DNA from: a virus
Virus record (IMG/VR): IMGVR_UViG_3300015371_000015
Span: 15,661-79,660 of that record
Reading direction: 5' to 3' (one strand)
DNA: 64,000 nucleotides
The notes under the pieces were generated by a model. It was given only the letters and a program-made list of their open reading frames with translations, made no database searches and was not told the origin of the DNA. Shown here piece by piece: positions 1 to 64,000 of this stretch. The position numbers and the translations under genes were made by a program. How positions within the stretch are numbered: the first letter of the stretch is position 1; each line of letters starts with the position of its first letter.

Positions 1-1172
1 GAGTCAAGCTCGCGTCGACCAAGAAGGGTGTCGAGAACTTCCTGACTGGTTCGATGCTCGAGATTCGTCCCATGGCCATCAACAAGCTTCAAGGCCTGCG
101 TACTAAGATGAACACTGTAGATGAGTGGTTGTCTGGCGATCTACGTGAGGACGTTGTCAACGCGATCGAGCAGGGCGCATCCAAGGTGCCCGAGTACTTG
201 ATCGTCGCTATCAGCTCTGAGGGTACAGTCCGTAATGGTTCTGGCGACACCATCAAGCTTTCGCTGGCCGACCGCCTCAAGGGCGACTTCTATGACCCGT
301 TCACTTCGATCTGGCACTACAAGCTGGACGAGCTGGAGGAGGTTGGAGACCCGTCTAAGTGGCTGAAAGCTAACCCAAACCTGGGCATAACGGTCAGCTA
401 TGAGACTTATCAGCGCGACGTTCTGCAGGCCGAGAAGGCCCCCGCGACGCGGAACGACATCCTCGCCAAGCGCTTCGGCATTCCCATGGAGGGCTACACG
501 TACTTCTTCACATACGAAGAGACGCTGCCCCAGATGCGGATTGACGGCACCATCATTCCCATTGACACTCGCGGCATGCCGTGCACGATGGGAGCGGACT
601 TGAGCCAGGGAGACGACTTCTGTGCGTTTACCTTCCTCTTCCCATTGGCGAATGGGTCGTTCGCAATCAAGACTCGAAGTTACATCACACAGCTCACTTT
701 GGACAACCTCCCCGGCGCCATGTGGCAGAAGTACCAAGAGTTCATTCAAGAGGGCTCTCTCATCATCATGGACGCCACGGTCCTAGACATGCTCGACGTG
801 TTCGACGATCTCGACGCGTTCATTGTCAAGATGGACTACGACGTCAGGGCCATGGGCTTCGACCCATACAACGCCAAGGAGTTCGTCAACCGTTGGGAGC
901 AAGAGAACGGTCCGTACAACATCGAGAAGGTTCAGCAGGGCGCACGAACTGAGTCGGTTCCGCTTGGCGAGCTCAAGAAGCTTTCCGAGAACCACATGCT
1001 TCTGTTCGACGAGGTCTTGCTGACTTTCTGCATGGGCAACGCGATCACCATCGAGGACACCAACGGTAACCGGAAGCTGTTGAAGCGCCGGCATGAGGAG
1101 AAGGTTGACAACGTCGCCGCCCTCATGGACGCGTGGATCGTCTTCAAACTACACAAGGAGGAGTTCGAGTGA
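1..1172 (+). CDS. Terminase large subunit (5' truncated by window)
   Basis: Frame open from base 3; Walker B-like TVDEW, KANPNLG, RNase H-like GADLSQGDD and terminal KVDNVAALMDA; precedes portal. Confidence 0.93.
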   Translation, partial: VKLASTKKGVENFLTGSMLEIRPMAINKLQGLRTKMNTVDEWLSGDLREDVVNAIEQGASKVPEYLIVAISSEGTVRNGSGDTIKLSLADRLKGDFYDPFTSIWHYKLDELEEVGDPSKWLKANPNLGITVSYETYQRDVLQAEKAPATRNDILAKRFGIPMEGYTYFFTYEETLPQMRIDGTIIPIDTRGMPCTMGADLSQGDDFCAFTFLFPLANGSFAIKTRSYITQLTLDNLPGAMWQKYQEFIQEGSLIIMDATVLDMLDVFDDLDAFIVKMDYDVRAMGFDPYNAKEFVNRWEQENGPYNIEKVQQGARTESVPLGELKKLSENHMLLFDEVLLTFCMGNAITIEDTNGNRKLLKRRHEEKVDNVAALMDAWIVFKLHKEEFE

Positions 1173-1196
1173 TGAAGACAGATGAAGGGGGTGACT

Positions 1197-2558
1197 ATGG
1201 CGCAGGCAGAGACACAGGGTAAGTCCCGCCGCGGAGTTATCGCTCGCGCGAGAGCAGCAATCCACGCGTTCAACTCGTTCACCGTAAACGAAGTTGCGGC
1301 AGCTCCGCCCCAGCAAATGGGCTACAACATGGGCCCTTCGGTGTGGGCACGCCCCGACCGTCCTCGCTTCCGTGTAAGCGGCGGTGAGCGCACGATCATC
1401 TCATCCATCTACACGCGCATGTCAGTCGACGCCGCCGGCGTTCGCATCGAGCACGTCAGGGTTGACGAGAACGGTCAGTATGTCGACACGATCAAGTCGG
1501 GTCTTCACAACTGTCTGAATGTCGAAGCCAACCTCGACCAGGGCGGACGTCACTTCCGTCAGGACATCGTGCTCACGCTTCTCCAAGAGGGTTGCATCGC
1601 GATCATTCCGGTCGACACGACGCTCAATCCGATGTCTGCTGGAAACTGGGACATCAAGACCATGCGTGTTGGAACCATTCTCGAATGGTGGCCTGAGTAC
1701 GTCAAGGTTCGGGCCTATAACCAGAAGACGGGTAAGCAGGAGGATCTCACTCTTCCTAAGACGATGGTCGCCATCGTTGAGAACCCGTTCTACGCAGTCA
1801 TGAACGAGCCCAACTCGACTCTTCAGCGTCTCATTCACAAGCTCAGCTTGCTGGACAACGTTGACGAAATCTCGAGCTCGGGCAAGCTCGATGTCATCAT
1901 CCAGGTTCCTTACTCGATCAAGTCTGAGTCTCGCAAGAACCAGGCTGAAAATCGTCGTAAGGAGATGGAAGAGCAGCTCGCCGGCAGTACGTACGGCATT
2001 GCCTATGCTGATGGGTCTGAGAAGATCACTCAGCTGAACCGAGCTGTGGAAAACAATCTTCTCCAGCAGGTCCAGTATCTGACGGAGAAGCTGTACAACG
2101 AACTCGGTATTACCGAGGACATCATGAACGGCACGGCCGACGATGTAACCATGCTTAACTACATCAACCGAATTATCGAGCCCATCATGGACGCCGTCGT
2201 GGAAGCGATGATCCGAACCTTCCTGACCAAGACTGCACGAACGCAGGGTCAGACCATGATGTACTTCCAGGATCCGTTCAAGCTGATTCCTATTAGCCAA
2301 CTGGCTGACGTTGTCGACGTATTCAGTCGCAACCAGATCGTGACGCCGAATGAGGTTCGCCCCGCACTGGGTCTCAAGCCCTCGAAGCAGCCTCAGGCAA
2401 ATCAGCTCGTTAACTCCAACATGCCCCTCAAGGATCAGGTTACCGATCCCAATGCACCGGATGGTTCACAAGACCCGAACGCAACAGACGGGACTAATGA
2501 CCCATTGGCGCAGGATGAGGCAAACCTTGATCGTACTATGGCAGATCTGGGGGTCTAA
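1197..2558 (+). CDS. Portal protein
   Basis: ~450 aa after terminase; HK97-type portal features (NCLNVEAN, ELGITEDIMNG, VTPNEVR). Confidence 0.88.
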   Translation: MAQAETQGKSRRGVIARARAAIHAFNSFTVNEVAAAPPQQMGYNMGPSVWARPDRPRFRVSGGERTIISSIYTRMSVDAAGVRIEHVRVDENGQYVDTIKSGLHNCLNVEANLDQGGRHFRQDIVLTLLQEGCIAIIPVDTTLNPMSAGNWDIKTMRVGTILEWWPEYVKVRAYNQKTGKQEDLTLPKTMVAIVENPFYAVMNEPNSTLQRLIHKLSLLDNVDEISSSGKLDVIIQVPYSIKSESRKNQAENRRKEMEEQLAGSTYGIAYADGSEKITQLNRAVENNLLQQVQYLTEKLYNELGITEDIMNGTADDVTMLNYINRIIEPIMDAVVEAMIRTFLTKTARTQGQTMMYFQDPFKLIPISQLADVVDVFSRNQIVTPNEVRPALGLKPSKQPQANQLVNSNMPLKDQVTDPNAPDGSQDPNATDGTNDPLAQDEANLDRTMADLGV

Positions 2559-3166
2559 TGGCAGTACAAGACTACGACCCGCAGAAGCGCCATGATAGGT
2601 ATGAGAGGACAAAGCAGCTGAAGGGCCGAGGCAAAGGCTCGAAAGCTACGTCTGCTAATCCGTCCCATCCTGCTAAGTCAGTACATCCTATTCGTGAACA
2701 GACTCAAGCTAGCCATGACCGGGTTATCCGTGTTAGAGGGAAGATCAAGAAGCTCGAGGGTGCGCTTTCAGAGGCACAGGCTGAGCTATCTACCCGGAGG
2801 CAAAAGAGTCGAGCGGCCAAGAAGGCAAGCTCCGATGGGAAATCTACTGCCGCTGAGAAGCAAGCTTCGCAGGAGTATCGGGACAAGCATAAGACAGAAC
2901 TCGCTAGCAAGTCCAAGAAGAGCAGTAGTTCTTCGAAGTCTGGCGGCGGGTCTAAATCTTCGAGCAGCAGCGTTGCTGACATGAGCACGAAAGCTCTAGA
3001 AGCTCGAGTTATCAAGATCAAGGGTGCCATTCGTGACGCCCGGCGATTGCTATCCAGTGCATCAATCGAGCACGGTCAGCTCATGCACTCAGCAATTGTT
3101 TCTGATCCAGATGTCAACGAACGCTTTGCTCGATTTAATTCAGCAGAAAGGGGTCCGTCAAGATGA
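2558..3166 (+). CDS. Basic Lys/Ser-rich coiled-coil protein, possibly virion-internal
   Basis: Coupled to portal and capsid genes by stop/start overlaps; low-complexity basic sequence. Confidence 0.6.
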   Translation: MAVQDYDPQKRHDRYERTKQLKGRGKGSKATSANPSHPAKSVHPIREQTQASHDRVIRVRGKIKKLEGALSEAQAELSTRRQKSRAAKKASSDGKSTAAEKQASQEYRDKHKTELASKSKKSSSSSKSGGGSKSSSSSVADMSTKALEARVIKIKGAIRDARRLLSSASIEHGQLMHSAIVSDPDVNERFARFNSAERGPSR

Positions 3167-5514
3167 CAGATGATGTCAAGCCGGATTTCAGTGGCTACGC
3201 CACCAAGAGCGACCTCCAGTGTGCCGATGGACGGACCATCCTTCGGGGCGCCTTTGCTCACCAGAACGGTGAGCGCGTTCCACTCGTCTGGGGGCACGGT
3301 CACGACCGCGCTACCAACGTGCTGGGGCATGTGCTTCTGGAGAACGTGGAGGATGGGGTTCGCGCGCACGCGTTCTTCAACAACACGGTCGACGGACAGC
3401 ACGCCAAGGAGATGGTCAAGCACGGTGACGTGCGGTGGCTTTCCATCTTCGCCAACCAGCTCAAGGAGAAGGCCAAGCAGGTTTCACATGGCTTCATCCG
3501 AGAGGTGAGTCTCGTCCTGGCTGGGGCCAACCCCGGCGCAACGATCGACAACCGACCCGCGGAGGAGTTCGCTCACGGGGACGATGGCGAGTATTACTAC
3601 GACGAGGCAGACATCACGACCGGTCTCGAGATCGAGGTGCCCGAGATGGCCCTTGCTCACGCGGCTGGTAGTGGTACCGCCACGAAGAAGGAGACCGACA
3701 GCAACTCAGGCAGTGGTAAGTCCCTGGAGGAGATCCTGGGCACGCTGAACGAGGAGCAGTCCAACGCGGTCGACTATCTTCTCAGCCAGGCGCTTACGCA
3801 CTCTGAGCAGAGTGCCGAAGCCGACAGTGACGCCGAGGACGAGGGCGATGCTGACGCTGGTGAGGCCGAGGGAGAGAACACTGAGGGCGCCGCCGGCGCT
3901 GAGGGTGAGGGCTCCGAGGGCAATGCTGAAGGCGAGAACGCCGAAGGCACCGACAACGCTGAGGGCTCGGAAGGTGACGGTAACGGCACCGAGGGCACCG
4001 AAGGCACTGACAACGCCGAGGGCGCTGAGGGCGACGGCAACGCCGCTGAGAGTGTCCAGAGCACTGACAATGCTGAAGGTACCGAGGGTACCGAAGGCGC
4101 TGAAGGAACCGAAGGCGGCAACGCCGAGGGCAACACCGCTGCTGGCGACAGTGTCCAGCACGACAACAACTCTCAGGAGGACAACAGCATGACGCACAAC
4201 GTGTTCGATCGGTACTCGGCGACCGGCGCCGCCGGCGCCACTGGCCCGACTGCTGCTCACACCCAGGTCAAGCTCGGTGAGGATGTCATCAAGGGCATCA
4301 TCGAGCACGCGGACGAGGTCGGCTCGCTCAAGAAGGCGTTCAAGGCCTTCATGCGTGACACCGGCGTCACCGTCGACGGTGAGCTGAAGCACGGCATCGA
4401 GAACATCGACTACCTCTTCCCCGACGCGAAGCTGCTGGACAACAGCCCGCAGTTCCTCTCGCGCCGGATGGAGTGGGTCGACAAGGTTCTCTCCGGTGTC
4501 CGGAAGCAGCCTTACGGTCGCATCAAGTCCGTCTCCGCGGACATCACGATGGAGGAGGCCCGCGCCAAGGGTTACATCAAGGGCAACATGAAGAAGGAAG
4601 AGTTCTTCAAGCTGTCCAAGCGCGAGACCACCCCGCAGACCGTCTACAAGAAGCAGGCGCTGGACCGGGACGACGTGATCGACATCGTCGACCTGGACGT
4701 CATCGCCTGGATGAAGGCGGAGATGAAGGTCATGCTCGACGAGGCCATCGCCGAGGCCATCCTCTTCGGTGATGGTCGCTCCAACGGTGACGAGGACAAG
4801 ATCCGCGAGGACAAGATCCGCCCGATCGCCACGGACGACGAGCTCTACGCCACCACGGTGAACGTCAACCTCGACGACTCCAACAGCTCCATCGAGGAGT
4901 TCGTGGACGTCGTGATCGACAACCGCCAGTACTACAAGGGCACCGGCTCGCCGACCTTCTTCACCACCGAGGCCACGGTCTCGAAGTTCCTGAAGCAGAA
5001 GGACGGCTTCGGGCGTCGGATCTACGACGACATCACCGACATCCAGAAGGTGCTGCGCGTCTCCGAGATCGTCACGGTCGAGTCGATGGAGCGCGTTCCG
5101 GACCTGGTGGGCATCATGGTCAACCTGGTGGACTACACCATCGGTACCGACCGTCTGGGCGCCGCGACGATGTTCGACGACTTCGACATCGACTACAACA
5201 AGCTGAAGTACCTGATCGAGACCCGCCTGTCGGGTGCTCTGGCCAAGCTCAAGTCGGCCCTGGTCTTCCGCTCGGTGCCGGCCGCTTCGGTCCTTCGTGA
5301 GCCCCTGGCTCCTGACTTCGACGGCACCACCGTGACGGTTCCGACCGTGACCGGTGTGGTCTACAAGGACGGGCAGGGTAACACTCTGACCACCGCTTCG
5401 CCGGTCGCCCTTGACCCGGGTGAGCAGCTCCACGTCGTGGCCACTCCTGAGGCGGGCTCGTACTTCGAGAACAACGCTGAGGACGAGTGGGACTTCGTGG
5501 GCGAAGAGGCCTGA
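3163..5514 (+). CDS. Prohead protease-major capsid protein fusion with acidic linker and C-terminal Ig-like domain
   Basis: N-terminal protease motifs (VPLVWGH, LSI, EVSLVLAGANPGA), EG/TEG-rich linker, HK97-like capsid region (AILFGDGR, FDIDYNKLKYLIETRLSG). Confidence 0.9.
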   Translation: MTDDVKPDFSGYATKSDLQCADGRTILRGAFAHQNGERVPLVWGHGHDRATNVLGHVLLENVEDGVRAHAFFNNTVDGQHAKEMVKHGDVRWLSIFANQLKEKAKQVSHGFIREVSLVLAGANPGATIDNRPAEEFAHGDDGEYYYDEADITTGLEIEVPEMALAHAAGSGTATKKETDSNSGSGKSLEEILGTLNEEQSNAVDYLLSQALTHSEQSAEADSDAEDEGDADAGEAEGENTEGAAGAEGEGSEGNAEGENAEGTDNAEGSEGDGNGTEGTEGTDNAEGAEGDGNAAESVQSTDNAEGTEGTEGAEGTEGGNAEGNTAAGDSVQHDNNSQEDNSMTHNVFDRYSATGAAGATGPTAAHTQVKLGEDVIKGIIEHADEVGSLKKAFKAFMRDTGVTVDGELKHGIENIDYLFPDAKLLDNSPQFLSRRMEWVDKVLSGVRKQPYGRIKSVSADITMEEARAKGYIKGNMKKEEFFKLSKRETTPQTVYKKQALDRDDVIDIVDLDVIAWMKAEMKVMLDEAIAEAILFGDGRSNGDEDKIREDKIRPIATDDELYATTVNVNLDDSNSSIEEFVDVVIDNRQYYKGTGSPTFFTTEATVSKFLKQKDGFGRRIYDDITDIQKVLRVSEIVTVESMERVPDLVGIMVNLVDYTIGTDRLGAATMFDDFDIDYNKLKYLIETRLSGALAKLKSALVFRSVPAASVLREPLAPDFDGTTVTVPTVTGVVYKDGQGNTLTTASPVALDPGEQLHVVATPEAGSYFENNAEDEWDFVGEEA

Positions 5515-5523
5515 TAGATCCCG

Positions 5524-5856
5524 ATGGCGCGCTTCTTCGGCAAAGTAGGGGTTGAACTACCCGGAACTAATGTCGACGGTGTGTGGACGGCACCGGTTGA
5601 AGAGCGTGACTATTACGGAGACGAGATCAGCGCATTGCGTTCGCTTGAATCGTCCGACAAGGTCAATGATGACTATCGGTTGCAGAACCGAATCAGCATC
5701 GTGGCCGACGTGGGCGTTGATCTCGTCTCCAAAATCAAGTACGTCTCGTTGCATGGGACTAAGTGGATCGTAAACTCAGTCGAGTACGATCGCCCCCGTC
5801 TCATCCTCTCGCTGGGAGGTGTATACCATGGCCCGACCCCGGATAATTCTCCATGA
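5524..5856 (+). CDS. Head-to-tail stopper/connector
   Basis: 110 aa after capsid; GTKWIVNSVE..RPRLILSLGGVY pattern; synteny. Confidence 0.7.
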   Translation: MARFFGKVGVELPGTNVDGVWTAPVEERDYYGDEISALRSLESSDKVNDDYRLQNRISIVADVGVDLVSKIKYVSLHGTKWIVNSVEYDRPRLILSLGGVYHGPTPDNSP

Positions 5857-6139
5857 GAAGCTAGCAATAGCTCTGGGCAACCGCGATGAAGTGCACTTCC
5901 AGCCTCCTGAGGATGCCAAGATGGGGGACCCATGCATTGTGTATGAGCGAGACGATGCTTCTATCGATTACGCGGACAATCTCCCGTATCGGGACGCGCT
6001 TCGCTATCAGGTCACGCTCATGACCAAGAATCCGGACAGCGACGTCTATAAGGAGCTTCAGAAGCTTCCTTACTGTCGTTTCCAACGGCACTTTGCGACG
6101 TCCGGTCTCAACCATGACGTCTTCGTGATTTACCACTAG
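5828..6139 (+). CDS. Tail terminator
   Basis: VHFQPP..PCIVYER..YADN..YQVT pattern; precedes major tail. Confidence 0.7.
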   Translation: MARPRIILHEKLAIALGNRDEVHFQPPEDAKMGDPCIVYERDDASIDYADNLPYRDALRYQVTLMTKNPDSDVYKELQKLPYCRFQRHFATSGLNHDVFVIYH

Positions 6140-6152
6140 GAGGAATCCAAGC

Positions 6153-7028
6153 ATGACTAAGCTCACTTGGGACCAGACCGGCCAGCGTCTCTACGAGACC
6201 GGCGTCGATCACGGTGTCCTGTACATCCCGGACGTTTCGGGTAACTACTCCGACGGAGTGGCCTGGAATGGTCTGACCACGGTCACGGAATCGCCTTCGG
6301 GCGCCGAGGCCAACGCCCTGTACGCCGACAACATCAAGTACCTGAACCTGGTCTCCGCGGAGGAGTTCGGCGCGACGGTCGAGGCGTACATGTACCCGCC
6401 GGAGTTCGGCCAGTTCGACGGCACGGCTATGCCCGTCGTCGGTCTGTCGGTCGGTCAGCAGGCTCGCAAGATCTTCGGCCTGTGCTACCGCACCCGCCTC
6501 GGCAACGATGTCGAGGGTTCGGACTACGGCTACAAGCTGCACCTCATCTACGGCGCCCAGGCGGCTCCGTCGGAGAAGGCGTACGCTTCCATGAACGACT
6601 CGCCTGAGGCGATCACGTTCTCGTGGGAGCTCACGACGACTCCCGTATCGGCCGGAGACGACCTCAAGCCGACCTCCCAGATCGTCATCGACTCCACTCA
6701 GGTGGACTCCGACACTCTGGCGGCTCTCGAGGTCATCCTCTACGGCTCGACCGGCGTGGAGCCCCGGCTTCCGCTGCCCGAAGAGGTCATCGGCATGTTC
6801 ACCGAGACGCTGCCGACCGTCGAGACCGTGGAGCCGAGCTACAACGCGGCCACCGACACCATCACCTTCCCCGACGTCACCGGAGTGATCTACTCGGTGG
6901 GCGGCGTGGACAAGGCGCCTGGTTCGACCATGGTCATCACCGAGGACACCGTTGTCGAGGCACGTCCGGCTGCCGGTTTCCGGTTCACCGAGACCTCGGA
7001 CAACGACTGGACGATCGAATACAGCTGA
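6153..7028 (+). CDS. Major tail (tube) protein with C-terminal Ig-like extension
   Basis: RBS AGGAGG; YETGVDHGVLY, AWNGLT, YADNIKY, GYKLHLIYG. Confidence 0.9.
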   Translation: MTKLTWDQTGQRLYETGVDHGVLYIPDVSGNYSDGVAWNGLTTVTESPSGAEANALYADNIKYLNLVSAEEFGATVEAYMYPPEFGQFDGTAMPVVGLSVGQQARKIFGLCYRTRLGNDVEGSDYGYKLHLIYGAQAAPSEKAYASMNDSPEAITFSWELTTTPVSAGDDLKPTSQIVIDSTQVDSDTLAALEVILYGSTGVEPRLPLPEEVIGMFTETLPTVETVEPSYNAATDTITFPDVTGVIYSVGGVDKAPGSTMVITEDTVVEARPAAGFRFTETSDNDWTIEYS

Positions 7029-7058
7029 TCGTCTGCGAACTAGAAAGGAGACCGGGGG

Positions 7059-7577
7059 ATGCTTCGGATTTCACTACCGCGGACAGAGTTTGTCAGCGAG
7101 CTCGAGTTGGAGCTGGAGCATTCCCTGGTCTCTCTTTCAAAATGGGAGTCAATGTACGAAAAGCCTTTCTACGGCAAAGAGGACAAGACACCCGAAGAGA
7201 CCAAGACTTACATTCGCCAGATGATTCTAACTCCAGATGTGCCTGACAACGTCGTGGAGCGCTTCAAGACCGAACACTACAATCAGGTTACTGAGTACAT
7301 CAACTCCAAGCAGACCGCTACATGGTTTTCGGAGATGCAGGAGCCTAAGCGTGGACAGCCGGAGGCCATTACGGCCGAGCTGATCTACTACTGGATGATC
7401 TCATTCCAGATTCCGTTCGATCCTTGCGAGCACTGGCACCTCAATCGTTTGATGACCTTGATCCGAATCGCTGGTATCAAGCAGGCCCCGCCTAAGAAGA
7501 TGGGCAAGGCGGAGTGGGCTGCCAAACAGCGTGCGCTGAACGAGCAACGACGTCAGCAGATGGGATCCTCCGGCTAA
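7059..7577 (+). CDS. Probable tail assembly chaperone
   Basis: Follows major tail; LEHSLVSLSKWES, ITAELIYYWM, WHLNRLMTLI. Confidence 0.6.
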   Translation: MLRISLPRTEFVSELELELEHSLVSLSKWESMYEKPFYGKEDKTPEETKTYIRQMILTPDVPDNVVERFKTEHYNQVTEYINSKQTATWFSEMQEPKRGQPEAITAELIYYWMISFQIPFDPCEHWHLNRLMTLIRIAGIKQAPPKKMGKAEWAAKQRALNEQRRQQMGSSG

Positions 7578-7593
7578 CCAGAAAGGGGTAACC

Positions 7594-8385
7594 GTGACTC
7601 GTTTGAACTGGAACAATCCAGAGGCTCGAATCTTCGAAGTGGGCCTAGACCGCGGTGTCCTCTACCCCAAGAGCGCTCCGGCAGTGGCTTGGAACGGGCT
7701 GACCGGCGTGGACGAAAACGGCGCTGAAAGCTCCAAGGTGTACTACCTGGACGGAAGGCCGTACCTGATCGTCCCTACGCCCAAGGAATACCAGGCCACT
7801 CTCAAGGCATTCACCTACCCCGATGCTTTCTCGGAGATCATGGGACTGGTGGAAGCCACCGACGGCATGTACGTAGACTCCCAACAGGGAGACGCCTTCG
7901 ACTTGTCGTACCGAACTCTGATCGGCGATGCGAATCAAGGGTTGGAGGCGGGCTACAAGATCCATCTTGTCTACAACGCAATCGCGGCCCCTCAGGGCAA
8001 CAGCTACAGCACTATGGGTAGTTCAGTGGATCCCTCGGAGTTCTCCTGGGACATCCAGGCGTATCCCATGCCTCTGGTTGGCTACCGCTCGACCGCGCAC
8101 GTCGTGATCGACACCCGTCATATGGACCAGTACAAGCTTGGAGAGATCGAGGAACTCCTTTACGGCACTGACGCCGCTGAAGCATCCATTCCCGAACCTC
8201 AGGTCGTCTTCGACACCCTGAACCACGGTGACGCGATCATCATCACCGACAACGGTGACGGTACCTGGGAGGCTTCTGGTTCCTACAAGAACGTGCACCT
8301 CATCGGAGACGGCATCTTCGAGATCGAGAACGTCAACGGCACCGACAACGGCGATGGTACCTTCACCATCAGTACTACGCTATGA
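7594..8385 (+). CDS. Second major-tail-like protein (paralog of 6153-7028)
   Basis: Shares GLDRGVLY, AWNGLT, GYKIHLVY, FSWDI motifs with the first tail gene. Confidence 0.82.
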   Translation: MTRLNWNNPEARIFEVGLDRGVLYPKSAPAVAWNGLTGVDENGAESSKVYYLDGRPYLIVPTPKEYQATLKAFTYPDAFSEIMGLVEATDGMYVDSQQGDAFDLSYRTLIGDANQGLEAGYKIHLVYNAIAAPQGNSYSTMGSSVDPSEFSWDIQAYPMPLVGYRSTAHVVIDTRHMDQYKLGEIEELLYGTDAAEASIPEPQVVFDTLNHGDAIIITDNGDGTWEASGSYKNVHLIGDGIFEIENVNGTDNGDGTFTISTTL

Positions 8386-8783
8386 GTCGGGGTTCAAACA
8401 CTGGCGTCGGCCTCACATTCAGTGGGAGCACCAAACGGACGCAGAAGTTCCTAGACGATCTTGCCTCTGGACGTACGGTGTTGGACGGCATCGAGGCACT
8501 TGCTCAACAGGGCGTGAACGCTCTGTCGTCCGCCACCCCCGTAGCCTCCGGTCAAACTGCTGCATCTTGGTCGTATGAGATCGAGCGCGGCAAGGGAGCT
8601 ATTCGCATATCTTGGATCAACACGCATGTCGTGAACGGCGTCAACATCGCCGTGATTCTACAGTACGGCCATGGAACTGGAACAGGAGGTTACGTCGCCG
8701 GAAGAGACTACATCAACCCTGCCATTAAGCCGATCATGGACAAGATCGCAGACGAAGTGTGGAAGAAGGTGACCAGCTCGTGA
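8382..8783 (+). CDS. HK97 gp10-like tail completion/neck protein
   Basis: ATPVASGQTAASW, LQYGHGT, DYINPAI. Confidence 0.75.
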   Translation: MSRGSNTGVGLTFSGSTKRTQKFLDDLASGRTVLDGIEALAQQGVNALSSATPVASGQTAASWSYEIERGKGAIRISWINTHVVNGVNIAVILQYGHGTGTGGYVAGRDYINPAIKPIMDKIADEVWKKVTSS

Positions 8784-11700
8784 GCAGCGTAGACGACCGC
8801 ATTGTCAACATGCAGTTCAACAACAAGCAATTCGAGTCTGGTGCCACCCAGTCCCGAAAGACCCTCATGGGCCTCGAAGGCGCGATCGCTAAGACCGGTC
8901 AGTCCAAGGGTATCTCCAATCTCGGCGCTGCGGCGACGGGTGTTGGTAAGAAGTTCTCTGTCATGCAGGTGGCTGGCGTCACTGCGGTGGCTACGATCGC
9001 CAACAAGGCGGTCAACGCCGGCCTCAGTCTCGTCAAGAGCCTGACGATCGACCCGATCCTCCAGGGTTGGGATGAGTACAACACCAACCTGAAGTCGATC
9101 CAGACTGTTATGGCGAACACCGGCAAGGGCATCAAGCCCGTCCAGGGCGCGCTTAAGCAGCTGAACAACTTCTCTGACCAGACCATCTACAACTTCTCTG
9201 AAATGGCCAAGAACGTCGGTACCTTCACGGCCGCCGGCGTCGGTCTGAAGCAGTCGGTCTCAGCGATCAAGGGTATCGCCAACATGGCGGCGCTGTCGGG
9301 CTCGAGCTCACAGCAGGCCTCTGGCGCGATGTATCAGCTCTCTCAGGCAATTGCTGCTGGGCGAGTGAACCTCCAGGACTGGAACTCTGTGGTCAACGCT
9401 GGTATGGGTGGTAAGAACCTCCAGAAGGCGCTGATCCAGACCGGTACTGCGATGGGCACGATCGATGCTAAGACGGTCAAGTGGGGCAAGAACATCAAGA
9501 TCGCTGGTCAGTCCTTCCGAGAGTCGATCTCGGCCAAGGGAGGCGCTGCGCCATGGCTTACTTCTGATGTTCTGACCAAGACCCTGGCTCTCATGGACGG
9601 TCGTCTCTCGAAGACGGCTATCACGGCCAACATCATGGCCAAGGGCCAGCACACCATGGCCGAAGCCACGAAGATGGCGGATGAGCAGATCAAGGCGCAG
9701 CAGAAGACTCTTGCGAAGCAGGGGTACAACAGGGAGCAGATCAAGTCCCTGACTTCTATGGCAGATCGGGCTTATCAGTCAGCGACCGTGGTCAAGACTC
9801 TGCCGCAGCTTATGGGCGTGGTGAAGGAATCGATCGGTTCGGTGTGGGCGAACGCCTTCTCTGCGATCGTCGGTAACTTCAACCAGTCCAAGAAGATGTG
9901 GACGGCTGCTGCAAACTCCATCTCGAACGTGATCAAGGGCTTCAGCATGAGGCTCAACAACGCGATCGTCATGTGGAAGAGAGGCATCGACGGGATCGGC
10001 GGAAGGTTCGCCGTCATCGAGGGCTTCAAGGCTGTATTCAAGACAATCGGCTCGATCCTTGGTGTGGTGGGCAAGGCCTTCCGCGATGCGTTCCCGCCTG
10101 GCGGCGAAAGCACTCTTGCCAAGATCTCGATCGGGTTCATGCACCTTGCTCAGGCACTCGTGCCTAGTGAGGCGACCTTGAAGAGCCTGCGAAGCATCTT
10201 TGGCGGCATCTTTGCTGTCCTGCACATCGGCGTCTCACTGGTCACTGGCATTGCTGCCGGATTCAAGGCGCTCTTCGGCGCTATGTTCGAAGGATCCGGA
10301 CAGGCTGGCGGCGGAGTTCTCGCTCTACTGGGCAGCGTCGGCGAGCTTCTGCTCAAGATCAATGAGATGCTCACCGGTGGCGGCAAGATGAAGGACTTCT
10401 TCGTCACTCTCGGCACCGCAATCGGCACGTCTCTGCATCCGGTGGTAGCCATCGTCAGCAGCGTTGTGGGAGCCATTGGCGCCCTTGGCGGTGTTGGTGG
10501 CGGACCTACAGCGTTCTTCGAGTCGATCCAGTCCTCCCTAGGTGGGCTTGCCGGCGTCGGAGACAAGGTCACCGCGGTGTTCACTTCCATCAGCGCATCG
10601 TTCAAGTCACTCGATCCAAGCAAGGTACAGGCTGCATTCGGCACGATCGGCAACATGGTCGGTCAGTTCGCCGGCGAAGGCGCCAAGATCGCTACCGGTC
10701 TCATCACTGGGCTGGTACAGGGTCTGGCTGGAGCAGCTCCTGCTATATTTGCCGCTATCGGCTCGCTTGGTTCATCGATCATCGAGGGCATCAAGAGCGC
10801 GCTTGGCGTGCATTCGCCCTCCTACAAGATGATCCCCGTCGGTGCTGGTCTGATTGCAGGACTGATCATTGGTATCTCTGGAGGCATCGGCGAGGCGCTC
10901 AGCGCTATGGGCACCATTGCCAAGAAGATGTTCCAGGGGTTCATCAACATGTTCAAGCAGCTCTTCAGCGGCATGAACTCGCTCGACATCGCGTCGATGT
11001 TCAACGCACTTCTTACCGGTGGTCTTCTGCTCAGCATGAAGAAGGTCTCAGACACCGTTCTGGACTTCAAGAAGATCATCAACGACGTGGTCGGCGGCTT
11101 GACCAACTCGCTCAAGGCGATGCAGCAGGGCGTCAAGGCTTATGCCATCAAGCAGATCGCAATCGGTGTCGCGCTCCTTGCGGCATCTGTTATCGCGCTG
11201 TCGTTCATCGACCCCAAGAAGATCGCTATCTCCATCGGTGCCATCGGTGCTATGGTGGGCATTCTGGTTGGGGCTATTGCCGCGCTCGGCAAGCTCGCCA
11301 AGGGCGAAGTGAATCTCGCTCTGATTGGTGCAAGCATGACGATGATTGCTGCGGCAGTCTTGACTCTTGCCGGCGCAATCGCAATCCTGGGCAACCTGGA
11401 CATGATGACGCTGGTCAAGGGCATTGGCTCTCTGGCGTTCATCATGGGCATTCTGACTGCGTCTTTGGCTTTGCTGTCGAAGGCGGGAAAGACGTCTCTG
11501 GGTGTTGGTCCGGCCGTTCTCGCAATGGCCGTGGCAATCAACATCATGGCGGTAGCAGTTGCTGCTCTGGGCATGATGGACATGAGTACTCTAGCCAAGG
11601 GGCTTGGCGCAATGGCCATCGGTCTGGGACTTATGGTCGGCGCGCTGATGATCCTTTCATCGGGAACATTGATGAAGCAGCTTGTAGCATCTGGTACAGC

Positions 11701-14104
11701 TCTGGTCCTTGTCGCTACATCGTTGACTATTCTTGCTGGCGTTATTGCTCTGTTCGGTAACATGGACATGGGCACGTTGGTCAAGGGCTTTGCTGCTATG
11801 GCCATCGGTCTGACTCTTATGACCGCATCGTTGATGCTCTTGGGCAATACTGGCCCGTTCGTGATTCTAGCGGCGGCTGGTATGGTCATGATGGCTAAGG
11901 CAATGCTGCTCATGGTCCCAGTCATTGGCATTCTCGGCAGCATGGACTGGGGAACTCTAGCCAAGGGCCTTGGTGCTGTCGCTATCGTGATGGCCATATT
12001 TGTCGCTGGCGTTGCAGCTCTTGGGGCTGTGGCTATGGTCGTCGGGCCTGGTCTAATCATGCTCGGCACCGCGCTATTGCTCGCAGGCGCGGGCATGCTT
12101 GCGTTCGGCACGGGCTTCGCGCTCATGGCGGCCGCTGGTACTGCTGGCGTGGCCGTGCTTACCGCAGCATTCGTGGCGTTTATGGGTCTTCTGCCTGCAC
12201 TGGCACAGCAGCTGGCTTCGGCCATTGTTGCGACTTTGGAGACGTTCGCTAAGGCGGCTCCACGCTGGCGTGCTGCGATGTCGACCATCATTAAGAACAT
12301 GATCGGCGTGCTGAGGGACAACATCCCGCAATTCGGCAAGCTGCTCAAGACCATGATCGCTACTGGTCTGTCCGTTCTTAAGTCGGCCGTGCCTCGGTTC
12401 ATCGAGACAGGGTTCACGATCATCGACAAGTTCCTGGCGAGCGTTGCGGCCCACGTGCCCAACATTGTCAAGTCGGCGGTCAAGATCGCTGTCAGCTTCA
12501 TGCAGACAATCGGTAATCAGGCAGGCAAGCTGGCTGATGCTGGCGCCAAGATGATCATCAAGTTCATCACGGCAACGGCCAAGGCTATCGACAACAACAG
12601 CAAGCAACTTGGAACGGCCGCAGGCAAGCTGGGCGTCGCCATCGTCAAGGGCATCGTCAAGGGCATCGGGGGCATCGCTCACGAGGTCATGGACGCGGCC
12701 GGCGAGCTGGCACAGAAGGCTATCAACAAGATCAAGGACAAGCTCAGTATCTTCTCGCCTTCGAAGGTGACCGAAGAGCTGGGTATGTACTTCGGCATGG
12801 GCTTTGCGCAGGGTATCGCTGGCCATCAGAAGCCGGTAAGCGATGCTTCGGGCTCTCTTGCTGATGCGTCCATCAACGCCATCGAATCGGCTCTGCTGAT
12901 TCAGTCCCCATCCAAGAAGGCTCAGTGGTGGGGCGAGATGATCGGTGCAGGACTGGCAGCTGGCTTGAAGAAGGCTAACATGCCTGCAGTTAAGTCTATG
13001 CTGGACTTCATTAACTCGATTACAGCCGCGGGCGATAGTACCGTGCTGTCTAGGTCGAGGGCTGCGGAGAAGGCAGAGGCCACCGCGGCAAAGTCAGCAG
13101 TTCGAGCAGACATCGCCAAGAAGCGTGCAGCAGCAGTCCCGGCGAAGAACAAGAAGGCCAAGAAGGCGGCAAACGCAGCAGCTACCAAGGCCGCTAATCA
13201 GGCCAAGAAGGATGCTGCAGCTGCAGCTACTGCTAATAAGTCTGTGGAGAATGCGATCGCTATGCGCGACGCGGACGCCAAGGGCCGAGGCGACATCTAT
13301 CAGAGTTACGCCACGTCGAATGCTGACAAGGCAACGAAGCTGTTGGCGAAGGCTGCGCAAGAGTCGGCTTCGGCCAAGGCACTTGCTAGAACCAATGCCA
13401 GGCTGGCAGCTCAGCTTCGCGCACAGGCGGTTAAGGATGCCAAGGCAGCCAAGACCGCGGCAGACAATGCTAAGAAGTACCAGCAGACGGCGCTGAATTA
13501 CTACGCTGTCGAGGTTAACGATCGCATCAAGGCCATGAGGGATGCTCAAGACGCGGAGGCGAAGGCAAAGGCCGATCAGGCTGAGCTGGACGCCGCGACA
13601 GATCCTCAGGCTAAGGCGGACATCCTCAACAAGAGGGCGGCTGCCAACGACGTGCTCGCAGCGCAGTACAAGGCCGACATGGAGACCTTGATTGCTCAGG
13701 CGCAAGCCGAGGCAGGAAAGAACGCCACGAAGGCCCTTGCTTTGCTTGATCAGGCGGATGCAGCTGCTGCGGCGGCTAAGGACGCTGCGGATCAGGCGGA
13801 ACAGCAGCGCAAGGATGCAGAAGCAGCACTGGGAACTGACACTACTAGCTCGGGCTCTGGTCCGGGCACCATCACGCCATCCGACGACGTGCTCGCACAG
13901 GCTGCGAAGATCGTCGACAACTACACGGCGTCGATGCAGCAGGCCGAACAGGCCGCTTTGGCTGACCAGCCTATCCAGCAGTTCGTCCAGAACAACTACT
14001 CTCCGGAAGCCTTGAGCGTTTCGGAGGTTTATCGACAGACCAACAACCTTATGTCGCTCGCCCAGCTCAAAATGGGAGGAATCAAGCGACCTGGAGACTC
14101 GTAA
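8780..14104 (+). CDS. Tape measure protein
   Basis: ~1770 aa Ala/Gly-rich with hydrophobic repeats and HSPS/FSPS/QSPS motifs; GTG start overlapping upstream stop. Confidence 0.93.
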   Translation: MSSVDDRIVNMQFNNKQFESGATQSRKTLMGLEGAIAKTGQSKGISNLGAAATGVGKKFSVMQVAGVTAVATIANKAVNAGLSLVKSLTIDPILQGWDEYNTNLKSIQTVMANTGKGIKPVQGALKQLNNFSDQTIYNFSEMAKNVGTFTAAGVGLKQSVSAIKGIANMAALSGSSSQQASGAMYQLSQAIAAGRVNLQDWNSVVNAGMGGKNLQKALIQTGTAMGTIDAKTVKWGKNIKIAGQSFRESISAKGGAAPWLTSDVLTKTLALMDGRLSKTAITANIMAKGQHTMAEATKMADEQIKAQQKTLAKQGYNREQIKSLTSMADRAYQSATVVKTLPQLMGVVKESIGSVWANAFSAIVGNFNQSKKMWTAAANSISNVIKGFSMRLNNAIVMWKRGIDGIGGRFAVIEGFKAVFKTIGSILGVVGKAFRDAFPPGGESTLAKISIGFMHLAQALVPSEATLKSLRSIFGGIFAVLHIGVSLVTGIAAGFKALFGAMFEGSGQAGGGVLALLGSVGELLLKINEMLTGGGKMKDFFVTLGTAIGTSLHPVVAIVSSVVGAIGALGGVGGGPTAFFESIQSSLGGLAGVGDKVTAVFTSISASFKSLDPSKVQAAFGTIGNMVGQFAGEGAKIATGLITGLVQGLAGAAPAIFAAIGSLGSSIIEGIKSALGVHSPSYKMIPVGAGLIAGLIIGISGGIGEALSAMGTIAKKMFQGFINMFKQLFSGMNSLDIASMFNALLTGGLLLSMKKVSDTVLDFKKIINDVVGGLTNSLKAMQQGVKAYAIKQIAIGVALLAASVIALSFIDPKKIAISIGAIGAMVGILVGAIAALGKLAKGEVNLALIGASMTMIAAAVLTLAGAIAILGNLDMMTLVKGIGSLAFIMGILTASLALLSKAGKTSLGVGPAVLAMAVAINIMAVAVAALGMMDMSTLAKGLGAMAIGLGLMVGALMILSSGTLMKQLVASGTALVLVATSLTILAGVIALFGNMDMGTLVKGFAAMAIGLTLMTASLMLLGNTGPFVILAAAGMVMMAKAMLLMVPVIGILGSMDWGTLAKGLGAVAIVMAIFVAGVAALGAVAMVVGPGLIMLGTALLLAGAGMLAFGTGFALMAAAGTAGVAVLTAAFVAFMGLLPALAQQLASAIVATLETFAKAAPRWRAAMSTIIKNMIGVLRDNIPQFGKLLKTMIATGLSVLKSAVPRFIETGFTIIDKFLASVAAHVPNIVKSAVKIAVSFMQTIGNQAGKLADAGAKMIIKFITATAKAIDNNSKQLGTAAGKLGVAIVKGIVKGIGGIAHEVMDAAGELAQKAINKIKDKLSIFSPSKVTEELGMYFGMGFAQGIAGHQKPVSDASGSLADASINAIESALLIQSPSKKAQWWGEMIGAGLAAGLKKANMPAVKSMLDFINSITAAGDSTVLSRSRAAEKAEATAAKSAVRADIAKKRAAAVPAKNKKAKKAANAAATKAANQAKKDAAAAATANKSVENAIAMRDADAKGRGDIYQSYATSNADKATKLLAKAAQESASAKALARTNARLAAQLRAQAVKDAKAAKTAADNAKKYQQTALNYYAVEVNDRIKAMRDAQDAEAKAKADQAELDAATDPQAKADILNKRAAANDVLAAQYKADMETLIAQAQAEAGKNATKALALLDQADAAAAAAKDAADQAEQQRKDAEAALGTDTTSSGSGPGTITPSDDVLAQAAKIVDNYTASMQQAEQAALADQPIQQFVQNNYSPEALSVSEVYRQTNNLMSLAQLKMGGIKRPGDS

Positions 14105-14118
14105 GAGAGGAGACTACC

Positions 14119-14946
14119 TTGCTAACGCGAATTGACGTCGACAGCGAGAACGCATTCTACATCCCGATTGCCGGCGCTACGCCGAAGGATAGTCTCATCG
14201 TCCAGAAGATTGAGGGTCTGAACCCACCGGATGTCACTCTGTTCATGGGTGATTACGCAAGAGACGGCGGGAACTACCAGGGGCGCAGGGTTGGGAACAG
14301 GAACGTGGTCATCACCTTCGACCTTAATCCCAACCCTGCGCTCGGGGAGACCGTAGATGGCCTTCGTGAGCTCCTTTACAAGGCCTTTCTGGATCCTCAG
14401 CCCGACGCCGACTACATCAAGCTGAACTTCCTCGATGACGCAGGACGTACAAGGTACGTGGTCGGCTACACGGAAAAGATCGAGACTTCACCCTTCGACA
14501 TTGACACCTCTGCGCAGGTGTCAATCATCTGTCCGGACCCCTACATCCGAGACGACATCAAGACGGTCAAGGCAGACCCTAGTGGATGGATCAACGTTCC
14601 ATTCAGCTACAAGGGCACGGCGGAGACGGGCTTTGAGGCGGAGATCTACATCACTGCGCCGACCGATACTCTCACGCTGGAGAACAACGGTCGCACTATG
14701 GTCTTTAACCGCTCGTTCTTTGCGGGCGACGTTATCAAGATCAACACCAATGCAGGTTCTCGTAGCATTACAGTTGCTCACGCCGGCGAACCCGTTAAGT
14801 CGATCGTTGCGAGCATGAGCGCTCTGTCCCCGTGGCTGCAGCTTCACTCCCAGAACAACAACATGAAGGTCTATGGAGAGCAGACGACCGATCTGGTCGC
14901 CGCAGTTCGCTCTTTGGGGTACACCCAGTCCTATTGGGGGATTTAA
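14119..14946 (+). CDS. Distal tail (Dit-like) protein
   Basis: Directly after tape measure; DGG..RR..RNVVI, ICPDPY motifs. Confidence 0.8.
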   Translation: MLTRIDVDSENAFYIPIAGATPKDSLIVQKIEGLNPPDVTLFMGDYARDGGNYQGRRVGNRNVVITFDLNPNPALGETVDGLRELLYKAFLDPQPDADYIKLNFLDDAGRTRYVVGYTEKIETSPFDIDTSAQVSIICPDPYIRDDIKTVKADPSGWINVPFSYKGTAETGFEAEIYITAPTDTLTLENNGRTMVFNRSFFAGDVIKINTNAGSRSITVAHAGEPVKSIVASMSALSPWLQLHSQNNNMKVYGEQTTDLVAAVRSLGYTQSYWGI

Positions 14947-16037
14947 TGGAGTTCCAGACACTCAACGAGGACTTCCAGGCAGAGCATGTCGTAGAGAACT
15001 ACGAGACTCTCATCTGGACCGAACGTTACTCAACCAACGGCGAGTTCCAAGCCACCTTCAACAACATTCCTGCCGGCCTAGCGCAGCTTCCGGAAGGCTC
15101 GTACGTCACTCTTCGTGAGTCGACGGTGCCCATGAAGGTCGAAACTCACAAAATCGAAAAGAAGAAGAACGCTGTCCCAGTATTGACTGTTACCGGTCGA
15201 ACCTGTGAGGCCTGCTGGCTTGAGCAGCGCCAAAGCGTTAAGGATCTGCCTAGCGCTGCGGGTCGCCCTGCGTGGACCATTACGGCAGACAAGCAATCAG
15301 ATGCTGCCTACAAGGCCATTCGCACCGTCATTGGAGATGAAGAGCGCTTCAAGGATGGCGTTTCGGTATTGGCCGCTATTGCTCCCTCGATCTCAGCTAA
15401 GCGAGCTATTCCACAGGCGAGTCTCATCTTGCCTCAGGATTACAGCACGTTGACAACGAATACTTACGAGATCAAGGCCGGCAATCTCTACACGGTAATC
15501 ATGGAGCTGATCACGGCGAATTTCCACGGCATTAAGTCGGTTCGCCCAAACACAAGCGACACTCGTGTAGACATCGAGATCTACAACGGCTCTGATCGAA
15601 CTGATGAGCTCGTCTTCGACGCACGATTCGATCAGATCGACGACGCCACATATTTGTTGAGTAAGCAAGGATCTTGCGACATTGCTCTTGTCTACGGTCC
15701 CAACGGTAGCCAGCAAGTCTTGAAGAATGCTACCGAAGAGCCGGAAGGTCTTGAGCGACGCGAGCTCCTGGTCGACGACTCAGGCTCTACGTCCGAAATC
15801 CGAACGAACCACGGTCTTGTCGAGCTATACAAGTACAACGCTACGGCGCTGTTCGACGGACAGATCGCTGAGCAGGTAGCTTCGGGCTACAACAAGGACT
15901 ACTTCCTTGGCGATTTGCTTAAGCTGACGGGACAGTACGGTCTTTCGCAGATCGTGCGGGTTGCTGAGTTCATTCGGTCTTCTGACAACACCGGAACAAA
16001 GGCATACCCCACGTTCGAGGCAATCACCACCTCATAG
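14946..16037 (+). CDS. Minor tail hub protein (ReqiPepy6 gp37-like)
   Basis: YETLIWTERYSTNGEF, GLERRELLVD, YNKDYFLGD, PTF. Confidence 0.82.
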   Translation: MEFQTLNEDFQAEHVVENYETLIWTERYSTNGEFQATFNNIPAGLAQLPEGSYVTLRESTVPMKVETHKIEKKKNAVPVLTVTGRTCEACWLEQRQSVKDLPSAAGRPAWTITADKQSDAAYKAIRTVIGDEERFKDGVSVLAAIAPSISAKRAIPQASLILPQDYSTLTTNTYEIKAGNLYTVIMELITANFHGIKSVRPNTSDTRVDIEIYNGSDRTDELVFDARFDQIDDATYLLSKQGSCDIALVYGPNGSQQVLKNATEEPEGLERRELLVDDSGSTSEIRTNHGLVELYKYNATALFDGQIAEQVASGYNKDYFLGDLLKLTGQYGLSQIVRVAEFIRSSDNTGTKAYPTFEAITTS

Positions 16038-16053
16038 AAAGGGGGGTCGTCGA

Positions 16054-16317
16054 GTGAGTCATAGGCAGGAGGGGCCAAAACTTCCCCGTAAGCTCGACCC
16101 TCATACCGTTCAGCTCATTGTGAAGATTTTTCGAGACATGGCGATCTTCATTCTCGGCGCATATGGGTTCGTCCACGAATTATCACGAACCGGCGCTGAG
16201 CGTCCACAAATCCTGATCTTGTGCGGCATGATGATGGGTCTGCCGCTGATCATCCGGGGGGACGAGAAGAAACAAGAGGAGGTGAAACCAGATGACAGCA
16301 GCAAGGCCGCTTCCTAG
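16054..16317 (+). CDS. Small membrane protein (lysis region)
   Basis: Two hydrophobic segments; start uncertain. Confidence 0.5.
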   Translation: MSHRQEGPKLPRKLDPHTVQLIVKIFRDMAIFILGAYGFVHELSRTGAERPQILILCGMMMGLPLIIRGDEKKQEEVKPDDSSKAAS

Positions 16318-16440
16318 GCGTGCGCTTGAGTGCGTCCATCGGGTTCACCGGAAGTATTACAACACTACCAACTACATCGCGATCATGGTCACGATTCTCG
16401 TGATCCTGCAGATCTGGTGGATGTATGGAGGAGGGCATAG

Positions 16441-16860
16441 ATGAATCATCGTGCTAAGCAGCATTGGCTGAAAGAGTTCTTGAACAAGTACCCACAGGCC
16501 ATTGCATACTTAGGCCTTGGTTTGATCTTGGTTCTGATCTTCACTCTCCAGACCATTAGCAACCACAATACGTTCAAGAGTCTGTGCGTTTCCGGCATCG
16601 ATTCTCGAAACGTAGATCGGGATCAGACGCAGCGAATTTACAACCTCGCTGTCAGCACGCTTCCGAAGAACAACGAGGGTCTTACTAAGGACCAGATCAA
16701 GCGACTCAATGCTTACGTGAAGCAGGTTCAAAAGTTTCGCGATGAGTCTTTCGCTACGATCAAGCCGTCGGAAGCGTGTAAGCCTTTCGTCGATGACGAT
16801 GTGGTCACGCCGGAGCAGTGGGCGAAAGAACACCCGCCCAAGCCGCTCAACGAATCCTAG
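16441..16860 (+). CDS. Membrane-anchored protein
   Basis: N-terminal TM helix; RBS GGAGG. Confidence 0.6.
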   Translation: MNHRAKQHWLKEFLNKYPQAIAYLGLGLILVLIFTLQTISNHNTFKSLCVSGIDSRNVDRDQTQRIYNLAVSTLPKNNEGLTKDQIKRLNAYVKQVQKFRDESFATIKPSEACKPFVDDDVVTPEQWAKEHPPKPLNES

Positions 16861-16868
16861 GAGCATAC

Positions 16869-17312
16869 ATGGCAAACCCCGAGCCGGTTAACGGCGCACA
16901 CAAGGCTGAAGAGGTCGGAAACCCTCTATTCAGCGGGCCTGTCTACGACAAGCTCAAGTTCATCGCCCAGGTAGTCCTGCCTGCGGTTGCTACCTTCTAC
17001 ATCACGGTGGGCAATCTGTGGCATTGGCCAGAGCCTGAGAAGGTGTCAGGCACGATCATGGCCTTCGACTTCCTGCTGGGTGTGATCCTGGGGATTTCAT
17101 CCAACCAGTTCAAGGCAATCGACCGCGCTCAAAAGGTCATCGAGCAGAATACCACTGCTGCCACGATCATCACCGACAGCGTGGATCCGGACACTGGGAT
17201 CCCCAACATCGGGCTGAAGATCACCCAGCCTTTGGAAGAGGTGTTGAAGTCCAACACCATCCGGGTGAAGGTCGACAACCAGCTACCTCCAGAGCATCAG
17301 TTACCAGGCTGA
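16869..17312 (+). CDS. Holin (Dp-1 holin-like)
   Basis: YDKLKFIAQVVLPA..GTI...FLLGVILGISS pattern, two TM helices. Confidence 0.8.
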   Translation: MANPEPVNGAHKAEEVGNPLFSGPVYDKLKFIAQVVLPAVATFYITVGNLWHWPEPEKVSGTIMAFDFLLGVILGISSNQFKAIDRAQKVIEQNTTAATIITDSVDPDTGIPNIGLKITQPLEEVLKSNTIRVKVDNQLPPEHQLPG

Positions 17313-17339
17313 AAACTTCAAAATGGGAGTGACGACTAA

Positions 17340-17633
17340 GTGCATGTAGAAGACATTCTCCGAATCATCAATCTCGTTCTCGCGATTCTCACGATTGTGT
17401 GGCTGGTAATCCGCCGGTTGCGAAATCGTGGAGATTACGGAAGAGGCTCTCTTCGACGCGACATCTGGACGTCATCGTTTTTGTGGTTCTTAGCCGCCAT
17501 CGTCGGTACCTACGAGCAGCTGTTCGATACGGGCACCTACTTCCGTGTCGTCTTTACTCTGGGAGCGATTCTGACAACGATCAGCATTCTCGCCAGACCG
17601 AACAAAGAGTGGGTTGATGGTACCCAGGGATGA
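17340..17633 (+). CDS. Membrane protein (3 TM)
   Basis: Hydrophobic segments; last gene of the structural/lysis block. Confidence 0.55.
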   Translation: MHVEDILRIINLVLAILTIVWLVIRRLRNRGDYGRGSLRRDIWTSSFLWFLAAIVGTYEQLFDTGTYFRVVFTLGAILTTISILARPNKEWVDGTQG

Positions 17634-17644
17634 TCTGTCCGCCT

Positions 17645-17673
17645 TCGCGCTAGAAACAAGTACTTAAATGAGA
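17645..17673 (+). promoter_or_regulatory. First of 24 copies of promoter-like motif TCGCG-N5-AACAA-N4-TNWRAT-GAGA
   Basis: Copies start at 17645, 18146, 18483, 18640, 18823, 20680, 21771, 23411, 25771, 37724, 41044, 41391, 46272, 46579, 46891, 47246, 47502, 47811, 48129, 48385, 49140, 49431, 49790, 55718; identical spacing, all + strand. Confidence 0.85.
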
Positions 17674-17700
17674 ACTATCCTCTAGCGAAAGGCACAGCCT

Positions 17701-18051
17701 ATGGACCCCGACCGCTTTGAAGCGATCCAGAACGGATTCCTCGACCAGATCGACCAGGAGCCGCTCGAAGCCGACAAGACCGCCACCATGATCAAGAACC
17801 TCGAAGCGTTCTCGAAGCTCCAGCCTCGCGTACCCGCGCCTGAGCCCGCAACCACTCCTCCCCTTCCGGAGACCAAGTGGGACCGGTTCAAGTGCGGCGT
17901 CGCGAAGGTCTGGGACAACGAGACGACCCGAGTCGCGATCAAGGCAGGCGCGTCTGTCGGCGGAGTGATCTTCGTCGGCTGGCAGACGATCCACAAGGAC
18001 CGCGTCATCGAACGTCAGGCGCTCGCGCAGGCCAACCAGCGCAGTCTGTAG
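17701..18051 (+). CDS. Hypothetical cassette protein
   Basis: After motif 17645; followed by terminator. Confidence 0.7.
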   Translation: MDPDRFEAIQNGFLDQIDQEPLEADKTATMIKNLEAFSKLQPRVPAPEPATTPPLPETKWDRFKCGVAKVWDNETTRVAIKAGASVGGVIFVGWQTIHKDRVIERQALAQANQRSL

Positions 18052-18060
18052 TTCCAAGAA

Positions 18061-18097
18061 GGGTGGGCCTCTGTGAAAACAGGGGCTTACCTTTTTG
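18061..18097 (+). terminator. Intrinsic terminator
   Basis: ggtgggcctctgt/acaggggcttacc stem followed by TTTTT. Confidence 0.7.
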
Positions 18098-18196
18098 TTC
18101 AGATCGAAAATCCCCCGGGGCAATTTTGCCGAAAACTTTTGTGAATCGCGTAGGTAACAATGACTAAAATGAGACACCTACCCCAAGGAGATTCCT

Positions 18197-18445
18197 ATGC
18201 AAGACGAGGACCTTAGCACCCTCGCGTACTGGAGTGAAATGCTCACCAAGACCGTCAAGCGTCTGGAGCCGTACCAAGAGAAGCTGATTCAGATCCCGAT
18301 CGAGACCTTCACCTACGAAGATCACGTGAGGCTGCGTCATATCCTCCTGGACATCCAGGTCGAGACCGGCCTTCTCGAGCGTGACATCCAGAAAGCGAAG
18401 AAGCGCAAGCCGCCCACCTTCCTGCAACGCCTCTTCAACAAGTAG
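18197..18445 (+). CDS. Hypothetical cassette protein
   Basis: Motif 18146, RBS AAGGAG, downstream GGGTTAGGGTTT hairpin. Confidence 0.7.
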   Translation: MQDEDLSTLAYWSEMLTKTVKRLEPYQEKLIQIPIETFTYEDHVRLRHILLDIQVETGLLERDIQKAKKRKPPTFLQRLFNK

Positions 18446-18506
18446 CACATCAAGCCCGCCCCGCAAGGGGTTAGGGTTTCGCTCGCGCTGGAAACTGCTA
18501 CTAAGA

Positions 18507-18621
18507 TGAGACCCAGAACCCACCGAAGTTCTGGCCTAGCCTTACTGCCGTATTAAATCGTCCCGAACGATCCAGAACACAAGTTCCTAAGTGCGCTTTA
18601 AGAGTGGGCGCACAGGTCTCA
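18507..18621 (+). ncRNA. Candidate multi-hairpin small RNA
   Basis: tgagacc/ggtctca terminal stem enclosing four hairpins; follows motif 18483; no RBS-ORF. Confidence 0.5.
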
Positions 18622-18690
18622 ACTGTTCATATTTTTCTCTCGCGCTGATAACAACTACTGTAATGAGACCATCCCAGTTTAGGAGCCACC

Positions 18691-18777
18691 ATGATCCGTC
18701 GAACCGTGTTCGTCATCGTCTTCTACGAAGGCGTGCCGACGCTCGTCATCGCCACGATCTACATCCCCCTCTACTGA
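18691..18777 (+). CDS. 28-aa hydrophobic peptide
   Basis: Motif 18640, RBS AGGAG, terminator hairpin. Confidence 0.55.
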   Translation: MIRRTVFVIVFYEGVPTLVIATIYIPLY

Positions 18778-18878
18778 CCCACCACCTTAGCCCATTTCCC
18801 CTGGGCTTAGGTTTTGGCGGCCTCGCGAGTAAAACAATCACTGTAATGAGATACCAACCCATCCCTCAAGGAGAAATC

Positions 18879-18971
18879 ATGCACATCGTCTTCAAGATCC
18901 TGCTCGTCCTCGCCGCCCTGCTCGGACTGGCCGGACTCGTGAAGTTCATCGTGAACCGCCTCGAGAGCTGA
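18879..18971 (+). CDS. 30-aa single-TM peptide
   Basis: Motif 18823, RBS AAGGAG, terminator hairpin. Confidence 0.6.
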   Translation: MHIVFKILLVLAALLGLAGLVKFIVNRLES

Positions 18972-19075
18972 ACCCCTCGGCCCTAGCCCATTGCACCCTC
19001 CAAGCCACATCGCAATGGGTTAGGGTTTAGCTTTTTCCCACCATCCCACAAGCACCACCTAACAAGGAGACATAC

Positions 19076-19519
19076 ATGAACGACCAGCCCATCCCGACCC
19101 CCGCCCTGACCGAGCAGCTTCGGAAGGTCAAGAACCACCGCTACTTCAAGGCCGCGATCATCGGCGTCGCCGCAGCCGGCGGTGCGTTCCTCGCTGTCCG
19201 TGCCTCGCTCAAGCAGATCACCGATGACGTCCACCACATGGCCGGTCACGTGCACAACCTCGACCACAACGTCTACAACGAGGCCAGCCACGTCATCGAC
19301 GAGATCCACGCTCAGCAGCGCCTGCGCAACACCAGCCGTCGTACGATCGACATGGCGATGCACGCCAACGCCGACTTCGACTACTACCCCGGTCTCGGGG
19401 TGCGCTACGCCTCGATCGAGCAGGCGGACAAGGCCGAGCGCAAGTGGCTGGAGCGTCAGCAGGAGATCGAGTCGGGCAACGTCACGCCCATCTCCAAGAA
19501 CAAGAAGAAGGCGAGCTGA
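19076..19519 (+). CDS. Hypothetical membrane-anchored protein
   Basis: RBS AAGGAG, one TM segment. Confidence 0.7.
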   Translation: MNDQPIPTPALTEQLRKVKNHRYFKAAIIGVAAAGGAFLAVRASLKQITDDVHHMAGHVHNLDHNVYNEASHVIDEIHAQQRLRNTSRRTIDMAMHANADFDYYPGLGVRYASIEQADKAERKWLERQQEIESGNVTPISKNKKKAS

Positions 19520-19760
19520 TCATGCAGAACTACGCAGTGACGACCTATGTCACCGCCCCGAGTGCTGAGCTGGCGGCGCAGGCCATCGCTCAGGCGCAGA
19601 CCACCCAGCAAGTCGTCGTGCCAGTCACCATCGGGGCTCAGTCCGTGGAGCCCACGTGGATGGAGATCGACACCACAGTCGTGGACAGGATCGTGCGCAA
19701 GGTCATCGCCGGCGTCGCCATCTACTACATCAGCAAGTCGCTGAAGAAGTGGGCGAAGTC

Positions 19761-20258
19761 ATGAGCGGCGAGGGTCTGAGGGCGCTTCAGGAGGCCCTGG
19801 TCAAGTGGGTTCGACTCGAGCGCAAGCCCGAGACCCCCGAGGTCGAGACCAAGGACGTCGGTGGCGTCCAGGTCACCACGGTCATGGCCTTCCCGGAGGC
19901 GAAGGAGGGTGAGCGTCACGCTGACCTTCATTTCATGCTCGCATCCAAGGACGAGTCCTTCCCCACCAAGGAAGAGCTCATCGCCACGGTGCAGGCAGCC
20001 ATCGGCGAAGGTGAGTTCGTGACCATGGAGGCGCAGCGTCTCGCCGGCGGCCTCTCCTACATCGATCTAGGCGGATGGCTGGGTTCCCAGGACCTGGCCG
20101 TTCGTCTGATCGGTGCCATGGAGTTGGCTGAGATCGGACCTGCCATCACGCCTGCCACTCTCGGGATCACAGGCACACAGGCCAACGAGCTGGCCGGCAT
20201 GGGGATGGTCATGATGACTCCCTATGACGGGTGGACGCCGGCCGAGGTCAAGGCGTAG
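19761..20258 (+). CDS. Hypothetical protein
   Basis: ATGA overlap with upstream ORF; typical codon usage. Confidence 0.6.
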   Translation: MSGEGLRALQEALVKWVRLERKPETPEVETKDVGGVQVTTVMAFPEAKEGERHADLHFMLASKDESFPTKEELIATVQAAIGEGEFVTMEAQRLAGGLSYIDLGGWLGSQDLAVRLIGAMELAEIGPAITPATLGITGTQANELAGMGMVMMTPYDGWTPAEVKA

Positions 20259-20265
20259 GTACGAA

Positions 20266-20679
20266 ATGGGCGAGCGCATCGATCGATTCAAGTCCACGAT
20301 CAAGGTTGCTGAGGTCAAGGCTCATATCCAACGCAACCAGAAGGCATACATCACCGGTGGTGTGTGTCTGGCCATCGGCGTTCTCGGGACGCTGGCGGCA
20401 GCCAAGAACAACAGCACTACGGTGATCAGCAGCATCGAAGGCAACCGGAACAACTTCGTCGGAACGGCGGAGCACGTCACGGTCGTTGTTGCCGAGCTTG
20501 AGCGACGAGGTCACCCGGGCAACGTCGTGCGTTGTCTCGAGACGGGCGAAGTGTTCGCCAGTCAGAGGCGCGCCGCAGAGATGCTCGGCGTCAACCCAGG
20601 AGAGATCTCGAAGCAGCTGCGCGGTCTGACCGATAAGGCCGGCGGCTACACCTTCGAGAATCTCGGCGAGGCTGCCTAG
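20266..20679 (+). CDS. Protein with C-terminal NUMOD1-like helix-turn-helix
   Basis: VRCLETGEVFASQRRAAEMLGV..ISKQLRG...GGYTF. Confidence 0.7.
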   Translation: MGERIDRFKSTIKVAEVKAHIQRNQKAYITGGVCLAIGVLGTLAAAKNNSTTVISSIEGNRNNFVGTAEHVTVVVAELERRGHPGNVVRCLETGEVFASQRRAAEMLGVNPGEISKQLRGLTDKAGGYTFENLGEAA

Positions 20680-20700
20680 TCGCGAAAAGAACAAGCACTA

Positions 20701-20843
20701 AGATGAGACCCCTCTTACTTGGACGATCATTGCGATAGTCCTATGCCATCAAGACGATCATTGCGATAGTCGAGCGATCATTGCGATAGCAGGCATGCCC
20801 AACGGTCATTGCGACAGTTCGGTAAGTGAGAGGGGTCTCATCT
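20701..20843 (+). ncRNA. Candidate sRNA with four repeated C-ATTGC-G hairpins inside a 15-bp terminal stem
   Basis: agatgagacccctct/agaggggtctcatct; repeats at 20722, 20753, 20774, 20801 with compensatory changes. Confidence 0.65.
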
Positions 20844-20891
20844 CTTGGACTTACATCAAGTGAATTATTTTTTCTATCAGCAAGGAGCATC

Positions 20892-21308
20892 ATGAGCAAC
20901 GATATCGAGGACTTCTTGGCCACCCGTGACCAGTTGTCGAAGGAGTACGAAGGCATCGGTCTGAGGATCGATGAACTGCAGGCCGAGCTCAACGACCTCA
21001 AGGCCCGCAAGCGCCTTCTGGACAAGGCATTCGGCGTGCCCGTCAAGAAGACGGCGAGGAAGAAGCCGGCTGCCAAGAAGGCCGCACCCAGGGGCGGAAG
21101 CACGCCCAAGGACGACCCCAACGTCGAGCGTCTGGTCGAGCTGCTGAAGGGGTCTCCCACCATGGGGAGGGACGAGATCGCAACCCACTTCCCCAAGCTG
21201 GACAGCAAGGGCCTGGGTCTGCTGCTGAGCAAGTGCAAGAAGCGCGGTCTCATCGACAACGCCGGCGGTAAGCGGCACCCGGCATGGTTCGCTGTGGAGC
21301 AGGCATGA
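20892..21308 (+). CDS. Putative nucleoid/DNA-binding protein (coiled coil, KKPAAKK linker, winged-helix-like C-terminus)
   Basis: RBS AAGGAG; histone-like basic linker. Confidence 0.6.
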   Translation: MSNDIEDFLATRDQLSKEYEGIGLRIDELQAELNDLKARKRLLDKAFGVPVKKTARKKPAAKKAAPRGGSTPKDDPNVERLVELLKGSPTMGRDEIATHFPKLDSKGLGLLLSKCKKRGLIDNAGGKRHPAWFAVEQA

Positions 21309-21892
21309 TCATTCCTGCTGAACATCGTGACCACTGGATGGAGCCGAAGAACATCTCTCGCAAGCGTGACAAGAGCGAGAAGTTCTGCGAGTCCTGTGGC
21401 GTGGCGATTCCCTTCCATGACCGGAAGTGCTCCTTCCTCAAGGGCCAGACTCGGTGACGGTCGGCATCCCGTGGGGAGAAGACCTCGAGCGTGATTGCTT
21501 GGAGATGCGCAAGTTGGAGTCGTGGGGCCTCTTCGCCAGGGGTCACCACGACGCCACTTGCACTCTCCACCATATGAAAGGATCGACCATGACACCGGAA
21601 GAAGCACCGATCGGAACAGTCTGTCACATCGGCCCTCCCAGGAACGGGAAGCTCGCTCGCAAGGAGCCCGATGGCAAGTGGATCTACCTCAGAGCCGATG
21701 GTGGCGAAGTCGATTACGACGATGCTCACAAGTCCATGACCGTCGCCTTCATGCCTCAGGGCTGAAAAACTCGCGGTCAAAACAACGACTGTAATGAGAG
21801 AGAAGAAGCCAGTAGTCTGGCCTACGCCTATAAGCGTAGCTTCTCTTTTTGTCTCGCTATATTTCAACAATCGCTCACGAAAGGGCAACCGA

Positions 21893-22720
21893 ATGAAGTT
21901 CGACATCGCCAAGGGGATGAAGGCTGCGAAGTCCCTCATCACCGCCAACTCGCCTGTCTTGCTGACCGGTGCATCCATCGCCGGCATCGTTGCGACGGGC
22001 GTCCTCGCTGCCAAGGGCGGCTACAAGGCGCGAGGTATCGTCGACGAGGAGCGCATGCGTCGTGTGGCTTCCCCGGAGCCTCCGTTCGACACCTTCGCCG
22101 AGTACTACAAGACGTACGTGGAGAAGGCGCCGGACCTGACCTTGCAGGAGAAGGTCAAGCTGACTTGGCTCTGCTACGCCGCACCTGCGGTGACTGGTGT
22201 GACCGCGATTAGTTCGACCGCTGGTGTGCACCTGATCCACACCAAGCGGCATGCTGCCCTGGCTGGTCTGTACGCCATGACCAGCGCCAAGCTCGATGAC
22301 GTGAGCGAGAAGGCCGAGGAGCTGCTCGGTCCGAAGAAGGCACAGGAGCTGAAGAACGAGATTTCCCAGAAGGCGGTCGACCGTGACGGTCCGATCGTCA
22401 ACACAGAGGTCATGATCACTGGCGACGGCACGGCTCTGACCCATGACCAGGGAACCGGTCGATGGTTCATGAGTTCGGTCAACAAGATCGAAGCGGCCGT
22501 CAACGAGGTCAATGCTGAGCTGGCCAACAACTCCGGCGCAGTCTGCCTCAACGACCTGTACGACAAGCTGGGCATGGAGCCCGTCGAGCTCGGCAACAAG
22601 GTCGGTTGGTCCGGCACGCTGATCACGGCCAAGTTCGGTGAGGTGAGGGCCTCGGACGGACAGGTGGCCAACAGCGTATGGTTTCAGCCCGCACCCTCGT
22701 TCGGTTACAACAAGCGTTGA
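21893..22720 (+). CDS. DUF6353-like phage protein
   Basis: NSPVLLTGASIAGIVATGVLAAK; LNDLYDKLG..GNKVGW. Confidence 0.7.
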   Translation: MKFDIAKGMKAAKSLITANSPVLLTGASIAGIVATGVLAAKGGYKARGIVDEERMRRVASPEPPFDTFAEYYKTYVEKAPDLTLQEKVKLTWLCYAAPAVTGVTAISSTAGVHLIHTKRHAALAGLYAMTSAKLDDVSEKAEELLGPKKAQELKNEISQKAVDRDGPIVNTEVMITGDGTALTHDQGTGRWFMSSVNKIEAAVNEVNAELANNSGAVCLNDLYDKLGMEPVELGNKVGWSGTLITAKFGEVRASDGQVANSVWFQPAPSFGYNKR

Positions 22721-23466
22721 CGAAGCGGACGAGGCCTGGCATCAGCTGATCGAAGAAGGGCATGCGCTCGAGGAGAACCGTCGGTGGCGGCGAAAGCTCC
22801 TCGGGCGTCACGCTCGAAACATCGAAGAGCTCATGAGTGAACAGCAAAGAGGTGAGCTCGACGCTGTGATCGGAGAAGTGTCTTTGTGGGATCCCTACAA
22901 GGCAATCGACGATCTGCACGAAGACATGTTTCCACGCGCGGAGGGGTGCTGGCCGTTTGCATAGGCTGGCGCCCCTCTGGGGCGTGCCCGCATCAAAGGA
23001 GTAAGGCGTATGGACGAAGAAGCACGTGAACTGCTGTGGAAGAGCATGGGACTCGCTATTCTCGGAGGCGCATTCGTCTTCATGTGGTGGCGAGGCCTCT
23101 ACGAGCTTCGGGAGAAGGAAGCGAGCTAGGCGTATGGACGAAGGACACATCAATACGAAGTTCGCTGTGTTCTGTTTGTCAGGTATTGCGGCCAATACGG
23201 CCTATTACCTACACATCCTCAACAAGCAAAAGCGCACAATTGCTGATCTCGCCAAGTACGGAGGCGAAGTAATCCGTGTTGCCGAGGAAGGACGCTTCAT
23301 TCTTGACAAGGTAATGGAGTGCGCCATCATGTCCGTCGAAGATGCGGCCCGAATCAACGACGACATCACCCTCTACAAGCACGATTGGGAGATGATGCAG
23401 GTCCCGGGTATCGCGGAGAAAACAAGCCTTTTAATGAGATCATCCCCTCACATCCAAGGAGAAAAC

Positions 23467-23739
23467 ATGACCGACCAGACCCCCGAGACCACTCCCGAGG
23501 TCCCGGTCCAGCCGTCCGAGCCCGCACCCAAGCCCTCGCGACTGCGCCAGTTCACCGCCAACCACCCGAAGATCGTCAACGCCGCCAAGCTCACCGCCGC
23601 GGCCGTCGGCATCGTCGCCGTGACCCGCGCCGTGACCAACGCGCAGCACAACAGGGAGCAGGTGCAGGCCGGCCTGGACCAGACCAAGGAGGGTCTCGAG
23701 ACCCTGTCGGACTCCGTCACCTCCACGACGGAGGACTGA
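23467..23739 (+). CDS. Hypothetical cassette protein (in frame with an upstream ORF from 23134)
   Basis: Motif 23411, RBS AAGGAG, terminator 23745-23790. Confidence 0.6.
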   Translation: MTDQTPETTPEVPVQPSEPAPKPSRLRQFTANHPKIVNAAKLTAAAVGIVAVTRAVTNAQHNREQVQAGLDQTKEGLETLSDSVTSTTED

Positions 23740-23835
23740 TCCAAGAGCCCTAGCCCATCGCCACCACCACGATGAGTTAGGGTTTTCTCTTCGCCGCTTA
23801 TCGCCACCTATCAGTTCAAAATGGGAGACAAATCT

Positions 23836-24384
23836 ATGAAGACTCGGCTCAACTACGCCATCCTCAACAACGGAGAGGTCAAGGAGGTCATCGATTCCTC
23901 AGTGGTTTTGGATGATGACTCTCACCACACCAAGATCGCATGGATCAACAGCCTGGTGGAGTCCAATCCAGGGTGCATCTTCTTCCTCGTGACCGACACC
24001 ACCGACATCTTCGAGGCTGAAGACGAGCCTGAGATCGAGAGCGTCTCGATGATGTTCGATGCGAACAGTCCCAACTGGGGTCCAGACCCGAAGTACGCCC
24101 TTTCCTTCCTCAAGGCTACGCAGAACCACATGAACAATGTGCTGCAGATCCGTGGATGGCTCGTGCTCAACGACGTGCTGGACGCTGTGGGACTAGAGCG
24201 CACGGCACAGGGCATGACGGTGGGCTGGCGTAGGGACGCAGACGAGGATGGAACCGGAGACGGCTTCATCGACTTCGGACTCGACAGCGAGGACGAGTAC
24301 ACGCTCGCCTTTATTCGTGGAGAAGAGAGCACCGTGCTGTTGGACTTCAACGTCGACGGCGACATATCAAGCAAGGTCTCTTAG
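23836..24384 (+). CDS. DUF6353 C-terminal-domain paralog
   Basis: FLKATQNHMNNVL..LNDVLDA..GDGFIDFG..FNVDG shared with 27004-27894. Confidence 0.7.
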   Translation: MKTRLNYAILNNGEVKEVIDSSVVLDDDSHHTKIAWINSLVESNPGCIFFLVTDTTDIFEAEDEPEIESVSMMFDANSPNWGPDPKYALSFLKATQNHMNNVLQIRGWLVLNDVLDAVGLERTAQGMTVGWRRDADEDGTGDGFIDFGLDSEDEYTLAFIRGEESTVLLDFNVDGDISSKVS

Positions 24385-24414
24385 GCCTTCTACAAGCAAA
24401 AAGGAGTAACTATC

Positions 24415-24861
24415 GTGAGTGTTCGTTCTGAAGCTCGCAGGGACGCTGAGGAGTACGCTCGGGCCCAGATGTATTACGGAGATGGCGCGGGCACCAGGCG
24501 AAAGCTGATCGATGCCACCGTCACTTCCAAGATGATGAAGGACCCCATCTACGCCACGTACTTCCGTCAGGAGTACGCCAAGCAAGACATGGGGGAGCAC
24601 GCCATGCGCGCACGCAAGGAGCGGGAGCGTCGTGATCACAACAGCGCGATCATGCGCAACGCCAAGGGTCTGGCCACCGGCAACATCAACCAGGTCAGCC
24701 CTGTCGTGCTCTTCGTCGTGGTGGGCGCAGCCATCGCACACAAGACCGGTCTGGACAAGAAGGCTCTCGACGAGCTGAAGGTCCAAAAGCACCGGTTTGA
24801 CCTGTGGCGAGACAACCGGAGGCGTAAAAGGCGCCACCTCAAGCCAGTGAAAGAGGCTTAA
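24415..24861 (+). CDS. Hypothetical protein
   Basis: RBS AAGGAG; GAGTRRKLI motif. Confidence 0.7.
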   Translation: MSVRSEARRDAEEYARAQMYYGDGAGTRRKLIDATVTSKMMKDPIYATYFRQEYAKQDMGEHAMRARKERERRDHNSAIMRNAKGLATGNINQVSPVVLFVVVGAAIAHKTGLDKKALDELKVQKHRFDLWRDNRRRKRRHLKPVKEA

Positions 24862-25235
24862 TGAACCAAGATGAGTTCGAAGAGGTCTTCGAGCACATGA
24901 TCGGGGCGTCGCGAGACGTTCTGGTCGAGAAGGCTCGGGAGTATGCCAACGACGGCGACCGCATGCACAACTTCAAGCGTGCGGCAGGTCTGAGTGGGCG
25001 TACTCCCGAGCAGATGTGCTGGGGCTTCAACATCAAGCACCTGGTCAGCATCACTGACATGGTTGAGAGCGGGGAGTCCTACCCCGAAGAGAAGTGGGAC
25101 GAGAAACTAGGAGATGCTCTCAACTACCTTATCCTCCTGAAGGCCTTGATCACCGAGGCTAACGCACCAGACCGTATCGCCCTCCACGATGGAACGGGCA
25201 CCGTCATTGCTACGCACGAAGCGCAAGGAGAATAG
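24861..25235 (+). CDS. Alpha-helical nucleotide-modification-associated (Nmad1/DUF1599-like) protein
   Basis: KAREYA..NFK, EKLGDALNYLILL. Confidence 0.5.
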   Translation: MNQDEFEEVFEHMIGASRDVLVEKAREYANDGDRMHNFKRAAGLSGRTPEQMCWGFNIKHLVSITDMVESGESYPEEKWDEKLGDALNYLILLKALITEANAPDRIALHDGTGTVIATHEAQGE

Positions 25236-25757
25236 GTGTACCAGATCAAGGTTCCCTACAAGAACTACAACAACCAGCCCAAGACCCGCACCATCAGCTT
25301 CAACCTCGAGACTCGTGAGATCATGAAGCTCCTCGAAGAGTTCTACGTGGCCTTCCAGTGGCAGGAGCAGGCCCGCGAGGAAGAGGTCCGGGAGTACACG
25401 CCGGCTGAGACCGTGGTCTTCTACAACGCCTTCGAGGCCATTCTGTTGGCCGCCTACGGTGTGGTCAGCGCAGACGGGGAGCGCTTCGAGAAGACCGGAC
25501 GCTTCGAGTTCGAGGAGTCCAAGGTGTTCGCCGCGGTCATGGACATCTTCATCCAGGACCCTGCGCGTACCAACGAGCTCATCAACGGCATTCTGCCTGA
25601 GGGTCTCGACAAGCTCATCAAGTCCTCTGAGGGCAACATGCAGAAGATGATCGAGAACCCCGACACCCCGGACTACATCCGTCGCGAGGTCGAGCGACAG
25701 CTGGCCCAGTCCCGAGCTGCCGCGGAGGGCATCGCCCCGGGCACGGAGCAGGCGTAG
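25236..25757 (+). CDS. Conserved phage protein (tail assembly chaperone-like)
   Basis: Y..YN..FNL, AYG..S.DGERFEK, F..GILP pattern. Confidence 0.55.
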   Translation: MYQIKVPYKNYNNQPKTRTISFNLETREIMKLLEEFYVAFQWQEQAREEEVREYTPAETVVFYNAFEAILLAAYGVVSADGERFEKTGRFEFEESKVFAAVMDIFIQDPARTNELINGILPEGLDKLIKSSEGNMQKMIENPDTPDYIRREVERQLAQSRAAAEGIAPGTEQA

Positions 25758-26056
25758 GTACGGCTGGGTCTCGCGAAGAAAACACCTCATTAAATGAGAG
25801 CCTATCCAGTGCTCACTTTTATCACTAGGAGCATCGAATGAAACTCGGAAAGTATCAGGTCCTCTCAGGGCTTCTCGTGCTTGCGTCTTGGTACGTGGGC
25901 TCGAAGAAGGAAGAGGAGGACATCCGCGAAGCTGTCAGCGAAGAGCTCGATAACCGCGGGCTGTCGAAGCCGCGCGAGACCCAGTCGTAACCAAACCCCA
26001 ACCAAGTGAGAGCGGCCGTAACGGCTACTCTCCTTTTCTCTCGAAAGGACTCTCGC

Positions 26057-26770
26057 ATGACAAGCGAGCCCGTAGGCAACGGACCTCGACAGGAAGCCGT
26101 GCCCAAGAACTCCATGAAGGATCAGGAGGAGCGCAAGAAGCGCACTGTCGCTAGCGCAGCGCCTAGTTCATCGGCGCCAACTCCTGAATCAGAGCGGGAG
26201 CCGGCAACCAAGATCATCTCTGGCGAGGTCACGACCCGAAAGCCTGCGTGGTGGCGGCGACTGGGACGTAGCATCTTCGCCGAAGACGTGTCTTCGATTG
26301 GTAGCTACCTCTACGACGACCTGTTCATCCCCACCATTCGTAACGCGCTTCGTGAGTTCGGCGTCGGCGCGATCGATAGAGCCATCTACGGTGCCAAGAT
26401 GGGCCCCCGACGCATGGGCGCCCCAGGCATCATGGGTCTGAGCGGACAGGTCAGCAACATCAGCACCCGGTATGACCGGATGACAGAAGGACAGCGAGTC
26501 GTCTCTAGGGAGGCTCGTGAGCGTCACGACTTCAGCGAGATCGTCTTCCCCGACAGGGAGGAGGCCATGATCGTCCTCGAGGGCCTTGTTGCCCGTATCG
26601 AGCGCTTCCGTGTAGCCACGGTGCGTGACTTGTACAACCTATGCGGCGTCTCGAACGCCGATTTCGCCGCAGGAGGGTACGGCTGGACCGACCTGAACAC
26701 TGCTGCCATCCGTCAGCGCTACGGCGGCTGGCTGCTGGATCTGCCCGAACCTGAGCCGATTCGCAACTAG
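26057..26770 (+). CDS. Conserved phage protein
   Basis: REEAMIVLEGL..ATVRDLYNLCG..YGWTDL..LDLPEP. Confidence 0.7.
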   Translation: MTSEPVGNGPRQEAVPKNSMKDQEERKKRTVASAAPSSSAPTPESEREPATKIISGEVTTRKPAWWRRLGRSIFAEDVSSIGSYLYDDLFIPTIRNALREFGVGAIDRAIYGAKMGPRRMGAPGIMGLSGQVSNISTRYDRMTEGQRVVSREARERHDFSEIVFPDREEAMIVLEGLVARIERFRVATVRDLYNLCGVSNADFAAGGYGWTDLNTAAIRQRYGGWLLDLPEPEPIRN

Positions 26771-27003
26771 GAGAAAACTTCAAAATGGGAGTAGAAGTGA
26801 GCCGCATCGCAATCGTCATGAGTGCTTGCAGATGCAAGAGACATGGCGCCGGGCTCAATGAACCATGCTGGGTGCTTCCTGCCCGCGACGGGCAGCAGAA
26901 CAATGCCGCTGTATGCGGTAACCGTGTCAAGAGCGCCGGCTTCAACGGCGGCTACCACGGACCAGCCGAATCCTCCACCGGAAACCACAAGTAAGGAACA
27001 CAG

Positions 27004-27894
27004 ATGAAGTTCGTACCAAACTCAGTGTCTCGGCTCGCTAGCCGTGGAGCACTCCAGGTGAGTGCCAAGAGCCCCACCATTCTCGTCGTCTCCGGTGTCG
27101 TAGGACTCGGGGCGGCTGCGGTCATGGCCGCACGTGCCACTCGCAAGATCGACCCCGTGATCGAGTCTCACCAGAAGGAGCGGTGGGACATCAAGGCGCA
27201 CATGCCGGCGACGCAGGTGGAGAAGAAGGAGCAGCAGCGCAAGCTGTTCGACCTCTACATGAACACCGGATGGGAGCTGGGTAAGATCTACGGCCCCACC
27301 ATCCTCGTGGGCTCGCTGTCCGCGGTCTCGGTCCTCTACGGTCACCGGATCCTTCAGCGTCGCCACGCGGCGTCCCTGGCGGCGTACTCCAGCCTGTTCG
27401 AGCTGTTCACCTCCTACCGCAAGCGCGTTGCGCAGACGGTGGGTGAGGAGAAGGAGCGGGCCATCTACGACGGTGCGACGCTCCAGTACGTCGAAGACCC
27501 AGACCACAAGGGTGAGTACAAGCTCGAGCCGAAGTTCCCCGACGAGGCGGAGGTCACGTACTTGCGTCCCTGGTTCGGCCCCGACAACCCGAACTGGGTC
27601 AACGACCCGATCTCCACGTTCTCCTTCCTCAAGGGAGTCCAGCAGCACATGAACAACGTGCTGAACACCCGCGGCTACGTCTTCCTCAACGACGTGCTGG
27701 ACGCTCTGCGCTTGCCTCAGGTCAAGCAGGGACAGGTGGCCGGCTGGCTGCTCAAGGACGTAGGGGAGGGTGACGGCTTCATCGACTTCGGCCTCTACAG
27801 TGACGACCCGCACACGGTCGCATTCCGCGACGGCATGTCCAAGACCGTTCAACTCCACTTCAACATCGACGGCAACATCTACGACCTGCTCTGA
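27004..27894 (+). CDS. DUF6353-like phage protein
   Basis: SPTILVVSG..AARAT, YRKRV, RGYVFLNDV, FIDFG, FNIDGNI. Confidence 0.75.
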   Translation: MKFVPNSVSRLASRGALQVSAKSPTILVVSGVVGLGAAAVMAARATRKIDPVIESHQKERWDIKAHMPATQVEKKEQQRKLFDLYMNTGWELGKIYGPTILVGSLSAVSVLYGHRILQRRHAASLAAYSSLFELFTSYRKRVAQTVGEEKERAIYDGATLQYVEDPDHKGEYKLEPKFPDEAEVTYLRPWFGPDNPNWVNDPISTFSFLKGVQQHMNNVLNTRGYVFLNDVLDALRLPQVKQGQVAGWLLKDVGEGDGFIDFGLYSDDPHTVAFRDGMSKTVQLHFNIDGNIYDLL

Positions 27895-27925
27895 CCGCCC
27901 ACCATGCACGATCGTTAGGAGAATC

Positions 27926-28741
27926 ATGCAGCGCAACAAGCTCATTGCCGTGGGAGCTGGTCTCTTCGGCTACGGAGTGTTCATCGGGTGGTCAGTTACC
28001 GCGGATCTGCTCAACAAGAAGCACAAGGAGCACACCGAGACGCTCCTGGACCTTGTGGAGTTCCAGTCCCGTGTCATCGAGGAGAAGCAGGCTCTGCTGG
28101 AGTCGATCCCCCTCACGGATGAGGAGCTGGAGCAGATCCAGTCCGACAACAGGCAGATGCAGGCTGAAGATGCTGCCGTAGGTACGACTCCCGAGGGAAC
28201 GGTCGCATATTCGGATGCAGATGAGACTGTCGAAATCGAAAATTCCCCGGCGGTACCTCCTGGAGAAACAATCCAGGAAACCAGGGCAAAGCTCCTGGAA
28301 AAGATCGATCCGTACATGCCGGACGATTCGACCGCACACGAGTTTGACCGTGTGGTACGACTCAATGACATCGCGGATCAGACTCCACCTTTCATCATCC
28401 CCGAGTCTGACTATCAGATCGAGGACGTCGACGGCGAGAAGTACGAGAAGATCGCCGTGACTTACTATCCCAACGAACGCGTCCTTGTCTACGAGGAGGA
28501 CGAATCAGAAGTCGAAGACATCAACGCCGTCATCGGATGGGAGAACCTCAATAGCTGGGGCGACCGATCCGGCGACCCGAACGTCGTCTTCGTCCGCAAC
28601 CATCGCATCCGCGCTGACTACGAGGTCATCCGCGATGAGGAAAACCGACCGCCTGCCCATGTCATCTACGGCATGGACAAGGAACAGTTTGCAGTGGAGA
28701 AGGCGGCCAACACACTGCGATTTCGACCGGAGGACATGTGA
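27926..28741 (+). CDS. Conserved acidic phage protein with N-terminal TM
   Basis: PPFIIP, VTYY, VFVRN..DYEV. Confidence 0.7.
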   Translation: MQRNKLIAVGAGLFGYGVFIGWSVTADLLNKKHKEHTETLLDLVEFQSRVIEEKQALLESIPLTDEELEQIQSDNRQMQAEDAAVGTTPEGTVAYSDADETVEIENSPAVPPGETIQETRAKLLEKIDPYMPDDSTAHEFDRVVRLNDIADQTPPFIIPESDYQIEDVDGEKYEKIAVTYYPNERVLVYEEDESEVEDINAVIGWENLNSWGDRSGDPNVVFVRNHRIRADYEVIRDEENRPPAHVIYGMDKEQFAVEKAANTLRFRPEDM

Positions 28742-29316
28742 TCGCTCTCGAAGACCTGTACTTCGAGTGGCTGTTGACATGCATCGATCCTGATGGAGTG
28801 ACGGAGGGGGTCGGCTACTTGGCTGGCCTCCTCCATCGCTGTGAATTCGAACGTCGAGTGGGTAACGACATCAACCGAGCCGTTGACGGCGCCGATCTGA
28901 GAAAGGAGTTCTTTGCTCAGTTCCCGTCGGCTACGTTCGACCCGGCTGAAGTCGAGACTCTTTCGATGAAGGAATGCACCTGGCTCGAGATGCTGATCGC
29001 GCTCTCGCGACGCCTTGACTACCTGTATGACGGTGGCGTTTTCTCTCGATTCGTCGAGATGGTAAACAACATGCGACTTGGCGAGATCGCCGGGTTCGTG
29101 CCGTACAGGTCAAGGCAGACCGTAGAGCTAGATCAGCGGTATGTCGACACCGTTACAAGTGCAATAGACAACAACAAGTTCAGACCAAATGGCCACGGAG
29201 GGATATTTCCCCTTCGCCACCAGCACCGAGTGGACCAGAGGAGGGTAGAAATCTGGGAACAGTGCGGCCTTTACTTCAGTGAGAAACTAGGACTAGAAGA
29301 GGGGGTGTATCACTAA
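28738..29316 (+). CDS. Conserved phage protein
   Basis: YFEWL, NRAVDG.DLR, LEMLIAL, GHGGIFPL, VEIW. Confidence 0.7.
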   Translation: MIALEDLYFEWLLTCIDPDGVTEGVGYLAGLLHRCEFERRVGNDINRAVDGADLRKEFFAQFPSATFDPAEVETLSMKECTWLEMLIALSRRLDYLYDGGVFSRFVEMVNNMRLGEIAGFVPYRSRQTVELDQRYVDTVTSAIDNNKFRPNGHGGIFPLRHQHRVDQRRVEIWEQCGLYFSEKLGLEEGVYH

Positions 29317-29318
29317 AG

Positions 29319-32300
29319 GTGGACTTCTACCACATCAGAACCAAGCGAACGAAGGAAGGCCTTTACGTATACCCCGACTTCATTGTTCAGAGCTCGCAAG
29401 ATCTTCTCGTCAAGGGCGGTGGCTTCTACGCCGTCTGGGACGAGGAGAAGGGCCTCTGGTCGCGCAATGAGATGGACGTTGCCCGGATGGTCGACAAGGA
29501 GCTGTATGAGAAGGCGGATGAGCTAGACGCCATTCCCTTGCTTATGAGCAGCTATGAGTCGACCAGCTGGAAGACGTGGAAGCAGTACGTAGGCTCGCTT
29601 GATGACTCAGACGTCGACCTTGACCTGTCTCTCACCTTCGCCGACGCAGTTCCAGATAGAAAGCGCTACGCCTCTCGCAAGCTCCCATATTCCCTGACGG
29701 ACGCACCTTGTCCTGCTTGGGATGAGCTTGTGGGAACTCTGTACAACCCCGAGGAGCGAGAGAAGATCGAGTGGTCCATTGGCTCGATCATTGCTGGTGA
29801 CTCTAAGACGAACCAGAAGTTCCTGGTCTTCTATGGCCAGAGCGGATTCGGTAAGTCGACGATCCTGGGGATTATGGAGAAGCTCTTCGAGGGATACTAC
29901 ATTCCCATCGACATGAAGGCCCTGGGTATGGCGAGCAACTCGTTCGCCATGGCCGGATTCAAGAACAACCCGCTCCTTGCCTTGCAGCATGACGGTGATC
30001 TGAGTCGGATCGAGGACAACACTCGTCTGAACTCCATCGTCAGCCACGAAATGATGGCTATCAACGAGAAGTTCCGCTCTGAGTACTACACCAGGGCTTA
30101 CGCTTTCCTGGCATTGGGCACCAACGAGCCTGTGAAGATCACAGGTTCAAAATCAGGCATCATCCGGCGTCTGATCGACGTTCACCCTTCGGGCATGCTG
30201 CTCCCGAATCGTCACTATCACGCAATGCTCTCGCAAGTCGATTTCGAGCTAGGCGCCATCGCAAATCACTGCCTTGGCGTCTACTACAAGCTCGGAAAGA
30301 ACTACTACTCCGGCTACAAGCCCACGCTGATGATGTATGAGACCGACGTCTTCTACAACTTCGTCGAGCACGCCTACGACCTGTTCTACACACAGGACGG
30401 AGTCACGCTTGATCGAGCATGGCACTTGTACAAGGAGTTCTGCGAAGACTCAAAGATCAAGGTCGGGAGCATTCTGCAGAAGAACCAGTTCCGAGCAGAG
30501 CTTCAGAGCTACTTCGAACGCCTAGACGATAGGGCAACCGTTGATGGACATCGCGTCAGGAACTATTACTCCGGTTTTAAGACTCATCGGTTCATGAAGG
30601 TCGACGACACTAAGGCGATCTCTCTGACCCTCGATGAAACGACCTCGTTGCTGGACGAAGTGCTCAAAGACCAGCTTGCGCAGTATGCAAATGACGAGGG
30701 AACGCCGAAGTTCAAGTGGGAGAACGTCAAGACCCACCTGCATCAGCTTGATACGACGAAGCTTCACTACGTCAAGATGCCTGAGAACCATATTGTCATC
30801 GATTTCGACCTCAAGGACGAGCACGGAGTAAAGTCTAGAGAGCGGAATCTGGAGAAGGCCGCTGAATGGCCGCCCACCTACGCTGAGTACAGCCAGGGTG
30901 GTGCGGGTATCCACCTTCACTACATCTATGACGGACCTCATGACGTCGCCGATCTCAAGCCCTTGCACGAAGAGGGCATCGAGGTCAAGACCCTAGTGGG
31001 TAACGCCTCCCTTCGACGACGCTTTACGAAGGCTAATGGCATCCCCATTTCCACTATTACCAGCGGCCTGGCCGTGAAGGAGAAGCCTATGCACGACCCA
31101 ACGGCTATGGGTAATGAGAAGATCTTGCGCTCTCAGATCATCAAGAACCTGCGCAAGGAAGTTCACCCGTCCACGAAGTCCTCCATCGACTTCATCAAGC
31201 ATCTCTTGGATGAAGCAATCGAGCAGGGATATTCGTTCGACGTGAGCGATCTCTACCCAGACACCCTCGCTTTCGCCATGGATTCAACCAACCAGGCGCG
31301 TTACTGCATGGACCGTGTCAAGGAGATGACGTGGCAGAGCGAAGACATGGACTTGAAGACTCAGTCCGATGATGACCGACTGGCGTTCTACGACGTCGAG
31401 GTGTTCCCCAACCTGTTGGTCATTTGCTGGAAGTTCATCGGAGAAGAGGCCTCCACGGTCAAGATGATCAATCCGACCCCCGACCAGGTGCAGGAATTGC
31501 TGCATCTCAAACTCGTGGGGTTCAACTGCCGTAGGTACGACAACCATATTCTCTACGCGCGGGCAAATGGCTACTCGATTGAGCAGCTGTACGAACTATC
31601 CCAGCGGATCGTCGAGCACAACGACCGGTCTGCCATGTTCGGTGCGGCGTACGACGTCAGCTACACCGATATTTACGACTTCTCCTCGAAGAAGCAGAGC
31701 CTGAAGAAGTTCGAGATCGAGCTTGGGCTCAAGCACTCCGAGCTGGGCTTGCCGTGGAACGAACCGGTGCCCGAAGAGAAGTGGGACCTGGTTGCGGACT
31801 ATTGTGTGGACGATGTCATCGCAACCGAAGCAGTCTTCGAGGCCCGCAGGGCAGACTTCACAGCACGGCAGATCCTTGCTGAGCTCTCCGGTCTCTCTGT
31901 CAACGCCTCGACGCAACAGCACACCGCTCGGATCCTCTTCGGCAAGGAGAAGCGTCCCCAGAGCAAGTTCATCTACACCGACCTGTCGCAGATGTTCCCG
32001 GGCTACAAGTTCGATTTCGGCAAGTCCACCTACCAAGGGGAGGAAGTCGGTGAAGGCGGTTACGTGTACGCTGAGCCGGGTGTGTATACAAACGTTGCAC
32101 TGTTGGATGTGGCGTCAATGCATCCTACAAGTATCGAGCTCCTCGAGCTCTTCGGGCCCTACACCCAGAAGTTCACCGAACTCAAGCAGGCCCGTATCTC
32201 AATCAAGCGAGGCGACTTCGATTCAGCCAAACGGATGCTGGACGGTCGACTCACGCCATATCTCGAGGACGAAGATCAAGCGGAAGCACTGAGCTACGCT

Positions 32301-33044
32301 CTGAAGATCGTCATCAACATTGTCTATGGCCTCACCTCGGCCAAGTTCGAGAACGCGTTCCGCGACCCTCGTAACAAGGACAACATCGTCGCCAAGCGCG
32401 GCGCCCTATTCATGATCGACCTCAAGAAGTTCGTGCAGGAGCGCGGCTTCCAGGTCGTCCACATCAAGACCGACTCGATCAAGATCCCGAACGCAACACA
32501 GGAGATCATCGAGGACGTCATGAAGTTCGGCGAGAAGTACGGCTATGAGTTCGAGCATGAGGCAACTTATGACGAGTTCGTGCTGTTCAACGACGCCGTT
32601 TATATCGCCAAGACTGACGATGGTCTCTGGCACGCTACGGGAGCTCAGTTCCTGCACCCGTATGTCTTCAAGACTCTGCTGAGTGGTGAGGAGATTACTT
32701 TCGATGACCTTGGTGAGACTCGGAACGTCGTCAAGGGTGAGATCTACATCGATAAGGAGGGTGAGCGCCGGTTCATCGGAAGAATTGGTCGCTTCATCCC
32801 CATCACTCCCGGGCATGGCGGTGGAACTCTGCTGCGCGTTGCTGACGTTACCTTCGAGAATGAAGAAGGCCAGCGCGTCACGGAGAAGCGTGCATACGCA
32901 GTCACCGGCACCAAGGGGTATGAGTGGCTCGAAGCAGAGCAGGTCCTGAACCTGGATCTGCAGGAGCACATCGACTACTCCTACTACGACAGCCTGGTCG
33001 AGAAGGCCAAGAACAACCTGCAAGCGGTCGGTTACCCGATCTGA
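29319..33044 (+). CDS. SF3 helicase/primase - family B DNA polymerase fusion
   Basis: Walker A GQSGFGKST; primase-like IDFD and GIHLHY; exonuclease FYDVEVF; PolB motifs DVASMHP, KIVINIVYG, HIKTDS. Confidence 0.9.
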   Translation: MDFYHIRTKRTKEGLYVYPDFIVQSSQDLLVKGGGFYAVWDEEKGLWSRNEMDVARMVDKELYEKADELDAIPLLMSSYESTSWKTWKQYVGSLDDSDVDLDLSLTFADAVPDRKRYASRKLPYSLTDAPCPAWDELVGTLYNPEEREKIEWSIGSIIAGDSKTNQKFLVFYGQSGFGKSTILGIMEKLFEGYYIPIDMKALGMASNSFAMAGFKNNPLLALQHDGDLSRIEDNTRLNSIVSHEMMAINEKFRSEYYTRAYAFLALGTNEPVKITGSKSGIIRRLIDVHPSGMLLPNRHYHAMLSQVDFELGAIANHCLGVYYKLGKNYYSGYKPTLMMYETDVFYNFVEHAYDLFYTQDGVTLDRAWHLYKEFCEDSKIKVGSILQKNQFRAELQSYFERLDDRATVDGHRVRNYYSGFKTHRFMKVDDTKAISLTLDETTSLLDEVLKDQLAQYANDEGTPKFKWENVKTHLHQLDTTKLHYVKMPENHIVIDFDLKDEHGVKSRERNLEKAAEWPPTYAEYSQGGAGIHLHYIYDGPHDVADLKPLHEEGIEVKTLVGNASLRRRFTKANGIPISTITSGLAVKEKPMHDPTAMGNEKILRSQIIKNLRKEVHPSTKSSIDFIKHLLDEAIEQGYSFDVSDLYPDTLAFAMDSTNQARYCMDRVKEMTWQSEDMDLKTQSDDDRLAFYDVEVFPNLLVICWKFIGEEASTVKMINPTPDQVQELLHLKLVGFNCRRYDNHILYARANGYSIEQLYELSQRIVEHNDRSAMFGAAYDVSYTDIYDFSSKKQSLKKFEIELGLKHSELGLPWNEPVPEEKWDLVADYCVDDVIATEAVFEARRADFTARQILAELSGLSVNASTQQHTARILFGKEKRPQSKFIYTDLSQMFPGYKFDFGKSTYQGEEVGEGGYVYAEPGVYTNVALLDVASMHPTSIELLELFGPYTQKFTELKQARISIKRGDFDSAKRMLDGRLTPYLEDEDQAEALSYALKIVINIVYGLTSAKFENAFRDPRNKDNIVAKRGALFMIDLKKFVQERGFQVVHIKTDSIKIPNATQEIIEDVMKFGEKYGYEFEHEATYDEFVLFNDAVYIAKTDDGLWHATGAQFLHPYVFKTLLSGEEITFDDLGETRNVVKGEIYIDKEGERRFIGRIGRFIPITPGHGGGTLLRVADVTFENEEGQRVTEKRAYAVTGTKGYEWLEAEQVLNLDLQEHIDYSYYDSLVEKAKNNLQAVGYPI

Positions 33045-33338
33045 TAGACGTGGAAGGCGGGTCTAGACCCCCCGAGCTGGGCCCGTCTTCCGCCTATATT
33101 TCTACACAAAAGGGGACATAATGTCGTTGGTTTTGACCACAGAAGACAATATCAAGATCCATCTCGAGAAACCGGAGAAGAACTACACCGAAAAGACCAT
33201 GGTACTGACTGTCCCTGGGCCTGTGGTCACGCACCCAGATCGACCCGATGAGAAGAAGCCGGACCTGATTCTGAAGGTCAACCTGTCCCCGGGCGACCTC
33301 GCCCACCTCAAGCACATGCTCAGTTCGTAAGGAGCACC

Positions 33339-34148
33339 ATGGAAGAGAACTATCTTGCGTTGTTGAAGCATATCCGCGACGACGGCGTTGACAAGACCGA
33401 CCGCACCGGCGTAGGGACGCGCAGCATCTTCGGTGCTCAGCTCCGCTTCGACCTGTCCCAAAGCTTTCCGCTCCTGACCACCAAGAAGATCTACACCCGA
33501 GGAGTGCTCGGCGAGCTGTGCTGGCTGATCCGTGGCGAGACCAACATCCGTTGGCTGCAGAACAACAACGTCCATATTTGGGACGAGTGGGCAGACAAGA
33601 ACGGCGACCTCGGGCCCGTCTACGGTGCTCAGTGGCGAGGATGGCGCGGTCACAGGGGCGAAGAGATCGATCAGCTTCAGGAAGCAGCCAACCTCATCCG
33701 TCGGCAGCCCGATTCCAGGCGCATCTGCGTCTCGGCGTGGAATGTCAGCGAACTTGAGGACATGGCGCTCATGCCGTGCCACGCGTTCTTCCAGTTCGAG
33801 GTCCACGACAACAAGCTTTCCTGCCACATGTACCAGCGTAGCGCGGACGTCTTCCTCGGCGTGCCGTTCAACATCGCTTCGTATGCGGCGCTGACTCACT
33901 ACATGGCCTGGAACACCAAGACCGAGTTGGGCGACCTGATCATCTCGTTCGGAGACGTCCATATTTATAACAACCACTTCGACCAGGTGGACCTGCAGCT
34001 CACTCGCCGGCCCCGTCTGTTCCCGCACCTGGAGTACAAGCCAGGCAAGAAGCCCGAATCACCCATTCTGGACAAGCCGGAGATTGAGGACTTCGTCCTG
34101 ACCAACTACTCCCCCTACCCATCTATCAAAGCGGAGGTCGCTGTATGA
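33339..34148 (+). CDS. thyA: Thymidylate synthase
   Basis: DRTGVGT, FPLLTTKK, GPVYGAQWR, MALMPCH, YQRSADVFLGVPFNIASY, HIYNNH. Confidence 0.97.
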   Translation: MEENYLALLKHIRDDGVDKTDRTGVGTRSIFGAQLRFDLSQSFPLLTTKKIYTRGVLGELCWLIRGETNIRWLQNNNVHIWDEWADKNGDLGPVYGAQWRGWRGHRGEEIDQLQEAANLIRRQPDSRRICVSAWNVSELEDMALMPCHAFFQFEVHDNKLSCHMYQRSADVFLGVPFNIASYAALTHYMAWNTKTELGDLIISFGDVHIYNNHFDQVDLQLTRRPRLFPHLEYKPGKKPESPILDKPEIEDFVLTNYSPYPSIKAEVAV

Positions 34149-34552
34149 GCCAAGCCGACCATGTCGAGACGCTCGACACTCCCATGCCGGTATATTTGCC
34201 GGGGCAATCTCGAGACTGGCATCGGTACTCGGGCATCGCCAAGATCAGCAAGACCGGCGACATCGTCATCAAGCTGATGGACAAGCGTGCAGCAGTCGGT
34301 CTGATCGACATGGCGCTTGAGAAGAATCTCCTCGCGGTCTCCTTCGACTACAAGCTGAGCGAAAAGCAGGTCGAGGAGCTGAATCAGAGGTACACCAAGA
34401 AGATCGTGTCCCGAGTGGGAGCACATCCTATCCAGGCTGACGGTAAAGACGTAGGTACGGCCTATTTCTTCACTGACGGCACCATCCAGGTCAAGCTTGA
34501 CGGCAACGACCTGACCTACACCATCGACTCAACCCAGAAGAAGGACGTATGA
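34145..34552 (+). CDS. Hypothetical protein
   Basis: Coupled to thyA by overlap. Confidence 0.65.
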   Translation: MSQADHVETLDTPMPVYLPGQSRDWHRYSGIAKISKTGDIVIKLMDKRAAVGLIDMALEKNLLAVSFDYKLSEKQVEELNQRYTKKIVSRVGAHPIQADGKDVGTAYFFTDGTIQVKLDGNDLTYTIDSTQKKDV

Positions 34553-35016
34553 CACTGCAGCGATTCCGCCACGTACCTAACGAGATCGTGGCTGTTCAGT
34601 ACACCGGCAAGAACGCGGGCGAGATCATCGACATCTTCGGCCTTGGCAAGATCTCTGAGACTGTCAGCGCGGTCGATGACGAGAATGTGCTGGAGTTCGT
34701 CACGGCGCACGGAGACGTCGCTTACGCCCGCTCCGGCGACTGGGTCGTCCCCGACTCCAAGCCGGACACGTTCTACCCCATCTTGGGAGAGGTCTTCGAA
34801 GACACTTATCTCGAGGTGGGCGAGGATGCGCCCAAGGAGACTCTGTCCATGCCGTGGCCGCGCATCGTCACGGGTCAGCCGGTGACCGCAGCCATGCTCA
34901 AGGAGGCTTGGACGGAGTTCATGACGCCTCTGCAGGAGGCTGGTCGTGGCTCGGAGCCGAATGTCCAGGTCATGCTCGCGGTCCTCCGTCACGTCTACGG
35001 CGGAATGCAGGGTTAG
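34549..35016 (+). CDS. Conserved phage protein
   Basis: AVQYTG.N, GDWVV..FYP..VFEDTY pattern. Confidence 0.65.
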   Translation: MTLQRFRHVPNEIVAVQYTGKNAGEIIDIFGLGKISETVSAVDDENVLEFVTAHGDVAYARSGDWVVPDSKPDTFYPILGEVFEDTYLEVGEDAPKETLSMPWPRIVTGQPVTAAMLKEAWTEFMTPLQEAGRGSEPNVQVMLAVLRHVYGGMQG

Positions 35017-35027
35017 GAAGGAGCTAG

Positions 35028-35612
35028 ATGACAGACCTTAGTGATGGCTTCGGTGACGATCTATCGATCGAAGAACGAATCATCGCTAACGAACGGCTGC
35101 TGAAACTCAAGGCAGCTGAGCGAAACAGAATCCCTGAATTCTGGGACGACGTGTTGCAGGAAGGCCGCATCGTCCAATGGCAAGTCATGGAGAAGAGACC
35201 CGAGGCTGCGCCTGCCTATATTTCCGCGTCCATGTCAAATCGGATACAGGAAGTGATCAATAGACAGACGTGGACCGGGTATGAGTCAAGACACGGACGT
35301 CCTACGGATCCCATCCGACGCAAAGACCGAGACTCATTCGATGATCCTGACTTCCACACCGTGGCAAGCGCTGCCGAGACCTTAGACAAGGTCATATTTG
35401 CTTACCACCACGGAGAGATTCTACAAGCTCTCAACTCGCTCACTGAGCGACAGCGAGAGTACGTATATTTGCGATTCTGGCAAGGCCTGACCAATCCAGA
35501 GATCGCTGCACGCTTCGAGATGTCCAGATCGGCTGTCGAGCGTGAATGGAACACCAAGACCAAGCCTGCTCTACTCGAGCAGCTGGAACACTTGCACGAA
35601 CTAGTGGGTTGA
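35028..35612 (+). CDS. Sigma-70 region 4 (ECF sigma-like) protein
   Basis: ALNSLTERQREYVYLRFWQGLTNPEIAARFEMSRSAV. Confidence 0.8.
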   Translation: MTDLSDGFGDDLSIEERIIANERLLKLKAAERNRIPEFWDDVLQEGRIVQWQVMEKRPEAAPAYISASMSNRIQEVINRQTWTGYESRHGRPTDPIRRKDRDSFDDPDFHTVASAAETLDKVIFAYHHGEILQALNSLTERQREYVYLRFWQGLTNPEIAARFEMSRSAVEREWNTKTKPALLEQLEHLHELVG

Positions 35613-35857
35613 GAGGGGGATATATGTGGCGGCGAAACAAGATCAACGCAGAAGAGGTCCAGGCTCTTCTTGATCAACTCGATGTGAAGCTTGCAAACGT
35701 CAAGTCGGCAACGGAGGCGCTCAATCGAGCCGCCATTGCTTCTGGTACGGCGGAAAAGCAGCTGAAGGCGACTATCGAACGTGCTGAAGCGGCGAACGCA
35801 AGGCTGAGGCGTAGTACTCAGGGTCGGTAACAACTATCTATCGAGGAGATCATCTAC

Positions 35858-36397
35858 ATGACAAAGGACGTCGTCAATCGCCCGTTGCGGGGCATCGCAT
35901 ATCACGAGGCTGCGGTGCACTACAACAAGGAGATGGCGAAGGTGGCCCGGGCACTGGCCAAGTCCGAGGATACTCCAGACAAGCAGCTTGCACGTGCTGC
36001 TCGTGATCTGGCGAACTCCGACGAGGTATCGGACAAGGAGGTCAAGCGTTGGTGTAACTCCGTTGCGAAGCAGCACGAAGAGGCTGCTCGTGAACAGGAG
36101 CGAAGTCTGCGAGCCATCGCCAAGCAGCACGACGAGCACGTGGTCGTACACGAGCGAACACTGCGAAAGCTTCGAAAGAAGAAGCAAGAGAAGAAGCCGT
36201 ACAACAAGAACAAGCCGCGCAAGACAACCGCCGGCCCCAAGCCCGGCCCTCCGCCGAATCGGAAGGAGGTGCCGAGTGTGCACGACAAGAACCAGACTCC
36301 TGCTCGGCCCATCCCCCGTGATCCGCGGTTGGGTCGAAACCCTGCTGCCCGAACTGGCGTAGGGACGAACATCGAGAAGCAGGAGGCTTCAGCATGA
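35858..36397 (+). CDS. Hypothetical basic protein
   Basis: RBS GAGGAG; ORF overlapping next start. Confidence 0.6.
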   Translation: MTKDVVNRPLRGIAYHEAAVHYNKEMAKVARALAKSEDTPDKQLARAARDLANSDEVSDKEVKRWCNSVAKQHEEAAREQERSLRAIAKQHDEHVVVHERTLRKLRKKKQEKKPYNKNKPRKTTAGPKPGPPPNRKEVPSVHDKNQTPARPIPRDPRLGRNPAARTGVGTNIEKQEASA

Positions 36398-36882
36398 CCG
36401 AAAGTCCAGATCGCCCCGGGTGGATTCCCAAGCTGGAGATTGCAGACGCCCAGATCAAGTGGGTGTTCTCGCACTTCGACGGACGTGAAGACACGTTCAA
36501 CCAGGAAGGCGACCACAACTTCACTGTCATCATCCCCGAGCGTGAGGCGCTCGAGCTCAAGGAGCAGGGATGGTCGATCCGTGAGGTACCGGGGTACGAA
36601 GAGGGCGACCCGCCGGAGTTCCTCCTCAAGGTCAAGATCTCCTCGCGTTTCTTCGACGAGCTGAAGATCTACCTCATCAAGAACAACCGCAAGTACCGCG
36701 CTGAGAAGCGTGACCTTGCAGACATCAAGCGCTCGACGACCACCAGGATCGATCTGGTCATCAAGCCGTCTCGATGGACCCACGGCAACAACTCGGGCGT
36801 CACCGCCTACGTCGAGGAGCTGTACGCTCACATCGAGCAGTCGCGCTTCGCCGACATGTACGACGACCTGGAGACCATCTGA
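36394..36882 (+). CDS. Single-stranded DNA-binding protein
   Basis: FSHF.G....FN.EG..NF, GVTAYV, acidic C-terminus. Confidence 0.72.
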   Translation: MTESPDRPGWIPKLEIADAQIKWVFSHFDGREDTFNQEGDHNFTVIIPEREALELKEQGWSIREVPGYEEGDPPEFLLKVKISSRFFDELKIYLIKNNRKYRAEKRDLADIKRSTTTRIDLVIKPSRWTHGNNSGVTAYVEELYAHIEQSRFADMYDDLETI

Positions 36883-37152
36883 TGCGACGCAATCAGGGTA
36901 CTCAGGCAAAGGACCGCACGCGCTCCCGTCGCTTTCGAGCCGGTAGCCGTCGGAACAAGAAGCTGAGGAACGTAGGTTCTTTCGGCTCGGACCGGAGGGC
37001 ATAAGCGATATGCTCGTCTGGGTCTATTACTCCAAGGATGGTCATTCTTGGGTATCTCAAACCTCGGAGGAGGAGGCGCAAGTAGCGTCTGAAACTCAAC
37101 CTTCTCACATCTATTTCTTCGCGGAGCTTGACGAGCTACAGGCAGCATAGCC

Positions 37153-37398
37153 GTGGCGCAAGCCTACGCGATTCGGGTTACGCCGAGCAACTTCGGCGCC
37201 ATATCAAGTGAGAACCCCTATTTCAACCTTGAAGAGCTCCATGAGTGGCTAGACGCCCACGGCGACGGATATTTCATCAGAGATGAAGACCACGAGCCGT
37301 TCGATAATGTGTACATGGACATGACAATCTTCGAGGAAATTTATCGGTTTGAGGGCTACCGCCCCGACCAAATGTTCCACCCCATCACATTCAAGTGA
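37153..37398 (+). CDS. Hypothetical protein, apparent paralog of 48437-48700
   Basis: By-eye similarity (AI..T, NL..L, YF, Y.F/Y.Y). Confidence 0.55.
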   Translation: MAQAYAIRVTPSNFGAISSENPYFNLEELHEWLDAHGDGYFIRDEDHEPFDNVYMDMTIFEEIYRFEGYRPDQMFHPITFK

Positions 37399-37410
37399 AC
37401 AGGAGACACC

Positions 37411-37632
37411 ATGAGCGAGGACAACAAGTACGACGAGGTCGAGAAGGCCTCTGCTCCGCCGCAGCCCGAGAACCCCCTGGGTGAGGCCACGGATCCGGCG
37501 GCCACCGTCGGTGACGCGGTCACCAATCCCTCGGCGGTCGAGGACGCTCCGGACCCCGAGCAGGCTGCTGCGCCGGTCGAGGACGCGCCGGACCAGCCCA
37601 CGCCCGAGTCGGGTAGCTCCGACGAGAGCTGA
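37411..37632 (+). CDS. Acidic Pro/Ala-rich disordered protein
   Basis: RBS AGGAG; VEDAPD repeated twice. Confidence 0.6.
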   Translation: MSEDNKYDEVEKASAPPQPENPLGEATDPAATVGDAVTNPSAVEDAPDPEQAAAPVEDAPDQPTPESGSSDES

Positions 37633-37745
37633 CATGTGAGCATGGGGGATCGGGATTAAAAGAACCAAGATTGGGGCCGGTACCCGCCTCAGCGCCCGGT
37701 CCCCCGTGTGCATATTTCAGAACTCGCGCGAAAAACAACTTCTAT

Positions 37746-37843
37746 AATGAGACGTACTGAAGCCAATCAGTTCAAATGTCGTAAGAAGCCAACTACCGAG
37801 CTATCCCTAGCTTAACTGTAGGTTGCGAAGACGACGTCTCATT
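37746..37843 (+). ncRNA. Candidate hairpin sRNA or structured leader
   Basis: aatgagacgt/acgtctcatt terminal stem with internal hairpins; follows motif 37724. Confidence 0.5.
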
Positions 37844-37876
37844 CTTTGTTTCACTCCCACCACCTAAGGAGACAGC

Positions 37877-38134
37877 ATGGCACTTCCCGATGGAACCGGC
37901 CGCGCCGGTCGCATGATGGCCAACATGAGCTCGCTTAACCTCGGGCGACTGATGAAGGCCCTGATCGATCCCGATCGAAAGCTCAGCCCTGCGGAGAAGC
38001 ACCTCGCCGAGTACGTCATGGACGAGATCGTCCCGGGCACTCGCACTGCAGAGCACCCGAACTACAAGCACAAGGGCGACGGCAAGCCCGGGGTGAAGAA
38101 GACCAAGGAGCACTCTGGTCGACGAGCAGCCTGA
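37877..38134 (+). CDS. Hypothetical protein
   Basis: RBS AAGGAG; first gene of the RNA island. Confidence 0.65.
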   Translation: MALPDGTGRAGRMMANMSSLNLGRLMKALIDPDRKLSPAEKHLAEYVMDEIVPGTRTAEHPNYKHKGDGKPGVKKTKEHSGRRAA

Positions 38135-38135
38135 C

Positions 38136-38950
38136 ACTCGACTGAGCGAGTCTAAATAGGCCTTAAGCTCAGAGCGGCCCTCTTCGGAGGGTGTGGACTG
38201 TCTGGCGAGACAGAACTTTCTCAGCGAAACTGATCTGGCATACCGGAATCCGGCGTGCTTGCGGGAGTAGGTGTACAACTGAGGATTGGTTAAACAAAAA
38301 CACGTGGTGGCAAGTTCGAGGCAGCCCTGGAGTTGGCCGCTAAGCAGTCGGGTCTCCAGCCCTCTCGGTCTCTGACTCTTCATAGAGAAGAACCGAGGCA
38401 CTACCACCGCTCGCCCAGCACCTGAGGCGTGCAATAAACGGGGTGGCCCCAGTATCAGGCCATGTCAAAAGGCACCCCACCTTGACGTATGTCATATTTG
38501 TTAGAGACCTAGGAGGTGAGAGCGATGCAAGCCCGAGGGTTGTAATCACCCTCCTACAAGTCAACATAGTCTTGGTCATGGCAAGGACCCCCATTACGAT
38601 GGTAAGGCCCCTCCCATGATCATATTCGCATGGAGGCACTACACTCCGTGCGGCAAACCCGTCCCCTACAAACACCCAAGCTTCCGCATAGACGGTCATG
38701 AACGTAAAAGCGGACTGCTGAACTCTAGTGAGCCCAGACAACCTGCGTAGCGGCTTTATGTGGCGCCATCAGGAATCTGCAAGCCTAGAGCAACTGGAGC
38801 GGCCCATAGTGGCCTGGTTACAAATGCACGAGACAAGCACACCGGTCAGGTTAATGTATCCATATTCGTTGTGAATCACTGGACTAAACTGAACCGCGTA
38901 CATGAGGTGAGCTGCCACCATGGTTGATTCCAAGCGCAGTGAAGTTTAAG
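38136..38950 (+). ncRNA. Candidate large (~800 nt) structured ncRNA, or cluster of ncRNAs
   Basis: No credible + strand ORF; dense hairpins (ccctc-ttcg-gaggg, ctgtc/gacag, gtggtgg/ctaccac, ggggtg/cacccc, taggagg/ctccta, ctctag/ctagag, taaact/agttta). Confidence 0.6.
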
Positions 38951-38955
38951 CATTA

Positions 38956-39086
38956 CCCGTTCGGGTCGAATGCAGTCGGTTAACTTGAGTTATTGGTTCG
39001 AGTCCAATATGCCTTCTTTGAGGGCATTGGCGCAATTGGCAGCGCAAAGTACATAAAACCCGGCAGCACCCTTACATCCGAACGGG
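38956..39086 (+). ncRNA. Y RNA 1 (YrlA-like; permuted T arm, acceptor hairpin, D arm)
   Basis: cccgttcgg/ccgaacggg stem; GGGTCGAA/ACATCC; T loop TTCGAGT; D arm TGGCGCAATTGGCAGCGC; directly upstream of Ro60. Confidence 0.88.
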
Positions 39087-39115
39087 CTTCATCTATCCCA
39101 CGCAGAGGAGAACGC

Positions 39116-40888
39116 ATGACCACGACTGACCCGTACGCGGGTTTCGGTACGCGACAGACCCACCAGCAGCACCGTGCTCCCGACCGACCGGAGCAGGTCA
39201 AGAACAACGCCGGCGGCTACGTCTTCCAGATCGATCCCCTGACCCAGCTCAAGCGGTTCCTGACCATCGGGACCGTCGGGGGATCCTACTACGTCGGCGA
39301 GAAGGAACTGACCCGTGAGAACGGTGAGATGATCCTGAGCTTCACGCGCAACCCCACCACGCACGCCCAGCTCGTCGACACCATCGTCGAGATCAGTCTC
39401 GCGGGCCGTGCACCCAAGCAGAACCCCACGCTGTTCGCCTTGGCCATCGCGTGCCAGCACGGCGACACCGCTTCCAAGCAGTACGCGCGCAAGCAGCTCA
39501 CGAAGGTCGTCCGCACCGGTACCCACCTGTTCCTCTTCGTGGGTTACGTCCGGCAGTTCGGTGGCTGGAATCGTGGCATGCGGCGTGCAATCGGTGCGTG
39601 GTACTCCGAGAAGGACCCGGACAAGCTGGCCTACCAGCTGATCAAGTACCGGCGTAGGAACGACCTCACCCACCGTGATGTCTTGCGGATGGCTCACCCG
39701 AAGATCAAGATGGACGAGGTCAACGAGCGGATCGCCATGCTCGATGCCGCGTTCCGGGCGAACGAGGACGACCCGAACACCAAGGAGCTCATGGCGGATG
39801 CTCTTCGGGCTCGCAACGAGCGGCTGAAGCTCCGGTCGAACATCGACTGGACCATCAAGTACCAGAACCGGGACTACTCGGCGCTGGAGGGTGGAACCTC
39901 GAAGATCATCGAGGCGTTCGAGGCCTGCTGGCGTGAGCCGGAGAACATCCCGGCAATCATCAGCGACAACCCGGGGCTCCCCTGGGAGGCCTTGCCGGAC
40001 GAGGCTCTGACCAAGGTGGAGACGTGGGACCGGCTGCTGGACAACGGCATGCCCATCCACGCTCTGCTGCGTCAGCTCCCCCGTCTGACCAACCTCGGGA
40101 TGCTGCCTCCGATGGGGGCCGGGCGTACGGACGATGTCATCCACCAGCTCCTGAACCGTGAGGCGCTGGAGAGGGCTCGGATGCACCCGATCAACGTCCT
40201 GGTGGCGCTCAAGACCTATGCCTCCGGGCAGGGCGAGCGCAACCACTGGTCGCCGAACACCAAGATCATCGACGCGCTGGACGAGATGTTCTACCGCTCG
40301 TTCGGTTTCATCGAGCCCACAGGCAAGCGCATCTTGCAGGCCTGTGACATCTCGTACTCGATGATGGGAGCGAGGACCTTCGGTGGGAAGAAGCCTTTCC
40401 CGCTCTCACCGGCTGAGATCACCGGTGCGATGGCGTTGGCGACGGCTCACATCGAGCCCAACCACCACATCGTCGGGTTCTCCTCGCTCTCGGGGCAGAA
40501 CAACCGGGATCCGCGGGACTCGAAGCTGATCGACCTCAACATCAGCAAGCGGCAGCGCATGGACGACGTCATCAACACGATGTACAACCGGACCTTCGGT
40601 GGTACGGACGTCGCGCTGCCCATGGTCGCCGCCTTGGAGCACGGGTGGAAGATCGACACGTTCGTGATCTACACGGACAACGAGACCTGGCACGGGGATA
40701 TTCATCCTCACCAGGCGCTCGAGCGTTACCGCCGGCAGACCGGAATCGACGCACGCCTCGTGGTGTGTGCGATGTCTGCCTCCCACTTCAGTGTGGCCGA
40801 CCCGAAGGACCCCCGTCAGCTCGACATCAGCGGCTTCGACAGCGCGATGCCTCAGCTGATCTCGGAGTTCTCGGCCGGCAACATCTGA
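39116..40888 (+). CDS. rsr: Ro60/TROVE-domain RNA-binding protein (Rsr ortholog)
   Basis: QVKNNAGGYVF, LKRFLTIGT.GGSYY, RTGTHLF, YQLIKY..R..THRDVLR.AHP; vWA MIDAS DISYSM, GGTD, YTDNETW; GFDS; RBS GAGGAG. Confidence 0.96.
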   Translation: MTTTDPYAGFGTRQTHQQHRAPDRPEQVKNNAGGYVFQIDPLTQLKRFLTIGTVGGSYYVGEKELTRENGEMILSFTRNPTTHAQLVDTIVEISLAGRAPKQNPTLFALAIACQHGDTASKQYARKQLTKVVRTGTHLFLFVGYVRQFGGWNRGMRRAIGAWYSEKDPDKLAYQLIKYRRRNDLTHRDVLRMAHPKIKMDEVNERIAMLDAAFRANEDDPNTKELMADALRARNERLKLRSNIDWTIKYQNRDYSALEGGTSKIIEAFEACWREPENIPAIISDNPGLPWEALPDEALTKVETWDRLLDNGMPIHALLRQLPRLTNLGMLPPMGAGRTDDVIHQLLNREALERARMHPINVLVALKTYASGQGERNHWSPNTKIIDALDEMFYRSFGFIEPTGKRILQACDISYSMMGARTFGGKKPFPLSPAEITGAMALATAHIEPNHHIVGFSSLSGQNNRDPRDSKLIDLNISKRQRMDDVINTMYNRTFGGTDVALPMVAALEHGWKIDTFVIYTDNETWHGDIHPHQALERYRRQTGIDARLVVCAMSASHFSVADPKDPRQLDISGFDSAMPQLISEFSAGNI

Positions 40889-40900
40889 GTACGTAGAGAA

Positions 40901-41040
40901 GCAGGGCCGGGTCGAAGATGATCGGTTAACTGGATAACATTGGTTCAATCCCAATCCAGGTCTGGGCCCACAAGCCTGCCTGGCTCGCCACTTCGGTGGC
41001 AGATGAAAACATCCGGTCGTCACCCCACATCCGGCCCTGC
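40901..41040 (+). ncRNA. Y RNA 2 (T arm, acceptor-like stem, cUUCGg hairpin in D position)
   Basis: gcagggccgg/ccggccctgc; GGGTCGAA..ATCGGTTA; attgg-ttcaatc-ccaat; ACATCC. Confidence 0.85.
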
Positions 41041-41082
41041 CTCTCGCGTAGCAAACAACCTCCATAATAGGAGGTACCTATC

Positions 41083-41343
41083 ATGCCAAATCCCGACCGC
41101 CCGTTCAAGATCAGTGACCATGCCCGAACCAAGATGAGTTTGCGCGCGATTACGAAGGACGAAGTGTTCGACACCATCCTCGCCTACGAGAAGACAGACA
41201 AGAAGAGTAACCAGAAGCGTTATTTCAAAGGACGTCTTTGCGTAGTCGTGGGAGAAGGTCGCACCTTCGACACCATCATCACCGTGCTCCTCAACGAGTT
41301 CGACACATGGACTGATCACCACGCAAGAGATCGCAAGAAGTAG
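41083..41343 (+). CDS. DUF4258-like small protein (predicted RelE/colicin-like RNase fold)
   Basis: ISDHARTKMSLRAITKDEV...LCVVV...IITV pattern; own motif 41044, RBS AGGAGG, terminator 41349-41383. Confidence 0.65.
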   Translation: MPNPDRPFKISDHARTKMSLRAITKDEVFDTILAYEKTDKKSNQKRYFKGRLCVVVGEGRTFDTIITVLLNEFDTWTDHHARDRKK

Positions 41344-41412
41344 TACCCAAGCCTCACCCCGTTTCCACAAGGGGTTAGGTTTCGCTGCGGTCGCGAGGAA
41401 AACAACGCTTGT

Positions 41413-41465
41413 AATGAGAGGTAGGGTAGTAATACCCGGTAACCCGCCAGTTACGACCTCTTATT
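41413..41465 (+). ncRNA. Three-way-junction hairpin after motif 41391 (leader of the Y RNA cluster)
   Basis: aatgagaggt/acctcttatt enclosing gggta-gtaa-taccc and gtaac/gttac. Confidence 0.45.
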
Positions 41466-41488
41466 TCTTTGTCTCGGCTTGACTTAAA

Positions 41489-41625
41489 CAGCTCTGGGTC
41501 GAAGATGCATCGGTTATCAAATTGCCAGGGAGAAATCCCACCCCCCTAGATAGGCTAATTACCTATCGACTTACTGATCACACTATTAGTAAGCAAACCG
41601 GTCATCACCTCTACATCCAGAGCTG
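41489..41625 (+). ncRNA. Y RNA 3 (divergent three-hairpin payload)
   Basis: cagctctgg/ccagagctg; GGGTCGAA, ATCGGTT/AACCGGT, ACATCC. Confidence 0.83.
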
Positions 41626-41635
41626 CCTAAATTTC

Positions 41636-41709
41636 GATGCGGGTCGCTAGTCTTCGGTTATCAAACTCTCAATTTGAAGCCATCCGGAGACGTCAACCAC
41701 ATCCGCATC
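41636..41709 (+). ncRNA. Y RNA 4 (minimal; displays anticodon stem-loop Glu-CUC)
   Basis: gatgcgg/ccgcatc; gtcttcgg/ccggagac; tcaaa-CTCTCAA-tttga. Confidence 0.82.
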
Positions 41710-41717
41710 ACCTAAGA

Positions 41718-41822
41718 CGGACCTTGGGCTATAGCAGGCGGCCCTTGGACGAAGGCCTCTAGGATACCGTCCAGAAGAGGACCAAGGCCGGTCGGGATGA
41801 CCTCCCGCGGTATCCAAGTCTG
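41718..41822 (+). ncRNA. Unclassified structured RNA between Y RNAs 4 and 5
   Basis: cggac/gtctg, cggcc-ttgg/ccaa-ggccg, tggacg/cgtcca, cctct/agagg, ggataccgt/gcggtatcc. Confidence 0.45.
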
Positions 41823-41835
41823 CCCCCTAAGCTTC

Positions 41836-41976
41836 AGCGACGTGGGTCGAAAGAGAATCGGTTAACTTTCCTCTCAAGAAAAAGACCCGGGTTCGAATCC
41901 CGGCGGGTGCATAGCACCTGTAGTTTAGTGGCCTAAAACTCAAAACATCGGTCCTCACCACTACATCTACGTCGTT
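41836..41976 (+). ncRNA. Y RNA 5 containing a complete circularly permuted tRNA-Glu(CUC) mimic
   Basis: Anticodon arm tttc-CTCTCAA-gaaa; T arm ccggg-TTCGAAT-cccgg; acceptor cgggtgc-ata-gcacctg; D arm gttt-agtggccta-aaac. Confidence 0.9.
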
Positions 41977-41985
41977 TAGTTTTGT

Positions 41986-42126
41986 GTCAGAGCGGGTCGA
42001 ACTGGAATTCGGTTACCTCTGCGGAAGGAGTATTGTCGGTTCGAGTCCGGCCGTCCCCGTTAGGGGATGTAGTGTAATTGGCAACACGCTAAAATCCCGG
42101 AATCCTCCCTTTACATCCGCTCTGAC
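41986..42126 (+). ncRNA. Y RNA 6 containing a circularly permuted tRNA mimic with Arg-GCG loop
   Basis: cct-CTGCGGA-agg; T arm gtcgg-TTCGAGT-ccggc; acceptor cgtcccc-gtta-ggggatg; D arm gtgt-aattggca-acac. Confidence 0.88.
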
Positions 42127-42141
42127 CCATATTTGCACAAC

Positions 42142-42224
42142 CCTGTTCGGGTCGAATTGAATCGGTTATCATTCGACTGCTAATCGGAAACCGACGCCGG
42201 TTCAAACCCCTACATCCGAACAGG
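42142..42224 (+). ncRNA. Y RNA 7 (minimal; displays anticodon stem-loop Ser-GCU)
   Basis: cctgttcgg/ccgaacagg; ttgaatcgg/ccggttcaa; ttcga-CTGCTAA-tcgga. Confidence 0.85.
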
Positions 42225-42250
42225 TCTAATCAAGTGATCAAAGGAGAATC

Positions 42251-42727
42251 ATGTCCGACCCCTACAAGGAGTTCGACCGCAATGCCCGGAGGAGCGCCCC
42301 ACGTGTGCTTCTCTGGTCTGTTGTTGCAGTGCTCGGCGTTCTTGCTCTCATCGCCGTGGTGATGGGCATCAAGTACGCAACCGCCAACTGGCGGGGAGCG
42401 GCAGACCAGCGTGAAAAGACCGTCGCAAACGGCAACTACCGTATTGCCAGCTACGACGCGTTCTTCGACAAGTGCAATGAGATCGTCGCCAAGGAAGCCA
42501 TCATCGCCGACTTCCAGAAGCAGTACGAGGACGCTGCGCCAGGTAAGCCCAAGCAGGACGCGCTCATCAACCTGAACGCGATGAAGAACACCCGTATCGA
42601 GATGGTCCAGGACTACAACTCGGATGCCCAGAAGGCTGGCACTCGAGCTCTGTTCCGCTCCGACGACCTGCCCTACCAGATCAGCATCCCTATCAATCCT
42701 GAGGAGCCAACCAAGTGCGCAGCTTGA
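42251..42727 (+). CDS. Membrane-anchored protein
   Basis: RBS AAGGAG, N-terminal TM. Confidence 0.75.
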   Translation: MSDPYKEFDRNARRSAPRVLLWSVVAVLGVLALIAVVMGIKYATANWRGAADQREKTVANGNYRIASYDAFFDKCNEIVAKEAIIADFQKQYEDAAPGKPKQDALINLNAMKNTRIEMVQDYNSDAQKAGTRALFRSDDLPYQISIPINPEEPTKCAA

Positions 42728-43326
42728 TCAAGAAGCACCCCAAGTGGAAGAAGTTCCTGATCGCCATTCCAGCGGTCTTCGTTCTGCTCGCCACCCAGGC
42801 GGAGAGCTGTGACGGCAGCACGCCGGATCCCGACAAGGGCGCCGGCAAGGAACAGACCACGAAGCTCGAGCAGCAGGACACGGTCATCGAGAAGCAGCCG
42901 GCAGAGATCATGCCGTACTCCCCGACTCGCAACACCATCAAGTCCTGGGGCAAGTACTGGTCGGTGCCGGGTCGTCTGGCCTACACCTACATCACCGATG
43001 GCCCCAACGACTTCTCGGGCGGATACTACGTGTTCGTCGGCCCGCCGGTGAGCATGTGCGTCGGCCTGACCAGTCCGGTCAAGAAGGTGCCCGTGGACAT
43101 GGGCGAGTTCGGGGGAGAGACCTACGTCCCCGCGCCTGGCATCGACACGGCCTACGGCGGTGGTGACTGCTCGAACTTCTACGGCATCGATGCGGTGACC
43201 AAGCTGCCGATCGGATTCTCGGTTGGTATGGGGCAGAACATGCAGTACTTCCCCCAGCCCAACCTCCGCTACAAGGCTGAGCCACTCGGCGAAGCCACAT
43301 TCGAATCCGCCAAGAAGGGACGCTGA
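42724..43326 (+). CDS. Putative lipoprotein/exported protein
   Basis: Signal-like N-terminus ending AESC; overlaps upstream stop. Confidence 0.65.
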   Translation: MIKKHPKWKKFLIAIPAVFVLLATQAESCDGSTPDPDKGAGKEQTTKLEQQDTVIEKQPAEIMPYSPTRNTIKSWGKYWSVPGRLAYTYITDGPNDFSGGYYVFVGPPVSMCVGLTSPVKKVPVDMGEFGGETYVPAPGIDTAYGGGDCSNFYGIDAVTKLPIGFSVGMGQNMQYFPQPNLRYKAEPLGEATFESAKKGR

Positions 43327-43327
43327 G

Positions 43328-43744
43328 ATGTCGAAGAGCAATCCAGGGGCCAAGGTCGTTCTCCAACTGACCGACAGCCAGGTCAAGATCCTCGCTGAGG
43401 CCGCCAAGATGGGGGTTCCAGAGATGATCGTCCGTCTGGTGGCCATCAGCTCGGTCACCAAGTTCGGCATGTTCGCACTCGGTCGGCTCTGGCCCTCCAA
43501 GCAGCAGCCGGAGATCCACCTCACGCAGTACGTCAACGGGACGAACGTGGACCCGAAGACGGTCGCCGACTACACCAGGGACCTCATCAAGAAGGGGGTT
43601 GCCGATGTCGCCACCGGCGCTGCCGAGAGGGTGGTCAAGGGCGAAACCGTGGATGAACCACGGCAGAAGTCAGGTCCGTCAGGAGGTCTTCCCGATGTCG
43701 GCCTGCAGATCCCGCAACAGCCGGAGGGCAACGGCGGGAAGTAG
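43328..43744 (+). CDS. Hypothetical protein
   Basis: ORF with typical codon usage. Confidence 0.6.
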   Translation: MSKSNPGAKVVLQLTDSQVKILAEAAKMGVPEMIVRLVAISSVTKFGMFALGRLWPSKQQPEIHLTQYVNGTNVDPKTVADYTRDLIKKGVADVATGAAERVVKGETVDEPRQKSGPSGGLPDVGLQIPQQPEGNGGK

Positions 43745-43807
43745 TACCTGGGGGCCCTGTTAGCAGGCAGGGAATAGGTGGCCCTGATGCGCCACGCGCT
43801 GCCCCTG

Positions 43808-43890
43808 GTACCTACGTAAGCTCAGTGGTAGAGCTCTCCATGGTGTCTCCACGTAGGAGGGTCCCGGGTCCGATTCCCGGCGTAGGTACG
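43808..43890 (+). tRNA. Atypical tRNA-like element (abnormal anticodon arm, no encoded CCA)
   Basis: gtacctacg/cgtaggtac; D arm gctc-agtggta-gagc; T arm ccggg-TCCGATT-cccgg; ctcc/ggag stem closing a 16-nt loop. Confidence 0.6.
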
Positions 43891-43898
43891 AACCTGGA

Positions 43899-44117
43899 CG
43901 TTAGAACTGGGTACTAATGAATGACGCGTAATTGTAGCGGTACGCAAGTATGAACCTCAGTTGGCCACGGCGCGTTGGTCTTCTAACGGGCTGAGTCTTC
44001 ATATTTGTAAGGGCAGGGCGCTGGGCAAATCCGGTGGAACTTTCGTGGATCAGTGACCGTGGTTTGCTGCCGAGGCGGCTGATCATCACACGTCTGCGGT
44101 GAACCCAGCGCTCTGTC
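43899..44117 (+). ncRNA. Two further structured elements
   Basis: cgttagaa/ttctaacg with possible ctcag/ctgag pseudoknot; ggcagggcgctggg/cccagcgctctgtc terminal stem (44012-44117). Confidence 0.45.
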
Positions 44118-44143
44118 ATCCCATATTTGCAAAGGAGTCTTGA

Positions 44144-44368
44144 GTGTCATTCTTAGGAGAAGGTCTCTTCGGAGATTCCGGACCCAGCGGATTCGGTACG
44201 CAGTTCGGCAAGCAGCCAGAAGAGAAGGGCGTAGCCTGGGAAGCCAAGGAGATCGACGGCAAGCTGTACGTCTCCCTTGAGCAAGTCCTGGAGCTGCTGG
44301 AGAACAACAACATTCTTCCCAAGATGCGGGAGCGTCTTCGGGCACGAACTCAGACAACGCAGGGTTAG
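44144..44368 (+). CDS. Hypothetical protein
   Basis: RBS AAGGAG. Confidence 0.55.
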   Translation: MSFLGEGLFGDSGPSGFGTQFGKQPEEKGVAWEAKEIDGKLYVSLEQVLELLENNNILPKMRERLRARTQTTQG

Positions 44369-44528
44369 TACGCCGGACCCGAGACCTGGCTGGAAAGCCT
44401 TGCGTTGTCTGTCTGGTCGCCATTGTCACGTGGCGGCTTTGGGGCTGGAACAATTTCAAGTGGCCGGGATAGGATCTCATAATGGCCAGCCCACACATAT
44501 TTGCACCACCTAATCAAAGGAGAACAGC

Positions 44529-45146
44529 ATGAAGCGCATCAGCGCACTTATCGCCATGGTGGCGTTGGTCCTCAGCGGCCTCGTCTTCGTGGCACCCTCG
44601 GCTTCGGCCAAGGTCGACAAGAGGCCCTGCGTCTCGAGAGCGGAGTTCCGAGCGGTCCACCGCGGCATGACCCAGACCCAGGTCAAGAACGTCTTCGACA
44701 CCTGGGGCTACCAGATCAACCGCTGGGACGACTACGTCGAGGACGGCTACTGGGAGTCCACCTACTACCCCGACGGGTACTACGACTCCTACGACTGGGA
44801 CGGCAACGGCGTCATCACCCCGGACGAGACCGAGTGGATCGACAGCGGGTTCTGGTACGACGAGTGGGTCGACACCAGCTACTGGCTGACCGATACCTTC
44901 CGTACCTACAAGAAGTGCAAGGCCAAGAACTTCGACCGGGGTCGTGGACGAGTTGCCATCAACTTCGACAACTACTCGAGTCCATATTCTGGCTTGAGGC
45001 TGTTCTCCAAGTTCCGCAACAACCCTTGGACGGCATGGGCTCGCACCTTCGCTGAGGACAAGGCGAAGCCGAAGTCGCACACGCCGAAGAACACGCCGGC
45101 ACCACACGCGGGACTCAAGAACACCCGCATCAACAAGACGGGCTGA
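44529..45146 (+). CDS. Secreted protein, BLIP/SmpA-like N-terminus with Tyr/Trp/Asp-rich insert
   Basis: Signal peptide ending ASA; EFRAVHRGMTQTQV; EF-hand-like DWDGNGVITPDE. Confidence 0.65.
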   Translation: MKRISALIAMVALVLSGLVFVAPSASAKVDKRPCVSRAEFRAVHRGMTQTQVKNVFDTWGYQINRWDDYVEDGYWESTYYPDGYYDSYDWDGNGVITPDETEWIDSGFWYDEWVDTSYWLTDTFRTYKKCKAKNFDRGRGRVAINFDNYSSPYSGLRLFSKFRNNPWTAWARTFAEDKAKPKSHTPKNTPAPHAGLKNTRINKTG

Positions 45147-45304
45147 GCCTCAGCCTGCTCCTGTCATTTACTCCTTTGATCCAGGAGTAGGCGGGAGCTC
45201 AGTCACTGGTCGCCCTAGTACACGGCGGCTTTGGGGCGGGACACAGTAGTGTATGTGCCCACGGGTAAAGACCCGCCCACTCCCACCACCTATCAGGAGA
45301 CAAA

Positions 45305-45586
45305 ATGCAAGTGCGTGTAGACACACTATCCGTCGAGCAGCGAGCTGCCTTGTATGAGATGACCCTCGATCTCATGACGCAAGGAGCCATGTGGACGCTG
45401 GACCCCGACAACCAGGAGCTTCTTCGGGAGCGTTCGTTGCGAGCCAGCGAAAACACCACCGTAGCCGATATCTTCCGTGACCTCATGGGAGATTTCCCGC
45501 ACAGGACGGCCGACCTCAAGCCGTCCACCTTCAACGACTTCCTCATGACACTCGACACAACACCCACCAAGGAGACACAAGCATGA
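45305..45586 (+). CDS. Hypothetical protein
   Basis: RBS AGGAG. Confidence 0.6.
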   Translation: MQVRVDTLSVEQRAALYEMTLDLMTQGAMWTLDPDNQELLRERSLRASENTTVADIFRDLMGDFPHRTADLKPSTFNDFLMTLDTTPTKETQA

Positions 45587-46062
45587 CGGACTACATCAGC
45601 CAGGTCGAGCTCGGCAAGCTCTACAAGGACCGGCGCACCGGACTCGAGGGTCACGCGGTTGCGGTCGCCTTCCAGCCCCACGGATGCGTGGAGATCTGCC
45701 TGGAGTACATGAAGGACGGCGAGCCCAAGCGCATCTACATGAACGAGCTGCGCCTCGTCACGCCCAACGACGCCGAGCTCACTGGCGATCACGTCTACAC
45801 CTCCGAGCTCATCCAGGGCCACGAGTACGAGGACATCGAGACCGGCATCCGGGGCTGGTGTTCCATCGTCGAGTTCCACGAGAACATGGCCACTCGCGGC
45901 ATCCTGCGCAAGCTGGAGTCCAAGAAGGGCGACTCGGTCAAGTACAACTCCATCGACGAGTTCCTGCTCAAGGACATCACCGCCCAGGCACCCGAGCCGG
46001 TCAAGGACTCCTCGGGCAAGAAGTCGCCGGTGCGTACGGACATCACGCACTTCCAGCGGTGA
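45583..46062 (+). CDS. Protein with internal tandem domain duplication
   Basis: ELGKLYKDRRTGLEG vs IQGHEYEDIETGIRG. Confidence 0.7.
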   Translation: MTDYISQVELGKLYKDRRTGLEGHAVAVAFQPHGCVEICLEYMKDGEPKRIYMNELRLVTPNDAELTGDHVYTSELIQGHEYEDIETGIRGWCSIVEFHENMATRGILRKLESKKGDSVKYNSIDEFLLKDITAQAPEPVKDSSGKKSPVRTDITHFQR

Positions 46063-46271
46063 CACAGACTTCCGTCAAAAGGCGGGAGAACAAACACAGG
46101 CTACTTCATCTGTGTTGGTAAAAGTGGGGGGCACTAACTTCCCAAAGTGATGGACCACCGTTTATACTAGGTCCCTAGAGTGCCCTGCGAGCAAAAGCGT
46201 GCTGGGGGCGGGTTCCAATGCCTGCCTCCAGCGCGTGCTTCGCGGGGCAAACACTCATCCATATTTTTGTC

Positions 46272-49200
46272 TCGCGTTCAGAACAACGCCTTTAATAGGA
46301 GTACCTACCCCAAGGAGATTCGAATGAACAAGAGAAGATTTCTGATCGCTGCCACTGCAGCCATCGTCGGAGTCATCGTCCATCGGAACCTCAAGACCAG
46401 CACGCCCACCGTCCTGGAGCCCCCGGAACTTTCCCCGGAGCTTCAGAAGTGGGTGGACTACGTCGACGAGTACCCGAACCTGGAAGACGACCCGAAGATC
46501 GCACGCGCCATCGAAGTCCTCAACGAGACCGAAGACCCCGAGTAGTACCAAGCCCGCCCCGAAAGGGGTTAGGGTTTCTCGCGGATATTTCAACGGCTTA
46601 GATGAGATACCCATCCAGAAGGAGTAACACAATGACCAAGATCGTTGCTTTCTGCCTGATCCTTGCCGCCCTCGTCATGGGCACCCGCTACGTCAACGAA
46701 GTGGTCGACCAGTACAACACGCTGTCCCCGACCGCCAAGATCTACACGTACACGTGGTGCCAGAGTGACATCGGCGTCAAGGACTTGCAGGACCACATCG
46801 ACTGCGCCATCCTCAACGTCCTCTGATCCATCCAAGCCCGCCCCGTTTCCACAAGGGGTTAGGGTTTCGCAACTGCTTATATTTTTGCCTTCGCGGTGCT
46901 AACAACGGCTTAAATGAGACTATCCCATCTACCAAGGAGACAACTATGTTGCCCTACGAGATCAAGCCCTTCGCCGACCACCACAGAGAAGAGCTGGAGA
47001 AGGTACACAAGTTCCTTGACCTCATCCACCAGTCCTTCACGTCAAACGTCGTTGGCATCAGCGCCGAAGACGTACTGGCTGAGATGGACCGAGTTCAGAA
47101 CGCTCGTGAAGCCCTTCGCCGGTTCGAGATCTGCATGGCAGACGAAGTCCAGCAGAAGATCCGCATGCGCGACCGCTGGTTCGAAGCCACTGGCAAGAAC
47201 AAGCCGTAGCCTCAGACCCGCCCCTATATTCTAGGGGTTAGGGTTTCGCGAGTGAAACACCGCCTTAAGTGAGACCCTATCTAAGGAGACACCATGCCTA
47301 CACCCAAAGTGCACTGGCGTTGTGCCAACGTCGATGAACCCACGTGCATCATTCCCAATCCAAATCGGGAATACATCACGACGGACGACCCGACGAAGGT
47401 CACTTGCAAGAAGTGCATCAACGGCATATTCTTCCCGAACCACAGGGAGATTCGAAATTACTGAGCTAGGCCCTTTCGAGGGCTTAGTTTTTGCTCTCTG
47501 ATCGCGTAGGAAACAATGCATATAATGACACCTACACCATTCAGGAGACCACAATGTTCAACGACGTTTGCGGTAACTGGACCGTCTACCACAGCCTCGC
47601 CGTTTCGCTCTTCGTCGGAATGAGCATCTTCACCGGTAGCAGTGTGCTGATCGCCATCAACGAATGGCTCGCACGCCGCGCCGACAAGAAGCTCGCCAAG
47701 AAGAACGAGCAGCAGCCCGTGGTCGTCGACCCCGACACCGCCTACAACCACGCCATTCACGGCATCTGACATGTAGACAACCCGCCCCAGCATATCTAGG
47801 GGTTAGGGTTTCGCGTAGGTAACAACTCCTTAAATGAGATACCCATCCATAAGGAGAAGCCAATGAACATCTTCGACCTCTTCATCGCCTACATCCAGCT
47901 ACTGAGCCACGTGTTCCCGTACGCCGTCGTGTTCTGCCTGGGGTACTTCTTCTGCGACCACCAGTCCAAGAAGCAGTCCCGCCAGAGCAAGCGCCACGCC
48001 GTCGACGCATACGTCGCACAGTTCCCGGCTGTCAGCCGCCGAGAAGCCAAGAAGCTCATCACGTCCGACCCCATCCAGTAGTACCTCAGCCCTGCCCCAG
48101 CATTTCTAGGGGTTAGGGTTTAGTCTCCTCGCGGAGGGAACAACTCATATAATGAGATCCCATCCATTCTACGAAGGAGACCACAATGACACGCACGACC
48201 ATTCGCACCGTCGGTCGTGGCGCCAGCCAAGTGATCACCGGAACCGTCAAGAAGTTCCTGTGGTTCGTGCTGGGCGTCGCGCTCGCCGCTGCGTTGCTCG
48301 GAAGCCTCGTCATGGGCGTCATCATCAAGAACGTCTGATCCCAAGCCGTAATCCGCCATTCCCCCAGCGGGTTACGGTTTAGTTTCGCGCCTGAAACAAC
48401 GACTTAGATGAGACCCTATCCCAAAGGACATCATCTATGCACGCCATCCTCATCACCGAAGAGTCCATGCCCAAGATCATCAGCCGGGAACGAGCCCACC
48501 TCAATCTACAAGACCTAGTATTTCTGCAGACTTGTATCGGCAAAAACCGATATTTCGTCAGCGGGTACTACGACGGTAGGGGGAGGCTCGGCACCTGGAT
48601 GATGATGCCACAGCATGTTCTCGATAAGTCCTATGAGTACGACCCCGCCAAGATCCAAACCGATTGGGACCAGATCATCCGCAAAACGCCCAGCCCCTAG
48701 CCCAGGGGTTAGGGTTTCATTCATATCCGCATCAAAGGAGTAACACAATGTCCGATGAAACACCCACCAACGACGAGCCGACTCGCGAGCCGGTTCCCGA
48801 CTTCCACGCACCGAGAGACATGTCCAGGGGAGAATCCATATTCTTCTTCGGGTTCATCGCTGCCGCTGCCGCGACCATGGGCGCCATCGTCGTCTCTGCG
48901 ATCAAGCAGGAGAGGCGCGAGGAGGAGGCCTACCAGCTTGCTCAGCAGCAGAAGCGGGAAGCCAAGCAGGCGCTCGAGACGTGGGTCAACGACGAGCAGA
49001 ACGCCGGCAACAACATCTACAAGCTGGATGACGGGCGCTTCCTGGCCGTCGACCGGCAAGCTCCTCAGACCACCCACCTGCCGCGGGAGATCGTGGAGAC
49101 GATCCAGAACCGGAACGTCGTCTAGGCGTAGGGACGGGTTCGCGCATATTTCCACTCCTTATATGAGAGATCCCACCAAGGAGGTTTTATGTGAATGACC

Positions 49201-50020
49201 CAGAACTCCCATACGCCATAGCATTCCTCATCTTCGGAATCGCATTCTTCCTGCTTGTGATGATCCTGATATTCGTCGACTACCATCGAAAAGAAGATCG
49301 GAAAGATTCACGAGCAAGAGAGTTCGGCTTCGAAGGGAGCATGCTTCAGAAGGAGGCAGAGTCCTACAAGCCCAAGTGAGTGATCCAAGCCTTGGCCCCT
49401 CAGCACATACGAGGGGTTAAGGTTTCGCTCTCGCGCATAAAACAAGCCCTAAAGTGAGATACCATCCCACACTAGGAGTACCGCCATGGAATTGCCCTCG
49501 ACCCACGTCGCGCTTCCGCAGGACGTTTACGCCGAGCTCCAGGACACCGCCTACGGGCAGACCTCCACCCCCGCCGAGCGCATCGCCGGTACCGTGCAGA
49601 CCACCATCGTCTTCGCGGCACTGGCCGGTGCTGTCACCGGTGGGGCGTGGGGGATCGCCAAGGCGATGGACTGGTTCGAGGAGAAGAACTTCCAGCGCAA
49701 GCAGCGTGAGAAGGAGTACGCCCGCAACACCAAGTGACCGAAAGGTCATCTCAGAGCCTAGCTCTCCCAACGGGGAGTTAGGTTTTCTCTCGCGCATATA
49801 TCCACTCCTTATATGAGAGATCCCAACCCCAAGGAGTACCCATGAAGACCATCAAGAAGGTCATCGGCACTGCGCTCACCTACTACGCCCTCATCTACAT
49901 CGGCAACGTGGTAGCGCAGCTGTTCATGAACCTCGTGAGCCGGTTTCGTCACCACCCTGGAGACACCGAACTCTGACAACCTAACGGCCCCGGAAACGGG
50001 GCTTAGGGTTTAGTTTTTGC
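46272..50020 (+). repeat. Array of 12 small-ORF cassettes (promoter motif, RBS, ORF, terminator hairpin)
   Basis: ORFs 46324-46545, 46632-46826, 46946-47209, 47294-47464, 47554-47769, 47863-48081, 48186-48338, 48437-48700, 48748-49125, 49191-49379, 49486-49737, 49842-49976; 11 have the TCGCG motif upstream and 11 a GGGTTAGGGTTT-type hairpin downstream. Confidence 0.88.
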
Positions 50021-50245
50021 TACATAGTATGCACGTACATACTAAGGAGACATTTTGGACGAATGGAACGTCTTTTCCGACTCTCCCGATCCGGAACTTG
50101 AGCACAAACTCGGCGAACCCATCAAGGTGGAGAAGCTGTGTGAGTGCGGAGACCAGATCGCGGGACACGATCGCTTGGGGTGCATGAGTCGCGGGTGCCC
50201 TTGCAAGAAGACACTGCATGAATTGACCTACAGGGAGAAGAAAGC

Positions 50246-50554
50246 ATGAGCACTGCCACGCCGACGACCATCTTGCCGGACACTGACACCGATATTTCGG
50301 AGTTGGTAAATCCGTACGAGAAGACTGATGATCCACAGTGGCGTACTCACATCATCAATCCGCCGGCCAACCTCCATATTTGGGAGCCGGGTATGTCCAT
50401 GAAGGACGTGCTGCACGTTGCGCGCTCTCAGAGGCTCGAGGTAGTTGCGCTCTGTGGCTTCCGTTTCATCCCTGTTCACGACCCCGAGGACTTTGATGCT
50501 TGTGAGGAGTGTATGAGACTCGCTGGCGAGATCATGTCGAGCATGGGGGAGTGA
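50246..50554 (+). CDS. DUF3039-like zinc-binding protein
   Basis: H...VVALCG..F.P..DP....C.EC. Confidence 0.7.
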   Translation: MSTATPTTILPDTDTDISELVNPYEKTDDPQWRTHIINPPANLHIWEPGMSMKDVLHVARSQRLEVVALCGFRFIPVHDPEDFDACEECMRLAGEIMSSMGE

Positions 50555-50729
50555 GTCATGGCGCGTAGGCCGAAAGGACGACAGGTCCACGGAGGGGCAC
50601 CAGAAGCGCCTAGCAGTCTGCACGACCCGCAATACCGCAACAAGAAGCGAGAAGAAGACCGTCGGCTGCAAGAGCAGTACGACCAGAACTGTGGCCCCGT
50701 AACGGTCCGCAAGATTGGAGACACAGAAG

Positions 50730-51026
50730 ATGGCACGTGATCGCAAGTACGGACAGGTGGAGCTCGAGCACGGCAACTTCAAGGACGACGAGCTGATCTT
50801 CGTCTTCCGCGCGAGCGACCTGAACTTGCCTGAAGTCCTCTACAGCTACATGCAGCTGTGCATGCAGAAGGGATCGCCCAAGTACCACATCGACCAGATC
50901 ACCGAGGCCTACAACGAGGTCAAGAAGTACCAGGAGGAGAACGCACAGGACGTCCATATTCCGACGAGCCAGGGCTTCAAGCGCCGGCAGAGGGAGGCAG
51001 AAAAGGATGGGAATCGAGGGGCTTGA
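50730..51026 (+). CDS. Conserved phage protein
   Basis: DE..FVFRASD..P.VL..Y pattern. Confidence 0.65.
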   Translation: MARDRKYGQVELEHGNFKDDELIFVFRASDLNLPEVLYSYMQLCMQKGSPKYHIDQITEAYNEVKKYQEENAQDVHIPTSQGFKRRQREAEKDGNRGA

Positions 51027-51095
51027 GGTACTGAAGGACGAACCCGATATTTCAACCGCCAAGCAAGATCCAGAAGAATCAGTGAGGGAGACAGC

Positions 51096-52241
51096 ATGAC
51101 TGTAGTAACTGACACCGCAGCAAAGATCAACGCCCACAACGGCAAGGTCACCGAAGTCATCGGGGATAAGGATGCCCTGACCCTCGAGCTGGCCCAGCAG
51201 GTCGACGACAGCGTGCAGGCGATCACGGCCAAGACCGAGGCGCTGACGACCACCCAGCACGAGCTGGAGGTCATGACGCAGAACCGCAACACCTTGCAGA
51301 CCCAGTTCAACGAGTACAAGACCAAGTACCCGCCGACGACCCAGCCGCCTGTAACACCGCCGACGACAGCCTTCAAGACCAAGTTCGGTCTGGGCGGTGG
51401 GAACGTCCAGCGCACGGGCATCGACCTGGACCGGCGCTACTACGGCCCGAGCGACAAGGCGAAGGCGATCGCCGACGTCAACACCAACGAGGGCAAGGGC
51501 ATCACCACCTGGCTCTCCTTCAAGTGCCCCTTCAGCTGGTCTCGCATGGCTGCCGGCGAGGGCAACGCCTGGGCCAAGGACCTGTTCACGGGTCTGATCA
51601 ACGAGGTCAAGCCGGCTCAGGATGACGCCGACAAGATCGACGAGGTCTGGGTTTCCATTCACCACGAGCCTGAGGGCGATGACGACGAGGACCTGTGGCG
51701 TCAGTTCCAGGGTCAGCTCGCGCCGCTGGTGCCCGGGGGTCCTGCTGGGCCGCTGAAGTACTTCCTCACCACGACTGGGTGGGGTCAGGAGTTCAACGCC
51801 AACCGCGTTGCCGAGGAGGTCGACTGGGAGACCAACCTCTTCCCGACCGACCAGGCCAAGTTCATCTACGGCATCGGCTACGACGCTCCGTACAACACCT
51901 ACGGCAAGATCTACAAGGCCGGCGTTGCCACTGGCGAGGTGAACAACAAGGTCACCGACCCGTTCATCTACGTGGACGCTCTGGCTCGCCGCGGTGTGCA
52001 GTTCGGAGTCGAGGTCGCCATCGGCGAGTGGGGATATTCCGACGAGATGTTCGCCAAGGACGGCGGACTCTGGGCTCAGCAGGTGATGGACCGGTGCCGG
52101 AACAACCCCATCAAGCAGCTCCGGGGCGCGGCATATTTCGACACCAAGCTGAACAGCTCGCACAGCTGGTACCTCGGAGACGCGACGTCAGCCAAGCGCA
52201 AGCACCACATGGGGCTGATCGCTGCTCGTCGGGCAGCGTAA
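51096..52241 (+). CDS. Glycoside hydrolase (GH26/clan A-like) with N-terminal coiled coil and Pro/Thr linker
   Basis: HHEPE acid/base motif, GIGYD, AIGEWG nucleophile motif, AAYFD. Confidence 0.7.
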   Translation: MTVVTDTAAKINAHNGKVTEVIGDKDALTLELAQQVDDSVQAITAKTEALTTTQHELEVMTQNRNTLQTQFNEYKTKYPPTTQPPVTPPTTAFKTKFGLGGGNVQRTGIDLDRRYYGPSDKAKAIADVNTNEGKGITTWLSFKCPFSWSRMAAGEGNAWAKDLFTGLINEVKPAQDDADKIDEVWVSIHHEPEGDDDEDLWRQFQGQLAPLVPGGPAGPLKYFLTTTGWGQEFNANRVAEEVDWETNLFPTDQAKFIYGIGYDAPYNTYGKIYKAGVATGEVNNKVTDPFIYVDALARRGVQFGVEVAIGEWGYSDEMFAKDGGLWAQQVMDRCRNNPIKQLRGAAYFDTKLNSSHSWYLGDATSAKRKHHMGLIAARRAA

Positions 52242-52419
52242 TGCCAGCCTCTCTCGGGGAGGATGTACAACACGTAATCAGCGCTGGGAACGGGGTGCCT
52301 CTCTGTCAAATGCCGGAGGGGGCCCTGTTCTTCGGCCTGATGTTCGAAAAAGGAAAGTTCGAACTGCAACTCTGCCCCGAATGCGAAGCCATATTCGAAT
52401 CGCTGAAAGAAGTGATGTC

Positions 52420-52668
52420 ATGACAACTACGATGGACAACGAAGAGCCGGACCTGACGGTCACAGACGCCAAGGAGTACTTGAGGACTGAGGGTCTTAAG
52501 AACTTCGAAGAGCGTCTTGCAACCCGTCGGGAAAGGCTGGGGCAGGCTTGGTTCAACAGCCTGCCAGTGGACGACCAGGACAAGCTCCGAGGGTCGCTCT
52601 ACGACCCCTTCCACAAGACCAAGTGGGCCGATATTCTCAAGGCCCTTCGCTTCCTGTTGGAGAACTGA
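52420..52668 (+). CDS. Hypothetical protein
   Basis: RLGQAWFNSL..DPF pattern. Confidence 0.6.
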   Translation: MTTTMDNEEPDLTVTDAKEYLRTEGLKNFEERLATRRERLGQAWFNSLPVDDQDKLRGSLYDPFHKTKWADILKALRFLLEN

Positions 52669-53066
52669 TGCCCGAAGTCGAGCGTATGGACGATGAGGCG
52701 ATTCGGGAACTGGCTCGAAGGATTGTCATCAACGAGGTTTATGCCGCCTGGACCCCAGAGCAGCTGGACTACTCGTTCTCGATGATCCTCATGCTTGGCG
52801 GGCACACGATGACGCCTGAGTTTGCCGAGTCGATTGGCTTGGTTTACGAGGAGACGCACAAGGCCAGCGACCGTGCGGTCAATGGTCACCCGGTGTTCAT
52901 GTCGTGCAGGTACGCGCACGCTGATGACCGACACAAGATCATGTTCGAGGTCCTCAAGATGCAGCACGCGATTGGCTCGCTGACGGACGAGCAGATGGCC
53001 AAAGCTCAAGCAGACTGGGATCGACTACAGCAGCACATCAAGGAGAGTGAGGCAACTGATGGATGA
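52668..53066 (+). CDS. Hypothetical protein
   Basis: Coupled ORF. Confidence 0.6.
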   Translation: MPEVERMDDEAIRELARRIVINEVYAAWTPEQLDYSFSMILMLGGHTMTPEFAESIGLVYEETHKASDRAVNGHPVFMSCRYAHADDRHKIMFEVLKMQHAIGSLTDEQMAKAQADWDRLQQHIKESEATDG

Positions 53067-53559
53067 GGATCTGATCACCAACGTGCCGGTCCTATATTTG
53101 GACTTCGACGGCACCGTACGAAAGGGCTTCGACGAGCTCGGTTACTTCGTCAACGATGCTTCCCAGGTCGAGGTCTTCCCTGAAGCTCGGAAGCTCATTC
53201 GTGAGTGGAAGGACAAGGGCGGCCGCGTCGTCGGCGTGACCAACCAGGGTGGTGTCGGGCTGGGCCACGTATCGATGATCGCCATGAAGGGGGCTCTGAA
53301 GGAGACCAACCGTCAGTGCGACGACCTCTTCGATCGCATCATGGTCTGTCCGCACAAGCCCACTTCGAAGTGCGACTGTCGCAAGCCCAAGACCTTCATG
53401 GTGCTCAAGGCCGTGGTTGAGATGGGCAAGTTGCACCCGGGGGAGAATTACCCGGTATCAGATGCCCTATTTGTGGGTGATCGACCCGAAGATCGGGCTT
53501 GCGCAGAAGCGTGCTCCATATCCTTTATGGACGCTGCTGAATGGAGGGCGATGGCGTAA
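53059..53559 (+). CDS. HAD-IIIA phosphatase (GmhB/HisB/PNK-phosphatase-like)
   Basis: LDFDGT, TNQGG, CPH, C.CRKP, VGDR.ED. Confidence 0.88.
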   Translation: MDEDLITNVPVLYLDFDGTVRKGFDELGYFVNDASQVEVFPEARKLIREWKDKGGRVVGVTNQGGVGLGHVSMIAMKGALKETNRQCDDLFDRIMVCPHKPTSKCDCRKPKTFMVLKAVVEMGKLHPGENYPVSDALFVGDRPEDRACAEACSISFMDAAEWRAMA

Positions 53560-54295
53560 TGCACTGGCGTGATGAGCCTCTGACCAAGGGAGAGATGCAC
53601 GATGCTCTCATCAACGCTGCACACGAGGTAGAAGCCAACGTGAAGGCGCTGAAGGAGAGCTTCAAGCTCGTTCCTGGATTCTCGAGGATGGCCAAGCCCA
53701 TCGTCAAGCTGACTGTCGATATTCTTCGAGGAACGGCTAAAGCAATCTCAGGAGGTAAGTAGTGGCCTGTAAGCCCAAATGCATCTGCAAGTGCGACCAC
53801 AGCGGATGCGAGTGCTGGGATGGGATCGGCTTCGCCCAGCTCCAGCGCGAGATGAGCGACAAGATCAACACTGATCTGAAGGAGACATCATGACCTGGCT
53901 CGACGTGCTCAAGATCGCGGTGCTGATATTCATGGCCATGTGTGCCGTGTGCGTCTGCATCTCGATGTACAACGACGGTAAGGCGCAGTCGACCTTCATC
54001 GTCAAGAACGGCCGCTATCCTCGAAAGCACGAGAAGGACCCGGACGTCAAACTCGAGGCCGTGCAGTGAGCTATATTCCTCGGAAGACAACACTGCTCAC
54101 GGAGATCGAAGACAGTCTCGAGGTCATCAACGAGGCGATGGACGAAGTCCGCAAGTCCACTGAGCCTGGTAAACCATTCGAGGGGTTGCGACCAGAAGAG
54201 CTCAAGGACGCACAAGGTCGCCCGCTCCTGGCCGAGCTGGTGTCAACGAAAGCTCAGCTCATTCTCGCAGAAGCGATGTTAAGTAAGGAGGGTTA

Positions 54296-55105
54296 GTGGA
54301 CAACCAGTTCTGGAATTACCTCATCACAGCGGTGGGGCTTTTCGGGTTTTACCTGGCTGGCAAGAAAGTATGGTGGTGTTGGTATGTCAACATCATCAAC
54401 CAGGTCTTGTGGTTCACCTACGGGTGGGTCACCGATCAGTGGGGGTTCGTATTAGGTACGTTCTTCTACACGTTCGTCTTCGTCAAGAACGCCATATCTT
54501 GGACGAAGGAGCACAATCGAACCAAACGCAACATCGCGCCAAACCCGCTTAAGAACATCATTCCGCATGACCCAAGTCCAACAGTCAGCTTCCGTTTCGA
54601 TGCCAGTGGCTTCCAAGAGGGAATGCTCTTGACACAGCAGGCAATGGACGGGCTGGTCGACCGCTTCGAGCATGGACCGAAGCGTTGGCGCTGGCTGCCT
54701 CTGTGGATTCGTAAGCGGATATTCAAGAAGCCCCCGGCAAAGTGGGGGCAGTCTGGACCTCAGATCGGTGAGGTTACCAGCATGGAAGAAGATGGCAACG
54801 GTATCAGAGCCACCATGACGATCGATCGCTCGACTGTTGCCGGACAGGCAGCCTGGGATGCGATCAGTTCGCCCGGGCCGTTCAGCATATCTGAGCAAAG
54901 GCGTAGGGACGCGCTTGCGAACTACGGGTTCGACTCGGCCACATGCATCAGCACCACTACATGGCAAGGTCGAGAGGTGGCTTGCGAAACAGATGATCAT
55001 CCGCACGGCATGCATCATCAAGCTATCCTCGCCGACATGATGCCGCCGCTTCAAGTGTTCTGGGACGACCATGGTGGGACCACCGCGGAAGAATTGAACG
55101 ACTAG
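54296..55105 (+). CDS. PnuC-like membrane N-terminus fused to a soluble domain
   Basis: Three Trp-rich TM segments (LAGKKVWWCW). Confidence 0.6.
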   Translation: MDNQFWNYLITAVGLFGFYLAGKKVWWCWYVNIINQVLWFTYGWVTDQWGFVLGTFFYTFVFVKNAISWTKEHNRTKRNIAPNPLKNIIPHDPSPTVSFRFDASGFQEGMLLTQQAMDGLVDRFEHGPKRWRWLPLWIRKRIFKKPPAKWGQSGPQIGEVTSMEEDGNGIRATMTIDRSTVAGQAAWDAISSPGPFSISEQRRRDALANYGFDSATCISTTTWQGREVACETDDHPHGMHHQAILADMMPPLQVFWDDHGGTTAEELND

Positions 55106-55145
55106 TCCCCCGGAGCTATTTTCTCATTTCGTTTATAGGAGACAA

Positions 55146-55610
55146 GTGAACAAGAAGAACATTCTGAAGTATGGAATCCGCGTCGCCGTCACCGGCATTG
55201 TGGCATTCCAGCAGTACACCATCATTCTGACCGAGCGCCAGCGCAAGGCCGAGAAGCAGAGGGCAGACGTCATCTCTGCCATGTACGGATCGCTGGTGGA
55301 CTTCGTCGGCATCGACGCCTACAACGCCTGGGAGGCACGCATGGAAGAGCTGTACCCGTTGGACGCAGACAACAAGGAGCCGACTGCTCCTTCGCCTGAG
55401 GTTGTGCCTGCACCGGTTGAGGAAGAGTCCGGTCAGGACCCGGCCTTCGACCCCGCGCAGCTGCCTGAGCCGGTGAGTGAAGACGAGGTCGAGGAGCTCG
55501 AGACTGGCGAGGCCATCGAGATCGCCGCGCCCATCGACGATATTCCCGAGGAGAGTGATGACCAAGCCGACAGCACGGACGAAGAAGCGCCGGCGGAACG
55601 GGAAAACTGA
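55146..55610 (+). CDS. Hypothetical protein with acidic tail
   Basis: RBS AGGAG. Confidence 0.6.
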   Translation: MNKKNILKYGIRVAVTGIVAFQQYTIILTERQRKAEKQRADVISAMYGSLVDFVGIDAYNAWEARMEELYPLDADNKEPTAPSPEVVPAPVEEESGQDPAFDPAQLPEPVSEDEVEELETGEAIEIAAPIDDIPEESDDQADSTDEEAPAEREN

Positions 55611-55797
55611 TCCGGCCTATTGCCCTAGGTGTGGGCATGACAAGTTCGCAATGACGGGCAGCAAGAGCTCTCTCAAACGCGAATGCGACAAGTGCAAGCA
55701 CACCTGGCCGGCCTGATTCGCGGGTGAAACAACCGCTTAGATGAGACCCAGACAACGGGTCTTCTCTTTGTCTTTCCATATTTAGGAGCTGATTCAG

Positions 55798-56220
55798 ATG
55801 GACGAAAAGAAGCAGGTGATCAAGGCCTTTGGCGAGGTCACCGGCCGAACTCCTGCGAACCTCAACGCGATTTTGAAGATCTTGGCGCACCCCGACATCA
55901 TCACTCAAGCCCGCGCATATCTACAGGCCAACGACACAACCGATGCCTGCCAGAAGTACCAACCGCCGTGGAACTGCCTGATGGAGAGCGAGGCCAATGC
56001 TCAAAACTTCAGCCCTGGTTGGGCCCGAGAAATACACGAGGTCATGGAGAACTGGTGCGTCAACTGTCGTGACCGTCTTATCGGGGAAGATCCCGGCGAT
56101 ATTGTCATCATGGACGAAGACTGGCTCGAGACAGATGACCTTCCAGGAGGAAAGAATGACGTTGGGGACAACCCATGGCGCTGCAGCGGACTCGACTTTG
56201 ACGCTGATTGCGGGGCGTAG
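55798..56220 (+). CDS. Hypothetical Cys-containing protein
   Basis: After motif 55718; RBS AGGAG. Confidence 0.55.
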   Translation: MDEKKQVIKAFGEVTGRTPANLNAILKILAHPDIITQARAYLQANDTTDACQKYQPPWNCLMESEANAQNFSPGWAREIHEVMENWCVNCRDRLIGEDPGDIVIMDEDWLETDDLPGGKNDVGDNPWRCSGLDFDADCGA

Positions 56221-56617
56221 CGTGGGATTCCTGTCGTTCCAGTACGAGAGCGCAGGGGCATATTTGGACTTCCTGTCCATCGACATGGCAATGCTCTGCA
56301 ATGTCGAAGCAACGATGCCGGGTCTAGGAGATGGCTCGGGGTTGCTGCGTGCGGTCTGCGCATTTCTTGATCGAAACAACATGTCGTGCATGCTGTACGT
56401 CCGGTCCGATGGCCCTGAGGGGTGCATGGACAATGCTCAACTTATCAAGTGGTATGAGAAGTTCGGCTTCAAACTTCAACCCACACACCCGGACCTTCCC
56501 ACTCAGATGGTCCGTCACCCACAGGAGACACACTATCATGGCAAAAACCGTAAAGCCCCTCGACCAGGTAGTCGACGAGGCAACTCTTCGTTTAGCCGCT
56601 GGTATCGCGGTACCTAA
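56156..56617 (+). CDS. GNAT-like acetyltransferase
   Basis: GLGDGSGLL acetyl-CoA loop; LIKWYEKFGF. Confidence 0.65.
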   Translation: MTLGTTHGAAADSTLTLIAGRSVGFLSFQYESAGAYLDFLSIDMAMLCNVEATMPGLGDGSGLLRAVCAFLDRNNMSCMLYVRSDGPEGCMDNAQLIKWYEKFGFKLQPTHPDLPTQMVRHPQETHYHGKNRKAPRPGSRRGNSSFSRWYRGT

Positions 56618-57203
56618 GGAGCTCATCGTTGAGTCGTATGATGCTGGTCAATTCATCACCCCGCGATCGGTCCAGGACTTTCTGCGGCTCTTCAGCTACA
56701 AGCCCAACTGGATCTTCGGCTGCTTCCCTAGGGGTTATGCTGGATTCCCGTCACCGGAGAATCAGAACTCGGGGATCTGGGTCAAGATCGAGATGTACGT
56801 GGAGAACAGTCGCCCATCATTCAAGCCGTGGGACTTCAACCGGATGCAGGACGACGCTCACCGCGATCTCGACCGGTACTACGACGACATGAGGTATGAC
56901 TACCGCGCCATGATCAGGCCTCCTCGCACGCCTCAGCTGCTTTCGCCTCGAACCGAGGTGCAGCCGGTGGGCGGGGACTTCGAGGTGCCGGCGCTCATAT
57001 CTTGCGAAGCGGAGTTCTTCGACTGGCTGCAGTACGCCATCACCTATGTGGAGAACCATGAGCGGGATGAGTGGTTCAAAGTCAGGGGTCTGGTGCCGTT
57101 CGACCCGCACAACCCGCAAACCCCCATGCTCAACCCGAACGACTGGAACTGGGAGGCCTACAAGAATGAGAGAAGGCGAGTGCGCGCCGGCAAGCTCGTG
57201 TAG
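56538..57203 (+). CDS. Hypothetical protein
   Basis: RBS AGGAG; SYKPNW..E.HERDEWF..FDPH. Confidence 0.65.
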   Translation: MAKTVKPLDQVVDEATLRLAAGIAVPKELIVESYDAGQFITPRSVQDFLRLFSYKPNWIFGCFPRGYAGFPSPENQNSGIWVKIEMYVENSRPSFKPWDFNRMQDDAHRDLDRYYDDMRYDYRAMIRPPRTPQLLSPRTEVQPVGGDFEVPALISCEAEFFDWLQYAITYVENHERDEWFKVRGLVPFDPHNPQTPMLNPNDWNWEAYKNERRRVRAGKLV

Positions 57204-57617
57204 CTGCATCGGGCACTACTTCCCTGGGGTTTCGCACATCGCGCCCTGCTGCGACACACCCCATATTACCCAAGAAGAATTCGACAAGTCCGTGCAATGG
57301 AAGCACGACGTATTGGAGCTGATGTCAGATGATGGAACTAGCGCCGGTGCAGGCGGAGAAGGGTCCGAAGGGAAGGCTACTGGTCCCAGCGGGCTTCATT
57401 GAGTGGGGTGAGCACCTTGAGGCATGGCAGGCCTACTCGAAGCTCTACCCGGGACAGAGTGCTGAGCAGATCGCTGTGGCGGGAGGCTTCGGCTGGAACG
57501 AGCTGGTCCGATATTTGACTCGAGCGCCGAGAACGTGGCGGCCCAGAGACCCGAAGCTGGCGGAGGAGTACGAGCCGCCGGCTGGCAAGGTCGGGCTCTG
57601 ATGGAAGTGAACGATCC

Positions 57618-58133
57618 ATGAGCTTCCGCATCATCGTTACCGGTTCTCGGGACTGGGACGATCCGGAGACTGTCTTGGATGCTCTCGACTCATATCTTGT
57701 GCATGACGACGTAGTGCTGTTGCACGGAGGTGCCGAGAGCGGAGTCGACCCGGTAGTGGACAGGTATGCCAGGCAGCTGGGTTGGGAGGTCAAACCTTAC
57801 CCGGCTAACTGGGACCTGTTCCGCGGGCTAGCTGGGCAAATGAGGAATCTTGAGATGGTTGTTGATGGGGCTGATGCTTGTCTGGCTTTCGTCAAGGACC
57901 ATTCTCGAGATGCCTCGCTGTGTGCTTACTACGCACGCATGTCCCATATCCCTACACGTGTCTGGGCACAAGACGGTGAACACGATTGGAGCTACTTGCT
58001 CTGTCAGGAATACCTAGAGTTCGGCGATATTTACTTCTACTGCACCAAGGAGGCGGCTGATAAGCACACAGAGCATGAGGGTAAGGGTGAGGACGATGAA
58101 GGCAAGGCGTACTTCATAAGCTGGAAAGACTAG
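57618..58133 (+). CDS. SLOG-family (YspA/DUF2493-like) protein
   Basis: IIVTGSRDW, LHGGA.SGVD, PANW, AG.MRN.EMV, CLAF. Confidence 0.82.
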   Translation: MSFRIIVTGSRDWDDPETVLDALDSYLVHDDVVLLHGGAESGVDPVVDRYARQLGWEVKPYPANWDLFRGLAGQMRNLEMVVDGADACLAFVKDHSRDASLCAYYARMSHIPTRVWAQDGEHDWSYLLCQEYLEFGDIYFYCTKEAADKHTEHEGKGEDDEGKAYFISWKD

Positions 58134-58144
58134 GGAGTTGAAGC

Positions 58145-58588
58145 GTGGGCAATAACCTTAGGATCTACACGGACGGATCCTGTCTCGGAAACCCTGGCCC
58201 TGGCGGCTGGGCATGGGCGATCGATGAGTACGACTTCTGTTGGAATTCAGACCCCGCCACGACCAACAACCGGATGGAGCTCATGGCCGTCCTCAAGGCG
58301 TTGGTACGAAACGTCGGAACAGATCTCACCATCGTCTCGGACTCGGCTTACGTCGTCAGCTGTTTCCGGGACGAATGGTGGGCGGACTGGACCGTCGATG
58401 GTTTCAAGCGCAAGACCCATGAGGCCGTAGCGAACTGGGACCTCTGGGAGCCAGTACTGGCTATTTCTTTGTTCGGTGAGGACGAAGTGACCTATGAGAA
58501 GGTCCGCGCCCACTCCGATGACTACATGAACGACTTTGTGGACGATCTCGCGCGCAAAGCATCCAACTACGCAAGGAGAGGCATCTGA
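58145..58588 (+). CDS. rnhA: Ribonuclease HI
   Basis: IYTDGSC.GNPGPGGW, TTNNRMEL, SDSAYV, N.DLW, V.AH..N..VD.LA. Confidence 0.92.
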   Translation: MGNNLRIYTDGSCLGNPGPGGWAWAIDEYDFCWNSDPATTNNRMELMAVLKALVRNVGTDLTIVSDSAYVVSCFRDEWWADWTVDGFKRKTHEAVANWDLWEPVLAISLFGEDEVTYEKVRAHSDDYMNDFVDDLARKASNYARRGI

Positions 58589-58964
58589 TGGAGTTCACCG
58601 AAGAAGACGTCGTGACGCTCGACAAGGCCGTTCAGGTCAGAGCTGACGCAGGTGAGATGGCTGATGAGTCAGGATTCCGTAAGGTGCTCAAAGAAGAGAT
58701 CAACCATATCCTCAAGGCGAAGCAGTGAGTTGATGATCGTCAAATGCGAAGCGCTGTACGAATCGGAAGTAGGCAAGCTTGACTCGAAGGACCTTGTTTC
58801 GTGGCTTAAAGCTCTACCTGCGGGGCATCGGCTTCACTACGATATTCCCCAAACTCACGGTCGATTCTATCTCAAGGCTACTTGGGAAGAGATAAGGCCG
58901 GCACCACCACTCGTCATTTACACCGATCCTCCCGCTCGGAGGTGGTATCAAAGGAGCTGATTAG

Positions 58965-60128
58965 ATGAAGCAGAGCACGGCCGATATTCTCGATGAGAGC
59001 AAGCGGCTGGATGACCAGATCAAGTGGCAGCTGTTCACCATGGACCAAGACGCCCAGCTGTGGGGCGAAAGCGATGTGAAGTGGAAGCCTGGTGATCCAC
59101 TCGGTGACTACAGCGTGCTGTCAGGCTATGAGGGCAACGCAGAGCACTGGATCCCACACAACCAGGACACCACCCGCCCGATCTACCAACTCATCGATGA
59201 CATCACAAACGTCAAGGAGTACTACAACTACTACAACCGTTGTCGTACCTGTAAGACCTGGTGGGCGGGCACTAAGCCGTGCTGGGTGTGCGGGGTATAT
59301 TCTCCGCCAATGACAGATGCCTGGCGCCGACTGAACTACATCTGCGTCTGCAACGGTCTGGTCAAGAGTGAAGAAGAGATCGACCAGATGCTCATCGAGG
59401 CCACTGAGCGGGCTGAGCGGGCAAGGCAAGAGCGGCGTAAGAAGGTCCTGGAGATGAGCAAGAACATCTCTAAGGCAGCGCAAGAGGCTGGTCGCTCTAT
59501 ACAACGCTTCGGCGATCACGCTGCCAACGTCATGGTCGACTTCGAGACGGTGGGCTTTGTTGGTAGCGAGGGCTTCCGCATCATGGAGTACGGGATCACG
59601 CATGAGCCAGACGGGGACGAGACGAGAGACAGGCGTAGGGACGCTTGGAGAAGAGCTCAGCTCGAGATGTACCGGATGGCTATGGTTAACGGGGTCGTGC
59701 ACATCAACTGGCCTCGGCAATCCGGTCGCAGGTCGTTCGAATCGCTCGTTGTCGATGAGTGGATCAGACCTACTCCGTTCAGCAGGAGCCGGTTCTTCGA
59801 CCCTATCGGTGAGGCTATCAAGAAGAAGCCCTTCAAGATGCCTGAGCTCTTGCCTCTCTATATTCCCAGTGAGAAGTACGAGCTTGAGGTGCTGCCGCGT
59901 CGTACTCGCATTCTGATCAGTCGCTACGCATTCGGCCAGGTGCCCAAGCCTGCGCCCATCAAGGAGCCTATCATCAACAGGCCGAACTACGAGCTTGAGA
60001 GATGGCTTCGCCAAAACAACCAACACCCAGAGCAGCAAAGGAGAGAACGTGAAGTACGCAGCCCTCGTGGTCGTCGCGATGCTGACCCTAGTCGGGTGCG
60101 GCAGCGGCGCGGAGGAAGAGCCCGGTAA
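58965..60128 (+). CDS. Hypothetical protein with CxxC..CxxC motif
   Basis: RBS AGGAG; 387-aa ORF. Confidence 0.65.
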   Translation: MKQSTADILDESKRLDDQIKWQLFTMDQDAQLWGESDVKWKPGDPLGDYSVLSGYEGNAEHWIPHNQDTTRPIYQLIDDITNVKEYYNYYNRCRTCKTWWAGTKPCWVCGVYSPPMTDAWRRLNYICVCNGLVKSEEEIDQMLIEATERAERARQERRKKVLEMSKNISKAAQEAGRSIQRFGDHAANVMVDFETVGFVGSEGFRIMEYGITHEPDGDETRDRRRDAWRRAQLEMYRMAMVNGVVHINWPRQSGRRSFESLVVDEWIRPTPFSRSRFFDPIGEAIKKKPFKMPELLPLYIPSEKYELEVLPRRTRILISRYAFGQVPKPAPIKEPIINRPNYELERWLRQNNQHPEQQRREREVRSPRGRRDADPSRVRQRRGGRAR

Positions 60129-60264
60129 CAACGAGCAGGACAGCAACGTCTCCACCATCAAGGAGGCTCACGTCAAACTCCAGGACGGACGAGATGTCAC
60201 CTGCCTGACCTTCAAGCGAGGTTATGGCGGGGGCATGTCGTGTGACTGGGCAAACGCGAAGTAG
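60049..60264 (+). CDS. Putative lipoprotein
   Basis: Lipobox LVGC after hydrophobic stretch; RBS AAGGAG. Confidence 0.65.
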   Translation: MKYAALVVVAMLTLVGCGSGAEEEPGNNEQDSNVSTIKEAHVKLQDGRDVTCLTFKRGYGGGMSCDWANAK

Positions 60265-60725
60265 AAGGAGCAACATGGCAAACGCAGCAATCATCGAAAC
60301 CAAGATCGAAGAGATGCGGAAGAACCTCAAGGACTCCATCGACTCCATCAGCTGGGGAGAGGGGCCGGCTCAGGACGCGCTGATGACGGTCTTGCCGATC
60401 TTCCAGGAGATCGTGGAGATCCAGAACCAGATCCTCGAGCTGGTCAAGACCAAGGCCTCGGATGCCGACATGCGCAGCCGGACCGACCCGCGACTCTTCA
60501 GCGGGCAGTGATCGTGGCGCAGACAGAAGTCAAGCAGGCAACATGTGGTAAGCAGCGTGTGCTGGAGTTTGTGGGTGTACCGATCCTTGAGATCCACTGC
60601 ACCCGCAACTCTTGGCACCCAAGCTCGGCTTCGCCCATGCTGCACTCCCACTACTGGTCAGGCTACATCGACGGGACGTATGTGACGGTGACCTGGCAGG
60701 ACGAGCCATATTCTGAGAGGAAGTC

Positions 60726-61112
60726 ATGAGACGAGTGTTCTGGGAGAAGGACGACTTCTTCCCATTCGGCGATGGGCGCATCGAGATGGACCCTGCTGTA
60801 GTCAGCTTCATGCCTGAGGGCAAGTACCCACTGACGTGGAACTACGGCACTGAGACAGACGCTCTGCTTGGGCACGCTACTGATATTCGTCTAGAGGATG
60901 GCGAGATGTCAGCTGAGCTTGTGTGGAATGAGACCAAGAACGCTCAATCTGCAAAGGACCTGCTTGAGCATGGCGACGTTCGTCTTGGTGGTTACTACAG
61001 CCACATCAAGAAAGTCAAGGACGGTGACGTCGATCGATGCACTGAAGGCACCCTGCGTGCCATATCTGTCATCATCAAGAATGGTGGTGCTAACCCAGGA
61101 GCGAAGGTCTAA
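60726..61112 (+). CDS. Prohead-protease-like paralog lacking catalytic residues
   Basis: Aligns by eye with the capsid N-terminus: PL.W, LGH, HGDVR, R..S....GANPGA. Confidence 0.7.
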   Translation: MRRVFWEKDDFFPFGDGRIEMDPAVVSFMPEGKYPLTWNYGTETDALLGHATDIRLEDGEMSAELVWNETKNAQSAKDLLEHGDVRLGGYYSHIKKVKDGDVDRCTEGTLRAISVIIKNGGANPGAKV

Positions 61113-61304
61113 TGGACATCTGCGATATTTGTGAGGGCGTAGGAGGCACACACGCCTTCTCCTGCCCCAAGGCGATCGAACAGGATCGAGAAGTAGCGGC
61201 CGGCCTTCGGTCGTTGAGGGCTGGTGCTGGATGGCAACCCTAGAGTGCACGTGTCGTGGCGGTCCGCATGGCGGGTACACCTGCCCTGGTTGTAGAGGAG
61301 GGTA

Positions 61305-62540
61305 ATGCTCACAGAAGGCAATCTACGGGAATTATTCCCTCATCAGGCGGAAGCCCTCCAGAGGATCAAAAACGGCTCTGTGGTGGCCGGAGGGGTCGGA
61401 TCGGGTAAGACCTCCACTGCACTAGCCTACTTCGTCCAGGGGCCCTTAGGAGGCGTTCTAGACCGTACTGAGCCTGTGCGCACGCCAAAGAAGCTGATTA
61501 TCATCACCACAGCGAAGAAAAGGGACGAATTGGACTGGGAATCGGAGGCTCTGCACTTCGGCATCTTCCGTGACCCAGAGCTCTCATATTCCCGGGAAGA
61601 GATGATTGTCGATTCCTGGAACAACATCAAGAAGTACGTCAACACAGAAGGTGCTTTCTTCATCTTCGATGAGCAACGACTGGTGGGTAGCGGTGTATGG
61701 GTCAAAGCATTCCTGAAGATAGTCAAGACCAACGAGTGGATTTTGCTCACGGCTACGCCAGCGGATACCTGGATGGACTACGTGCCTCTGTTCATCGCGC
61801 ATGGCTTCTATCGGAACAGGACCGATTTCGTAGAGCAGCACGTAATCTGGACATTCCATGGGAAGTACAGGAAAATTCGTGGCTTCTATGGGGCCAGGTA
61901 CTTGCGCGCATATCGCGATGCGATCCTAGTGGAGATGCCGTTCGATCGTCACACGACCAGACACGTAAACACTGAACCAGTTGAGTACGATGTCGAGCTG
62001 TTCGAACAGGTATGGAAAAGGCGTTGGAACGTCTACACAAACGAACCACTTATCGACTCAGCTGAGATGCACCGGATCGGTCGCCAGGTCGTCAACTCTG
62101 ACCCGAGCCGGCTTGATGCGATTGAGAAGCTGGGTAAGCGACACCCGCGTCTGATCATATTCTATTCCTTCGACTACGAGCTCGAGGCGTTGCGAACATT
62201 GATGACGCGCATGGACATCGTGGTGGCCGAGTGGAACGGCCATAGGCATGAGCCTGTCCCGGAGACGGAGCGGTGGCTCTATCTTGTCCAGTACCAAGCA
62301 GGAGCAGAGGGGTGGAACTGCACAACCACGGACGCCATCGTCTTCTACTCCATCCCATATTCCCACAAGCTGTATGAGCAGAGCCAGGGTCGCATCGATC
62401 GTCTGGACACTCCGTACGAAGACTTGTGGTATTACGTCTTGATGAGTGATGCACGGATCGACAAGATCATCTGGCGTGCTCTCTCTCAGAAGAAGAACTT
62501 CCATGAAGGAAGAGTCGAGAAGTTCCAACCCGCAGCTTAA
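61305..62540 (+). CDS. SF2 (SNF2-like) DNA helicase
   Basis: GGVGSGKT, FDEQ, LTATP, AGAEGWN, Q.QGRIDR. Confidence 0.9.
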   Translation: MLTEGNLRELFPHQAEALQRIKNGSVVAGGVGSGKTSTALAYFVQGPLGGVLDRTEPVRTPKKLIIITTAKKRDELDWESEALHFGIFRDPELSYSREEMIVDSWNNIKKYVNTEGAFFIFDEQRLVGSGVWVKAFLKIVKTNEWILLTATPADTWMDYVPLFIAHGFYRNRTDFVEQHVIWTFHGKYRKIRGFYGARYLRAYRDAILVEMPFDRHTTRHVNTEPVEYDVELFEQVWKRRWNVYTNEPLIDSAEMHRIGRQVVNSDPSRLDAIEKLGKRHPRLIIFYSFDYELEALRTLMTRMDIVVAEWNGHRHEPVPETERWLYLVQYQAGAEGWNCTTTDAIVFYSIPYSHKLYEQSQGRIDRLDTPYEDLWYYVLMSDARIDKIIWRALSQKKNFHEGRVEKFQPAA

Positions 62541-62552
62541 GGAGCGATATTT

Positions 62553-62882
62553 GTGGCAGACAATCTGAAGGGCATTCCCTTCTCATCCGATGACGAGGGC
62601 ATTGACTTCCCACTCAAGGCGAAGCTCTGTGTGCTCCAGGCCCACAACGAGTTCGGCATCGGCACACCTCGGCGCAAGAAGATCGAGCCGCTGGACATCT
62701 CAGAGGTCTACATCGTCTGGTTCTCCTTCGTTCGGGGCAACTGGAAGGCCATGTTGTCCACCTCCCGGCCGGATGGTCGGATCTATGAGGTCTCCTACAA
62801 GAGGGAGAACGACGGGTCGGATGGGCCAGAGAGCTTGGTCGTCGACTCATACCTGAAGACCCACAACATCGTGATCGATTAG
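62553..62882 (+). CDS. DUF6275-like protein
   Basis: VYIVWF....NWKAMLST..PDG..YEVSY..D.Y.K. Confidence 0.75.
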   Translation: MADNLKGIPFSSDDEGIDFPLKAKLCVLQAHNEFGIGTPRRKKIEPLDISEVYIVWFSFVRGNWKAMLSTSRPDGRIYEVSYKRENDGSDGPESLVVDSYLKTHNIVID

Positions 62883-62910
62883 ATCACAACAGCGTAAGGA
62901 GCTGATATTT

Positions 62911-63180
62911 ATGGCCGGATCCTATGGACACGTCGTCAACAAGCACGGCGGCTTGATCAGTAACGAGAAGATGAACGGCATGCTCGAGAACGGCGGGGAT
63001 GTCTATGAGGCCGTCGAAGAGATGTACGGCATGATCTGGTGGCTGGCAACCCAGATCGCCAACGAGCAGTTCGGAGCTGCTGCCGACCCGGCCTTGTATG
63101 TCGATGCTGCTCAGACCGAGTACAAGACGGGTCTCGCCGAGTCCCCCACCAAGCGCTTCAAGAATGATCAAAGGAGCTGA
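62911..63180 (+). CDS. Hypothetical protein
   Basis: RBS AAGGAG. Confidence 0.6.
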   Translation: MAGSYGHVVNKHGGLISNEKMNGMLENGGDVYEAVEEMYGMIWWLATQIANEQFGAAADPALYVDAAQTEYKTGLAESPTKRFKNDQRS

Positions 63181-63400
63181 TTCACATGCTGCAAGCCGAG
63201 GAAATCCACGTCGATCGATGGGAGGTCTTCACCATCATCGATGTCAATGACGTGCCACGAAGGAAGCTGATCTCCAAATTCACACGAGTCAAAGGCCGAT
63301 GGCTCATGCATGTGGAGGCCGGCATCTGGTATTCCCAGGGCACTGTTCGTGAGCTGAACGACCTCTTCACCAAGCTGGTCTTGAAGGGAACGCTGAAGTA

Positions 63401-63718
63401 ATGGGCTGGCCCAAGCTGAAGTCCATTCTCATTCTGGTGCCTGCTGATCTTGATGAGGGGCTGCCTGAGAAAGGGGTTACGGCATTCCGCAACTTCGGTG
63501 AGTACACGCGTCAAGAGATGTATGACGCAGCTGGCCGTTGGCTAGATGCCCACCCCGGCGCCATGGTCATGTACGACGATGACCAGCTCACTCCTGATGA
63601 GCCGTCATGGAATGAGGAAGAGGGGATCGTCGTCGATGGCCTCTACGTGCCACCACACATGCTGCACGCACCAAAGGGAGGAATCAAGTGGGGCGTACGG
63701 AAGAAGAAACCTACCTAG
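63401..63718 (+). CDS. Hypothetical protein ending in an LH..KG.KWGVRK motif
   Basis: Coupled ORF. Confidence 0.55.
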   Translation: MGWPKLKSILILVPADLDEGLPEKGVTAFRNFGEYTRQEMYDAAGRWLDAHPGAMVMYDDDQLTPDEPSWNEEEGIVVDGLYVPPHMLHAPKGGIKWGVRKKKPT

Positions 63719-64000
63719 GCGTACCCGTCATCGATGGTCGAGTCGCATGGGGGCTCGGTTATCAACTATTCCTCTTCGATTACGCTGTACGCCAGCGCGT
63801 TCGAGAATACGCAAACACACTAACACAAGGAGACAACATGACCGTGGACTACCACGAGCACACCGACGGCGAGAGCACCGGCCCCATCCACCACGAGCGA
63901 CCGCCACAGCGCACCGCCATCGTCCGAATCGACGGACTGCCCGTGGGCTGGGCCAAGGTAACTCAGGGACCGCCGGAGATCGGCGTACGCATCAGCCAGA

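What the first reader, a model, noticed from the sequence alone, without database searches (positions are those of the whole stretch)
41636..42224. Y RNAs that display anticodon stem-loops: candidate decoys for anticodon nucleases
Seen: directly after CGGTTA, four elements carry 7-nt loops with the canonical C32-U33-NNN-R37-A38 pattern: CTCTCAA (Glu CUC) at 41666-41672 and 41871-41877 in different stems, CTGCGGA (Arg GCG) at 42019-42025, and CTGCTAA (Ser GCU) at 42177-42183. Y4 and Y7 contain essentially only this arm. Known: described YrlA domains mimic D/T/acceptor arms and, as I recall, lack an anticodon loop; host defence and toxin RNases (PrrC, RloC, VapC, MazF, PARIS AriB) cut tRNA anticodon loops. 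Inference: these Ro-stabilised RNAs cannot be aminoacylated and could sponge tRNA-cleaving defences, or titrate synthetases or modification enzymes.
Basis: partly seen in the sequence, partly recalled or inferred. Interest (0 to 1): 0.92.

Follow-up and report, generated by a model that had tools for sequence, protein, structure and literature searches.

The report
Anticodon-like arms on phage Y RNAs
Four of the seven Y RNAs beside this soil phage's Ro60 gene carry a hairpin that looks like a tRNA anticodon arm; the same feature recurs across this RNA family in phages and cells, which makes these RNAs near-complete rearranged tRNAs, but nothing here shows they act as decoys for tRNA-cutting enzymes.

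Summary
All four 7-nt loops sit at the stated coordinates, directly after the conserved CGGUUA of YrlA-type Y RNA modules Y4-Y7. These flank a phage Ro60 gene (39116-40888).

The hairpins are the 'V' stem-loop that Chen et al. 2014 called a less-conserved variable arm. A structure-blind covariance model found 263 unique modules in about 120 Ro60 loci.
- 41 of 97 unique V segments have a stem of at least 3 bp closing a CU-NNN-RA loop. Shuffles gave a mean of 0.47 and a maximum of 4.
- An ungapped alignment of the modal length class (n=43) reads as tRNA positions 27-48: covarying 30-40 and 31-39 pairs, C32, U33 (86%), R37 (91%), A38 (81%), then an A-G-G-U-Y variable loop and the T arm.
- The triplet is free: 20 different 'anticodons' occur, and position 35 varies most.

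The feature also occurs in cellular genomes and cultured actinophages, so it is family-wide and not phage-specific.

Best reading: a retained anticodon arm of a circularly permuted tRNA body, selected for loop architecture, probably as a protein handle.

The decoy idea remains untested. Hughes et al. 2020 already floated a related version for YrlA.

The parts
38956..39086 (+). Y1: full tRNA-like Y RNA module (T arm, closed acceptor-like stem, D arm). Its V position holds a 4-bp/UUGA tetraloop, not an anticodon-like loop.
   Evidence: 98.8 bits with model R1
39116..40888 (+). Ro60 gene (TROVE plus Ro60 vWA domains). The true start is the ATG at 39116; the listed ORF start at 38993 overlaps Y1.
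40902..41039 (+). Y2: Y module with a T-arm-like hairpin and other hairpins, without an anticodon-like V loop.
   Evidence: 57.6 bits
41083..41343 (+). 86-aa ORF matching DUF4258, embedded in the array. In L031 the two corresponding modules lie 24 nt apart, leaving no room for it.
41489..41625 (+). Y3: Y module with a non-tRNA payload of three hairpins. One is a 6-bp stem with the 7-nt loop CUAAUUA at 41555-41561, which has U rather than a purine at the position-37 equivalent.
   Evidence: z -6.0
41634..41711 (+). Y4: minimal Y RNA made of the Ro-binding stem, a second helix and one terminal hairpin. Stem 41661-41665/41673-41677, loop CUCUCAA 41666-41672.
   Evidence: (32.8 bits)
41837..41975 (+). 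Y5: full permuted-tRNA-like module. Anticodon-like arm 41866-41882 (loop 41871-41877), 4-nt linker, T arm, 7-bp closed acceptor-like stem, D arm.
   Evidence: YrlA 27.2 bits; the tRNA model aligns this hairpin to its anticodon arm, 21.4 bits; 105 bits
41987..42125 (+). Y6: full permuted-tRNA-like module. Anticodon-like hairpin 42016-42028 (loop CUGCGGA 42019-42025), T arm, 7-bp closed acceptor-like stem, D arm.
   Evidence: YrlA 24.5 bits; 112 bits
42142..42224 (+). Y7: minimal Y RNA derived by a deletion of about 58 nt from a full module. Stem 42172-42176/42184-42188, loop CUGCUAA 42177-42183. The remnant of the T arm (GGUUCAAAC) now pairs with the 5' strand.
   Evidence: (44.5 bits)

Best explanation
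The four hairpins are the 'V' stem-loops of YrlA-type Y RNAs. In this RNA family the V stem-loop is the counterpart of a tRNA anticodon arm, not of a variable arm. Read 5' to 3', a full module (Y5, Y6) has this order: outer stem with the Ro60-binding GGGUCG bulged helix; a second helix ending in CGG; UU; a 17-nt anticodon-like arm; a 4-5 nt variable loop (typically A-G-G-U-Y); the T arm; an acceptor-like stem closed by a small loop; the D arm; a linker; and the return strands of the two helices. This is a whole tRNA body, circularly permuted. It is opened between the D arm and the anticodon arm, where the Ro60-binding stem is attached, and closed at the acceptor end. Shown here: selection keeps the loop architecture (7 nt, pyrimidine 32, U33, purine 37, A38, covarying closing pairs) but not the triplet. 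Inferred: the loop folds as a canonical U-turn anticodon loop and serves as a generic tRNA-like handle for a protein that recognises anticodon loops, such as a modification enzyme, a nuclease or another tRNA-binding effector, while Ro60 holds the other end of the RNA. Minimal modules (Y4, Y7) keep only the Ro60-binding stem plus this arm. That suggests the arm has a use of its own, apart from stabilising the tRNA elbow.
For: Family membership and context: Ro60 is identified. Seven modules share the motif. YrlA sub-threshold hits fall on Y5 and Y6. Model R1 was built without any V structure and finds all seven modules. Its matches in the Ro60-oriented loci (L003-L007, L031-L168) are all on the Ro60 strand.
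Geometry: the distance from GGUUA to the T loop peaks sharply at 22-25 nt in 108 modules.
Loop signature: 41 of 97 unique V segments have a stem of at least 3 bp closing a CU...RA loop, against a shuffle mean of 0.47 and maximum of 4 in 500. Among all 256 possible loop-edge patterns the top three are CU..AA (27), CU..GA (14) and AU..GA (8). The signal survives clustering at 75% identity: 27 of 62 clusters have it.
Ungapped alignment, not fitted to any structure (n=43): pair 31-39 is formed in 91% of sequences with 4 pair types, pair 30-40 in 91% with 3 types. Sliding the 3' partner drops mean pairing from 65% to 27-47%. C32 63%, U33 86%, R37 91%, A38 81%. Variable loop: G45 81%, G46 95%, U47 79%, Y48 93%.
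Comparison with tRNAs: ARAGORN-called tRNAs in the same loci give C32 70%, U33 85%, R37 98%, A38 75%, and 48% are CU..RA.
tRNA finders agree: the Rfam tRNA model aligns Y5's hairpin to its anticodon arm. ARAGORN calls the 5' part of 13 Y-like modules in other loci as tRNAs; in the three calls drawn out, the V hairpin serves as the anticodon arm.
Orthologs keep the loop and change the stem: Y7 against L031:7629, and the Y5 group.
The triplet is free: 20 different triplets occur, and position 35 differs in 74% of related pairs against 23% divergence outside the V region.
Minimal modules: 8 of 43 have CU..RA loops, against 0.2 by shuffle.
Against: No RNA, probing or modification data exist for this phage, so the fold of the loops is inferred.
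The stem is usually only 3-4 bp. Position 27.43 is a conserved A.G (33 of 43) and never pairs, unlike the 5-bp stem of a real tRNA.
About 40% of V segments lack the signature; some have a short AAUCUG-type linker, a tetraloop or an 8-nt loop.
In the solved S. Typhimurium YrlA structure, which has no V hairpin, the Ro60-binding stem itself stacks where the anticodon stem would be. In three dimensions the V hairpin may therefore protrude like a class II variable arm, as Chen et al. drew it.
Sequences are phylogenetically related, so shuffle statistics overstate independence.
The loops end in GGA far more often than those of real tRNAs (28% against 7%), so they are not simple copies of tRNA loops.
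Confidence: 0.55

Rival explanations
1. Decoy or sponge. Ro60-stabilised Y RNAs present anticodon loops that bind, and perhaps absorb cleavage by, tRNA anticodon nucleases of host defence or toxin systems, or titrate modification enzymes or synthetases. This would protect the tRNA pool during infection or stress.
For: The loops have the architecture such nucleases recognise. The triplet is the most variable part, and arrays carry several different triplets, as expected under conflict-driven diversification. Minimal Y RNAs keep only this arm. This phage has no canonical tRNA gene of its own. Hughes et al. 2020 proposed YrlA as a competitive inhibitor of an anticodon nuclease and found YrlA itself not cleaved (PMC7790460). 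From general knowledge, Ro60 genes often accompany RtcB repair operons that are induced by nicked tRNAs.
Against: No binding, cleavage or phenotype data exist. The feature is equally present in cellular Ro60 loci from diverse phyla, so it is not a phage counter-defence invention. The stems are family-specific and constant whatever the triplet, so the arms do not mimic particular tRNAs beyond the loop. High variability of positions 34-36 is equally expected if the triplet is simply unconstrained. The host and its nucleases are unknown.
Confidence: 0.17
2. Evolutionary relic with a purely structural role. The hairpin is left over from the tRNA or dimeric-tRNA ancestor and now acts only as a variable-arm-like strut. 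Its loop signature persists through inertia or repeated exchange with neighbouring tRNA genes, and nothing reads it.
For: The dimeric-tRNA origin model is cited in bioRxiv 10.1101/312249. Ro60 loci commonly sit beside tRNA arrays, and L031 and L097 have a canonical-looking tRNA directly after a Y module. Many modules have lost the hairpin or changed it (Y1, Y2, Y3). Chen et al. describe V as less conserved.
Against: U33, R37 and A38 are kept at tRNA-like frequencies across phyla while positions 34-36 turn over. Inertia would erode all loop positions alike. The stems covary. Deletion derivatives keep exactly this arm. V arms share family-specific stems rather than matching neighbouring tRNAs; most are 4-6 mismatches of 17 from the nearest tRNA arm.
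Confidence: 0.2
3. Processed two-piece tRNA. RNase P cuts the closed acceptor loop and CCA is added, as in M. smegmatis YrlA. The result would have an acceptor end, D arm, anticodon arm and T arm, and could be aminoacylated or interact with the translation machinery.
For: Y5 and Y6 have 7-bp acceptor-like stems closed by loops of 3-4 nt. [quoted passage not shown] A full set of tRNA arms is present.
Against: A long Ro60-bound helix attached at the junction of positions 26 and 27 is hard to reconcile with ribosome entry. The triplets vary freely between orthologs, and stems are only 3-4 bp. Minimal modules lack an acceptor altogether. Chen et al. saw no such cleavage in Salmonella or Deinococcus.
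Confidence: 0.04
4. Pairing guide. The exposed triplet kisses complementary anticodon loops of tRNAs, or short sites in other RNAs. This would bring chosen RNAs to Ro60 and its associated exonuclease.
For: The triplets are diverse on a constant scaffold, and arrays hold several different ones. Stable anticodon-anticodon complexes are known from classical tRNA biophysics (general knowledge).
Against: No target was sought or found here. Three nucleotides give little specificity. Nothing in the data distinguishes this from free drift of the triplet.
Confidence: 0.04

Closest known systems
YrlA-type bacterial and phage Y RNAs (Chen et al. 2014, PMC4201824; Rfam RF02553)
   Same: Encoded beside Ro60 on the same strand. 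They share the 5' GNCGAA-type Ro60-binding motif, the conserved YUAY (here UUAU/UUAA/UUAC), the T arm, the closed acceptor-like stem, the D arm, and an optional 'V' stem-loop upstream of T. Mycobacteriophage examples are already published.
   Different: The published reading calls V a less-conserved variable arm and states that YrlA lacks an anticodon loop. Here V plus its linker has the length, covariation and loop signature of an anticodon arm plus a class I variable loop. This phage has seven modules, two of them reduced to that arm alone. Rfam scores are below the gathering threshold (27 and 24.5 bits against 69).
S. Typhimurium YrlA crystal structure (bioRxiv 10.1101/312249)
   Same: An L-shaped tRNA mimic with tRNA tertiary contacts. 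The conserved UA dinucleotide corresponds to the UA of CGGUUA here.
   Different: The Salmonella RNA has a 5-nt variable loop and no V hairpin, and its Ro60-binding stem occupies the anticodon-stem position. The spatial position of a V hairpin is unknown.
D. radiodurans Yrn1 'anticodon arm' (Chen et al. 2014)
   Same: A Y RNA modelled with a 5-bp stem in the anticodon-arm position.
   Different: Its loop has 6 nt rather than 7, its arm order differs, and the authors judge it to have evolved independently.
Circularly permuted and split tRNA genes of some algae and archaea (mentioned in bioRxiv 10.1101/312249; otherwise general knowledge)
   Same: All tRNA arms are present in rotated order, with the natural termini joined by a loop.
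   Different: Those RNAs are processed back into ordinary tRNAs. Here the opening lies between the D and anticodon arms and is extended into a Ro60-binding stem, and no canonical tRNA is detected.
Phage tRNAs that replace or evade host tRNAs cut by anticodon nucleases, and the YrlA competitive-inhibitor idea (Hughes et al. 2020, PMC7790460; the rest is general knowledge)
   Same: These involve phage- or operon-encoded tRNA-like RNAs in the setting of anticodon-loop cleavage.
   Different: Phage tRNAs are functional decoders. The Y RNA role is only a suggestion, and it was made for a YrlA without an anticodon-like loop.

Membership tests
YrlA-type Y RNA (Chen 2014; Rfam RF02553) | Encoded within about 4 kb of a Ro60 (TROVE) gene on the same strand | tested here: met
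   Ro60 lies at 39116-40888. All seven modules are on the + strand, within 160 nt upstream and 1.4 kb downstream of it.
YrlA-type Y RNA (Chen 2014; Rfam RF02553) | 5' GNCGAA(N0-1)G motif in a bulged helix closed by the 3' end | tested here: met
   GUCGAA(N0-1)G is exact in Y1, Y2, Y3 and Y5. Y6 and Y7 have two N, and Y4 has GUCGCUAG. Every module has a closing stem of 10-11 bp with a bulged C.
YrlA-type Y RNA (Chen 2014; Rfam RF02553) | Conserved T and D stem-loops with an acceptor-like stem-loop between them | tested here: met
   Present in Y1, Y5 and Y6. Absent from Y4 and Y7 (minimal modules) and replaced by other hairpins in Y2 and Y3.
YrlA-type Y RNA (Chen 2014; Rfam RF02553) | Score at or above the Rfam gathering threshold (69 bits) | tested here: not met
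   The best local hits are 27.2 bits (Y5) and 24.5 bits (Y6), covering only model positions 26-82.
YrlA-type Y RNA (Chen 2014; Rfam RF02553) | Conserved YUAY beginning the V region | tested here: met
   UUAA, UUAU or UUAC follows CGG in all seven modules and in nearly all homologs.
YrlA-type Y RNA (Chen 2014; Rfam RF02553) | Bound by Ro60 in vivo | not testable with these tools
   This needs immunoprecipitation or gel-shift experiments.
tRNA (RF00005) | Recognised as a cloverleaf by tRNA detectors, with free 5' and 3' acceptor ends | tested here: not met
   ARAGORN finds none in the window. The Rfam tRNA model gives 21.4 bits against a threshold of 29, in the window and in the whole phage. The acceptor-like stems are closed by loops of 3-4 nt.
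tRNA (RF00005) | Anticodon arm: stem closing a 7-nt loop with Y32, U33 and R37, followed by a 4-5 nt variable loop and the T arm | tested here: met
   The effective stem is usually 3-4 bp, because 27.43 is a conserved A.G mismatch.
Phage counter-defence decoy against anticodon nucleases | Restricted to, or enriched in, phages relative to cells | tested here: not met
   The same CU-NNN-RA V loops occur in Ro60 loci of cellular assemblies labelled Frankiaceae, Anaerolineae, Desulfonema, Thiotrichaceae, Chloroflexota and Planctomycetota, and in a Thermoplasmatota MAG.
Phage counter-defence decoy against anticodon nucleases | The loop matches the tRNA species attacked in the host, and the nuclease binds or is inhibited | not testable with these tools
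   The host is unknown (rhizosphere and soil metagenomes), and no biochemical data exist.

The most novel reading that the evidence does not exclude
Ro60-bound Y RNAs carry a quickly evolving, 'programmable' anticodon loop on a constant scaffold. Arrays such as this one would then be panels of different triplets, used either to soak up anticodon-loop-directed nucleases or modification enzymes, or to select particular tRNAs or RNAs for Ro60 and its associated exonuclease. That would give the long-unexplained tRNA-like domain of bacterial and phage Y RNAs a specific, sequence-addressed function.
Probability: 0.2. Interest if true: 0.85.

Novelty: new member of a known kind. Interest (0 to 1): 0.58.

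Why it matters
What the tRNA-like domain of bacterial and phage Y RNAs binds is still an open question.

This analysis shows that the so-called variable arm has the signature of an anticodon arm: a 7-nt loop, U33, R37, A38, covarying closing pairs, and a G46-U47-Y48 variable loop after it. The triplet itself is free to change. Most YrlA RNAs then become complete, circularly permuted tRNAs. That supports a tRNA origin for these RNAs and points to a specific surface to mutate.

The same feature is present in cultured, tractable systems:
- Mycobacterium phage Spud (Bxz1-like) on M. smegmatis
- Microbacterium phage FuzzBuster
- Streptomyces phage Quaran19

Loop-swap and loop-scramble experiments, modification mapping and nuclease competition assays are therefore feasible now.

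There is also a practical warning. ARAGORN called the 5' part of 13 Y-like modules in other loci as tRNAs, so some annotated phage 'tRNAs' may in fact be Y RNAs.

Tried and rejected
- DNA search of the array against the phage collection found no match.
The closest Ro60 relatives (up to 61% identity) could therefore not be fetched directly. The search for related loci gave L031 and L097 (55-57% identity) as the nearest arrays.
- Classifying V hairpins by whole-module MFE folds or by a 'best hairpin' rule was unreliable because alternative pairings compete. I replaced it with motif presence against shuffles, and with an ungapped length-class alignment.
- No RNA holder was listed among public runs.
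- Laying contigs of four rhizosphere and soil DNA runs showed the array without any differing letter. It is therefore not an assembly artefact, but this gives no information on loop micro-diversity.
- The Sim and Wolin review on bacterial Y RNAs is not held in the library, so I could not check whether it remarks on the V loop. No paper found by full-text search for 'YrlA' describes it.
- PHROGs gave nothing for the small neighbouring ORFs.
- The 130-nt spacer between Y4 and Y5 (41706-41838) has no Rfam hit and no significant fold (z -1.1).
- Direct derivation of V arms from neighbouring tRNA genes was considered and not supported: most V arms are 4-6 mismatches of 17 from the nearest tRNA anticodon arm. 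The zero-distance cases were ARAGORN calls placed on the Y modules themselves.
Full report
WHAT IS THERE

The window is part of a 79.7-kb IMG/VR virus record that CheckV rates as complete. It has about 57% G+C. The gene at 39116-40888 encodes a Ro60 protein with TROVE and Ro60-vWA domains. Its nearest relatives are 55-61% identical proteins from metagenomes, and actinobacterial TROVE proteins are about 47% identical. Among cultured phages, the Ro60 proteins of Microbacterium, Mycobacterium, Streptomyces and Gordonia phages are 34-46% identical.

Seven RNA modules on the + strand share the pattern GGGTCG...CGGTTA...ACATCC with complementary flanks. They are Y1 (38956-39086), Y2 (40902-41039), Y3 (41489-41625), Y4 (41634-41711), Y5 (41837-41975), Y6 (41987-42125) and Y7 (42142-42224).

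Rfam gives only sub-threshold YrlA hits to the T, acceptor-like and D part of Y5 and Y6 (27.2 and 24.5 bits, threshold 69). It also gives a sub-threshold tRNA hit (21.4 bits) in which the tRNA model aligns Y5's disputed hairpin to its anticodon arm. ARAGORN finds no tRNA in the window, and the tRNA family finds none above threshold in the whole phage.

CHECKING THE OBSERVATION

- In Y4 and Y7 the 5-bp stem with its 7-nt loop is the terminal hairpin of both the MFE and the centroid fold (z -4.0 and -3.6).
- In Y5 the stem is 4 bp and the MFE fold does not form it.
- In Y6 the stem is 3 bp and the MFE fold prefers a 4-bp/6-nt register. For Y5 and Y6 the evidence has to come from relatives.

WHAT THE HAIRPIN IS IN KNOWN TERMS

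Chen et al. 2014 (PMC4201824) describe YrlA RNAs encoded beside Ro60 in more than 250 bacteria and phages. These have a GNCGAA-type motif, nearly invariant T and D stem-loops, and an acceptor-like stem-loop. [quoted passage not shown] A conserved YUAY begins the V region.

The structure paper on S. Typhimurium YrlA, which has no V hairpin, states that YrlA lacks the anticodon loop and that the Ro60-binding stem takes the place of the anticodon stem. I found no remark in the searchable literature that the V loop resembles an anticodon loop. One relevant review is not held in the library.

COMPARATIVE TEST: DATA

I collected about 170 loci:
- Ro60 loci from viral contigs, metagenome contigs and species-representative genomes.
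- Loci found by a Y RNA sequence pattern.

I built a covariance model from 20 full modules, specifying only the closing stem and the T, acceptor-like and D helices. No structure was imposed on the V region. The model recovers all seven window modules and several hundred others. Its matches in the Ro60-oriented loci (L003-L007, L031-L168) are all on the Ro60 strand. There are 263 unique sequences in the non-redundant set.

COMPARATIVE TEST: RESULTS

- Geometry. In the 167 modules that have both GGUUA and a T loop, the distance between the two is bimodal. One group has 2-6 nt: a separate module class with the T arm directly after GGUUAUC. The other shows a sharp peak at 22-25 nt (108 modules, 97 unique V segments).
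- Loop signature. Of the 97 segments, 77 contain some hairpin with a stem of at least 3 bp and a 7-nt loop (shuffles 44 +/- 5). Of the 97, 41 contain one whose loop reads CU...RA (shuffle mean 0.47, maximum 4 in 500). No other loop length shows a comparable excess. Among all 256 combinations of the two first and two last loop letters, CU..AA (27), CU..GA (14) and AU..GA (8) lead.
- Redundancy. After single-linkage clustering at 75% identity, 27 of 62 clusters carry a CU...RA hairpin.
- Minimal modules. These show the same tendency more weakly: 8 of 43, against 0.2 by shuffle.

THE UNGAPPED ALIGNMENT

The most telling result needs no folding and no fitted alignment. The 43 unique sequences of the modal length class (24 nt) were simply stacked. 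In tRNA numbering they read as follows:
- Positions 27-31: A27, U28, C29, N30, N31.
- Loop: C32 (63%), U33 (86%), N34-N36, R37 (91%), A38 (81%).
- Positions 39-43: the 3' strand of the stem.
- Variable loop: A44, G45 (81%), G46 (95%), U47 (79%), Y48 (93%).
- Then the T stem.

Pairs 31-39 and 30-40 are formed in 91% of sequences, with four and three different pair types. Pairs 29-41 and 28-42 are formed in 77% and 67%. Position 27.43 is a conserved A.G and never pairs. Sliding the 3' partner by 1-3 columns lowers mean pairing from 65% to 27-47%.

ARAGORN-called tRNAs from the same loci (332 after removing calls that fall on Y modules) have C32 70%, U33 85%, R37 98% and A38 75%, and 48% are CU...RA. 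By these measures the V loop is as anticodon-like as a real anticodon loop. The linker behind it is a canonical class I variable loop.

It follows that the full modules are whole tRNA bodies in rotated order: anticodon arm, variable loop, T arm, acceptor stem closed by a loop, D arm. The Ro60-binding stem is attached where nucleotide 26 would join the D and anticodon arms. An earlier unchecked note of this scan (e1-6105030) proposed the same for Y5 and Y6, and my alignment supports it. The arrangement also fits the dimeric-tRNA origin model quoted in bioRxiv 10.1101/312249. One refinement follows: the anticodon arm of the upstream tRNA survives as 'V' rather than being absorbed into the stem.

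tRNA finders take the hairpin the same way. ARAGORN called the 5' part of 13 Y-like modules in other loci as tRNAs. In the three calls I drew out, the V hairpin serves as the anticodon arm on an otherwise poor cloverleaf.

ORTHOLOGS AND DISTRIBUTION

The closest arrays, L031 and L097, contain at least ten modules.
- L031:7214 matches Y5. Its loop is CUCACAA instead of CUCUCAA, on a stem of 5 bp instead of 4.
- L031:7484 matches Y6, with the same CUGCGGA loop and a 4-bp stem.
- L031:7629 matches Y7. It has the same CUGCUAA loop on a different stem, but it is a full tRNA-like module. Y7 has lost about 58 nt after GGUUCAAAC, and the leftover half of the T arm now pairs with the 5' strand.
- Across the wider Y5 group the loops read CU-(CUC, CAC, UAC, GCU, GCG, UCC)-AA.

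In all, 22 distinct CU...RA loops carry 20 different triplets. In 137 related pairs (which are not independent), position 35 differs in 74% of pairs and positions 34 and 36 in about 40%. U33 differs in 20%, A38 in 26% and G46 in 4%. Outside the V region divergence is 23%. The architecture is therefore kept while the triplet is free or diversifying.

The feature is not confined to phages. Ro60 loci in assemblies labelled Frankiaceae, Anaerolineae, Desulfonema, Thiotrichaceae, Chloroflexota and Planctomycetota, and in a Thermoplasmatota MAG, show the same loops. So do unannotated intergenic regions next to Ro60 in cultured phages:
- FuzzBuster: UCAC-CUGUUAA-GUGA.
- Spud: CUC-AUUGCAA-GAG, plus a minimal module with CUGUCAC.
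- Quaran19: UCUGU-CUAUGAA-ACAGA.

HOW IT MOST LIKELY WORKS

Shown: the position, length, covariation and loop signature of the arm, its retention in deletion derivatives, and the free triplet.

Inferred: the loop folds as a U-turn anticodon loop and is kept because something recognises anticodon-loop shape. The Y RNA would then present a complete tRNA surface (elbow plus anticodon loop) while Ro60 holds the other end. The present data cannot tell whether the partner is a modification enzyme, a nuclease or another tRNA-binding effector.

The 3' ends of the loops are mostly U36-A37-A38 (30%) or G36-G37-A38 (28%, against 7% in real tRNAs). From general knowledge, these are the contexts read by the t6A and m1G37 (TrmD) machineries. 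This is a lead, not a result.

THE DECOY HYPOTHESIS

The decoy hypothesis is compatible with the anatomy, with the variable triplets and with this phage's lack of tRNA genes. A related proposal exists for Salmonella YrlA (PMC7790460). However, the family-wide cellular distribution, the constant family-specific stems and the absence of any conserved triplet mean the comparative data do not favour it over a generic handle or an unconstrained triplet. I give it about 0.17.

Y5 and Y6 have 7-bp acceptor-like stems like M. smegmatis YrlA, which is cut by RNase P and receives CCA.

NOVELTY AND VERDICT

The array is a new, unusually large member of the known YrlA/Ro60 kind. What appears not to be described is that the 'variable arm' of this family is an anticodon-arm counterpart with tRNA-grade loop conservation and a free triplet. 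The functional claim is open.

LIMITS

- There are no expression or probing data.
- The sequences are related, so shuffle statistics overstate independence.
- About 40% of V segments lack the signature.
- The spatial position of the hairpin is unknown.

Noticed in passing
window 38136-38198 (+): A Pistol self-cleaving ribozyme matches at 60.8 bits (gathering threshold 34.5). It lies at the start of the roughly 800-nt ORF-poor stretch upstream of Y1 and Ro60.
   Followed up: no
window 41083-41343 (+): An 86-aa ORF matching DUF4258 (28.8 bits, threshold 25) sits inside the Y RNA array between Y2 and Y3. The titles of papers that mention DUF4258 concern BECR-fold ribonuclease toxins and RelE/ParE toxins. 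No adjacent antitoxin-like ORF was examined. In L031 the corresponding modules (5826-5966 and 5990-6130) lie 24 nt apart, so the cassette looks like an insertion here.
   Followed up: partly
loci L113, L067, L029, L131, L033, L069 and others: ARAGORN calls the 5' part of 13 Y-like modules as tRNAs (Thr, Lys, Ser, Arg, Pro and others). In the three calls drawn out, the V hairpin serves as the anticodon arm of a poor cloverleaf. Some annotated phage 'tRNAs' next to Ro60 may therefore be Y RNAs.
   Followed up: partly
L031 about 6575-6650 and L097 about 6540-6615: A canonical-looking tRNA with a CAU anticodon lies directly after a Y module inside the related arrays. Many Ro60 loci adjoin large tRNA arrays, for example 25 ARAGORN calls in L129 and 23 in L058. 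This window's phage has none.
   Followed up: partly
L040:3432-3569 and L116:3261-3397: The V hairpin has an 8-nt loop (CUUGCUAA) on the same CCA/UGG stem that carries 7-nt loops (CUUCUAA, CUUGUAA, AUUGUAA) in close relatives.
   Followed up: no
modal-class V arms in many loci; window Y5-Y7: Position 27.43 is a conserved A.G (33 of 43) that never pairs. V loops end in GGA four times as often as real tRNA loops from the same contigs (28% against 7%). Neither is explained.
   Followed up: partly
window 41357-41385 and 46841-46870: A 29-nt terminator-like hairpin sequence after the DUF4258 ORF recurs at 97% identity 5.5 kb downstream. It may belong to the repeated cassette punctuation noted by other first-stage notes on this genome.
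   Followed up: no
window 41549-41567 (within Y3): Y3's payload includes a 6-bp stem with the 7-nt loop CUAAUUA. It is anticodon-like at positions 32, 33 and 38 but has U at position 37, and it does not sit in the V position.
   Followed up: no
ARAGORN tRNA calls across loci L003-L200: About 15% of the tRNAs called in these Ro60-linked loci have C rather than U at position 33 by ARAGORN's numbering. This could be a real peculiarity of these tRNA arrays or an offset artefact.
   Followed up: no

What the first reader, a model, noticed from the sequence alone, without database searches (positions are those of the whole stretch)
41836..42126. Complete circularly permuted tRNAs embedded in Y RNAs 5 and 6
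Seen: the order is anticodon arm, variable region, T arm, 7-bp acceptor stem closed by a 3-4 nt loop (ata, gtta), UA, D arm. This is a whole tRNA opened between the D and anticodon arms and grafted onto the Ro-binding stem. In Y5 both the CUC loop and the AGTGGCCTA D loop resemble tRNA-Glu as I recall it. Inference: payloads were captured from real tRNA genes, with Y1/Y2/Y3 (anticodon arm lost) and Y4/Y7 (only anticodon arm kept) as reduction products. A more speculative alternative is processing into tRNA, as with permuted tRNA genes of algae and archaea.
Basis: partly seen in the sequence, partly recalled or inferred. Interest (0 to 1): 0.8.

Follow-up and report, generated by a model that had tools for sequence, protein, structure and literature searches.

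The report
Phage Y RNAs carrying permuted tRNA mimics
Two small RNAs encoded beside a phage Ro60 gene each contain a whole tRNA cloverleaf in rearranged order; this is the known YrlA class of Y RNA, but the hairpin published as its "variable arm" behaves like a copy of a real anticodon loop, which gives a testable clue to what these RNAs bind.

Summary
Y5 (41836-41976) and Y6 (41986-42126) lie about 1 kb downstream of a phage Ro60/Rsr gene. Each reads: Ro-binding stem, hairpin with a 7-nt loop, 4-nt variable loop, T arm, 7-bp acceptor stem closed by 3-4 nt, UA, D arm.

This is the published YrlA architecture (Chen 2014; Wang 2018). Wang et al. already noted the likeness to circularly permuted tRNAs. 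M. smegmatis YrlA is cut by RNase P and given CCA in vivo.

Across 200 YrlA cores from phage and actinobacterial Rsr loci, about half carry this hairpin at exact tRNA spacing. U33, R37 and A38 are conserved and the triplet is hypervariable. More than half of the loops are identical in 7/7 nt to the real anticodon loop with that triplet.

Capture from tRNA genes is partly supported. Y5 is Glu-like. Y6 has the D arm and variable loop of tRNA-Gln, but its loop reads GCG (Arg). Family-wide, body and triplet do not agree, and the phage encodes no RNA ligase, so maturation into decoding tRNAs is unlikely. Function as an anticodon-loop decoy or bait is inferred, not shown.

Earlier scan notes on this same genome reported the same observation; none came from other DNA.

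The parts
38993..40888 (+). Ro60/Rsr gene. The listed ORF start overlaps Y1, so the real start is probably further downstream.
   Evidence: Pfam TROVE 8e-39 and vWA_Ro60 5.5e-51. Homology to phage Ro-like proteins starts at about residue 40-50.
41836..41976 (+). Y5: a whole YrlA-type Y RNA with terminal stem CGACGT/ACGTCG, 41838-41843 with 41969-41974.
41846..41853 (+). Y5 Ro-binding motif GTCGAAAG (matches GNCGAAN0-1G).
   Evidence: motif as defined in PMC4201824.
41866..41882 (+). Y5 anticodon-arm mimic: stem CTTTC/GAAAA (4 pairs plus a C-A mismatch), loop CTCTCAA, triplet CTC at 41873-41875.
   Evidence: The loop matches 6 of 7 nt of the real tRNA-Glu(CTC) loop.
41883..41886 (+). Y5 4-nt variable loop AGAC.
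   Evidence: Four-nucleotide variable loops occur in the tRNA-Glu, Gln, Gly and Cys of the reference set.
41887..41903 (+). Y5 T arm CCGGG-TTCGAAT-CCCGG.
   Evidence: Rfam YrlA and tRNA alignments.
41904..41920 (+). Y5 7-bp acceptor stem closed by the loop ATA. Predicted RNase P site between 41913 and 41914.
   Evidence: Cleavage is inferred from M. smegmatis YrlA.
41921..41939 (+). Y5 U8-A9 and D arm GTTT-AGTGGCCTA-AAAC.
   Evidence: The D loop is identical to that of M. wolinskyi tRNA-Glu(TTC).
41940..41952 (+). Y5 3' linker TCAAAAC and the return strand of the inner Y stem.
41986..42126 (+). Y6: a whole YrlA-type Y RNA with a 10-bp terminal stem, 41988-41997 with 42115-42124.
   Evidence: The minimum-free-energy fold gives the permuted cloverleaf.
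42014..42030 (+). Y6 anticodon-arm mimic: TACCT-CTGCGGA-AGGAG (U-G, A-A, then 3 Watson-Crick pairs), triplet GCG at 42021-42023.
   Evidence: The register is fixed by homologues; the same hairpin occurs in L032. It keeps the G36-G37 rule.
42031..42051 (+). Y6 variable loop TATT and T arm GTCGG-TTCGAGT-CCGGC.
   Evidence: TATT is identical to the variable loop of tRNA-Gln(CTG) in L210-L212.
42052..42069 (+). Y6 7-bp acceptor stem closed by the loop GTTA. Predicted RNase P site between 42062 and 42063.
   Evidence: cleavage is inferred.
42070..42087 (+). Y6 U8-A9 and D arm GTGT-AATTGGCA-ACAC.
   Evidence: Identical in 16/16 nt to the tRNA-Gln D arm. Exact copies occur in 46 of 401 Actinomycetota genomes, and all 8 sampled lie in tRNA-Gln genes.
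38956..39086 (+). Y1: a YrlA-type unit upstream of rsr, with T arm, closed acceptor stem and D arm. Its anticodon stem is formed in trans (type I).
41636..41709 (+). Y4: a mini Y RNA whose only insert is a 5-bp/7-nt hairpin (41661-41677) with the same loop CTCTCAA as Y5.
42142..42224 (+). Y7: a mini Y RNA with the hairpin TTCGA-CTGCTAA-TCGGA (42172-42188). The loop is identical to the real tRNA-Ser(GCT) loop.

Best explanation
Y5 and Y6 are YrlA-class Y RNAs of a phage Ro60 (Rsr) ribonucleoprotein.

Shown by sequence and comparison:
- Each has a Ro-binding stem and an effector module that is a full tRNA cloverleaf in circularly permuted order.
- The Y stem enters at tRNA position 26.
- The hairpin that the literature labels 'V' is a copy of an anticodon stem-loop: 3-4 pairs and a 7-nt loop with U33, R37 and A38, placed 4-5 nt before the T stem.
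- About half of YrlA modules in actinobacteria and their phages share this layout. They include M. smegmatis YrlA, the experimentally studied example.

Inferred by analogy with M. smegmatis YrlA, which also has a 7-bp acceptor stem: host RNase P opens the acceptor loop and CCA is added. The result would be a two-piece tRNA look-alike still held on Ro60.

Inferred function: the module presents a specific anticodon loop plus the tRNA elbow to tRNA-binding proteins. In a phage this is most likely as a decoy or bait for anticodon-loop-directed nucleases or other tRNA-targeting factors. It is not a supply of decoding tRNAs.
For: - Context: the Rsr gene lies directly upstream on the same strand. Rfam YrlA aligns both cores.
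- Geometry: the hairpin geometry peaks sharply at a variable-loop length of 4-5 nt (54/101 against about 1% in shuffles).
- Covariation: in 111 sequences chosen without regard to pairing, pairs 29:41, 30:40 and 31:39 are standard in 80, 71 and 71% with 4-6 pair types. With the partner slid, the figures are 12-63%. U33 is 77%, R37 93% and A38 86%.
- Independent fold: RNAalifold on its own predicts the hairpin, T arm, closed acceptor stem and D arm, with 13 of 19 pairs showing compensatory changes.
- Loop identity: 44 of 81 loops are identical in 7/7 nt to the real anticodon loop with that triplet (null mean 24.9, maximum 33 in 5000 shuffles).
- Loop grammar: G36 is followed by G37 in 27 of 30 cases, as in real tRNAs.
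- Triplet variability: among close relatives the triplet varies 10.7 times more per site than its surroundings.
- Profile score: re-permuted modules reach a median of 41.9 bits on a tRNA profile, against 26.6 with the hairpin shuffled. Y5 scores 25.3 against 15.8±4.1, and Y6 23.5 against 15.3±4.4.
- Decoy precedent: a competitive-inhibitor role for YrlA has been proposed (PMC7790460).
- Mini units: Y RNAs carrying only such a hairpin occur here (Y4, Y7) and in many other Rsr loci.
Against: - No RNA data exist for this phage.
- The only solved YrlA structure (S. Typhimurium, PDB 6cu1) has the Y stem itself in the anticodon-stem position and no hairpin. The 3-D place of the hairpin in this type is therefore unknown.
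- The top two 'pairs' of the arm (27:43 and 28:42) are no better than slid controls.
- Thermodynamic folding gives inconsistent hairpins.
- S. Typhimurium YrlA was not cut by the SOS-induced anticodon nuclease. That fits an inhibitor but not a bait.
- No nuclease or partner is identified here, so the decoy role is inference only.
Confidence: 0.6

Rival explanations
1. The published reading is right. The hairpin is only a variable arm ('V'), and the Y stem takes the anticodon-stem position as in the S. Typhimurium crystal structure. Its likeness to anticodon loops is an inherited relic without a role.
For: - The labelling in Chen 2014.
- The crystal structure of a YrlA whose anticodon stem is formed by the 5' and 3' strands.
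- Only 3 conserved pairs, with 27:43 and 28:42 not conserved.
- Minimum-free-energy folds are inconsistent.
Against: - The hairpin is followed by 4-5 nt of class-I-type variable loop (AGGTC, AGAC). In the class II tRNAs of the reference set, 1-3 nt follow the V stem (by inspection).
- The 7-nt loop keeps U33, R37 and A38.
- Flanking positions track the triplet as in real isoacceptors. A drifting relic would lose that coupling.
- The solved structure is of the other type, which has no hairpin.
Confidence: 0.2
2. The units are permuted pre-tRNAs, or two-piece tRNAs, that are matured, charged and used in translation. They would supply tRNA-Glu(CUC) and tRNA-Arg(GCG) to a phage that has no tRNA genes.
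For: - The cloverleaf is complete, with a 7-bp acceptor stem.
- The phage has no tRNA gene.
- The cognate codons GAG and CGC are heavily used.
- Wang 2018 raised the possibility of processing.
Against: - The phage has no RtcB, Rnl2-type ligase or CCA enzyme.
- No bacterial splicing endonuclease is known.
- Y6 combines a Gln-type body with a GCG loop, and body and triplet are unrelated family-wide.
- The anticodon stems are short and mismatched.
- Mini units (Y4, Y7) carry the same kind of loop with no tRNA body.
- GCG is not among the anticodons of the reference genome.
Confidence: 0.07
3. The tRNA-like module is a tether or a shield. It either recruits a host exoribonuclease or tRNA enzyme to Ro60 (as Yrn1 recruits PNPase), or simply protects the Y RNA from nucleases. 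The loop triplet is free to drift.
For: - RYPER complexes in D. radiodurans and in a Thermus phage.
- The protective-fold idea in Chen 2014.
- The triplet is the fastest-changing part of the module.
Against: - Free drift does not explain why positions 32, 37 and 38 follow the triplet as in real tRNAs.
- It does not explain why one phage keeps two different units with the same loop (Y4 and Y5).
- It does not explain why many Rsr loci keep hairpin-only units.
Confidence: 0.13

Closest known systems
YrlA Y RNAs (Rfam RF02553; Chen et al. 2014, PMC4201824). M. smegmatis YrlA is the closest studied example.
   Same: - Encoded next to rsr on the same strand.
- GNCGAA Ro motif and the conserved YUAY.
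- A hairpin followed by a T arm, a closed acceptor stem, UA and a D arm.
- A 7-bp acceptor stem, as in M. smegmatis YrlA, which is cut by RNase P and gains CCA.
- The region matched by the published M. smegmatis YrlA-5' probe holds the same kind of hairpin, with loop CUUCUAA.
   Different: - Y5 and Y6 score far below the Rfam threshold (27 and 24.5 bits against 69), as do known phage YrlA loci.
- Their bodies are Glu-type and Gln-type rather than the common YrlA D and T arm sequences.
- They sit in an array of seven units downstream as well as upstream of rsr.
S. Typhimurium YrlA tRNA-like domain, crystal structure PDB 6cu1 (Wang et al. 2018)
   Same: L-shaped tRNA mimic with a closed acceptor stem and a T arm placed 5' of the D arm. 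The authors noted the likeness to circularly permuted tRNAs.
   Different: There the anticodon stem is made by the 5' and 3' strands, the variable loop is 5 nt, and there is no hairpin; the paper states that it 'lacks the anticodon loop'. Window unit Y1 is of that type; Y5 and Y6 are not.
Circularly permuted tRNA genes of red and green algae and of one archaeon (Soma 2007, Maruyama 2010, Chan 2011, as cited)
   Same: The 3' half precedes the 5' half, and the acceptor ends are joined by a short loop that RNase P or RNase Z could open.
   Different: Those are matured through a circular intermediate by splicing endonuclease and ligase into working tRNAs. Here no such enzymes are known or encoded, the break is at position 26, a Ro-binding stem occupies the junction, and body and triplet disagree.
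D. radiodurans Yrn1
   Same: A Y RNA with tRNA-like features. Chen 2014 modelled a possible 'anticodon arm' in it, with a 5-bp stem and a 6-nt loop.
   Different: The T and D elements are in a different order, there is no full D arm, and it belongs to a separate lineage.
b7a-tRNA (a tRNA-like RNA beside Band-7 and RtcB genes; Burroughs and Aravind 2016, as cited)
   Same: A near-complete tRNA look-alike linked to RNA-repair and conflict loci, occasionally found beside Rsr.
   Different: It has contiguous tRNA order and no Ro-binding stem. I did not examine it here.

Membership tests
YrlA (Y RNA-like A) | Encoded within about 4 kb of a Ro60/Rsr gene, on the same strand | tested here: met
   Rsr lies at 38993-40888 (+). 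Y5 and Y6 start 0.95 and 1.1 kb downstream on the + strand.
YrlA (Y RNA-like A) | 5' motif GNCGAAN0-1G, and the conserved YUAY after the inner stem | tested here: met
   Y5 has GTCGAAAG and TTAA. Y6 has GTCGAA, followed by CT rather than G, and TTAC.
YrlA (Y RNA-like A) | T arm, closed acceptor stem-loop, UA and D arm in that order, with tRNA-invariant bases | tested here: met
   The Rfam YrlA alignment covers model positions 26-82 and 29-81; descriptor search.
YrlA (Y RNA-like A) | Rfam gathering score of 69 bits | tested here: not met
   Scores are 27.2 and 24.5 bits. The Bxz1 and FuzzBuster YrlA loci also score only 32.5 and 33.3 bits, so the threshold excludes accepted phage members too.
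YrlA (Y RNA-like A) | Bound by Rsr; pseudouridine 55 and dihydrouridine present | not testable with these tools
   No RNA data; only DNA metagenome runs hold the sequence.
Canonical tRNA gene | Contiguous cloverleaf with free acceptor ends, scoring above tRNA model thresholds | tested here: not met
   ARAGORN finds none in the window. Rfam tRNA gives 21.4 bits against a threshold of 29 for Y5 only, with the D arm skipped.
Canonical tRNA gene | 5-bp anticodon stem and a 7-nt loop with U33 and R37 | tested here: inconclusive
   The loop features are met in both units. The stems have 4 pairs (Y5) and 3 Watson-Crick pairs plus one G-U (Y6). Family-wide, only 3 pairs are conserved.
Canonical tRNA gene | Body identity agrees with the anticodon | tested here: not met
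   Y5 is Glu-like with CUC. Y6 has a Gln-type D arm and variable loop with GCG. Family-wide agreement is 10/113 against 7.8 expected.
Circularly permuted tRNA genes | 3' half upstream of the 5' half, acceptor ends joined by a short intervening loop | tested here: met
Circularly permuted tRNA genes | Bulge-helix-bulge junction and maturation through a circular intermediate into a contiguous tRNA | not tested
   I did not search for this motif. The junction is a Ro-binding stem. No RNA ligase is encoded. Maturation itself cannot be tested with these tools.

The most novel reading that the evidence does not exclude
The 'V' stem-loop of Y RNAs in actinobacteria and their phages is a programmable display of anticodon loops. 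Each Y RNA, with or without the rest of the tRNA body, would carry a faithful copy of one isoacceptor's anticodon loop on a Ro60 scaffold. The triplet would turn over fast under conflict-driven selection. The particle would act as a decoy, bait or sensor for anticodon-directed nucleases and other tRNA-targeting weapons. This phage's seven-unit array, with loops CUC (twice), GCG and GCU, would be a counter-defence set protecting the tRNAs it most needs.
Probability: 0.3. Interest if true: 0.8.

Novelty: new member of a known kind. Interest (0 to 1): 0.58.

Why it matters
What the tRNA-like domain of bacterial Y RNAs binds has been an open question since 2014. If the hairpin is a specific anticodon-loop copy rather than a variable arm, the search narrows to proteins that read anticodon loops: anticodon nucleases, TrmD- and TsaD-type modification enzymes, and synthetases. 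The triplet becomes an experimental handle, because it can be swapped and the partner or host range followed. It would also give phage Ro60 loci a concrete role in tRNA-centred conflicts. A practical point: ARAGORN calls about one in ten of these modules as tRNA genes, so some annotated phage or bacterial 'tRNAs' may be YrlA.

Tried and rejected
- Megablast of the array against GenBank phages found no match. The nearest Rsr proteins are only 40-46% identical, so no close relative exists for unit-by-unit comparison.
- ARAGORN on re-permuted sequences calls Y5 as tRNA-Glu(ctc) in 15 of 16 junction choices, and gives unstable calls for Y6. I rejected it as a test because it also of 640 controls with a shuffled hairpin.
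- Minimum-free-energy folding of the hairpin segment alone gave loops of 3-12 nt, inconsistent between homologues.
- A grid requiring 4 consecutive pairs showed no dominant geometry. The arm has only 3 conserved pairs.
- MAFFT alignment A2 mixes 4-nt and 5-nt variable loops in one register, so I did not use it for pair counts.
- Whole-length identity to 167 real tRNAs gave Y5 53/72 (Glu) against 52 (Arg), and Y6 a three-way tie at 52/71. It cannot assign an isotype.
- The Y5 D arm, allowing one mismatch, occurs in only 1 of 401 Actinomycetota genomes, which is no better than the reversed-pattern control. It is not a verbatim copy of a tRNA.
- No RNA holder is listed among the sequencing runs. 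Contigs from four rhizosphere metagenome runs are identical to the window and show no variants.
- The promoter and terminator scan gave nothing above shuffles.
- PHROGs gave no family for the genes flanking the array.
- The 2020 Annual Review on bacterial Ro60 (PMC10870794) is not held. I could not check whether it already describes the hairpin as anticodon-like.

Full report
WHAT IS THERE

The window is part of a 79.7-kb IMG/VR virus record rated complete. It has 57% G+C and is found in rhizosphere and soil metagenomes. A gene at 38993-40888 encodes a Ro60/Rsr protein, with Pfam TROVE at 8e-39 and vWA_Ro60 at 5.5e-51. Its nearest relatives are Ro-like proteins of Microbacterium, Gordonia, Mycobacterium and Streptomyces phages, at 35-46% identity.

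Around this gene lie seven units. They share an outer stem, GGGTCGAA, an inner stem, GGTTA, an insert, a return strand and ACATCC.

Y5 and Y6 occupy the finding's coordinates.

IT IS THE KNOWN YrlA KIND

Rfam's YrlA model aligns the T arm, closed acceptor stem and D arm of both units. The scores are 27.2 and 24.5 bits against a threshold of 69. Accepted phage examples score similarly: Bxz1 32.5 and FuzzBuster 33.3.

- Chen et al. 2014 (PMC4201824) described YrlA as a Ro-binding stem with a GNCGAA motif, followed by a less-conserved stem-loop 'V', a T arm, a closed 'acceptor' stem-loop and a D arm. They found it next to Ro60 in 254 bacteria and 22 phages.
- They also showed that M. smegmatis YrlA, which has a 7-bp acceptor stem, is cut by RNase P in the acceptor loop and receives CCA in vivo. 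Both halves stay bound to Rsr.
- Wang et al. 2018 solved the S. Typhimurium module (PDB 6cu1). They state that it 'lacks the anticodon loop'. They explicitly compare YrlA with circularly permuted tRNA genes and raise possible processing.

The core of the finding, and its speculative alternative, are therefore already in print.

WHAT IS NOT IN PRINT: THE HAIRPIN AS AN ANTICODON ARM

I collected 80 viral and 80 actinobacterial Rsr loci and searched them with a descriptor for T arm, closed acceptor stem and D arm. This gave 101 phage-side cores, which include the window's own units and the eight loci fetched earlier, and 99 bacterial cores.

- Offset scan, with no selection on pairing. The combination of 3 closing pairs, a 7-nt loop, U33 and R37 occurs 5 nt before the T stem in 39% of phage cores and 4 nt before it in 15%. 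Every other offset gives at most 6%, and shuffles give about 1%.
- Pairing in an unbiased set. In 111 unique sequences chosen only by their variable-loop motif, pairs 29:41, 30:40 and 31:39 are standard in 80, 71 and 71%, with 4-6 pair types each. With the partner slid, the figures are 12-63%.
- The top of the arm. Pairs 27:43 and 28:42 are no better than the slid controls. The conserved UA of the YUAY motif sits there, opposite purines.
- Loop composition in the same set: U33 77%, R37 93%, A38 86%, with positions 34-36 close to random.
- Independent fold. RNAalifold on 15 modules predicts on its own the 3-bp/7-nt hairpin, T arm, 7-bp closed acceptor stem and D arm. Compensatory changes occur in 13 of 19 pairs.

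The strongest result comes from comparison with the 48 real tRNAs of Mycolicibacterium wolinskyi. I first removed modules that ARAGORN calls natively and required the GGTT motif to abut the hairpin.

- 44 of 81 hairpin loops are then identical in all seven positions to the real anticodon loop carrying the same triplet. The null mean is 24.9 and the maximum 33 in 5000 shuffles. On unique loops, 16 of 49 match, with P of about 0.0002.
- The rule that G36 is followed by G37 holds in 27 of 30 cases, as in real tRNAs.
- Among near-identical modules, the triplet differs 10.7 times more per site than the surrounding 36 positions.

The hairpin is thus a copy of an anticodon stem-loop that follows isoacceptor-specific grammar. 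It sits on a short stem, at exact tRNA distance from the T arm.

TWO ARCHITECTURES, PLUS HAIRPIN-ONLY UNITS

- Type II has the intact hairpin. The Y stem enters at position 26 and a 7-9 nt 3' linker (commonly GCTAAAC) follows the D arm. About half of the cores are of this type: 64 of 101 phage-side and 49 of 99 bacterial. Y5, Y6 and M. wolinskyi YrlA belong here. So does M. smegmatis YrlA, judging from the published probe.
- Type I forms the anticodon stem in trans between the 5' and 3' strands, as in the crystal structure. Window unit Y1 is of this type.
- Units with only such a hairpin and no tRNA body occur here: Y4 with loop CTCTCAA, the same as Y5, and Y7 with CTGCTAA. They also occur in many other Rsr loci, including Bxz1 and BearBQ.

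ARAGORN calls re-permuted Y5 as tRNA-Glu(ctc) in 15 of 16 junction choices, and gives unstable calls for Y6. It also calls a tRNA in 73% of controls with the hairpin shuffled, so the test is nearly uninformative.

A graded score from a profile of 40 class I tRNAs discriminates better.

| Sequence set | Re-permuted (bits) | Hairpin shuffled (bits) |
|---|---|---|
| Y5 | 25.3 | 15.8 ± 4.1 |
| Y6 | 23.5 | 15.3 ± 4.4 |
| All type II modules, median | 41.9 | 26.6 |
| Training tRNAs, median | 46.0 | not applicable |

CAPTURE FROM tRNA GENES

Y5:
- Its D loop is identical to that of tRNA-Glu.
- Its variable loop is 4 nt.
- Its loop matches 6 of 7 nt of the tRNA-Glu(CUC) loop.
- tRNA-Glu is the best match for both halves.
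- However, its D arm is not a verbatim copy of any tRNA in 401 genomes.
- Its whole-length lead over tRNA-Arg is one position.

Y6:
- Its D arm is identical in 16/16 nt to the tRNA-Gln D arm.
- Exact copies occur in 46 of 401 Actinomycetota genomes, with none for the reversed control. All eight sampled copies lie in tRNA-Gln genes.
- Its variable loop TATT equals that of tRNA-Gln(CTG) in three of those genomes.
- Its loop nevertheless reads GCG.

Family-wide, body and triplet agree in 10 of 113 modules against 7.8 expected. Bodies that are clearly Glu-type carry Ser-like and Ile loops.

Descent from tRNA-Glu-like and tRNA-Gln-like genes is plausible for the bodies. The hairpin evolves as an independent cassette. 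Because both halves of each unit are of one isotype, two origins fit: permutation of one tRNA, or a tandem pair of like tRNAs as in the Sim-Wolin dimer model cited.

HOW IT PROBABLY WORKS

Shown: the anatomy, family membership, loop mimicry and the locus context.

Inferred: the module offers a specific anticodon loop and the tRNA elbow to tRNA-binding proteins. A decoy or competitive-inhibitor role was already suggested for YrlA in Salmonella (PMC7790460). It would fit a phage that keeps several loops cognate to its most used codons: GAG at 49.7 per thousand, CGC and AGC.

Maturation into decoding tRNAs is unlikely for four reasons:
- the phage has no tRNA gene, RtcB, Rnl2-type ligase or CCA enzyme;
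- body and triplet are discordant;
- the stems are short;
- hairpin-only units exist.

LIMITS

- There are no transcript data and no sequence variants in four metagenome runs.
- There is no structure for this YrlA type.
- The reference tRNAs come mainly from one genome.
- Related sequences are not independent.
- One key review was not available, so 'not published' means not found in the literature I could search.

Noticed in passing
window 38136-38198 (+): A Pistol ribozyme, at 60.8 bits against a gathering score of 34.5, lies about 0.8 kb upstream of the Ro60 locus at the start of a long ORF-poor stretch.
   Followed up: no
window 41083-41343 (+): An 86-aa ORF with a DUF4258 hit (1.6e-06) sits inside the Y RNA array, between Y2 and Y3. 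PHROGs gives no family for it.
   Followed up: partly
window 38956-39086 versus the ORF start at 38993: The longest Rsr ORF overlaps Y RNA unit Y1. Homology to other Ro proteins begins at about residue 40-50, so the true start is probably downstream. The same situation was reported for M. smegmatis.
   Followed up: partly
L008:2892, L007:2896, L092:2852, L123:2975, L157:2877, L018:3333, L116:2920 and others: Mini Y RNAs whose only insert is an anticodon-like 5-bp/7-nt hairpin occur in many phage and bacterial Rsr loci, like window units Y4 and Y7. Several have loops identical to real anticodon loops.
   Followed up: partly
L013:3083-3160, L027:2579-2653, L030:2796-2874, L048:2898-2975 and 7 more: ARAGORN of 113 YrlA modules as ordinary tRNA genes in their native order. 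Some annotated 'tRNAs' next to Ro genes may really be YrlA.
   Followed up: no
L010:3392, L058:1004, L077:3222: YrlAs with the anticodon stem formed in trans often keep an anticodon-loop-like stretch (for example CTGTTAA) just 5' of the 39-43 strand. The break there appears to lie between positions 31 and 32.
   Followed up: no
L029:2873, L035:3009, L039:2981; L026:3202; L051:605: Unusual loops: an 8-nt loop CTTGCTAA in three loci, and triplets complementary to stop codons, TTA (L026) and TCA (L051).
   Followed up: no
window 41870-41903, run X3 record 11: A 230-nt metagenome contig from another organism carries a real tRNA. Its loose ends show a D arm and a terminal ACCA. It matches Y5's loop, variable loop and T arm with 4 differences in 34 nt.
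   Followed up: no
L210-L212: In three actinobacterial genomes, the tRNA-Gln(CTG) that shares Y6's D arm and variable loop is followed about 100 nt downstream by tRNA-Glu(CTC). These are the two isotypes that the adjacent units Y6 and Y5 resemble.
   Followed up: no
window 41712-41832: A structured stretch of about 120 nt between Y4 and Y5 lacks the Y scaffold. It folds at -45 kcal/mol and has no Rfam match.
   Followed up: no
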